A DNA stretch of 35,825 nucleotides, taken from assembly GCA_036479435.1 (NCBI GenBank), contig JAZGFI010000217.1, positions 1 through 35,825 on the forward strand. Reading direction: 5' to 3'. The notes under the pieces are model-generated. The model did not search any database. It was not told the origin of the DNA and worked only from the letters and a program-made list of their open reading frames with translations. The translations under genes were made by a program, and so were the position numbers. Shown here piece after piece: positions 1-35,825 of the stretch. The DNA comes from Planctomycetota bacterium. GTDB lineage: Bacteria; Planctomycetota; GCA-002687715; DRQF01. Numbering within the stretch: the stretch's first letter is position 1; every line of letters starts with the position of its first letter.

Positions 1-170
1 TCTAGATCAAAGTGGATGCGAATTTGCTTTTTGTCTACGACGAAACAAAAGTCGTTGAAAACGGCCTCGAAATGAGGGTTACGGGAGGTTCGCCTCAGTC
101 ACTTTTTCTCGATGCGGAATCGCTGGGCCTGAGGCCGATGAGTCGCCTCAATCGGTCTCAACGAAGCAGG

Positions 171-199
171 TTGACAACTGTAACGCCTGGGGTTACAGT
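171..199 (+). promoter_or_regulatory. sigma70-type promoter of higBA with overlapping palindromic operator
   Basis: TTGACA (171-176), 17-bp spacer, TACAGT (194-199). A perfect inverted repeat ACTGTAAC (177-184)/GTTACAGT (192-199) covers the spacer and -10, as expected for antitoxin autorepression. ATG at 209 has no SD, so the mRNA is probably near-leaderless. Confidence 0.8.
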
Positions 200-208
200 C
201 GATATCAG

Positions 209-487
209 ATGATCCTGAAGTTTCGCCATAAGGGCCTGAAGTGGCTGTACGAAAATGACAACCCAAAAGGCGTGCGGCCGGAACACGTCGATAGGCTGCG
301 GCATAGGCTGACAAACTTAGACGCGGCCACCGAACCCGAAGACCTTGACCTGCCGGGATACCGCCTCCATCCGCTGAAGGGAGATCGGAAAGGAGAGTGG
401 TCCATAAGAGTCTCTGGTAACTGGCGGGTGACGTTTAGATTTGAGAGTCACGACGTGACAGACGTCGACTACGAGGATTATCATTGA
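209..487 (+). CDS. higB: HigB-type toxin (RelE/ParE superfamily, plasmid maintenance killer type)
   Basis: 92 aa with MILKFRHKGL N-terminus and LHPLKGDRKGEWSIRVSGNWRVTFRF...DVDYEDYH, typical of HigB. The toxin lies upstream of the antitoxin. Confidence 0.93.
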   Translation: MILKFRHKGLKWLYENDNPKGVRPEHVDRLRHRLTNLDAATEPEDLDLPGYRLHPLKGDRKGEWSIRVSGNWRVTFRFESHDVTDVDYEDYH

Positions 488-502
488 AGAAAGGACAATC
501 GC

Positions 503-790
503 ATGCCTATGAAAACCCCCTGCCATCCCGGCGAAATATTGCGCGAGGCCATTATTGATGAACTCGGCCTAAGCATCACTGCGGCTGCCGATGGCTTAGG
601 TATTTCACGTAAGACCTTGTCGGAAATCTTGAATGGCCATGCCGGGATCTCTCCTGATATGGCCGTTCGATTGGAACGCGGCGTTGGTAGCACCGCCGAG
701 CAGTGGCTACGCCTTCAAATGGCTTTTGATCTTGCGGCCGCACATGGTCGCGCCAAAAATATCAAGGTGAAAAAACTCGAGCCAGCATAG
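503..790 (+). CDS. higA: HigA antitoxin (XRE/HTH)
   Basis: HPGEILRE...LSITAAADGLGISRKTLSEILNG...ISPDMAVRL...WLRLQMAFDL is the HigA signature. SD AAGGA upstream. Confidence 0.93.
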   Translation: MPMKTPCHPGEILREAIIDELGLSITAAADGLGISRKTLSEILNGHAGISPDMAVRLERGVGSTAEQWLRLQMAFDLAAAHGRAKNIKVKKLEPA

Positions 791-875
791 ATCCTAAACC
801 CTATAGTCTCAGGATACCGTGGGATACCGGACGCTCGCAGTAGTTCTCGGCGCTCGCTCGTGACAGAATACACCC

Positions 876-1808
876 ATGACCATCCCTGACTTTTCCATCG
901 TCGTGCTGTCTTGGAACACGGAAGCGCTGACCAAGGCCTGCCTCAATGCCCTCCGGCATTGTCGTGAGGCATCTGAACTTGGCGACGAAGTCATCGTCAT
1001 CGACAATGCCTCAGAAGACGGCAGCGTCGCGATGATCCAGCGCGAATTTCCTGAAGTTCGTTTGTACGAAAACGATCGCAACGTCGGCTACGCGCGGGGT
1101 GTGAACCAAGGACTGCGACTCGCGACGGGGCGAAACGTGGCCTTGCTCGGTAGCGATACCGAAGTTCGGCCCGGTACCTTTGACCGGATGCTGACGTTTT
1201 TGGATGAGAATCCCGAGGTCGGGGCGGTGTCGCCGCGACTGATTCATCCCGACGGTCGTCCGCAGGCGGCCTGCATGCGTTTTCCTGATCTCAAGGTGGC
1301 GCTTTGGTACGACACTTTCTTGGAGGCCTGGAAACCCAAGAACGAAGTTTTGGATCGATACCACTATCGGGATTGGTCGCACGATAGCGATCGCGAAGTC
1401 GATCAACCGCCGGGGACTTGCTTGCTGGTCCGCCGCGAAGTCCTTGACGACGTCGGCGTCATGGACAAAAAGCTTTGGCTCTTTTTCAACGATGTAGATT
1501 GGTGTTTGCGTATCCGCCGAGCGGGCTGGCGCATCTGGTATCTACACGAAGAAACTGAGGTCCTGCATCACCTCGGGGCGAGCACGAGTCGCTTCGGGGC
1601 CTTTCCTTTCGAATGGCACAAAAACCGCCTGCACTTTTATCGCAAGCACTATCACCTCGCCGGGGCCTTCATCGTGAAGTCGGCGATGATCTACGTCGCA
1701 TTTCGCGAGGTCAACCGCATCCGCGTCAACTTGGAGGACAAACGCGAGTTTTTCCAGCACGCACGGCAAGTCGTGGGCGCGCTCGGGCGGGTGTTGATTC
1801 GAGGTTGA
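876..1808 (+). CDS. glycosyltransferase family 2 (WbbL/rhamnosyltransferase-like)
   Basis: SIVVLSWN, VIVIDNASEDGS, NVGYARGVNQG, LLGSDT, GTCLLVRR, FFNDVDWCLR motifs of GT2. Confidence 0.9.
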   Translation: MTIPDFSIVVLSWNTEALTKACLNALRHCREASELGDEVIVIDNASEDGSVAMIQREFPEVRLYENDRNVGYARGVNQGLRLATGRNVALLGSDTEVRPGTFDRMLTFLDENPEVGAVSPRLIHPDGRPQAACMRFPDLKVALWYDTFLEAWKPKNEVLDRYHYRDWSHDSDREVDQPPGTCLLVRREVLDDVGVMDKKLWLFFNDVDWCLRIRRAGWRIWYLHEETEVLHHLGASTSRFGAFPFEWHKNRLHFYRKHYHLAGAFIVKSAMIYVAFREVNRIRVNLEDKREFFQHARQVVGALGRVLIRG

Positions 1809-1882
1809 TTGATAGCTGGCGAGCGGTGCCCAGGACGCGGTGGGACCTTCCCAAACCTGGCGAATAGTGGAGGACCCATGCC

Positions 1883-2596
1883 ATGGTATCTCGATCCCAG
1901 TCAAACCAGTTCGCTAGACGCCCTGTGTCAACGGGCGCGAAGTCGGGGACCTCGAAAAGTGCGCGGCTCTGTCTTGCCGTCTTCCTTCTGATTGTAGCCG
2001 GGTGCCGGTCGTGGAGCACCTCGCCCGCTACGGAATCTAGAAATTCGAGTGAACTAGCAATCAAGGTGCCGACGCGGTCTGACATCAACGCTCAAGACTC
2101 GTTTCCTCCCGGAAACACTGTGGGCTGTCGCTGCGAAGTCGTTGCTCTTGGCAATGTTGGCCCTTTGACTGATTACTGGGAATGGGCTGTCTCCCATTCG
2201 GGGCAGCCGGCATCTTGGCAGACGTCAGGTCGCCACGGACCACAAAGGCCGGGATGGGACACTCGAGGATTCCAAAAGGTCCAAGGCCCTGATGGCATCT
2301 GGGTCTTCAAAGTCCCGATGATGCCGACCTGGGTTGACGGGCATTATCTGACGATCTGGATCTCCCAAGAGAACGGTGACCTCTTCGCATCTGCTGCGGC
2401 GAGGCATGACTCAGATACGCTCTTGCCGCTTGAGGTCATTGCATCCGCGACGGTCACGATTGATGAGAACCAAAGAGAGCTTGGAAGGCTCGATGGCTTC
2501 GAGTTCGAGGTCTTGATTGTTCAGTTGGGCGACACGCCATCGAGTTATCGTTTACGAGGCGCCATCGCGGTCCTAGAGAAAATTGTGCTGTATTAG
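1883..2596 (+). CDS. hypothetical lipoprotein
   Basis: 237-aa ORF with GGAGG upstream, a basic N-region, hydrophobic LCLAVFLLIV and lipobox VAGC. No recognised domain. Confidence 0.6.
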   Translation: MVSRSQSNQFARRPVSTGAKSGTSKSARLCLAVFLLIVAGCRSWSTSPATESRNSSELAIKVPTRSDINAQDSFPPGNTVGCRCEVVALGNVGPLTDYWEWAVSHSGQPASWQTSGRHGPQRPGWDTRGFQKVQGPDGIWVFKVPMMPTWVDGHYLTIWISQENGDLFASAAARHDSDTLLPLEVIASATVTIDENQRELGRLDGFEFEVLIVQLGDTPSSYRLRGAIAVLEKIVLY

Positions 2597-2636
2597 GTCT
2601 CCGTGCATCGGGATTCGCCTTCCCCAGTTGGCGGCC

Positions 2637-2733
2637 TGCGGTGAATACTGGCCCTATTCACCGCAAAATATGCGACGAATAGCTGTGAGCGCAAGCCAAA
2701 ATCCCTATAATCCCTGCAGGAGTTGCGGCGATC
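2637..2733 (+). promoter_or_regulatory. palindromic operator boxes plus -10 element upstream of the Fic gene
   Basis: Perfect 11-bp inverted repeat TGCGGTGAATA (2637-2647)/TATTCACCGCA (2655-2665), related half-sites TGCGACGAATA (2671-2681) and TGCGGCGATC (2724-2733), TATAAT at 2706-2711, SD CAGGAG. Confidence 0.65.
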
Positions 2734-3852
2734 ATGACTTACATCCATCAACGGCCAGACTGGCCAACCTTTACTTGGGACAGCGATACCCTCGCCGCGC
2801 CCTTGGCGGCCCTGAGGCACAAGCAAGGGAAACATCTGGGGCGAATGGAGGCCTTGGGTTTCCAACTTCGAACCGAAGCGAGCCTTTCAATGCTGACAGA
2901 AGAGGTCGTTAAGACCTCCGCTATCGAAGGCGAGCACCTTGATCCTCATGAGGTCCGATCGTCCGTCGCTCGCAGACTTGGACTCGACGCGGCCGGTTCG
3001 CCTAAGCCCAGTCGGCAGGTCGAAGGCGTCGTCGCCATGATGCTTGACGCAACCCGAAACTTTGACACCCAGCTCACGACGAAGCGGCTTTTTGGTTGGC
3101 ATGCTGCACTCTTCCCGACCGGGCGAAGCGGCATGCAAGCCATCACGGTCGGCGGCTGGCGAAGCGATCAAGGCGGGCCCATGCAAGTTGTGTCGGGTCC
3201 CATCGGCAAAGAGAAAGTTCACTTCCAAGCCCCTGATGCCGACCGGCTTGAGGAGGAAATGACAGCGTTCCTGAACTGGTTCAACTCGTCGTCAGCCATC
3301 GATCCCATTCTTAGAGCTGGCGTCGCGCACTTGTGGTTCGTCACCATCCACCCCTTCGACGATGGCAATGGTCGCCTTGCCAGAGCCATTGCTGAGACGG
3401 CTCTTTCTCAGGCCGATGGCACGCAGGACCGCTACTACAGTATGTCTTCGGGAATCGAAGCCGAGCGCAAAGACTACTACGCGCTCCTTGAGAACACCCA
3501 AAGCGCCACCCTCGACATCACACCCTGGCTCACATGGTTTTTTGGATGCCTCGATCGCACGATGGACGCCGCCGATGCCTCTTTAAACACCGTGTTCGAA
3601 AAAGCGAGGCTGTGGCAAAAAATCAACTCACACCCTGTCAACGAACGCCAACGCCGTGTCATCAACCGAATGCTTGACAACTTCGAAGGCAAACTTGCGA
3701 CCTCAAAGTACGCCAAGCTGGCAAAGTGCTCTACCGACACGGCCCTGAGGGACATCAACGAACTTCAACAACGCAACATCCTCATCAAAAACGCCGGGGG
3801 TGGCAGAAGCACGAGCTACCGTCTGGCGAATCCCGACGAAATCCAGGAATGA
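2734..3852 (+). CDS. Fic family protein (DUF4172 N-terminus, Fic core, C-terminal winged HTH)
   Basis: YIHQRPDWPTFTWD N-terminus, TSAIEGE, intact Fic motif HPFDDGNGRLAR, C-terminal TSKYAKLAKCSTDTALRDINEL...GGRSTSY. Confidence 0.93.
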   Translation: MTYIHQRPDWPTFTWDSDTLAAPLAALRHKQGKHLGRMEALGFQLRTEASLSMLTEEVVKTSAIEGEHLDPHEVRSSVARRLGLDAAGSPKPSRQVEGVVAMMLDATRNFDTQLTTKRLFGWHAALFPTGRSGMQAITVGGWRSDQGGPMQVVSGPIGKEKVHFQAPDADRLEEEMTAFLNWFNSSSAIDPILRAGVAHLWFVTIHPFDDGNGRLARAIAETALSQADGTQDRYYSMSSGIEAERKDYYALLENTQSATLDITPWLTWFFGCLDRTMDAADASLNTVFEKARLWQKINSHPVNERQRRVINRMLDNFEGKLATSKYAKLAKCSTDTALRDINELQQRNILIKNAGGGRSTSYRLANPDEIQE

Positions 3853-3902
3853 TCGCCGACGGTTTTTGTTCGATTCTCACCGGGAGCGATGAGTCTAAGG
3901 GT

Positions 3903-4925
3903 TCAGTGGTCGAGCTCCGACTCAAGTTGTTCGATGCTTGGAAGTTTCCCTTTCAGGTCATCGGGAAGAGCCTCGGTTAGTTCGTACTCAGAAACCCCGA
4001 TGGGATTGTCGATGCCCTTGAGGGACCACTCGGCAACGAGCCTGTTCTTCCCTCGACAAAGAAGAAGGCCGATGGTGGGGTGGTCTTCGGGCGTACAGAG
4101 CATCTCGTTAATCGCCGTCACGTAGAAATTGAGTTGGCCGGCGTACTCTGGCTTGAAGTCGGTCGCTTTCAGTTCGACGACCACGTAGGCGTGAAGCTTG
4201 ACGTGATAGAAAAGCAAGTCAATGAAGAACTCATCGCCGCCGACTTCAATGCGTTGTTGTCGACCCAGGAAGGCAAATCCAATGCCAAGCTCGACAAGGA
4301 ACTTTTGCAGATGGTTCACGAGCGCTTGCTCGGTTTCGCGCTCTCGGGAATCACCGTCGAGCATAAGGAACCGGAAGCAGTAGGGATCTTTGATGGTTTG
4401 CTGGGCGAGGTCTGACTGGTGGGCAGGGAGGGTCCGCTCGAAATTCGTGATGGCCTGCCCTTCTCGACGGTAGAGGCCGGTTTCGATCTGCATCATCATG
4501 ATGTCACGGCTCCAGCCGTGCTTGATGCAAGCTTGGAGATACCAGCGCCTCTCTGCGGGGTCCTTGACCTTCTCAAGGAGCCGAATGTTGTGGCCCCAGG
4601 GAATTTGTGCAACAAGCTGTTGCACAATTGACTCGTCGGACCAAGCGCGGGCTAACATCCTCATGTAGTTGAGGTTGCGGAAGGATAGCCCTTTCATGCT
4701 CGGGAAACTTCTTCGAAGGTCCTTGCTCAGCTGCTGTAGTACTTTCGCGCCCCAACCTTGCAGTTGCTGCCGCTCCAAGATGTCTCGCCCGATGCTCCAG
4801 TAGAGCAGAACCAGTTCGCGGTTGACCGCGAGCGCAGCCTTCACTTGCGCGCTTCGGATGCGATCTTTGAGCTCGGTCAAAAGATCGCCATGGCCCTCGT
4901 AGTTTTGGAACAGATCTGTGCTCAT
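3903..4925 (-). CDS. yhcG: YhcG/DUF1016 family PD-(D/E)XK nuclease-domain protein
   Basis: VNRELVLLYWSIG, WGAKVLQQLSKDL, IPWGHN, KDPY, FIDLLFYH...VVVELK, GQLNFY, TIGLLLC motifs. Start placed at ATG 4925 (MSTDLF), not the longer ORF start at 5084. Confidence 0.92.
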   Translation of the reverse strand: MSTDLFQNYEGHGDLLTELKDRIRSAQVKAALAVNRELVLLYWSIGRDILERQQLQGWGAKVLQQLSKDLRRSFPSMKGLSFRNLNYMRMLARAWSDESIVQQLVAQIPWGHNIRLLEKVKDPAERRWYLQACIKHGWSRDIMMMQIETGLYRREGQAITNFERTLPAHQSDLAQQTIKDPYCFRFLMLDGDSRERETEQALVNHLQKFLVELGIGFAFLGRQQRIEVGGDEFFIDLLFYHVKLHAYVVVELKATDFKPEYAGQLNFYVTAINEMLCTPEDHPTIGLLLCRGKNRLVAEWSLKGIDNPIGVSEYELTEALPDDLKGKLPSIEQLESELDH

Positions 4926-5116
4926 CGGTTTTCCTGACTTGGGCGCAACCTGCGACTTGTCGGGGCCAAAGCAACGCAAAGCGGCCAACAGGAAGACGCC
5001 TTCGTCCGCGAGCCTCCTCCCACCTAAAGTCTCTATGCCTCCTAACCTTCCCCAGTTTCCAGCCAGGGTGAAGCGGGCCACCACATCCAGGACGACGGAG
5101 TTCTCTAAGGGTCACT

Positions 5117-5274
5117 TTTCGTTTGCCGTTCTTCCGGCCCCGTTCAAGTCGGCGGTTCACTGAACGCCGCACCTTATTTCTTGACTCACCGCCGTGGGGG
5201 GAATTGTGTCAGCCGTAATTTCTCCGCCTGCCTGAATTTCTCTAGCGTCTCCGGAGATGCGTTAGCCTGGAAGA
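5117..5274. repeat. ~160-bp non-coding element (unsplit copy); left half matches 8751-8819, right half matches 12818-12887
   Basis: Hand ungapped alignments: 5117-5185 vs 8751-8819 = 57/69; 5205-5274 vs 12818-12887 = 48/70. The left half contains the stem CGGC-G-GTTC..GAAC-GCCG and ends in TTGAC. Confidence 0.8.
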
Positions 5275-5298
5275 AGGTGTTTGATGCCGCATGAGGGC

Positions 5299-6987
5299 TT
5301 AGTTTTTTGAGTTGGCCGCCCGCATTTTTCGGATTCGCTTTTCGAGATCCTCCGGCAAGACGAGGTCGACGACCTGTCCGGCGTCTCCGTTGACATTGAA
5401 GCTGATCGAACTCAACTGTTGAATATTGGTCGCGGAGCCAGTTACTCGCTGCAGACTCAGTTGGAAGGTGGTGTTTCCTAGCGCCAGCGGCGTGAACGGG
5501 AGCGGGCCCGTGGTTTGGATCAGACCCTTCGGCCCGGGTTTGAGGATGTGTCTGAATCCCCTATCACTGAGAATGATAGCCTCCCCTTTTTGGAGGCGAG
5601 GCCACTGCTCAGGGAACTTGATGAGGACGCGTTCGGCTTTACGGAAGACAACCCGGGTCAACCCCGGTTTGATGGCAACAACCCGCTCGAGGTAGCCCTT
5701 TTTGGAAAACGTCATATCGAAGGAGCTTCGCTTAGATCTCAGCTGGTGTTTGGGCCCTAGATTACGCCCGCTAACTGTTATGACCAGTCTTTTGGAACTC
5801 CCGGCGGATTGGAAGCTAACGCCCTGGATGGGAAGTCCTTTTACATCAACGAATTCAAAGTCGTAGACATTGAGATCGACGACGACCAGAATGTCACCCA
5901 AGTCCGCGGTTGCTCCCCCTTTGATGGTGATGTTTTTCTTTTCCCACAAAAGGTCCAGTTGGCGACCAAAAATCTGGAGTCGGTAGGTGCCGGGGGCAAG
6001 GTCGTTCATCTCGATTCGGCCGTTTTTGCTGACGTTGTTTCCTCCCCGACGGCGGCCAACTTCGGCTTCGGGTCGAAGGGAATAAAACCAAGAGGTCACA
6101 GAGATCCCCTTCGTGGGAAGGAGGCGCACTCGGAAAACCCCAGCCTGTTCTAGAGTCACGACAAGGGTCTTGGCGCTCAGTCGACAGGGGACTTTCTTGG
6201 CGTCCAAGAAGCCTTTTTTGGACGCAGACACAAACAGCTCGTCGCTGGTTTCTTTCAGCAGAATACCCCGCAGCTCGAACTGTCCCTGCTTGTTGGACAA
6301 GCAGTCATCAAACATGCCCACTGGTGTTCGGTAGCGCTCGTGTTTGCCGATGAAATCCTTGCGCCTCAACTTGATGATAGCTGCCGCCAAGGGCTGTCCG
6401 TTTGTTCTTTGAGCTCGTCCGGACACAAGAATGGCGAAGGCTTCCAAGGTTTGGTCACCGAGATCGAGATCGCCAGTTTTCACGCGTTTGGTGATATCGA
6501 CGAAGACACCTTTGGATGCCGACTTTGATGGGCGGCTCAGTTTCCTCATTTCAAAACAAATTCTGGTGGGGGGGCGGATTCGACGGGCCATTGGATAGAG
6601 ATTTTTGGGCACCAGACGAAAGAAGCGGCCCTCTTGGTCGGTCGTTATTGAGCCGCCGCCGCCAGCGTTCGGGTTGCCGAACTTACGGTCGACACTGAAC
6701 CTGCAACTCAACTTTGTGTCTTGGATCGGCCGCCCCTTTTCGTCCACCAGGCGCCCGCTAATGACCAACGCCTTTTCTTCCGCCTGTTCGGCCGGTTTCA
6801 TGGTGGCCAAAGCGGAAGATCGAACCGAGTGCAGGGGCTTGTTGCCGTCCGCGGTCCCCGGTGATTTCAGAGCGTGTAATTTTCGGGGCGAGGACGCCTC
6901 GAAATCGCCGGCAAGGTTTCGACGGAAACTGGCGGCGCCCAGGAGCGGCAGGAGCAATAAGGCCATCACAGCAGTCATGATCTTCAT
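5299..6987 (-). CDS. secreted protein with carboxypeptidase-regulatory-like (beta-sandwich) repeats
   Basis: Signal-like MKIMTAVMALLLLPLLGAASF. Repeated ISGRLVDEKGRPI, VSGRAQRTNGQPL, FVDVKGLPIQGV, plus TTDQEGRF and DLAPGTYRL motifs. The start could alternatively be 7047. Confidence 0.7.
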   Translation of the reverse strand: MKIMTAVMALLLLPLLGAASFRRNLAGDFEASSPRKLHALKSPGTADGNKPLHSVRSSALATMKPAEQAEEKALVISGRLVDEKGRPIQDTKLSCRFSVDRKFGNPNAGGGGSITTDQEGRFFRLVPKNLYPMARRIRPPTRICFEMRKLSRPSKSASKGVFVDITKRVKTGDLDLGDQTLEAFAILVSGRAQRTNGQPLAAAIIKLRRKDFIGKHERYRTPVGMFDDCLSNKQGQFELRGILLKETSDELFVSASKKGFLDAKKVPCRLSAKTLVVTLEQAGVFRVRLLPTKGISVTSWFYSLRPEAEVGRRRGGNNVSKNGRIEMNDLAPGTYRLQIFGRQLDLLWEKKNITIKGGATADLGDILVVVDLNVYDFEFVDVKGLPIQGVSFQSAGSSKRLVITVSGRNLGPKHQLRSKRSSFDMTFSKKGYLERVVAIKPGLTRVVFRKAERVLIKFPEQWPRLQKGEAIILSDRGFRHILKPGPKGLIQTTGPLPFTPLALGNTTFQLSLQRVTGSATNIQQLSSISFNVNGDAGQVVDLVLPEDLEKRIRKMRAANSKN

Positions 6988-7314
6988 GGGCAAGTTCTCA
7001 AAGAGTCGGTTTTGCCACCTCAAGACCGTGGCGAGGCGTGCCAGCATGGATGCTCAAGCTCTAAGGTCTAGATACCACAGCAAGCGGTACGCGCGAAACG
7101 CCGATCAGTCCAGAACGGGCTCTGAGATGGCTTTCATGACAGTTTCTTGCCAACCCTATACCTCAGCTACTGAGACTCGAGCGAGCAAAGCGGATGGCTG
7201 CCGTTCTGGGGAGGCTCTTGGACAATAGCTGGTCTAAGAGGCAACCATGCTCGGGTAGCTTGACTGTACGCCACTGACACAATTAGAGATAGAGAATATG
7301 GATCAAATACGGAA

Positions 7315-7349
7315 TTGGATTCCCTGTTTGCACATGCTATCTTGTTCGC
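7315..7349 (+). promoter_or_regulatory. putative promoter giving a leaderless mRNA for the AAA ATPase
   Basis: TTGGAT (7315-7320), 17 bp, TATCTT (7338-7343) preceded by TGC (extended -10). ATG follows 6 nt later with no SD. Confidence 0.5.
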
Positions 7350-8525
7350 ATGATACCTCGCACCATGGAATCTCACTTACTGAACATCGCAGGGAAATTC
7401 CCCGTCGTAACCCTTACTGGGCCTCGCCAGTCTGGGAAGACGACATTGTGCAGGAAGTTGTTCCCAGATAAGGCCTACGTTTCCTTGGAAGAGCCTGATG
7501 TTCGGGCGAGGGCAATTGACGATCCAAGAGGCTTTTTAGGGGAACTCTCGAAGGGCTGCATCCTCGATGAAGTCCAAAGAACGCCTGATCTTCTATCCTA
7601 TCTCCAAGGCATGGTTGATGAAGATCCAAGCCCCGGCCGATTCATTTTGACCGGATCACAAAATCTCAACTTGCTCGCTTCGATCTCGCAGTCTCTCGCC
7701 GGCCGCACGGCCATTTGCCACCTACTACCCCTTTCGGTCGAAGAGATTCCCGAGGTCGGCGACCTTTGGCAAACCATTTTTTGTGGTGGCTACCCAAGGA
7801 TTCACAGCTCCTCAGTTGGACCCCAAGAGTGGATTTCGTCTTACGTTCAAACTTACATCGAAAGAGATGTGCGAGAGGTCCTCAATGTCGGTGACCTAGC
7901 TTCATTCCAAACTTTCATGGGACTTTGTGCGGGGCGGACGGGGCAAGTCCTTAACCTAACGAGCCTCGGGAGCGACTGCGGTATCAATCAGAAAACAGCG
8001 AAAGCTTGGCTTTCGGTCCTCGAAACCAGCTTCCTTGCGTTTCGCCTACGACCGTTCTTTCACAACCTTGGCAAGCGTTGGGTAAAGTCACCCAAACTAC
8101 ACTTCTTTGATTCTGGCCTTGTGTGTTTTTTGTTGGGTATTCGTGAACCACAACAGCTAACTACTCATCCTTTGCGAGGGGCCATCTTCGAAACCTGGGT
8201 CGTCTCTGAGTGCTACAAAGCTCAGGTAAATCGAGGGATCAACCCGGACCTATTCCATTGGCGAGACGCAAAAGGACATGAAGTCGACCTTGTTGCGCTA
8301 AGTGGCGGCCACGCGACCCTTGTCGAGGTCAAGTCCGGCAAGACAATGGCTACCGACTTCCTCCAACCCTTGGATCATTTCGCACATCTCCTGGACACGA
8401 AGGACGACTTGGTCAACAGCTCATCCAAGTTCTTGGTCTATGGAGGTGATGAAGAGATCCAACACCGAGAGACTCAAGTGCTTCCTTGGTCAAAGCTACC
8501 AGGGCTGTTCTCAAGCCTCGTTTGA
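7350..8525 (+). CDS. AAA_14 ATPase with DUF4143 / C-terminal nuclease-like domain
   Basis: Walker A GPRQSGKT, Walker B ILDEVQ, FILTGS, SLAGR, GGYP, KSPKLHFFDSGL, EVDLV...LVEVKS. Confidence 0.92.
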   Translation: MIPRTMESHLLNIAGKFPVVTLTGPRQSGKTTLCRKLFPDKAYVSLEEPDVRARAIDDPRGFLGELSKGCILDEVQRTPDLLSYLQGMVDEDPSPGRFILTGSQNLNLLASISQSLAGRTAICHLLPLSVEEIPEVGDLWQTIFCGGYPRIHSSSVGPQEWISSYVQTYIERDVREVLNVGDLASFQTFMGLCAGRTGQVLNLTSLGSDCGINQKTAKAWLSVLETSFLAFRLRPFFHNLGKRWVKSPKLHFFDSGLVCFLLGIREPQQLTTHPLRGAIFETWVVSECYKAQVNRGINPDLFHWRDAKGHEVDLVALSGGHATLVEVKSGKTMATDFLQPLDHFAHLLDTKDDLVNSSSKFLVYGGDEEIQHRETQVLPWSKLPGLFSSLV

Positions 8526-8587
8526 ACAAGGAACGCGGCAGATGAGATCAATATTGGATGCTCGGCTGCCTCCCGTCCTCGGTGTTG

Positions 8588-8710
8588 CTATCGGAGTGCT
8601 TGGAAGATGACGATGTCTTGGGGTTGGTTCTCGCGCAGTTCGGCCAGCTGGTAGCGGGCGGAAAGGAGTGATCTCAGATCGACGTCTTTGCCGGCAGTGA
8701 CGACTTGGGT
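8588..8710 (-). pseudogene. displaced duplicate of the last 40 codons of the 12989-14233 membrane-protein gene
   Basis: 96/123 nt identical to 12989-13111, including a 25-bp perfect match (8640-8664 = 13041-13065). Translates TQVVTAGKDVDLRSLLSARYQLAELRENQPQDIVIFQALR* vs PEVVIVGRNIDLQSLFSARYQLAEPREAQPQDVVILQALR* (27/40), with the stop in register. Confidence 0.85.
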
Positions 8711-8750
8711 AGTGACGACTCGAGCGGTGACTCCATGACGCCGAAACCGC

Positions 8751-8819
8751 TTTCGTTTGTCGTTCATCCGACCCCGTTCAGATCGGCGGTTTTCCGAACG
8801 CCGCAGTCTTTTTCTTGAC
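8751..8819. repeat. left half of the split non-coding element
   Basis: 57/69 identical to 5117-5185. Stem arms CGGC..GTT / AAC..GCCG are conserved while the loop differs. Confidence 0.85.
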
Positions 8820-8832
8820 CCCCCCCCCCCCC
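8819..8832 (+). repeat. poly-C homopolymer (C14)
   Basis: 14 consecutive C beginning within TTGACC (8815-8820), ~115 bp upstream of the MFEAQ cluster. Confidence 0.85.
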
Positions 8833-8945
8833 ATTCCCTGTGAGTAGGGTGATCTTCCTAAGCACTCAGGCAATTTTGAAACTGACGCCCAAGACCCCCG
8901 CCCTGCGGCCGCGCTGTCTTCGCGTCACGTTTGAGAGAGGAAGAA

Positions 8946-9284
8946 ATGTTCGAAGCCCAAATTCTCAACAACAACAGCGCTGCCTTCAGTCCGTGGATGC
9001 CACGCGGCGGAGACAACATCACCTTCACCTTTGAGATCATCGACAAGCTTTTGTCTCAGGATTTCCAGGTGCAGCTGTTTGAGAAAAACAGCGAGGAAAC
9101 CGGTGACGGTACGGCGGTAGGATCCGAGCCCCTCGGCAGCCAAAGCATTGGACTTCATGCCGCGACCAAAACGGGGATGAAGGAACTCGTCCGCTACAAG
9201 TACAGCTTCAAAGGAGCGGTACCGGGCGATTGGGTGTTGTTTCGGATCTTGCCTCCGGTTTGGTTCGATGACGTCAAGGCCTAG
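8946..9284 (+). CDS. hypothetical protein, MFEAQ paralog 1 (112 aa)
   Basis: SD GAGAGG before ATG 8946. Shares MFEAQxLN, FSPWMxRxGDN, FxKN, ELVRY and DWVLFRxLxPVW with 9668 and 10027. Confidence 0.88.
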   Translation: MFEAQILNNNSAAFSPWMPRGGDNITFTFEIIDKLLSQDFQVQLFEKNSEETGDGTAVGSEPLGSQSIGLHAATKTGMKELVRYKYSFKGAVPGDWVLFRILPPVWFDDVKA

Positions 9285-9299
9285 GAGGGAGGGCATCTA

Positions 9300-9512
9300 A
9301 TGTCTGAATCTTTTGAGCCTGAAAAAGGCCGAGGAGCGATCTTCAGCGACTATTTCCCCCGAGTCAGCGAAGACGTTTCACACAGGCCCGAGATGGCAGG
9401 CCAACTACCTGGCTCAAGGTTTGCCTTCTTCGATGAAGACCGAAGGATCACGGGGTTCTTTTGTCTTGGCGATGACGGCGACGGTCCACGAGTAAGACCC
9501 GAGGACGACTGA
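9300..9512 (+). CDS. small hypothetical protein, possibly a degenerate MFEAQ relative (70 aa)
   Basis: Strong SD AGGAGG immediately after the paralog-1 stop. GAIFSDYFPRVSED aligns weakly with SAAFSPWMPRGGDN. Confidence 0.5.
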   Translation: MSESFEPEKGRGAIFSDYFPRVSEDVSHRPEMAGQLPGSRFAFFDEDRRITGFFCLGDDGDGPRVRPEDD

Positions 9513-9667
9513 ACAAACACCGAGTACCAAGACCAAGGTGCTGGCGAAGACCGGCGGTCAGATCCGGCCAACATCGGGCGGCTCGGGCTCGAAACGACGG
9601 AGACTATAACTCGATTGTGAATGGCAACCCGGCGTGCGCATCGCGCGCCTAAATAGGAGAGAAGGAA

Positions 9668-10015
9668 ATGTTCGAAGCTCAATTACTCAACTACAACAGC
9701 AAGGTCTTCAGTCCTTGGATGGCGCGCGGCGGTGACAACCTCGTGTTCAGCGCGGAGGTCATCGACAAGAACCTAACGTCAGCTTTCACGATTCAACTCT
9801 TCGAGAAGAATACCGAAACCACCGGGTCCGGGGACCCGGTTGCTGGCGGGCCAACGCTGGATTTTACGACCGCCGTAAGCAAGACATCGAGCCCGGCTGA
9901 GGGCCTTAAGGAACTCGTTCGCTACGAGTTTTCGTTTACAGCCACCGGAGCCTCTGGCGATTGGGTTCTCTTTCGCATGTTGGCGCCAGTCTGGTACAAC
10001 GCGGTTAAGGCTTAA
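9668..10015 (+). CDS. hypothetical protein, MFEAQ paralog 2 (115 aa)
   Basis: SD AGGAG/AAGGA; same conserved blocks as paralogs 1 and 3. Confidence 0.9.
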   Translation: MFEAQLLNYNSKVFSPWMARGGDNLVFSAEVIDKNLTSAFTIQLFEKNTETTGSGDPVAGGPTLDFTTAVSKTSSPAEGLKELVRYEFSFTATGASGDWVLFRMLAPVWYNAVKA

Positions 10016-10026
10016 GGAGGTGGCTG

Positions 10027-10368
10027 ATGTTTGAAGCCCAACTCCTGAACAAAGGTTCCGTGGTCTTCAGCCCATGGATGAACCGCCGCGGCGACAATCT
10101 GATTGTCACGCTTGATCTTGTGGATAAGTCCTCGAAGGGGCAGTTGACCGTCAAAGTGTTTCACAAAAACACCGACGATCCCGGTGATGGCGTCAATGCT
10201 GATGCCACCACCACGATCACCGGGGACTTGGTGGGTCGGCTCTCCGACGAATGGAACGGTCTCGAGGAGATGGTCCGCTATCGCTTCGAAGTGACCAAGC
10301 AAGGGAGCAGCGATTGGGTGCTGTTTCGGATGCTCTCGCCGGTTTGGTTTGATGATGCCAAGGCTTAG
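10027..10368 (+). CDS. hypothetical protein, MFEAQ paralog 3 (113 aa)
   Basis: Perfect SD TAAGGAGGT overlapping the previous stop; same conserved blocks. Confidence 0.9.
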   Translation: MFEAQLLNKGSVVFSPWMNRRGDNLIVTLDLVDKSSKGQLTVKVFHKNTDDPGDGVNADATTTITGDLVGRLSDEWNGLEEMVRYRFEVTKQGSSDWVLFRMLSPVWFDDAKA

Positions 10369-10382
10369 AATAGGAACTTAGC

Positions 10383-11573
10383 ATGTTCGACATTCCAGGA
10401 TACCCATTGACGCACGGCGGCTACGGCGGCCCGAGTGGTGGCGGCGCTTCCAGTGGCTTTGCACCTATACCCGGAACATCGGCGGGCGTCGCATCGGCAA
10501 TGGGCGTGTCGAGCTTCGACGCTGGCGGTGGCGCGTCCTACGAACCTTCGGGTGTTGGAACGACGTCTTCCGGGTCATGTTGTGGCGGAAATTGCGGTGG
10601 CGGTTGTGGCTGCGATTGCTCCAGTGATTCCGGGTGTTCTTGCAATTTCGATGGTGAGACCGATATTGCTGGCATTCCGGGGGTTCTTGGTGGCGGCATG
10701 AGTGGTTCGGGCAGGGGCCACGGTGCATCAGGTGGCGCAACCGCATCTGACCCGCCACCTGGCGGACAAGAAGAGGCGTCTTCTGGAATTATTGGTTCGA
10801 CTCAGGGCACGCCGCGAATAGGTCCAATCTCTACAGGATCACAGAGGAATCCTGACGGGAGCGTCTCATTTGCGCGAGAGTTAACTTGTGGATCAAAGGC
10901 AGAGGAGGATTTTGATTTTGGAACTCCCCTTTGGGTAGACAACGAGTATTTCGCCGCTGGACAGCCCAGAGCTTTTGGACACCATGATCGTAGGGAGCTG
11001 ATGCGAAGAGCTATTAGCCGACGCCTGAAGGTCACTTGTGTGTGTCCAGCGCCTCTTCTGCCATCATCTGACTGTAAACCCGGCTCATTTTCCTGGACGC
11101 CTAGCGACCCCAGCATTCTCAATCCCCTGTATTTCGACAGCGGTTTGACCGGGGCTGCCTCAGGATTCAACATAGTTGTCGGGGCGCTTAGCGTGCTTTC
11201 AGGACTTGGAGCGCCTTCGGATAACGGAACTAGTTTCGGGACCCCAGGAATGATAGGATCCACGGATGTTTGGAGGCTGATTCCGAAGCTGAAAGTCGAG
11301 ATGTCATGCGGTGGGAAATGTGTGATTGGCGGAACTGGCAGTGGAGGTGGTTTTTCTCCTTCCGGTGGTAGTACCGGTGGCTCTGGTGGAGGCATCAGCG
11401 GGGCTATTAATACTATTGTGGAGATCGAAAAAAAGAGGGCGCGCCGTTCTGACGCGTTCATCAAGGATCAAAATCGACGGCTCTCAGGAGATCCGGAGCG
11501 CCCACCGAGGGTGGGAGAGTCGTTTGGCAGCATGGTAAATAATTTGCTTGGATTCAATCTGTTTCCAGATTGA
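10383..11573 (+). CDS. Gly/Ser-rich hypothetical protein with an 8-cysteine cluster
   Basis: 396-aa ORF 14 bp after paralog 3, with AGGA SD. Motif CCGGNCGGGCGCDCSSDSGCSC, further Cys in the C-terminal half, no signal peptide evident. Confidence 0.75.
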   Translation: MFDIPGYPLTHGGYGGPSGGGASSGFAPIPGTSAGVASAMGVSSFDAGGGASYEPSGVGTTSSGSCCGGNCGGGCGCDCSSDSGCSCNFDGETDIAGIPGVLGGGMSGSGRGHGASGGATASDPPPGGQEEASSGIIGSTQGTPRIGPISTGSQRNPDGSVSFARELTCGSKAEEDFDFGTPLWVDNEYFAAGQPRAFGHHDRRELMRRAISRRLKVTCVCPAPLLPSSDCKPGSFSWTPSDPSILNPLYFDSGLTGAASGFNIVVGALSVLSGLGAPSDNGTSFGTPGMIGSTDVWRLIPKLKVEMSCGGKCVIGGTGSGGGFSPSGGSTGGSGGGISGAINTIVEIEKKRARRSDAFIKDQNRRLSGDPERPPRVGESFGSMVNNLLGFNLFPD

Positions 11574-12762
11574 CGAGACGTCATTGGTTCGTTTCAGAGA
11601 GGCCAGATTAATAGGCTCAAAACTGCGCACGACATGGTGCTACTGCGGGTCTTGGTGCAATTTGAATGTAGTTGTCGCGGAGGTTCCAATCTTGATCGCT
11701 GCTACTCTTTTATCAGATTCGAAAGGCAGTGAGAGAGTTCATTTTTCATCGCCTAATCCGCTTTGGTCCAAGAACCGAGGGTGTGTTTCCAGTATTGGCA
11801 TTGCGACAATAAAGGCAGCGGCCAAGCTGTTTGTTTACATCGTCTTGTTTTTCTTGGGAGCATGCGGCGATCAAGAAGTTGACTCCACTATCAAGGCAGA
11901 ATCCAATAGAGGTCAACGCAGCGGTATCGTGGACGCTCGTACTGAGTGTAAATTGGTTGCCGAAGTGCTGGATTCAGGCGAAAAGTGTGCTGCAATTGAT
12001 CCCCAGCGCATCAGTGAAGTAAACGCGATTCTTCGTGAGTGTATTGGGGCTGAAGACGGGTACGCTGAGTTGCGTCTACTTAAGAATGGCACGATTCGAC
12101 TGGTAGCTTCAGATTCGGCGCTCTTGACGGAAGCTCTTGCGATCTTGACATCGGCAGGATCAATTGTAATTCGAGTAGTAGAACGCAATTGGGTGAATAA
12201 CCGGATTAGTAGCGACGATTTGGAACGCTACAAAGTTGGGATTCCTCGATCTCAGGGATCTATGTTTCCTGATTTACCAACTCCACTTACGATTGAGGAA
12301 TCTCTCAGATTCCGAACAAAATGGGGGCAGATATTGGCTCAAGACCCGAACAGTCGTGACATGTCGGAGATCGAACCACTTAATTGGTTTCGACTCGATG
12401 CACCGCTTGATTCGCTCAATACAGATTCCGGAGCGGATATCCTCGAGTTGAGGGGAATCACCTCTGCTCGGGTTATTCCTGATCGCCATGTTACCGTTTC
12501 GGAGTATCCAATGTCCGCGTTGCTGTTGACGATGAACAAGCGTTTGGCAAAAGAACATCGATCATTCTTCCTGAAGCATTTCAACCGAAGTGTTGTAACG
12601 CTATTTCGAGGGTTCATCGTAATGCAGTTTTTCGTTCTTAGAGTTCCTGAGATTGGAAATGAGGGCATCAATATTAGCGTCCCCAAAGATGGTGTTCGTG
12701 AGGTGCAGTTCTTTGGGGCTTTACGCATCCAGGCTATGGGAATCCGATTTACAGTTGAGTAG
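11548..12762 (+). CDS. putative lipoprotein with a SecD/SecF periplasmic P1-like domain (true start uncertain, probably downstream of 11548)
   Basis: Lipobox LFVYIVLFFLGAC near 11830-11866. EVNAILRECIG..GYAE..KNGTIRLV..EALAILTSAGSIVIRVV and ITSARV..ALLLTMNKRLAK..NRSVVTLFRG..PEIGNEGINIS resemble the SecD P1 base and head by eye. No SecD transmembrane segments. Confidence 0.55.
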   Translation: MDSICFQIDETSLVRFREARLIGSKLRTTWCYCGSWCNLNVVVAEVPILIAATLLSDSKGSERVHFSSPNPLWSKNRGCVSSIGIATIKAAAKLFVYIVLFFLGACGDQEVDSTIKAESNRGQRSGIVDARTECKLVAEVLDSGEKCAAIDPQRISEVNAILRECIGAEDGYAELRLLKNGTIRLVASDSALLTEALAILTSAGSIVIRVVERNWVNNRISSDDLERYKVGIPRSQGSMFPDLPTPLTIEESLRFRTKWGQILAQDPNSRDMSEIEPLNWFRLDAPLDSLNTDSGADILELRGITSARVIPDRHVTVSEYPMSALLLTMNKRLAKEHRSFFLKHFNRSVVTLFRGFIVMQFFVLRVPEIGNEGINISVPKDGVREVQFFGALRIQAMGIRFTVE

Positions 12763-12817
12763 TAAGTGGTGTGCGTCCTGTGGTTCCCGAAAACTCAAAA
12801 CGGGTTCCCAGGGATAC

Positions 12818-12887
12818 TGTGCCAGTCGTAATTCTCCCGCTTTACTGAGTCTCGCTGGCATCTTTGGAGGCTCGTCGGTCTGCAAGA
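12818..12887. repeat. right half of the split non-coding element
   Basis: 48/70 ungapped identity to 5205-5274. Mismatches are spread evenly over codon positions (8/6/8), arguing against coding constraint. Confidence 0.7.
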
Positions 12888-12988
12888 CAAGCGTGAGTTT
12901 CTCCGGCTCGGTCGGCAAGTCTTGGCTGCCTTCGGGCGCGAGTTGACTTGAGGCTGGGCGCGAGCCGGAGGCCGTCAAGGAAGTGCGG

Positions 12989-14233
12989 TTAGCGAAGCGC
13001 TTGGAGGATGACGACGTCTTGGGGTTGTGCCTCGCGTGGCTCGGCCAGCTGGTAGCGGGCGGAAAAGAGTGACTGAAGGTCGATGTTTCTGCCGACGATG
13101 ACGACCTCGGGGATGTCGAAGTAGTCGCTGCGCTCTGCGAGTTCCTTGGCTTCGTCCATGTCGGTAACGAGGCGAGTTTGATGGCCGGGATGATGGCCTC
13201 GACCTTCGTAGTAGCGATAGAGGTGGCGGTCGGAGCCGGCCAAGAGGACCCAGGCGCGTTGGTCGACGCCGGTTGCTAACCAATCCAAACTTGTGCGCGG
13301 GTCGAATGGCTCCTGGTCATCAGTGGTGGATTGCCAACTGCCCGCTAAGGCTAGGGCCAAGAGCAAAGCCAAGGCAATGAAGATCCGTCGGCGGACCTTC
13401 GGGGCTGACGCTGGCCCGAAAGACTCGGCTACGAGGAGTGAAAGTGGCGGCAGCAGGGCGCTGACCCAAAAGTCGGGTGGGGATTGAAGGTGGATGCCGG
13501 ACTTCACGCTGAGCCAAAAACTCGCGAGGGGGATGGCGAAGATGAGGGCGTTGCCGAGGGCGCGTTTGCCGCCAAGGGCGAGCAGCCCGAAAGCTGCGCC
13601 GGAGAAGATCAGCATCTGTGCGGTGCCGGACATCGTGGCGGGCCACAAGCCGTGACCGGGGGCGAGGCGGGATAGCGCAGTGCTGACTTCTTGGTTGTTG
13701 GGATCCCCGCCGGTGGCGAGGAAATAGGGAGTGAGGGCTACTCCCAGACCCACGAGCCCGGCGACCCCGCGCCGACCCAAGACGGGAAGGCTCCAGGTCA
13801 AAAAGGCTGTGCTCAGACTGGCGGCGAAGAAGAAGGGGGCAGATAAGCCGATGCCGGTGCCGTCGAGGAACGCGACGGGCCAGGCGACGGCGGCGATCAT
13901 CGCGGCCGCGGCCCCGCGCTCGCCAAGTTGACGGTAGGCCGCCAAGCCACAGCAACCGGCGCCAGCCCATAGGCAAAGCAGCGAGAGTGAGCGCGAGGCT
14001 TTTTCTAAGGTTCCCGCCCATTGTGACCAAAAGGACTGGAGGCGGGCCGGGATGCTTGGGTTTTCATGCATCTCGAGGAGAAACTGGGCTTCTTCAGGGG
14101 TGAGTTGGCGACGCCACAGGATGAGGCCAAGCAAGATCCCTAAGGCCACCCAAAGCGCGAACGCTCGCCAGGGAGTGTGGCTTGCCGGTGCCATGAGAGG
14201 TTCGGCGGCAGACTCGGCCGTATTCTTCGACAT
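12989..14233 (-). CDS. polytopic membrane protein, probable GT-C (ArnT/PMT-like) glycosyltransferase
   Basis: About 10 hydrophobic segments followed by a soluble C-terminal domain. RSLSLLCLWAG..AYRQLGERGAAAAM pattern is ArnT-like, and the gene is divergent from the GT operon. Start placed at ATG 14233 (MSKNT) with AAGGGAG upstream. Confidence 0.55.
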   Translation of the reverse strand: MSKNTAESAAEPLMAPASHTPWRAFALWVALGILLGLILWRRQLTPEEAQFLLEMHENPSIPARLQSFWSQWAGTLEKASRSLSLLCLWAGAGCCGLAAYRQLGERGAAAAMIAAVAWPVAFLDGTGIGLSAPFFFAASLSTAFLTWSLPVLGRRGVAGLVGLGVALTPYFLATGGDPNNQEVSTALSRLAPGHGLWPATMSGTAQMLIFSGAAFGLLALGGKRALGNALIFAIPLASFWLSVKSGIHLQSPPDFWVSALLPPLSLLVAESFGPASAPKVRRRIFIALALLLALALAGSWQSTTDDQEPFDPRTSLDWLATGVDQRAWVLLAGSDRHLYRYYEGRGHHPGHQTRLVTDMDEAKELAERSDYFDIPEVVIVGRNIDLQSLFSARYQLAEPREAQPQDVVILQALR

Positions 14234-14539
14234 GAACTCTGAGCATCTCCCTTGGAAAGCGCCCCTGGCGCGGTTTGGCGCGGCTCGGGCTAGGGCGTAG
14301 ACTGCGAACGCTGGTCTTTTTGACCGGTGGCCACGCCTTGGGTGGATTCTTAACGACGCGGGGGGCGGTCGTCCAGCGGTCCTGGGCTTGGGTGTTGCCG
14401 AGCTCTTGGCCCCTAGTGTACGGGACGCGGACTCCCGCAAGTTCTTGCCCAAGAGCAGTCAAGAGGCCTCGAATGTCGAAGATCTAGGCTGGGTCGCGGC
14501 CAATCCTGTCCTGTCACCCACGGTGGAGTCGGTGTTTTC

Positions 14540-15835
14540 GTGAACTTGGTTTTCATCAAACTCGTCGAGCAGATTCAGTTCGATTCCGAAACGGCCCAGC
14601 TGGCGGCGATTGCCAAACAATATGGCGCTGCGGTGGAAGTTGTCACCACGGACTATGGCAGCGACGAAAAAGCCCTGCTGGGCCGGATCATCGCGAGCGC
14701 TCCCGATTGGATTGCCTTGCGGCTAACGCGGCAGACTTTCGAGGCTCAGGCGCATGTGCTCCAGACTTTGCGGAAGCAGGGGGTTACGGCCGCCGTTGCG
14801 ATCTATGGGCCCTTGGTCCTCGATGATCCCGAGTTGGCGAGACAGCTTGGAGGAGAAGAGGAAGCCGCAAGACTGCTGGTTTTGAGCGGTATCTCGGAGT
14901 TCACCTTCGTGCGAGCTCTCGGGGCGGCCGCCGCGCCGAGCGAAGCTCCAGATTCGGCGGCTTCAGAAATTGACGCCGCGATGTCCGCGGACGATTTCCC
15001 GAATCCCGACTTTGGGGTCTTCGGGGGGTCGGAGCTTTTTCGTCGTGGGATTGGCTGTTCGCTGTTTGCCGAGACTCAGGTGGCACCCATCGAGATCAGT
15101 GTTGGCGAGCGCAGCGAGCCTCCGGTCAATGCAGCGCTTGAGTCTTTTGTGCGTCGTTTACCGCGCGCGCTGCCCTTTAAGTTGCGATCGGAAGCGCAAC
15201 TCGCCGATCGCCTGCGGCATTTAAAGAGTGATTTTCCTCTTTTACGCGGCATCGAGATCAGAGATCTCAGTTTGCCTGTGACCTTCGCTCCGGTGTTGGG
15301 CCGGCTCATTGATGAAGTGCGGCCTCTGACTTTTTCGATGCGAGCCGATGACTACTTGACCCAGGCGGACGACATTGCCGCTTTTGCCGCCGTTGGCGTG
15401 AAGCGTTTTGTTTTTGAATGGGACGCGGTGGACTCAGCGTTTGCCGCTAAGTACAAAGGCCTGCGCGACCCGCAGAAAACGGTGCAGCTCATTGCCGCTG
15501 CCAAAAAATCTGGCTGCGAAGTTGGCGTCTTAGTCACCGCGGGCTTGCCAGGCGAAAGTGGCGCCGATATTGACGCCAAGATCGCCACTTTGCGAGCGCT
15601 TGAGGTAGATCGCGTGCGCATTTTGCCTTTCGAAGCGCGCTTTGGCGGGCCCTTGTGGTCGGTGGTTGAAGCCGGTGGCATGCAATCTAAGGCTCACGAC
15701 GCCTGGAATCGCGAGGTCTATCGCCCCTTAGTTCAAGACTCACTGCCCGCGACCCTGTGGCACGAAAAGTGGCAGCGCTGTCTCGACTACCAAGCCGAGC
15801 TTTCACAGTCTTGGTCTGAACCCGTCGGAGCCTGA
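14540..15835 (+). CDS. B12-binding/radical-SAM-like protein lacking the CxxxCxxC motif
   Basis: N-terminal LAAIAKQYG..PDWIAL..VAIYGP..LSGISE pattern of cobalamin-binding domains, then FPNPDF, PIEISVG (where SRGC normally sits), KLRSEAQL and AGLPGES. Only three dispersed Cys. Confidence 0.65.
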   Translation: MNLVFIKLVEQIQFDSETAQLAAIAKQYGAAVEVVTTDYGSDEKALLGRIIASAPDWIALRLTRQTFEAQAHVLQTLRKQGVTAAVAIYGPLVLDDPELARQLGGEEEAARLLVLSGISEFTFVRALGAAAAPSEAPDSAASEIDAAMSADDFPNPDFGVFGGSELFRRGIGCSLFAETQVAPIEISVGERSEPPVNAALESFVRRLPRALPFKLRSEAQLADRLRHLKSDFPLLRGIEIRDLSLPVTFAPVLGRLIDEVRPLTFSMRADDYLTQADDIAAFAAVGVKRFVFEWDAVDSAFAAKYKGLRDPQKTVQLIAAAKKSGCEVGVLVTAGLPGESGADIDAKIATLRALEVDRVRILPFEARFGGPLWSVVEAGGMQSKAHDAWNREVYRPLVQDSLPATLWHEKWQRCLDYQAELSQSWSEPVGA

Positions 15836-15836
15836 G

Positions 15837-16631
15837 GTGAAGGGTCTACCGAAAGAGCCACGCGTGACCACGACGGTGCCCGCCGGGCCGGTCTTGGTGT
15901 TTGCACCTCATCCCGACGATGAAATCGTCGGGCCCGGTGCGACCTTGATGAAGCATGTCGCGCAGGGAGACCAGGTAAGCGTGGTTATTATCTTTGATGG
16001 CCAGCGTGGCGACCCCGAAGGGCACTACGCCGACCAAGACCTTTGTGCCTTGCGGCAGGCCGAAAGCCGGTTGGTCGCGACTCAGTTCTTAAAGACCGAG
16101 GATGTCTTTTTTCACGCCTTTGCGGATGGGTTGACCGAAGGTGAGTTGGATCGCTTTTACCCGGGGCTTCCCGACGATCCCGAAGAGAAGCTGCCGGCTT
16201 TGCTCGATGGTCTGGCGGGGCTTTTTCGCGAACACATCGAGCGCACGAATCCCACGACGATCTACTATCCCTGGCAAGGCGAAGTCCACGCCGATCATTG
16301 GGCCTGCGCTGAGGCGATGACGCGCTTGTTGAAGGCCGATGCGGCCCGCTTCGCTGAGATCTCGGTCATGGGTTACGAAGTGTGGTCGACGCTGTTGCCG
16401 GAAGTGTTGGTTGATGTGTCGGAAGTCTTTGATCAAAAGATGGAGGCGATGAGCCTTTACCACACGCAGACTCGCTACGTCGATTATCCGAGCTTGGTGA
16501 AGGGCCTGAATCGGCACCGCAGTTACTTGATGCCGCATTCTGAAGTGCCGCACGATCGGCGCTACGCCGAGGCCTTTGTGGGTGAATTTCGGCACCTTGA
16601 GGGCGATAAAGACGCGGGTAGGACTTCATGA
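15837..16631 (+). CDS. PIG-L/LmbE family N-acetyl-sugar deacetylase
   Basis: VLVFAPHPDDE, RQAE, HADH, YEVW, KMEAMSLYHTQ and AEAF motifs. Confidence 0.9.
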   Translation: MKGLPKEPRVTTTVPAGPVLVFAPHPDDEIVGPGATLMKHVAQGDQVSVVIIFDGQRGDPEGHYADQDLCALRQAESRLVATQFLKTEDVFFHAFADGLTEGELDRFYPGLPDDPEEKLPALLDGLAGLFREHIERTNPTTIYYPWQGEVHADHWACAEAMTRLLKADAARFAEISVMGYEVWSTLLPEVLVDVSEVFDQKMEAMSLYHTQTRYVDYPSLVKGLNRHRSYLMPHSEVPHDRRYAEAFVGEFRHLEGDKDAGRTS

Positions 16632-18097
16632 GCATGAAATTGCTGCTCGCGGTACACAACTTTCCGCCCGAGTTTCGCGGCGGGGTGGAGCGCGCGGTGG
16701 AGGCCTTGTCTACTCAGCTTCTCGCCAATGGTCTTGAAGTGATGGTGGTCACGGGCTCGGCCGAAGTGCGGGCCGATGATGCGCCTGCGGAGTTTATCTG
16801 TGAAGAGTGGCGCGGTGTTCCCGTGCGAAGGTGGCAGCGAGCGGGCGGCTACCACAACTTCGTCGATGCTCATGATCCTCAATTCGAGGCGGCTTTCGAG
16901 ACTCTGCTCGCTGAGTTTAGACCCGATGTCTTGCACCTGCACCACTGGTCGCAGCTTTCGACCGGGCTTTGTGCTTTGGCGAAGCGCCAGGGGATACCGT
17001 CTTTGGCGACTCTGCACGATCATTGGATCACCTGTGCGCGGTACTTTCGTTTGCCCCAAGACGTTTTGTGCGAAAAAATGGAAGCGGCAGACCCTTGCAT
17101 CCCTTGCTTGCAGCAAGTGTGGGGAGTCGACGAGAGTGAGCTTGGCTTCGCCTTGGCGATGCGCCAGGCCTCCTGCGATCAGGAGTTGTCGCTGTTGTCG
17201 GCGCTGACGGTTTCGAGTCAAAGTCATCTTGATCTGCTTCGGCGCTTTGGGCGCTACCCCGAAGCGATATGGGAGAAGTTTCGCGTCCTGCCGATGGGCA
17301 CGAGTCCCGCGGGCCCGAATCGAAAAACCCTGCCCTTGAAGGATAGGCGCGATCGCTTCGTCGTCGCCCACTGGGGTAACCTTAATGCGCTCAAGGGTGT
17401 TGAGGTCTTGGCCAAGGCCGCGGCCTTGGCCAAGCTTGAGCATCTTGAGCTTCGTTTTTTGGGTCGAACCGTTGAGCCCGGTCTTGAGGATCGCCTCGTA
17501 CAGCTCGCCGGCGATCGGTCAGTGAGCTTTGGCGGAGCCTACGACCCTGAAAACCTCGCGGAGCTCTTGGCGGACGTCGATTGCGCTGTGTTCCCCTCGC
17601 TCGCCCATGAGACCCACTCATTGGTCGCGGACGAGGCGATGGAGTTAGGACTTCCTCTCATTGTGAGCGATCGCGGGGCACCCGCTGAGCGCGTGGCTGG
17701 GCGCGGCTTGATCGTGCCGGCGAATGACGAGGCAGCTCTTGCCACGGCTCTTGAGAAGATGGCCGACCCTGGGTTTCGGAAAACTTGTCTAGAGTCGAAG
17801 GCCGGTCTTGTGAGCCTCGAGGACTGGACGGTACAGATGCAGGGAATCTACGCGGAAGTGGCTGTCGATCGTCAATCGGAACGCGCTCCCGACTTGACGC
17901 GTGAGCGCTTGGCGCATCGAAATCAAAGGCTGGCCGAGATCGCGCAGTATGTCGGCGGGCAATCGCAGCAGAGATCGACCCTCGAGCAGGCTATCTTGGG
18001 AGATGAGGCGGCGCTAAAACAGCTCGCCGAGTTCGCGCCGCAGATCGCACAAAGAATTGAAGACATGAATGCAGTCGAAAGAAAGGAAGGCTCATGA
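16628..18097 (+). CDS. glycosyltransferase family 4 with C-terminal helical tail
   Basis: HNFPPEFRGGVE, PDVLHLHH, LHDHW, KGV, VFPSLAHETHSLVADEA. ATGA overlap with the upstream gene. Confidence 0.9.
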   Translation: MSMKLLLAVHNFPPEFRGGVERAVEALSTQLLANGLEVMVVTGSAEVRADDAPAEFICEEWRGVPVRRWQRAGGYHNFVDAHDPQFEAAFETLLAEFRPDVLHLHHWSQLSTGLCALAKRQGIPSLATLHDHWITCARYFRLPQDVLCEKMEAADPCIPCLQQVWGVDESELGFALAMRQASCDQELSLLSALTVSSQSHLDLLRRFGRYPEAIWEKFRVLPMGTSPAGPNRKTLPLKDRRDRFVVAHWGNLNALKGVEVLAKAAALAKLEHLELRFLGRTVEPGLEDRLVQLAGDRSVSFGGAYDPENLAELLADVDCAVFPSLAHETHSLVADEAMELGLPLIVSDRGAPAERVAGRGLIVPANDEAALATALEKMADPGFRKTCLESKAGLVSLEDWTVQMQGIYAEVAVDRQSERAPDLTRERLAHRNQRLAEIAQYVGGQSQQRSTLEQAILGDEAALKQLAEFAPQIAQRIEDMNAVERKEGS

Positions 18098-18966
18098 GTG
18101 AGCCCCGAGTTTCCATCATCATCCGGACTTTTAACCGTCCGGACATGTTGAAACGGGCTTTGGATTCGGTGGCCAGCCAGACTTGGACCAATCGTGAGGT
18201 CGTGGTCGTTAACGACGCCGGTTGCGACGTCAAGAATCTACTGGACGAGCTTGCCCCGAAGATGCCGCAAGGATGGGGCGACATCGTCTATTTGAATTTC
18301 GACCGGGCAAATAAGCCCGGGCGTTGCCTCGCGGCCACCAAGGGTATTGAAGCGTCGAGTGGCGAGTGGATCTGCTACTTGGACGACGATGACTTTTACT
18401 ACCCGAATCATCTCGAAGTCTTGATGGACAAAGCCGCTACTTGTGATTCAAAGGTGTTTTACACCGATGCCAATCGCGGCACCGAAGAACCGGTGGGCAA
18501 AGATGGTGCTTACGTCATCACCACGGTTGGGCCCGGACCTTCCGAGGATTTTTCGCAAACGGGATTCTACGTCGGTTGTTACATCCACCTTGTCACTTTT
18601 TGCCATCACCGCAGCGTGTTCGACGCGATGGGAGGTTTCGACACGAGTCTCGACGTCTTGGAAGATCTCGATCTTTTCTTCCGCTACTCCCAAGACCATG
18701 ACTTTGTCCACGTCCCCATCGTCACTGGGCAGTTTCAGATCCGAACCGACAACTCCAACGCGGTCACCGCGATGCGAGATGAATTTGTGCAGACTCGTGA
18801 GCAGATGCTGGCCAAGTACCTGCACACGGTTGTTCGCGACTTGATGATCTCCTTGGTGCAAGGGAAAGCGGCCTTGGCCGCGGTAAATTCGCAGTTTGAA
18901 TCCGTGAACGCACGCATCAAGCGGCTTGAGGATGAGATGGAGAACCTGAAGGAAAAAAAGGCTTGA
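18094..18966 (+). CDS. glycosyltransferase family 2 with C-terminal coiled coil
   Basis: VSIIIRTFNR, VVVNDAG, YLDDDD, GGFD..LEDLDL; tail VNSQFESVNARIKRLEDEMENLK. Confidence 0.9.
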   Translation: MSEPRVSIIIRTFNRPDMLKRALDSVASQTWTNREVVVVNDAGCDVKNLLDELAPKMPQGWGDIVYLNFDRANKPGRCLAATKGIEASSGEWICYLDDDDFYYPNHLEVLMDKAATCDSKVFYTDANRGTEEPVGKDGAYVITTVGPGPSEDFSQTGFYVGCYIHLVTFCHHRSVFDAMGGFDTSLDVLEDLDLFFRYSQDHDFVHVPIVTGQFQIRTDNSNAVTAMRDEFVQTREQMLAKYLHTVVRDLMISLVQGKAALAAVNSQFESVNARIKRLEDEMENLKEKKA

Positions 18967-19739
18967 GCCCTTACTACCGAAAGTGGGAAAACCTCTACGC
19001 GCCAGCCGATCTGGTGCAGGGGCCCTTGCTCTACCTTTCGCCACACCCCGACGACGAGGTTTTGGGCGGTGGCGGCCTGATCCTCGCGCATCGTGACGTC
19101 GGTGAACGCGTGCTCACGGTGGTGATGACCGATGGCGGCAAAGGCGATGCGACGGGCAAGTACGGGACTGACTATCCGGAGATTAGGAAGGCCGAGTTTC
19201 GGGCGGCGGCCTTGGCCCTCGGTGATACCGGAACGAGGTTTCTGGACTTTCCGGATTTCGGGTTGGCTGAACTCATGGCGCATGAAAACCCGGCACCGGT
19301 GGCAGCGATCGAAGAAATCCTCGGCTCTGCAGAGTGGGGGAGCCTGGCTTTTCCGAGCCCTTGGGAGTTGCATCCCGATCATCGTGCGACCTGCCTTGCG
19401 GCCTTAAGAGCAGTTTTGGGTCAAAAGAGTCGTCCTCGTTTGTTGGCCTATGAAGTTGGGAGCTTCATGCCCAACAACCTGCTCTTGGACATCTCGGGGC
19501 TATTCGAGCGCAAGCTCAAGGCCTTGCGTTGTTATGCTTCGCAACTAGAGCACCACGACTTAGTCGGCAAGATGACGGGGCTTGATGTGGCCCGCACCGC
19601 CAATGTCGACGACAAAAACATCTCTCACTGCGAAGCCTGGCTTCGCGTGGCCGACGACCGAATCGAAGAGTTCCTCAACGTCACGGAAACGGCGATGAGG
19701 GTTACCGACGAGATGGGGCCCGCCGTTCCCTATCTCTAA
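18963..19739 (+). CDS. PIG-L/LmbE family deacetylase (second copy)
   Basis: SPHPDDEVLG, TDG, RKAE, HPDH, YEV, KLKALRCYASQ. TTG start overlapping the upstream stop. Confidence 0.88.
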   Translation: MSPYYRKWENLYAPADLVQGPLLYLSPHPDDEVLGGGGLILAHRDVGERVLTVVMTDGGKGDATGKYGTDYPEIRKAEFRAAALALGDTGTRFLDFPDFGLAELMAHENPAPVAAIEEILGSAEWGSLAFPSPWELHPDHRATCLAALRAVLGQKSRPRLLAYEVGSFMPNNLLLDISGLFERKLKALRCYASQLEHHDLVGKMTGLDVARTANVDDKNISHCEAWLRVADDRIEEFLNVTETAMRVTDEMGPAVPYL

Positions 19740-19773
19740 ACGAAGCTAATGCAGACCCGGATAAGAGCGAGTT

Positions 19774-20745
19774 ATGAGTGAGCTGTTGAGCGGCGGCGAA
19801 GACGCGCGGCTGAAGTATCTCAACCAGTCCCCTGAGGCGGGCCGACCGACGGTGGCCGCGGTGATGACTTCGTTCAATAAATGCGAGGACGTCCGCAAAA
19901 ACCTCGATTCCCAGCGCGCTCAGACCATCAAGTTCGATCAGATCATCGTGGTGGACAACGCCTCCAGCGATGGCACCCAAAAGATGATCCGGCAAGACTA
20001 CCCTGAAGTCACTTTTGTCGAGATGCCCCATCCGGCCTACGGCGCCTGCGAGACCTTCAACATCGGTTTTTCGACGGCTGGAGCTGACTTTGTGGCGATC
20101 TTGGATGACGACATCATCTTGCCGACGGATTGGGTCGAAAAAATGCTCGCCAAGTTTGAAAGCGAGCCCGAAACAACGGGGCTGATTTCGAGCAAGGTCG
20201 TCGAGCCCAACATGCCCGACTGGTATCTGCAGCACCCTGGTGTCAACCAAGAGCGCTACATGGCGACTTTTCGCGGTTGCGCGACCCTGGCGAAGCACAG
20301 CGTCATTCGCGACGCTGGTTACTACGATGTGCGCTTTTTCATCTACGGCAACGAGCGCGATCTGTCTTGCCGGGTGCTGAATTCAGGATTTCGCATCCTT
20401 CAGTTTCCAAGCTGCGTCGTGCAGCACGGGACGCCATTCGGCATGAAAAAGGGGGCGCGCAGCCTCTACTACCATGTCCGCAATCTGTGGCTCTACCTGT
20501 TCAAGAACGTCGCTTGGACGGAGGTGTTCGGCTTTGTGATGGGGCAGATATCGCCCTTTGGCAAGAAAAAGGACACCGAAACTGACGCCGTGGGGACGAT
20601 CGGCTTCTTTGAGACCGTACGGCAGACCAAGGGCGGTTTTTGGGTCTGCATCAAGGCCACGATCAACGCCTTTTTGAACCTGCCCTACTGCCTGAAGCAC
20701 CGAAAAGTCTGCCAGCACGAGGACTTTCGCCTTCCCACCGAGTGA
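19774..20745 (+). CDS. glycosyltransferase family 2
   Basis: IIVVDNASSDGT, ILDDD, YDVRFFIYGNERDL, YYHVRN. Confidence 0.9.
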   Translation: MSELLSGGEDARLKYLNQSPEAGRPTVAAVMTSFNKCEDVRKNLDSQRAQTIKFDQIIVVDNASSDGTQKMIRQDYPEVTFVEMPHPAYGACETFNIGFSTAGADFVAILDDDIILPTDWVEKMLAKFESEPETTGLISSKVVEPNMPDWYLQHPGVNQERYMATFRGCATLAKHSVIRDAGYYDVRFFIYGNERDLSCRVLNSGFRILQFPSCVVQHGTPFGMKKGARSLYYHVRNLWLYLFKNVAWTEVFGFVMGQISPFGKKKDTETDAVGTIGFFETVRQTKGGFWVCIKATINAFLNLPYCLKHRKVCQHEDFRLPTE

Positions 20746-20858
20746 GCTTCCATCGCGAGCTTCAGATCTGCGTTTCGCCTGAAGCCACCGCCATCCCGAA
20801 TCGTTATGCTCTGGCAGTGAGATCTAGTTGCCAGTTTGGGGTATAGGGCCGTGTCTAG

Positions 20859-23800
20859 ATGAGAATCCCGTTCTTGCTGATTTTGGGGTTGGTTGCGGCC
20901 TGCGCTCTGGGAAGTCTACGAGCCCAGGGTGAGCAGCCGACGATTCGAATTGGTGGTCAAGACAAAAACCAAATCACCATTTCGTCGGCAGGTATTCGGA
21001 AGGTCAAAGACCTCCTTGGGCCCTTGAAATTAGCGCTGCCTAAGATCGACGACGAAGTCCAAAAAGCCGCAGCTCAAGCGGACATTGCGTTGCTCGAAGA
21101 GAAACTCGCCGCTCTCGAAACGGCGGAGGAGCTGCTGAAGAAAGTTGGCGGTTTGGGGAAGCTGCGAACCGCCGTGGCAGCGACGGTCAAGGCCAACAAG
21201 GAGAAGGCCAAACAGGCTCGCGTCAAGATCGAAGAAGTTTCGGTCGGGACTGAGCCCATTAGCGAGGCTCAGCTAAACTCGCGGAAGGCGCTCGAGGAAG
21301 TTGCCAGTCAAGCCGTCAAGAATCTTCAACAAGGCCTCAAGGACTATGACGCCCAAGCTGCGGCGATTGACCAAGAGCTCGGCACTGTCGCCAAGAGGAT
21401 TGAGGAACTGCAGGCGCAGAAGAAACCCCTTGAGAGCAAAAAAGACGGCGCGTCGATCCTCAAGTTTGAGATCGTCGAGATCAAGATTGGGATCGAGAGC
21501 TTCAAGCGCGTCTATCACGAAAAACTCAAAGAGGTGGTTGCTCTCGAAAAAGCCCGTGATGACTCGGCCTTGCAGCTTGGCATCGTTGAGCGCGATCTCG
21601 CAAGTGTAACTTTTAACACGACACAGAAAGCACGTGAGATTCAAGTCGAGCGCGATCGCGAAAAGACGAGAATCGCCGCCGCGCTTAAGAAGAAAGAAGC
21701 TGCCGATACCAGTAACTCTGCTGAGCGCCGTGCGCGCGATGTCCTCGTGGCCCTTGAGTCGGATATCGTCGTCCTAAAGGACGAGATCGAAGGAGTGCAG
21801 GACGAAGCAGAGAGTCTACTCGTCGTTGTCCGGGGCGCGAAACTTGGGGCAGAGGAGAGTTTCGGCCGCATGAAAGTGCGCTTTCCCGAGGGTAAGAAAC
21901 TCGACCAGTTGCGTCGGTCGGACCTCTCCGAGCAAGTCGCGATCGCACGCTTGGGAGCGGAGGCAGTTGACGACTGGTTGACCGAAGTCGAGGAGTTTGA
22001 GGCCGAGGCATCAAGAGACACTCTATCCGCGCGCGACCGAGCGGCCGCGCTCACCGTCGCCATTAAGGAACTGGAGAGCGAAAGTGCCATCGCGGTGGGG
22101 AGTGCCCTGAGGCCGGCGCCCTTAGCTGTTGATGGCGATTTCGTCACGCAGTGGGCCTTGGCGGTCGAGCTTCGCGAGGAGGCACAGGCAGATCTTCGGG
22201 GTAAGACAGAGGCGATTGCTGAATTCGAAGGCACCTGGAGAGAGGAAGTCCTGAAGATCAATAAGGCGATCGAAGAGTTGACGACCGTCATTGAAGATAC
22301 CAACCGCGACACTCAGGGGGCCTTGAATGCCGCGCGTGAGACTTCGGAGACTCTCTCCCGTCGCCGCTCCTACTTGGCGGACATCGAGTTTTGGTTGAAG
22401 GGCGATCCTTTTCTCAGCATGAGCACAGTGCGTGGCTTTGGGGCCGACTTTTCGTCGGTGGGTGATGCTGTCCGGCGCGCGGTCGAAGGTCTCAGAATTC
22501 AGTTTCGTCAAAGAGCTTGGGGCTTTGCCGATCTCGCTGCGATTTGCCTCCTCCTTTATGGCCTCTACTCGCTGCGTTCAAAGTCGGGGGCTTATGAAGT
22601 TGACGGTGCCCACCGAAAAGCCTGGCAGGCGTCCGGCGGACTCGCTTCGGCCTCCCTGGCGGCCATGCTGTTTTTTCGCTCCTGGATGCCGGAAAACCCG
22701 CTCGGATACCCGCTGGTAGTCGTTCCCGCCATCGTCGCGGTCTGGCGTGGCCTCGCCGCGATCGCTCAGAAGCCGATCGAACGAGTGAGTGAAGCCCGCC
22801 ATGACCGTACGCAAAAGCAAGCCGTCGTTGATCTCGATGCCGCGGGGAACAAGGAAGACGAGACGCCGCGGGTTCCATTGTGGTTGGGAAGGTTCTTTAT
22901 CGTTTTTTTGATCTCGATGCCCCTGGCCGGAATTGTTGACCGGCTCGAGCTGCACTCGATCGCTTTTGTCGCGTCATTTGTGGTGACGGTGTGGGCCGGA
23001 TACTGGATTCTGCGTTCTATCGTCAAAGATGACGGGCTCGACCGGTTCTTTCCGGATCGCCACGGAGTCAAAGCCTTGGCGCTAGCCGTGGCCTGGGGTT
23101 TTGTCTGCGCGATGGCGGTGGCAATCGTGATGTTCTTGCTGGGTTACGGCTTCGCCGGGCTGTTCTTAGCCTTGCGGGCGCCGGCGGCCGTTTGTGTCGT
23201 CTTGTTGGCCGTGACCGCAAATGCCTTCGCGCGCCAGTTTCTCGATCGCCACCTCGGTCACTTGGCCAGCAGCGGTGACCGTGACGGCGAAGGCGGCCAC
23301 TCGCACAACCCCTTTGCTCCGGTAAGGCGCGACGCGGTGTTTCGCCGGTTACTGGGATTTTTGACTTCGCTTGGGGCCATTGCGGCGACTTTTGGCGGGC
23401 TGATGCTGGTACTCGAGATCGACCTCGTCCGACTGAAGGACTACAGCGACTATGTGGTGATGGCGGGCCGTGACGGAAGCTCGGACATTCGCTTGGGGGA
23501 TCTTGTTCGCGCTGGATTCATCTTCTTCGTGATCTATAGCTTCGCTCGCTACATCAGAGATTTCATGCTCAGTTCGTCTGGCAAAGGCGCCGTGCGACAA
23601 GGCCTGCGCTATGCCCTCAGCACGCTGTTGTTTTACAGCATGGTGATCATCGGCGTGTTCTTGGCCTTCCGTAGTGTCGCCTTGAATATCGGGCAATTGG
23701 GTTGGGTCTTGGCCCCCGCTGGCGTGGCGCTCGGTTTCGGTATGACGCAGATCATCTCGAACTTTGTGTCGGGGATCATCTTGTTCTTGGAACGGCCCAT

Positions 23801-24443
23801 TGAAGTTGGTGACATTATCTCGGTGGGAGACATCGAAGGTGATGTGCAGCGCATCAGCATTCGCGCGACTTCAGTGCGGACCCGGGACGGCATCTCCATC
23901 ATCATTCCCAACCGCAAGCTGATTGAAGAAGACGTCATCAACTGGTCTCACGGCGATCGCAAGACCCGTTTGCAGATCAACATTTCGATCGCCTACGGCA
24001 GCGACGTAGCCTTGGTCAAGAAAATCCTTGTGGAGGTTGCTGACAACGATCGACGGATCTTGAAGCGTCCGCGCCCCGAAACCAGTTTCATGGGTTTCGG
24101 GGCGAGCGAGTTGGAGTTCGTGTTGCTGTTTTGGCTGGCGAGTCCCGATCTTTCGCTGCGCCGCCGGGTGCGATCCGACGTCAATGCGGCGGTCGACGCG
24201 GCTTTTCGACGCAACAAAGTCGAGATCCCGTTTCCGCAGCGCGACATTCATATCCGTTCAACCGTGGAACGCGAGCCTGCGATGGGGCCCGGCGAATCGC
24301 TGGCAGCGGCTCAGGACAAGTCTTCGGATATCTCGACGGAAAAGCCCAAAGCGACCAGCGAAAAGAAACCGCAGCTGCCGAAGACTCCCAGCGAAAAAAA
24401 GAAGGATTCGGCAAAAAGCAAACGTGGCGAGAAGTCCCGTTGA
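20859..24443 (+). CDS. large MscS-family mechanosensitive channel (MscK/KefA-like)
   Basis: Signal peptide, ~500-aa helical/coiled-coil region, many TM helices, then ALGFGMTQIISNFVSGIILFLERPIEVGDII..IIIPN..NWS..IAYGSD..IPFPQRD. Confidence 0.9.
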   Translation: MRIPFLLILGLVAACALGSLRAQGEQPTIRIGGQDKNQITISSAGIRKVKDLLGPLKLALPKIDDEVQKAAAQADIALLEEKLAALETAEELLKKVGGLGKLRTAVAATVKANKEKAKQARVKIEEVSVGTEPISEAQLNSRKALEEVASQAVKNLQQGLKDYDAQAAAIDQELGTVAKRIEELQAQKKPLESKKDGASILKFEIVEIKIGIESFKRVYHEKLKEVVALEKARDDSALQLGIVERDLASVTFNTTQKAREIQVERDREKTRIAAALKKKEAADTSNSAERRARDVLVALESDIVVLKDEIEGVQDEAESLLVVVRGAKLGAEESFGRMKVRFPEGKKLDQLRRSDLSEQVAIARLGAEAVDDWLTEVEEFEAEASRDTLSARDRAAALTVAIKELESESAIAVGSALRPAPLAVDGDFVTQWALAVELREEAQADLRGKTEAIAEFEGTWREEVLKINKAIEELTTVIEDTNRDTQGALNAARETSETLSRRRSYLADIEFWLKGDPFLSMSTVRGFGADFSSVGDAVRRAVEGLRIQFRQRAWGFADLAAICLLLYGLYSLRSKSGAYEVDGAHRKAWQASGGLASASLAAMLFFRSWMPENPLGYPLVVVPAIVAVWRGLAAIAQKPIERVSEARHDRTQKQAVVDLDAAGNKEDETPRVPLWLGRFFIVFLISMPLAGIVDRLELHSIAFVASFVVTVWAGYWILRSIVKDDGLDRFFPDRHGVKALALAVAWGFVCAMAVAIVMFLLGYGFAGLFLALRAPAAVCVVLLAVTANAFARQFLDRHLGHLASSGDRDGEGGHSHNPFAPVRRDAVFRRLLGFLTSLGAIAATFGGLMLVLEIDLVRLKDYSDYVVMAGRDGSSDIRLGDLVRAGFIFFVIYSFARYIRDFMLSSSGKGAVRQGLRYALSTLLFYSMVIIGVFLAFRSVALNIGQLGWVLAPAGVALGFGMTQIISNFVSGIILFLERPIEVGDIISVGDIEGDVQRISIRATSVRTRDGISIIIPNRKLIEEDVINWSHGDRKTRLQINISIAYGSDVALVKKILVEVADNDRRILKRPRPETSFMGFGASELEFVLLFWLASPDLSLRRRVRSDVNAAVDAAFRRNKVEIPFPQRDIHIRSTVEREPAMGPGESLAAAQDKSSDISTEKPKATSEKKPQLPKTPSEKKKDSAKSKRGEKSR

Positions 24444-24449
24444 TGGCCC

Positions 24450-25397
24450 ATGGACGAATCTGAAGACGACAACAACCAGGGCTCTTTGAGTTCGCCAGCA
24501 TCTAGCAAGATCGCGGTCTTGATCGTCAATTGGAATGGCGGCGATCTCACGCTGGACGCCATCGTAGCGGTGGGAGAGTCTCGCCTTTTGCCCGCCGAGA
24601 TCATCGTCGTAGATAACGGTTCGACCGACGGGTCCCTCGATCGAGTTCGTCGTGAGCATCCCGGATGTCATTTGATCGAGAACCAAGAGAATCTTGGATT
24701 CGGCACGGCTTGTAACCAGGGGTTTGAGCTCGCGAATTCCTTGGCTGTCGATTTCGTTTTTCTTTTGAACAACGATGCTCGCCTGGAACCCGAAACCTTG
24801 GGCGAACTCGTCAAGGCGGCGATGAGGCACGAGTCTGCCGGGCTATTTGCAGGGAAAATACTCTACCCAGATGGCCGGTTGTGGTGCGCGGGGGTCGACA
24901 TCGGGTTTTTTCCGAATCTGCAGAATCTTCGCGGTTTTGGCCAAAAAGACCGAGGCCAATTTGATTCCGAGGAAGTTGTCGATGCCCTAACCGGCTGTGG
25001 CTTGCTAATACGCAGCTCGCTACTCAAGGTTTTGAACGGGTTTGATGAACAGTTTTTCGTCTACGTCGAAGACATCGATTTGTGCGCCCGAGCCCACGCG
25101 GCCGGGTTTTCGGCGGTTTACGCCCCGCGGGCGCGAATGACGCATTTGGCCGGGGCGTCATCGGGCGGTGGCTATGGGGCCTGGAGGAAGCGTATTCTCG
25201 CCTATAATGTCGTGTCTTATTTGAAAAAGCACGGCAGCTGGAGGCTTTGGACGAGTTTTGCCCTTCTCGATGTTCTCAGCTGGCCATTTCTTTTGCTGCT
25301 CGGCGGTTTGCGCGGCCGCGGCCCCGCCGTTTGGGCGAAGGGGCAGGGCATGTTCGCCGGACTGTTGGGATTGAAGAGTCCCGGGCCACCTCGATGA
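24450..25397 (+). CDS. glycosyltransferase family 2
   Basis: VLIVNWN, VVDNGSTDGS, NLGFGTACNQG, LLNND, GFDEQFFVYVEDIDLC. Confidence 0.9.
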   Translation: MDESEDDNNQGSLSSPASSKIAVLIVNWNGGDLTLDAIVAVGESRLLPAEIIVVDNGSTDGSLDRVRREHPGCHLIENQENLGFGTACNQGFELANSLAVDFVFLLNNDARLEPETLGELVKAAMRHESAGLFAGKILYPDGRLWCAGVDIGFFPNLQNLRGFGQKDRGQFDSEEVVDALTGCGLLIRSSLLKVLNGFDEQFFVYVEDIDLCARAHAAGFSAVYAPRARMTHLAGASSGGGYGAWRKRILAYNVVSYLKKHGSWRLWTSFALLDVLSWPFLLLLGGLRGRGPAVWAKGQGMFAGLLGLKSPGPPR

Positions 25398-26788
25398 GAA
25401 AAAAGATCCTGGTCGTCGTGCACCGGTTTCCGCCACGCCACCAAGCGGGGGCGGAGCTCTATTCGCTGCGTTTGGCGAAAGAGCTCAGCAAAAAGCACGA
25501 AGTCGTGGTGATGAGCACTGACGACAACCTCTCGAGCCGCAATTACACCCGCAACAGCTACGAGTACGAAGGCCTTCGTGTCGTCGAGTTCACCAACCAC
25601 CGCCGCTATCGCGAGTTTGAAGAGAGTTACGCTGACCCGCACATGGAGCAGCATTTCGCTTCGGTCTTGCGCGCGGTGCAACCGGACATCGTTCATTACC
25701 AGCACTTGCTGCACCACAGCGTGAACTATCCGGCGATTGCGCGCGAGTACGGTTGCGCTGGGGTGGCGACTATCCACGAGTATTGGCTGCTTTGCGGTCG
25801 CAACGGGCAGATGTTGCAAGCCGACGGTACGCGCTGCCTTGCACCGGGGCTTTCAAAGTGCGCCCCCTGCATGGCGAATTTCATGTGGGGCCGCCGTGGT
25901 TTGGATTTGTGGATGCTGCGCGGCCTCGCCGGTGTGAAGAAGGTCATGGGTGTCGACTTCAAAGCCACGGCCCGAAAGTTCCGTTTGAAGGGTTACTCGC
26001 GCAGCAGCGAAGAAATCCCCCCCGAAGTCATCGAAGAGATGGAGCGCCAGCTCTTGTTGCGCGAGGCCAGGATTCGCGACTGCTTCGACACGATTGACTG
26101 TTTTGTCGCACCTTCGATGTTCTTGCGCGACCGTTTCGTCGAGTACGGATTGGACGAACAGAGAATTATCCACAACCGATTGGGCGTCATGACGGAGCAC
26201 TACCGAAGGCGCGTTCGCGTGCACCGCGAAGGGCGGCCCCTGCGAATCGGCTTCCTCGGTTCGGTGCAAGAGATCAAGGGCCTCCACATCCTCTTAGAGG
26301 CCTTGACCCAGCTTGAACCGGACAGCTTTGATTTGCGCGTCTACGGCGACCTGAATTCGAAGCCGGAATACGTGAATTCACTTTTCAACAAGTTGGGAAG
26401 CTCGATGCAGCTCATGGGGCGCGCCGCCCAGAACGAAATACCGGCCATTCTCGGTACCTTCGACTTGCTCGCAGTACCTTCGATATGGTGGGAGAACTCA
26501 CCCTTGGTCATTCTCGAGGCCTTTGCCACTGGATTGCCGGTTATCGTCTCGGATATCGGGGGCATGGCCGAGCTCGTTCAGAACGAAGTCGATGGTCTAC
26601 ACTTTGAGGCTGGCAACTCTCAAGACCTCGCCGCCAAGCTAAGGCGCGTCCAACACGAAGCCGGATTTTTGGAGAAACTCTCCGAGCGGACCCAAAATCC
26701 GCGCTCCATCGAAGATGACGCCCGTTTCCACGACCTCCTCTTTGACGCCGTTTTGTCTCAGACGCCGGAAGAAATGGAAGAGTCCTGA
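25394..26788 (+). CDS. glycosyltransferase family 4
   Basis: Start at ATG 25394 (ATGA overlap; MRKKILVVVHRFPP). IGFLGS..KGL and VPSIWWENSPLVILEA. Confidence 0.9.
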   Translation: MRKKILVVVHRFPPRHQAGAELYSLRLAKELSKKHEVVVMSTDDNLSSRNYTRNSYEYEGLRVVEFTNHRRYREFEESYADPHMEQHFASVLRAVQPDIVHYQHLLHHSVNYPAIAREYGCAGVATIHEYWLLCGRNGQMLQADGTRCLAPGLSKCAPCMANFMWGRRGLDLWMLRGLAGVKKVMGVDFKATARKFRLKGYSRSSEEIPPEVIEEMERQLLLREARIRDCFDTIDCFVAPSMFLRDRFVEYGLDEQRIIHNRLGVMTEHYRRRVRVHREGRPLRIGFLGSVQEIKGLHILLEALTQLEPDSFDLRVYGDLNSKPEYVNSLFNKLGSSMQLMGRAAQNEIPAILGTFDLLAVPSIWWENSPLVILEAFATGLPVIVSDIGGMAELVQNEVDGLHFEAGNSQDLAAKLRRVQHEAGFLEKLSERTQNPRSIEDDARFHDLLFDAVLSQTPEEMEES

Positions 26789-26839
26789 ATTTGACTCTGG
26801 CCCTCGCCGCGCGCGGTACAAATCGCCGGGCTTCAGTGA

Positions 26840-26868
26840 TTGGCGCCGCGCGCTAGCTTTCGCATAAT
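26840..26868 (+). promoter_or_regulatory. possible internal promoter
   Basis: TTGGCG (26840-26845), 17 bp, CATAAT (26863-26868) in the 107-bp gap before the 1267-aa gene. Confidence 0.3.
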
Positions 26869-26895
26869 GATCGCCACGTTCTCAGAGAGCACTAG

Positions 26896-29800
26896 ATGAG
26901 AATTCTTCAGGTTGTCCATGGCTGGTTTCCGCGCAATCGCGGCGGAACCGAGCGCTACGTCGCCTCTTTGGCGCGTGGACTCTTTGAAGATGGTCACGAG
27001 GTCGCGATCTTGGCGGGCAGTGAGCGCGACAGCGACCGCGGGGCGCTTGAACGCGAAGTTTGGGAGGGAATGCCTCTCTACCGCCTTCGACGCAGCGGCC
27101 TGTACCTTGAGTCTTGGTACCACAGCTACCATCCCGATTCGGAAGTCCTTTTTGCCGAACTCTTGGATGGCCTGAAGCCCGACGTCGTTCACATTCACCA
27201 CTGGCACCGACTGACCCGAAATCTCGTTGAGCTGTGTGCGGCCGCCGGCATCCCCAGCGTGGTCACACTCCACGACACCAGTTCTACTTGCCCCAAGTCA
27301 CTTCGCCTTCGAGACGGTGGTTTTTGTGAGCGTTCGGTTTCCCCGGAGAGCTGTGGTGACTGCGCCCAACGGTTTTTCTTTCAATCCGACGCGGAAATGG
27401 ATCAGGGACTGATTAGTTTTCAGGAAGATTTCGCTCAGGAGCTGCGGCTAACTAATTGCCTCATTGCGCCGTCGAAATCCTTGGCGGCCGTCGTGGCGGG
27501 TCAGTACCCCGGTGTCAAAAAAGACATCCGCGTTCTCGTCCACGGCGCACTGCCGGAGTCACTGCCGACGAAGGTATCACCCGCGAGGCCACGAGCGGCA
27601 AAGAACGCGAAGTTGCGGCTGGCGTACTGGGGTGAGTTGGCCGTGGCCAAGGGCTTGGCGCTCTTGCTCGATGCCTTAGAGAACGTCGGGAGAGATGTCG
27701 CGCTCGAAGTCGATCTGTGGGGTGACTTCGCCGCTGCGGAGAAACAACAGAGCGAATCGTGGCGGACGCGGACGGCGCGCATGGCGAAACGCGGTGGCGT
27801 TCAAGTCAACTGGCGGGGTCCCTTCGAGCCCAGCTCGCTCGGCGATGACTACGATCTGGCAGTTTTTCCTTCGATCGTTTGTGAGTCGCACTCCTTCACT
27901 GTAGACGAGGCGTTTGCCCGCGGCATTCCGATCTTGGTGCCGAATCGCGGTGGTCCTTCCGACCGCCTTCGCGGCGCAGGCGCGACTTTTCTCAGCGAGG
28001 ACGCCAAAGACTTGTCCCGGGTCATCAAGGGAATCCTGAAATCACCTGAGCTGCTGGACCGTTGGCGCCAAGCCGTGGTTCAACCCAAGTCGATGGACGC
28101 CAATCGCAAGGAGATTTTTGCCTTTTACCGCGACGCAATCGCAGAGGGTGCTCGCGGCGATCTCATTGACCCCCGGCTCGCGCGGGCACGGTCCCAGTTT
28201 CAGTTGCGGCGTCAATCGGCGCGGGACCTCGAACTCTATGAGCAGCGCGGACAAGACGGCGAGACGCAGCACAAGATTGTCGAACTGAAGCAAGAGTTGG
28301 TTCAGCGCGACGAGACTATCGTCCACAAGGACGGCGTTCTCGATGACTTCAACCGCGAGCTGAAACGGCTCTCAGAAGCGCTCGATCATCGCGATCGGGA
28401 GGCGAATCGCATGTTATCCGATCGGCAAGATCGCGTACGCGAAGTCGAGGATTTACTCGCCGATCGCGATGCCGCTATTGCGGGCCGCGACCGAGAGTTG
28501 CAGAGTTTCGCGAACTCCGTCAAAGACCTCGAACAAACTTTGGATGAACGGCGCCGCTCTTCGGAAGAAACTCGCGTTGAGCACGCTGCCGCGATGCAGG
28601 CACAAGAGTCGCGAGCGTCCATGAACGAGGCTGAGCTATCACGCCAGTTGCAGGAACTCGCCGATCGAAAACAGATGTTGTCCGACTTGCGCAGTCAGCT
28701 TGGAGATCGTGATCAGAAGCTCCAACAATGGAGTGTGCTCGCGCAATCTCGTGAAGCCGAAGTTCAAAACAAAGATGCTGAGATTTCGGCTGCGACTGCG
28801 ATTGTCGAGAAACTCGATCAAGTCGTCGCGGCAGCCCGCGCCGAGGCCAACACACAGCAAGAGGCGAAGGCCGTTTTGGCCGGGCGTATTGAGAAACTGG
28901 AACGCGTTCGCGACAACCTCGAATCCAGCCTTGAGGATAGATCAAGCCGCCTTTCGCATCTGCAAGCTCAGCTTGAACAGCTTAGCCGCGAGTCCGAAGA
29001 CGTTCGCGCCGAGATCCATCGGCTTGACAATACGGTATCCGAACGCCTCGGGCCCATCGTCGAGGAATTTATTGGGCGCACTCCAGACCATGTTCATGAG
29101 AAAGCTGAGCAGCACTTGGAGTGGGCCGTTGGGAATCACGCTCGGCTGCACGAACTCCTCGCTGAGCGCGATGCTCTCATTGATGCCCTCGCCCGCGAGA
29201 TCGAAAGCGTTGAGGAGCGCGATCGAAAAAGCAAATCAACTTCAAGGAGCCTTGGCCGCCGCGAGCGCTTGGGGCAGCGGCTGGGCGCATGGCGTCGAAA
29301 GTTGAAGCCGCGACCCGCCGATGGCAAGACCAGGCTCTTGGTCGTCGTCCACGATTTTTTGCCCCGGCACGCCGCGGGCACAGAGATCTACACTTTTAAG
29401 CTCCTCCAGGAGCTAAAGAGCGATCACGACGTTCACCTATTGTTCTGCGAGTCGCGCCCCGAGCTTCCGCGCTACACTGTTTCCGAGGGAATGTATGAGG
29501 GGCTGCCCTACACGGAAGTCGTACACAACTACCATTGGGAGAGCTTTGAAGAGACTTACCACAACCCGGAGATGGAAGAGATTTTCGAGCGCGTCTTAGA
29601 TCAATTCGATCCCGATATCGTCCACATTCAGCACCTTCAGTACTTTTCCTTTAACTTCATCCCGATCGCCAAGAATCGCGGGTTGCCGGTGGTCTACACC
29701 TTGCACGAATTCATGTTCTTGTGCGCGCGCGGCGGGCAGTTGCTGCGCGAAGACTATGAGATTTGCGAGCTGCCGGTGCCGGAAAAGTGCGCAGATTGTA

Positions 29801-30699
29801 TTCGTCACCAACCCTTGGCCGAAGACTACGGGACCGAGAACCGTCGGCGGCGTTTGGAGATTGCCGAGGGCAAGCTTCCGCAGGGTCTTCGCGAGGCTTT
29901 CTCCCGTTTCACGGGGCCTTTGGCCTCAGCGGATCTCGACGAGGATGGCCGAAAGACCTACGCCGAGGCGGCCCGACGCCGGTTGGAGTTCATCTCTGAG
30001 CGAGCGAAACTAGTCGACCTCTTCATTTCGCCCAGCGCCTTTTTACGCCAGAAGTTCATCGACTCTGGGATGATCAATCCCGAGAAGATCATTCACTCTG
30101 ACAACGGTTTTGATCTGACCCCCTTCGACGGCGTTGAGCGCGTCGAATCGGATATCCTCCGCTTTGGCTTTGTGGGCACCATTGCCGACTACAAGGGCGT
30201 CCATCTCATGATTGAGGCCTTCGAAGAGATCCCGGATGATGACGTGGAGCTTCAGATTTGGGGCGACATCGAGATTTTTAAAGAATACAAACAACGATTG
30301 CTCGCGACTACACGTGGCGACAACGTCCACTTGAAAGGGCGTTTCGAAAACGGCCGAATTGCCGAGGTCTTGGCGGGCATCGATGTTTTGATCGTGCCTT
30401 CGATCTGGTTCGAGAATTCCCCATTGACCATTCACGAAGCTTGGATGGCGGGCATCCCCGTCATCGCCTCGAATCGCGGCGGTATGGCTGAGCTCGTCGA
30501 TCATGAGGTCAACGGGCTCCATTTCAAACTCGGAGACGCGGCCGATCTCGCCCGGCAATGCCGGCGTTTGATTGACAACCCCGAGCTGATCGAGGAGTTC
30601 AAGCAGAACCTCGGCGAGGTCAAGGCCATTGCCGCCAACGCGATCGAGATTGGAGGCTACTACCGGGCCCTGCTGCAAGGCGGCGTCGTCACGAAATGA
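26896..30699 (+). CDS. GT4 - long coiled coil - GT4 tandem glycosyltransferase (1267 aa)
   Basis: N-terminal GT4 (HGWFPRNRGGTE..FPSIVCESHS), an E/Q/R/L-rich heptad region (~28180-29240) and a C-terminal GT4 (HDFLPRHAAGTE..VPSIWFENSPLTIHEA). Confidence 0.9.
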   Translation: MRILQVVHGWFPRNRGGTERYVASLARGLFEDGHEVAILAGSERDSDRGALEREVWEGMPLYRLRRSGLYLESWYHSYHPDSEVLFAELLDGLKPDVVHIHHWHRLTRNLVELCAAAGIPSVVTLHDTSSTCPKSLRLRDGGFCERSVSPESCGDCAQRFFFQSDAEMDQGLISFQEDFAQELRLTNCLIAPSKSLAAVVAGQYPGVKKDIRVLVHGALPESLPTKVSPARPRAAKNAKLRLAYWGELAVAKGLALLLDALENVGRDVALEVDLWGDFAAAEKQQSESWRTRTARMAKRGGVQVNWRGPFEPSSLGDDYDLAVFPSIVCESHSFTVDEAFARGIPILVPNRGGPSDRLRGAGATFLSEDAKDLSRVIKGILKSPELLDRWRQAVVQPKSMDANRKEIFAFYRDAIAEGARGDLIDPRLARARSQFQLRRQSARDLELYEQRGQDGETQHKIVELKQELVQRDETIVHKDGVLDDFNRELKRLSEALDHRDREANRMLSDRQDRVREVEDLLADRDAAIAGRDRELQSFANSVKDLEQTLDERRRSSEETRVEHAAAMQAQESRASMNEAELSRQLQELADRKQMLSDLRSQLGDRDQKLQQWSVLAQSREAEVQNKDAEISAATAIVEKLDQVVAAARAEANTQQEAKAVLAGRIEKLERVRDNLESSLEDRSSRLSHLQAQLEQLSRESEDVRAEIHRLDNTVSERLGPIVEEFIGRTPDHVHEKAEQHLEWAVGNHARLHELLAERDALIDALAREIESVEERDRKSKSTSRSLGRRERLGQRLGAWRRKLKPRPADGKTRLLVVVHDFLPRHAAGTEIYTFKLLQELKSDHDVHLLFCESRPELPRYTVSEGMYEGLPYTEVVHNYHWESFEETYHNPEMEEIFERVLDQFDPDIVHIQHLQYFSFNFIPIAKNRGLPVVYTLHEFMFLCARGGQLLREDYEICELPVPEKCADCIRHQPLAEDYGTENRRRRLEIAEGKLPQGLREAFSRFTGPLASADLDEDGRKTYAEAARRRLEFISERAKLVDLFISPSAFLRQKFIDSGMINPEKIIHSDNGFDLTPFDGVERVESDILRFGFVGTIADYKGVHLMIEAFEEIPDDDVELQIWGDIEIFKEYKQRLLATTRGDNVHLKGRFENGRIAEVLAGIDVLIVPSIWFENSPLTIHEAWMAGIPVIASNRGGMAELVDHEVNGLHFKLGDAADLARQCRRLIDNPELIEEFKQNLGEVKAIAANAIEIGGYYRALLQGGVVTK

Positions 30700-33017
30700 A
30701 GATCCTCTACGTTACCTCGGCTTTTCCCCCGGAGAGTTTCGGTGGCACTGAACTGCACGCGTTTTACTTGGCGCGCGAGATCAGCAAGACACACGAAGTG
30801 GCGATCTTTAGCCGAGTCGGTGATCTGGATCGACCGGACTACGAGCTTAGTCGCGGTGAGTACGCAGGCCTGCCGCTCTATACTCTCAACTACAACTTCT
30901 CGGATGCCAGTAGTTTCGAGTGGATCTACAAGAATGCTCGTATCGATGCCGCCTTCGCGGAGTTGATGAACGAGTTTCAACCCGACCTGGTTCACGTCCA
31001 CCATTTGACTTGTCTTTCGACGGGTATGATCGATCAGGTGAAGGACCAAGATCGCGCCTTGTGCATGACGCTGCACGATTTTTGGATGGTCTGTCCGCGC
31101 GGTCAGCGCATCGATCCCGAACTGAGTATCTGTGAGGTCATCGACCGCAAGAAATGCGAGTCTTGCCTCGCGCGACTTTGGCCGCATCACTTTCCGGGTG
31201 TTTCCACTGCGCTTAAGACCACTGCGGGCTTTAGCTCCCTGATCGACGAACCCGCGCCGCCGCAGCTAGCCGCCTGGGATTCGCACATCGCGAGGGTCCT
31301 CAATCGCTGTGACTTGTTGTTGACGCCGACCGAGTTCCATCGCAGCAAGATGCTCGAGTTTCCGCTGGACCCCGATCGGGTCGAGGCTTTGCCGCATGGG
31401 CTAGACTGCGACCTCTTGAGTGCACACAAAGACCCCGAGCACGCGCCGACACGGATCGGGTTCATTGGCAGCGTGATCCCTTCAAAGGGTGTTCACCTCA
31501 TCGTCGAAGCGATGAACCGCCTCAATCGTTCCGAACTGAGTCTGGATATCTACGGCGCCGCACCGCCTTTTCACGGAGACACCGAGTACTTACAGCGCAT
31601 GGAGTCTTCGGTGAAGGATGGAGTGCGCGTGGAGTTTCACGGCCCCTACCAGCAGGGCGAGTTGCCGCTCATCCTGAAGGGGATCGATATCTTGGTCGTG
31701 CCGTCTTTGTGGTGGGAGTCTTTTTGTCTGACGATCCGCGAAGGTTTACTCGCCGGTTGTGCGGTGGTTGCGGCCAACCACGGTCCCATGGCCGAAGCCC
31801 TGGATTTCGGCGAGACGGGTTTGCTTTTTGAGCCCGGTAATTCTGACGACCTCAGGCGACAGCTCGAAAGGTTGCTCGACGAACCGGGACTCTACCGAGG
31901 GCACATCAACCGCGGGGCCGTCGTGAAAACGATTGCTCAAAACGCTCGCGAGATGAACGAGGTCTACCGCCGCACCTTGGCTGCGGCCGGCAAAGACCCG
32001 AATCTCGCCCATCCGGGCGAGCTGCACCCCGATGTTGTGGCTGAAGAAGAGCACGAAGGCCCGCGCGTAACGGTGTTCATTCCCACCTACAACGGGGGCG
32101 CGCTGTTTGAGACCGTGCTCGAGAAGATCTTTGAGCAGAAGACCGATTTTGAGTTCGAGGTGCTCGCGATTGACTCAGGCTCTAAGGACCAGACTCTGAA
32201 GACCCTTGCCAAGTTTCCCGTCCGCGTGATTCAGATCCCCAACTCCGAGTTCAATCACGGCCTGACTCGCAATCGCGGCGTGCGTGAAGCCAAAGGTGAG
32301 ATCGTTGCTCTTTTGACTCAGGATGCTGTGCCCTACAACAACCGTTGGCTGCAGAACCTCGTTTCCAACTTCGACGACCCCGAAGTCGCGGGCGCCTATT
32401 GCCACCAGTTGCCGCGGGACAACTGCAATCCCTTTCAGCGCGACCGACTCGAAGGCTGGACATTCGGCGAGGGTAGGCGGAAGGTAAAGAGCATTTCTAG
32501 TCGTGCTGCCTACGAGGCGATGTCGCCCTGGGAGAAGTATCAGGTCATCGCTTTTGACGACGTCGCGAGCTGCGTGCGAAAGTCTGTCATGCAGCAGCTG
32601 CCTTTCGAGAAACGACAGTTTGGAGAAGACGTGGCTTGGGCGCGCCAGGCGACTTTTGCGGGCTGGAAGACGGTGATGGACCCCTCCGCCGTGGTCGTTC
32701 ACAGTCACAACAATCCGATCTGGTACGAGTTTAAGCGAGTCTACCTTGACCACCAAAACCTGAATGACCTCGTGGGGATGCACCTCATCACGCGCCTAAG
32801 CGATGCGATTCGCTTCACCTTTAGTGGGACCAAACACCTCGGTGGCGTTATCCGTCGCAGCAAGATAACGACACTCGAGAAGCTGAAGTGGTGGATCAAG
32901 ACACCCTTTTACTCCTTAGGACAAAACATGGGTCAGTACCTCGGGGCGAGGAGCAACATCGAAAAGCGGCGCGGGGTTTGGGGGCTTATCGACCGATGGC
33001 TCAAAAAGGGCGTTTGA
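30696..33017 (+). CDS. GT4-GT2 fusion glycosyltransferase
   Basis: N-terminal GT4 (SAFPPESFGGTE..VPSLWWESF) and C-terminal GT2 (VFIPTYNG, IDSGSKD, FNHGLTRN, LTQDA, FGED, HSH) of the rhamnosyltransferase-like type. Confidence 0.9.
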   Translation: MKILYVTSAFPPESFGGTELHAFYLAREISKTHEVAIFSRVGDLDRPDYELSRGEYAGLPLYTLNYNFSDASSFEWIYKNARIDAAFAELMNEFQPDLVHVHHLTCLSTGMIDQVKDQDRALCMTLHDFWMVCPRGQRIDPELSICEVIDRKKCESCLARLWPHHFPGVSTALKTTAGFSSLIDEPAPPQLAAWDSHIARVLNRCDLLLTPTEFHRSKMLEFPLDPDRVEALPHGLDCDLLSAHKDPEHAPTRIGFIGSVIPSKGVHLIVEAMNRLNRSELSLDIYGAAPPFHGDTEYLQRMESSVKDGVRVEFHGPYQQGELPLILKGIDILVVPSLWWESFCLTIREGLLAGCAVVAANHGPMAEALDFGETGLLFEPGNSDDLRRQLERLLDEPGLYRGHINRGAVVKTIAQNAREMNEVYRRTLAAAGKDPNLAHPGELHPDVVAEEEHEGPRVTVFIPTYNGGALFETVLEKIFEQKTDFEFEVLAIDSGSKDQTLKTLAKFPVRVIQIPNSEFNHGLTRNRGVREAKGEIVALLTQDAVPYNNRWLQNLVSNFDDPEVAGAYCHQLPRDNCNPFQRDRLEGWTFGEGRRKVKSISSRAAYEAMSPWEKYQVIAFDDVASCVRKSVMQQLPFEKRQFGEDVAWARQATFAGWKTVMDPSAVVVHSHNNPIWYEFKRVYLDHQNLNDLVGMHLITRLSDAIRFTFSGTKHLGGVIRRSKITTLEKLKWWIKTPFYSLGQNMGQYLGARSNIEKRRGVWGLIDRWLKKGV

Positions 33018-35164
33018 TGAATCGAATCCGGGTCATCTTGTTGTTTGCCGCAGCCTTCGCGACCCTTCCGATCTTGTTCGCGCAGTCGTCGCCTGCCTTA
33101 CCTGAAGACGCGCGCATCGTGGTCATTGGCGTAGACGGCTTGGATCATGGAACGCTTCAAACCCTGATGAAACTCGGTCAGCTCCCTGCGTTCGAAGCGC
33201 TCTCCAGCGAGGGAACTTGCGCCAAGCTCGCGACCACAGAACCTGCGCAGTCTCCGGTGTCCTGGTCCTCCTTAATTACTGGCCTCAATCCCGACCGCAC
33301 CGGCATTGACGGTTTTTTGCGCCGGCGTTTTCGCAACGGTGAAGTCGAAGTTGAGTTGTCTTTGGCGAATCGCGATCGAAACCTCGAGGGTTTCGCATCA
33401 CGGTCCTTTAGGCGCTGGACCTTGGGTTTTCCGATGATCTTGTTGTTGGTGGGGGGCCTTTGGCAGTGGCGCCGCCGCCGTCGTTTCTCTGGAGGGCTGG
33501 CGCTGCTGATCGCCGCGGTTCTTGCGATGACGGTCTATTACTCAGAGACGGCGCTGCCCGATGGCATCCCGCGAGCCGAGAACGCACGGCAAGGAGATGC
33601 CTACTGGGATCTCTTGGACGAGCTGGGAGTTTCGACGGCCACCGTGCTTGCGCCCTGTAGTTTTCCCGTGCGCAGTCTTGAGAACGGTCGACTGGTCGCG
33701 GGCTTTGGCGTCCCGGATGTTCGAGGGACTCCAGGTTTTTGGACGCTCTATCGCAACGACGTCGCCAAGCCGTCTTTTACGGAGACCGGCGGGCGCATCC
33801 GGCCGCTTTTCTTCAGCGATCCGAGTTTCAGCTCGGGACCCTTCCAAGACACGGTCATCGAGGGGCCACCGGATATCGTCATCGACGATGGCAGCGCTAG
33901 CTTGGCCACCTTGCAATTCAAACTGCGAACCGATCCAAGCCAATTGACCGCTCGTTGCGCCGAGAGCGACGCAGAAGTCTCGCTCAACCGCGGGCAGTGG
34001 TCGGCGCCGCTGGCATTGACCTTTAGGATGAGTTCGCTCGTCGCCCTGCGCGGCTTCGTGCGCCTCAAGTGGATGTCAACGCTAGGTCAGGAAAGCGACG
34101 AGAAGATCGTCGTCTACGCCGATCCCGTCTTTTTCGACGTCGATGCGATGCCGCCGGGAGTTCCGATCTCAACTCCCGCGGATTACGCGAGCCAGCTAAA
34201 AAAGGCCGTGGGCATTTGGGAAACGACGGGTTGGGCGGTGGCGACCAATGCTCTGAAAGATCGCATGATCGATACGGCGACCTTCATGGAGGACGCGCAT
34301 CGAGTTTGGGACGATCAAGAATCTCTCGCTGTTTTTGAGTTGGCGCAGCGGTCCGCGCGTGTCGTCACAACGATCTTCACCGTTCCCGATCGAGTGCAGC
34401 ACATGATGGCGGGGCGCGCTGAAGAGGGGCAGATCGCCGAAGAAGTAGCCGATGCCTACCGCCGCATCGATGCCTTTATCGCCAGAGTCAAAAAAGACTT
34501 CAGCAAACCCGGCGATGTCTTGCTGGTCGTTTCCGACCACGGATTTGCGCCCTGGCGCCGTGCCGTCAACCTGAATCGGCTTTTGAAAGACGCGGGTTTG
34601 TTGGTGCTGAAGCGAAAAAGCAAAGTCCGGAACCTTCACGACAACCTGCAAACTGGCGTCGCTTTTGACGAGGTCGATTGGTCTAAAACCAAGGCTTACT
34701 CTTTGGGACTCGGCAAGATCTACCTCAACCTTCGCGGTCGCGAGCCACAGGGGATTGTGGAACCATCCGATACCGAGCTTGAGTTACGAAGGATAGAAGA
34801 GCTGTTGAGCAACCTTCGCGACGGCGCTCAGCCGGTGGTGGCGACGATGTCTCGAGGCGCAGAAATCTATCCCGCAGGGGCGATTCCTCACGGCCCCGCC
34901 GACATCTACGTCGGCTTCCACCGCGGCTACCGCGTTTCCTGGCAGACCTGCTTAGGCGGGGCCGACGAACCCGTCATCTTCGACAACGACTCTCCCTGGA
35001 GTGCCGACCACTGCGGCGTCTCGCCGTCTTTGGTGCCCGGTGTCATTGCCAGCAACCTCAAACTCAAGTCCGAAGCCAAAGTCACGGACCTAGTTCCAAC
35101 CTTGCTAGCGATCTTGCGACAACCACTCCCCATCTCCTTCAACGGCACGTCCCTCCTCAAGTAG
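33017..35164 (+). CDS. alkaline phosphatase superfamily protein (nucleotide pyrophosphatase/phosphodiesterase type), membrane-anchored
   Basis: Start at ATG 33017 (TGATG overlap). VIGVDG, QSPVSWSSLITG, DRVQH, VSDHGF, ADH and DLVPTLL motifs. Confidence 0.88.
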   Translation: MNRIRVILLFAAAFATLPILFAQSSPALPEDARIVVIGVDGLDHGTLQTLMKLGQLPAFEALSSEGTCAKLATTEPAQSPVSWSSLITGLNPDRTGIDGFLRRRFRNGEVEVELSLANRDRNLEGFASRSFRRWTLGFPMILLLVGGLWQWRRRRRFSGGLALLIAAVLAMTVYYSETALPDGIPRAENARQGDAYWDLLDELGVSTATVLAPCSFPVRSLENGRLVAGFGVPDVRGTPGFWTLYRNDVAKPSFTETGGRIRPLFFSDPSFSSGPFQDTVIEGPPDIVIDDGSASLATLQFKLRTDPSQLTARCAESDAEVSLNRGQWSAPLALTFRMSSLVALRGFVRLKWMSTLGQESDEKIVVYADPVFFDVDAMPPGVPISTPADYASQLKKAVGIWETTGWAVATNALKDRMIDTATFMEDAHRVWDDQESLAVFELAQRSARVVTTIFTVPDRVQHMMAGRAEEGQIAEEVADAYRRIDAFIARVKKDFSKPGDVLLVVSDHGFAPWRRAVNLNRLLKDAGLLVLKRKSKVRNLHDNLQTGVAFDEVDWSKTKAYSLGLGKIYLNLRGREPQGIVEPSDTELELRRIEELLSNLRDGAQPVVATMSRGAEIYPAGAIPHGPADIYVGFHRGYRVSWQTCLGGADEPVIFDNDSPWSADHCGVSPSLVPGVIASNLKLKSEAKVTDLVPTLLAILRQPLPISFNGTSLLK

Positions 35165-35389
35165 GCACCCACCCAACCCTTGCGGTCGCCAGAGGACAAA
35201 GGAGCGACAGTCGCCGTCGTTTCTTCACAGATGAGGGCATTGGTCGTGGCGACGGACTGGAGCCAAGGCCAGGAATAGCGTGCTGGACGGCTTCGTACTT
35301 GACACTGATGGGCCGAAGTTGGAAGGTTGGTGTTTGCGACTTCCCTTTTGCACCCGATCTCACCAAGTATATTTGGAGCTGACATCATC

Positions 35390-35728
35390 ATGTATCGACT
35401 GTTCTGTTTCCTAACGCCTTTCTTGGTTCTCGCGAATCTGTCGAATGCTCAAAGTGTTGTGGCCGTTCCCATCTCGACCGCCTTTAACTCGCCAATCGGT
35501 ATCGACTACCACGAGCCGACCAATTCGCTGATCACATCGGTCAATTTCTCGGGTGGCATACCTCACAATTTGGAACGAGTCGAATTGGATGGAACCCGAG
35601 TTCCCTTCTCCTCTTTGTCTGGATTGACGAATGAGCTGAAGATCGCGACCGTGCGATCGCTGGGCAACATCGGTGGATTCGTTGTCGGCGATGTGTTTAC
35701 CCCCCGGTGTCAGAATAGTTGTCCCTGA
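35390..35728 (+). pseudogene. N-terminal part of a secreted (probably beta-propeller) protein, apparently truncated near 35700
   Basis: SD GGAG, signal peptide MYRLFCFLTPFLVLANLSNA and propeller-like FNSPIGIDYH. The sequence turns abruptly to PRCQNSCP* exactly where palindromic non-coding DNA begins. Confidence 0.5.
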
Positions 35729-35825
35729 TCTAAGGTCGGTGGGCCCCGGTGAAGAGCGAAGCTCTTTGCAGGGCTCTTCCTTCGCCGCCGTAGGCGGCTT
35801 CCCCCATGGGGGAACGATGCTTGAT
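35700..35825. mobile_element. possible end of an IS/MITE/REP-like element
   Basis: Stacked palindromes AAGAGC-gaa-GCTCTT (35752-35766), GCCGCC-gta-GGCGGC (35784-35798) and TTCCCCCATGGGGGAA (35799-35814); CCCCGGTG occurs twice (35702, 35744). No transposase in the window. Confidence 0.4.

Follow-up and report, generated by a model that had tools for sequence, protein, structure and literature searches.

A Planctomycetota gene cassette with predicted jelly-roll proteins, a putative polymorphic toxin and a candidate immunity gene

In a 35,825-nucleotide stretch of DNA from a Planctomycetota bacterium (the window), we identify a compact gene unit that is probably a toxin–immunity cassette, in which three small paralogs with a predicted jelly-roll fold precede a Gly/Cys-rich protein bearing a variable C-terminal tip, the putative toxin, and a candidate immunity gene. 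We also lean, though only slightly, towards the fuller statement that this is a self-contained Planctomycetota polymorphic toxin–immunity cassette with an undescribed trafficking module, the jelly rolls acting as carrier; our literature search found no description of a jelly-roll trafficking module.

Layout of the window cassette

The unit forms a discrete insert of 4.3 kb between two copies of a 116-bp direct repeat. These copies (80% identical, E 2e-23) translate to the same C-terminus and are the only two in the host genome (G000). Its features are as follows.

8589–8704, minus strand: left copy of the direct repeat, duplicating the final ~38 codons of gene 12989–14452 (minus strand); left edge of the insert
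8946–9284, plus strand: jelly-roll protein 1 (P0001), ORF of 112 aa
9300–9512, plus strand: acidic ORF of 70 aa with an SD-like site of its own, between jelly-roll copies 1 and 2
9668–10015, plus strand: jelly-roll protein 2 (P0002), ORF of 115 aa, the copy used for the structure model
10027–10368, plus strand: jelly-roll protein 3 (P0003), ORF of 113 aa
10383–10860, plus strand: leader and linker of P0004, with three IPG motifs (4, 29, 98), eight Cys in residues 66–87 and a Gly-rich linker
10861–11573, plus strand: variable C-terminal tip of P0004, a putative toxin domain with six Cys and a Gly-rich hydrophobic stretch
11548–12762, plus strand: P0005, putative immunity protein, membrane-anchored or a lipoprotein, overlapping the end of P0004; start uncertain
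12990–13105, minus strand: right copy of the repeat, formed by the 3' end of the intact membrane-protein gene 12989–14452

The three paralogs, named MFEAQ after one of their shared blocks and each preceded by a purine-rich SD-like stretch, as a sequence-only reading of this DNA had claimed, are 53, 43 and 49% identical in pairs (E 1e-28 to 1e-35); 41 of the 115 columns of their alignment are invariant, including all the blocks quoted in that reading. Its statements that they lack Cys and a signal peptide and belong to no named family also held: all three are Cys-free, no signal peptide was detected, and no family was found in Pfam (E ≤ 0.1; one sub-cut-off chance row), NCBIfam or PHROGs (0 of 120 family members matched). 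A PDB sequence search with jelly-roll queries gave no match, and IMG/VR no relative of the MFEAQ profile. The middles, which had been described as unrelated and as the variable part, align with two to three gap positions and form strands 63–66 and 72–78 of the model, and variability over 120 homologs is similar there (0.34 for residues 61–70) and elsewhere (0.39 for residues 31–40, 0.44 for 91–100). The genes were also called tandem; they do share a strand, but 383 nt with the 70-aa ORF separate copies 1 and 2. This ORF, which has no homolog in the host genome or the fetched loci, is possibly a remnant.

Copies 1 and 2 are sisters in the tree (SH-aLRT 87, the branch not being starred), copy 3 is nearer to copies from other loci (58–60% identity) than to its window neighbours, and the host genome holds no further member of the subfamily. 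Promoter and terminator scans of the cassette gave results at chance level; no RNA dataset is listed for it, and in one run that shares a small part of its words 6 of 30 bins were covered.

P0004 (10383–11573), correctly described beforehand as a Gly/Cys-rich protein of 396 aa, contains 20% Gly and 14 Cys. GC3 is 0.48 in its tip versus 0.68–0.71 in the jelly-roll genes. Because no homolog of the tip was found and its single-sequence AF2 model was unusable (pLDDT 41.5), the putative toxin role of this particular tip rests on position. P0005 (GC 0.47), present once in the host genome, has hydrophobic segments, no Pfam or NCBIfam family and no match in a PDB sequence search. The ORF, earlier called a lipoprotein, has a hydrophobic stretch and LGAC at residues 103–106, but no in-frame ATG or GTG among its first 115 codons, so that the start, and with it lipoprotein status, is uncertain. 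The proposed likeness to SecD-P1 found no support: PF22599 and PF21760 (SecDF P1 head and SecD first domain) do not match P0005 at E ≤ 10, and sequence comparison with the host's own SecD scored negative. A loose lipobox pattern was set aside as non-discriminating, being present in 15 of 45 next genes and 5 of 62 toxins, P0004 included.

Conserved gene order and variable tips

Relatives of the cassette, labelled Planctomycetota, keep a fixed order: one to four jelly-roll genes, then a leaderless protein of 250–570 aa whose N-terminus is rich in Cys and Gly and whose C-terminal domain is hypervariable, and last a gene, itself variable, for a membrane protein or lipoprotein. Among the 54 clusters with enough downstream DNA, 48 have a same-strand ORF of at least 240 aa downstream, and 40 of these 48 ORFs carry an N-terminal Cys cluster. 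Such a cluster is found in 62 of 76 equivalent proteins versus 7.6% of 1,894 background ORFs, and the 76 proteins fall into 62 tip clusters. A neighbour conserved in 48 of 54 clusters argues against scattered singletons and for a conserved system; it is plausible, as first suggested, that the paralogs serve the Gly/Cys-rich protein. The earlier reading had missed that, in a pair of polymorphic-toxin type, this protein is the partner that varies. Leaders of the P0004 subfamily share a motif of composition and not an alignable domain; an alignable leader domain occurs in one other subfamily. Five loci (L018, L019, L029, L035 and L136) carry extra or orphan toxin–immunity cassettes in tandem.

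Most tips lack a named family, 49 of 58 having no Pfam match. Two of three tip families tested, the papain-like and the Ntox44-related, also occur on RHS proteins, and a CCC..WWE family was found on none in 301 genomes; a word-limited search for longer RHS fusions returned only five proteins, of 336–405 aa. None of the cassette's Ntox44-like tips hits Pfam Ntox44 directly (best E 2.7), the link being one profile step away, and as queries against PDB sequences they gave no match. A hydrophobic segment is present in 29 of 45 next genes, with HEAT and LRR cases also seen, and absent from 16 of 45, some of which are wrong-frame picks. No next gene belongs to a named Imm family, and co-variation of toxin and next gene is seen in few pairs; the next genes of papain-like tips are mutually unrelated, and an S46 peptidase takes this place in two loci.

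The variable proteins might instead be polymorphic surface recognition or adhesion proteins with membrane partners, the jelly rolls serving as lectin-like accessory subunits. Several tips have hydrophobic helices or a Pro-rich tail at their end, DUF3750 is found also as stand-alone exported proteins, most tips lack an enzyme family, and carbohydrate-binding modules (CBMs) take second and third place in the jelly-roll fold search, all in keeping with such a role; yet tips are shared with RHS proteins, one family is linked to Ntox44, the catalytic-type motifs H..NSN and HExxH are conserved, and one toxin may be trailed by several small membrane genes. On balance we consider surface recognition very unlikely. 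Two further candidates were rejected: an upstream ECF sigma factor as a core part (only 4 of 54 clusters, mostly seeds), and a RiPP precursor (one radical SAM neighbour among 58 scanned, where the jelly rolls precede the radical SAM gene).

The jelly-roll proteins and their possible assemblies

The model of copy 2 predicts a single jelly roll (pLDDT 90), a fold that by itself would show no function. Foldseek found no PDB match at E ≤ 1e-3, and fold-search matches are tied within ~1 Z, at 4–14% identity. The cassette occurs with at least three jelly-roll families. Two are present in 27 of 401 sampled genomes (16 of 29 within one taxonomic family); the distant third forms arrays of four to seven different copies, one of them in the host genome.

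A viral connection is suggested by the nearest Atlas clusters, of which most are viral (feature score 0.93; structure TM 0.82) and which include, at low share, the Bbp16 and XepA families, by four BFVD phage proteins matching at E ≤ 1e-3, and by the host's third-family array, which adjoins a ParB-methylase and a terminase small subunit. These observations, together with an Ntox44-tipped gene that sits after two ORFs judged by eye to look like capsid genes, would fit domesticated virion proteins (cement or penton) forming a small capsid-like cage round the toxin, or a cassette that travels as cargo in a virus-like element. For the capsid-looking L220 ORF no confirmation was obtained, and a third-family protein has no match in phage records; we regard either version as highly improbable.

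The paralogs had been proposed as subunits of a hetero-oligomer. An obligate complex of three distinct subunits is unlikely, because a single copy was detected in 23 of the 65 clusters with full flanks and loci share no fixed trio of jelly-roll types; the third-family arrays of different copies do leave room for mixed oligomers. Alternatively, the jelly rolls might polymerize by beta-sheet augmentation into an Ena-like fibre or ring stack, the Cys-rich leader plugging the variable protein, toxin or adhesin, onto its tip as L-BclA is on L-ENA. The cassette does resemble the Bacillus endospore appendages Ena1A/B/C and Ena3A with L-BclA (PMC11362473) in its stand-alone jelly rolls of ~110 aa, tandem paralogs and a next gene with a Cys-bearing N-terminus. 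Unlike Ena, it shows 10% identity and no DUF3992 match (no row at E ≤ 0.1), its host is non-sporulating, and it has a variable enzyme-like tip and an immunity-type gene where Ena has the collagen ruffle of L-BclA. As the three window copies and 88 of 120 homologs are Cys-free, Ena-type disulfide links cannot form, and no anchor or export gene is linked; a fibre of this kind thus seems unlikely.

Delivery and comparison with known systems

No signal peptide was found in the jelly rolls or the putative toxin, nor any recurring transporter, anchor or export gene among the cassette's neighbours, so that exit would most likely be by lysis, vesicles or an unlinked exporter. The missing signal peptides would also suit jelly rolls that never leave the cell but work in the cytoplasm as chaperones or adaptors, keeping hold of the disordered leader and passing the toxin to a secretion system whose genes lie elsewhere. 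That one copy is enough in many clusters, and that the host genome has a T6SS sheath gene, would agree with this. Against it, VipB is present in 3 of 27 jelly-roll-positive versus 83 of 374 other genomes (at least 85% complete; Fisher P 0.23) and in 0 of 19 from the taxonomic family where the cassette is commonest, no phage-type sheath was found in the host genome, and a simple adaptor would not readily account for arrays of up to seven paralogs. We rejected T6SS delivery and find the chaperone role quite unlikely.

Under the carrier reading that we favour, the variable tip would be the toxin and the next gene would protect at the membrane or periplasm. More tentatively, the jelly rolls may assemble, alike or mixed, into a small oligomer that binds the Cys/IPG leader, carries the toxin and attaches to the target, like a B subunit or the spokes of an umbrella particle; different paralogs would widen the target range. 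Complex prediction for three copies of the single-gene L123 jelly roll with the L123 toxin leader gave 0.25, 0.75 and 0.00 (mark 0.32; controls not folded), which spoke neither for nor against a complex. A bolder proposal, which we hold to be doubtful, is an interbacterial toxin particle of a new class, in which virus-derived single jelly rolls (arrays of one to seven) would self-assemble, as a mixed ring, a fibre or a cage, and pick up any protein with the Cys-rich tag (toxins, and a tagged terminal jelly roll) for delivery to rivals without a known secretion system.

Polymorphic toxin systems are classed by how their toxins are exported and delivered, and every route added so far has led to new biology. 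The trafficking marks listed for them are a signal peptide, RHS, TpsA, WXG/LXG, PVC metallopeptidase and VgrG (2012, PMC3482391; Burroughs et al. 2025, PMC12419801). Like these systems, the cassette has a common N-terminal part, an interchangeable tip, an adjacent variable immunity-type gene, extra toxin–immunity pairs, and papain-like and Ntox44-related tips in common with RHS; unlike them, it bears none of the listed marks, having a short Cys-rich leader and jelly rolls encoded by genes of their own, and its toxins are putative. It is a mobile unit of 3–5 kb, found in mostly uncultured Planctomycetota, and yields dozens of Cys-rich candidate toxin domains without a family name, together with the candidate immunity proteins next to them. 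Should the jelly rolls be a modular carrier reading a short tag, they would add a new, minimal device for protein delivery, and one more example of bacterial conflict making use of a virion-type fold.

Streptomyces umbrella particles (UmbA/B/C; PMC11062931) likewise join a polymorphic toxin to several separately encoded, diversified binding subunits, the role proposed here for the jelly rolls as carrier. The cassette differs from them in phylum, in showing no ALF repeats or trypsin-lectin proteins in Pfam scans of toxins and next genes, and in combining a leaderless toxin of 250–570 aa with single 110-aa jelly rolls; the likeness is one of functional analogy only. PirA (of PirAB), XepA/YomS and the cement protein Bbp16 have 4–11% identity to the cassette jelly roll; the cassette has a hypervariable partner and no PirB-like conserved pore former, and MFEAQ loci are without prophage context. 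The whole window also lies inside one contig of a second study with 0 base differences, and the two may have a common source.

The cassette in the window

The three MFEAQ genes (P0001-P0003) occupy the positions that the sequence-only reading had assigned to them (8946-9284, 9668-10015 and 10027-10368); their products share 43-53% pairwise identity and 41 invariant columns of 115, and their own genome, G000, holds no further copies of this subfamily. That reading had described tandem paralogs with unrelated middles: three copies are indeed present, but copies 1 and 2 are not contiguous, standing 383 nt apart with an orphan 70-aa ORF in the gap, and the middles proved to be homologous, variable strands rather than swapped inserts. 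Eight cysteines fall within residues 66-87 of the putative toxin P0004 (10383-11573), which also bears three IPG motifs. Its neighbour P0005 (11548-12762, start uncertain), the putative immunity gene product, has a hydrophobic stretch and an LGAC motif; we found no support for its proposed likeness to SecD-P1. A second-study contig covers the whole stretch with zero base differences, the source possibly being common to both.

On either side of the unit stands a 116-bp copy of the 3' end of gene 12989-14452, the two being 80% identical, so that the cassette reads as an insert duplicating the end of its target. GC3 is 0.68-0.71 across the jelly-roll genes but 0.48 in the tip and 0.47 in the next gene, a drop that a recently exchanged module would be expected to show. 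To the left (2734-8525) lie Fic/DUF4172, YhcG (DUF1016-PDDEXK) and AAA_14/DUF4143 genes, relatives of the Fic gene also adjoining cassettes at loci L018 and L089; to the right (14540-35164) lies a large polysaccharide-type cluster in which GT2 and GT4 glycosyltransferases are numerous and are joined by two PIG-L deacetylases, a 1194-aa MscS channel and a B12-binding radical SAM-like gene. The ~33-bp sequence directly after the cassette (12777-12810), common to many other contigs, is probably a dispersed short repeat. Scanned loci contained a tRNA in 14 of 38 cases, as a raw count.

Layout across loci

Our context survey covered 92 loci and six stretches either fetched by handle or lying in the window, two duplicates having been removed, and across them we observe a common cassette layout and polymorphism, some tips also being shared with RHS proteins. 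Among 54 jelly-roll clusters with at least 1.6 kb of downstream DNA, 48 have a same-strand ORF of at least 240 aa no more than 500 nt downstream, and in 40 of those 48 cases this ORF has cysteines clustered near its N-terminus; the six exceptions may include frameshifted loci. Fully flanked clusters (n=65) contain one detected jelly-roll copy in 23 cases, two in 30, three in 11 and four in one, divergent copies possibly being missed, and a copy has its closest relative within its own locus in 25 of 147 cases. The genes in the immunity position encode a hydrophobic segment in 29 of 45 cases and include HEAT, LRR, carboxypeptidase-regulatory and two S46 peptidase proteins; the short helical C-termini of the proteins preceding the S46 peptidases (L044:1806-4825 and L074:8396-11467) look alike by eye. 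In place of the usual toxin, L066:330-4974 has a radical SAM protein after its two MFEAQ genes, along with a short Cys/Pro-rich ORF and a lipoprotein. In a minority of cassettes a divergent ECF-like sigma factor lies immediately upstream (L034:42-638, L123:9551-10177, L132:7406-8518, L037:8578-9111).

The CCC..WWE tip led to a more distant, third family with a GSYDG motif, which a weak match to the jelly-roll profile (HHalign probability 50%, E 2e-4, 95 columns) tentatively marks as jelly-roll-like. Its arrays, of four genes in G000, five in genome G004 and seven in genome G006, each lead to a leaderless variable protein and then an exported or membrane protein. The G000 array adjoins a ParB-methylase and a terminase small subunit:

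G000:C245:4321-6885, second array of G000 (L229): four GSYDG genes, a leaderless 324-aa Cys/Pro-rich protein and a zinc-peptidase-like exported protein

Leaders and tips of the variable proteins

The tip set comprised 62 long ORFs, minus three duplicates, a wrong-frame pick, a radical SAM and an IS-like ORF (six in all), plus 20 mostly of the second subfamily, giving 76. A Cys cluster occurs in 62 of these and an [IVT]PG motif in 25, against 7.6% and 7.4% of 1894 G000 ORFs. The second-subfamily leader can be aligned as a domain, in which CxxC precedes two helices with AL.W and FW; a search for it in 40 genomes gave 18 strong matches, 16 seeds and two new cases tied to jelly-roll loci, leaving aside three further matches at E 0.002-0.01. 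A similar Cys-rich extension is found on 9 of 66 last-position jelly rolls versus 0 of 84 others, and the segment may be an assembly or export tag common to both. We see a parallel in L-ENA, whose tip protein is described in PMC11362473 as docking through an N-terminal part similar to the subunit connector. That the jelly rolls themselves form an Ena-like fibre with a tip is unlikely.

By C-terminus, the 76 proteins sort into 62 clusters. Hydrophobic helices lie at the end of several of the proteins, four tips have HExxH and one DUF6973. One tip family, GNI..G, has five members; three of its five non-seed matches are RHS-type ORFs, two of them above the Pfam cut-off for Ntox44, a predicted RNase, and one of these two also scoring RHS repeats, while no cassette member scored Ntox44 directly. 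DUF3750, a Ser-type papain-like family in the portion of PMC10318531 available, scored in 7 of 58 proteins (five above cut-off), and the papain-like tip also terminates a 1449-aa RHS protein (37% identity, E 1e-25) in a genome without a jelly-roll match in our search. An unnamed CCC..WWE..D-P domain recurs in at least 13 variable proteins, under both leader types, and no RHS protein in 301 genomes was found to carry it; for the window's own tip we found no homolog in 4324 candidates, in the Atlas or elsewhere in the tip set. The variable proteins are probably toxins, and the next genes their immunity partners; that they are instead non-toxic recognition proteins seems very unlikely.

A possible orphan pair lies at L218:7174-8915 (G277:C21), where no jelly roll was detected upstream of a CCC..WWE-tipped leaderless protein and a lipoprotein. 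At L220:3504-7764 (G238:C249), 163-aa and 332-aa ORFs directly precede a leaderless protein whose tip is Ntox44-like (E 0.0014) and two membrane genes; by eye the two ORFs look like single and double jelly-roll virion proteins, a capsid reading that no database confirmed.

Delivery and relation to known systems

The variable proteins lack signal peptides, and none of the 62 long ORFs has an N-terminal hydrophobic segment. The cassette is independent of the T6SS: G000 has a T6SS sheath gene, but VipB occurs in only 3 of 27 jelly-roll-positive genomes versus 83 of 374 others. The genome's single RHS protein (2500-aa frame, G000:C9:8634 onward) ends in an unrelated basic tip. Among the examined loci we found no recurrent transporter or other gene beside the cassette, the repeated neighbours recognisable by eye being transposases and Fic proteins; that the jelly rolls are cytoplasmic adaptors for an unlinked exporter is, we think, quite unlikely.

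We lean slightly towards a mechanism in which the jelly rolls would oligomerise, the oligomer would bind the toxin's leader, and the jelly rolls would serve as the toxin's carrier and aiming part; that the cassette is a categorically new, self-assembling delivery particle is more doubtful. PirA is a binding subunit, and any resemblance to a binary toxin would be one of action, none of its parts being present. The same applies to umbrella particles (PMC11062931). XepA and YomS pentamers (PMC6834076) exemplify what a jelly-roll fold can assemble into; a capsid-like cage is very unlikely.

Judged by the genomic criteria that PMC3482391 and PMC12419801 set out, the cassette fits among polymorphic toxin systems, but it bears none of the trafficking marks listed there; the word 'jelly' is absent from the accessible text of the former. 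The supposition of an undescribed system holds up: the cassette is a real, conserved, polymorphic toxin-like unit with its own structural partner, apparently undescribed in the literature covered. P0128, in which two jelly-roll domains are naturally fused (248 aa), should be of use for modelling subunit packing.
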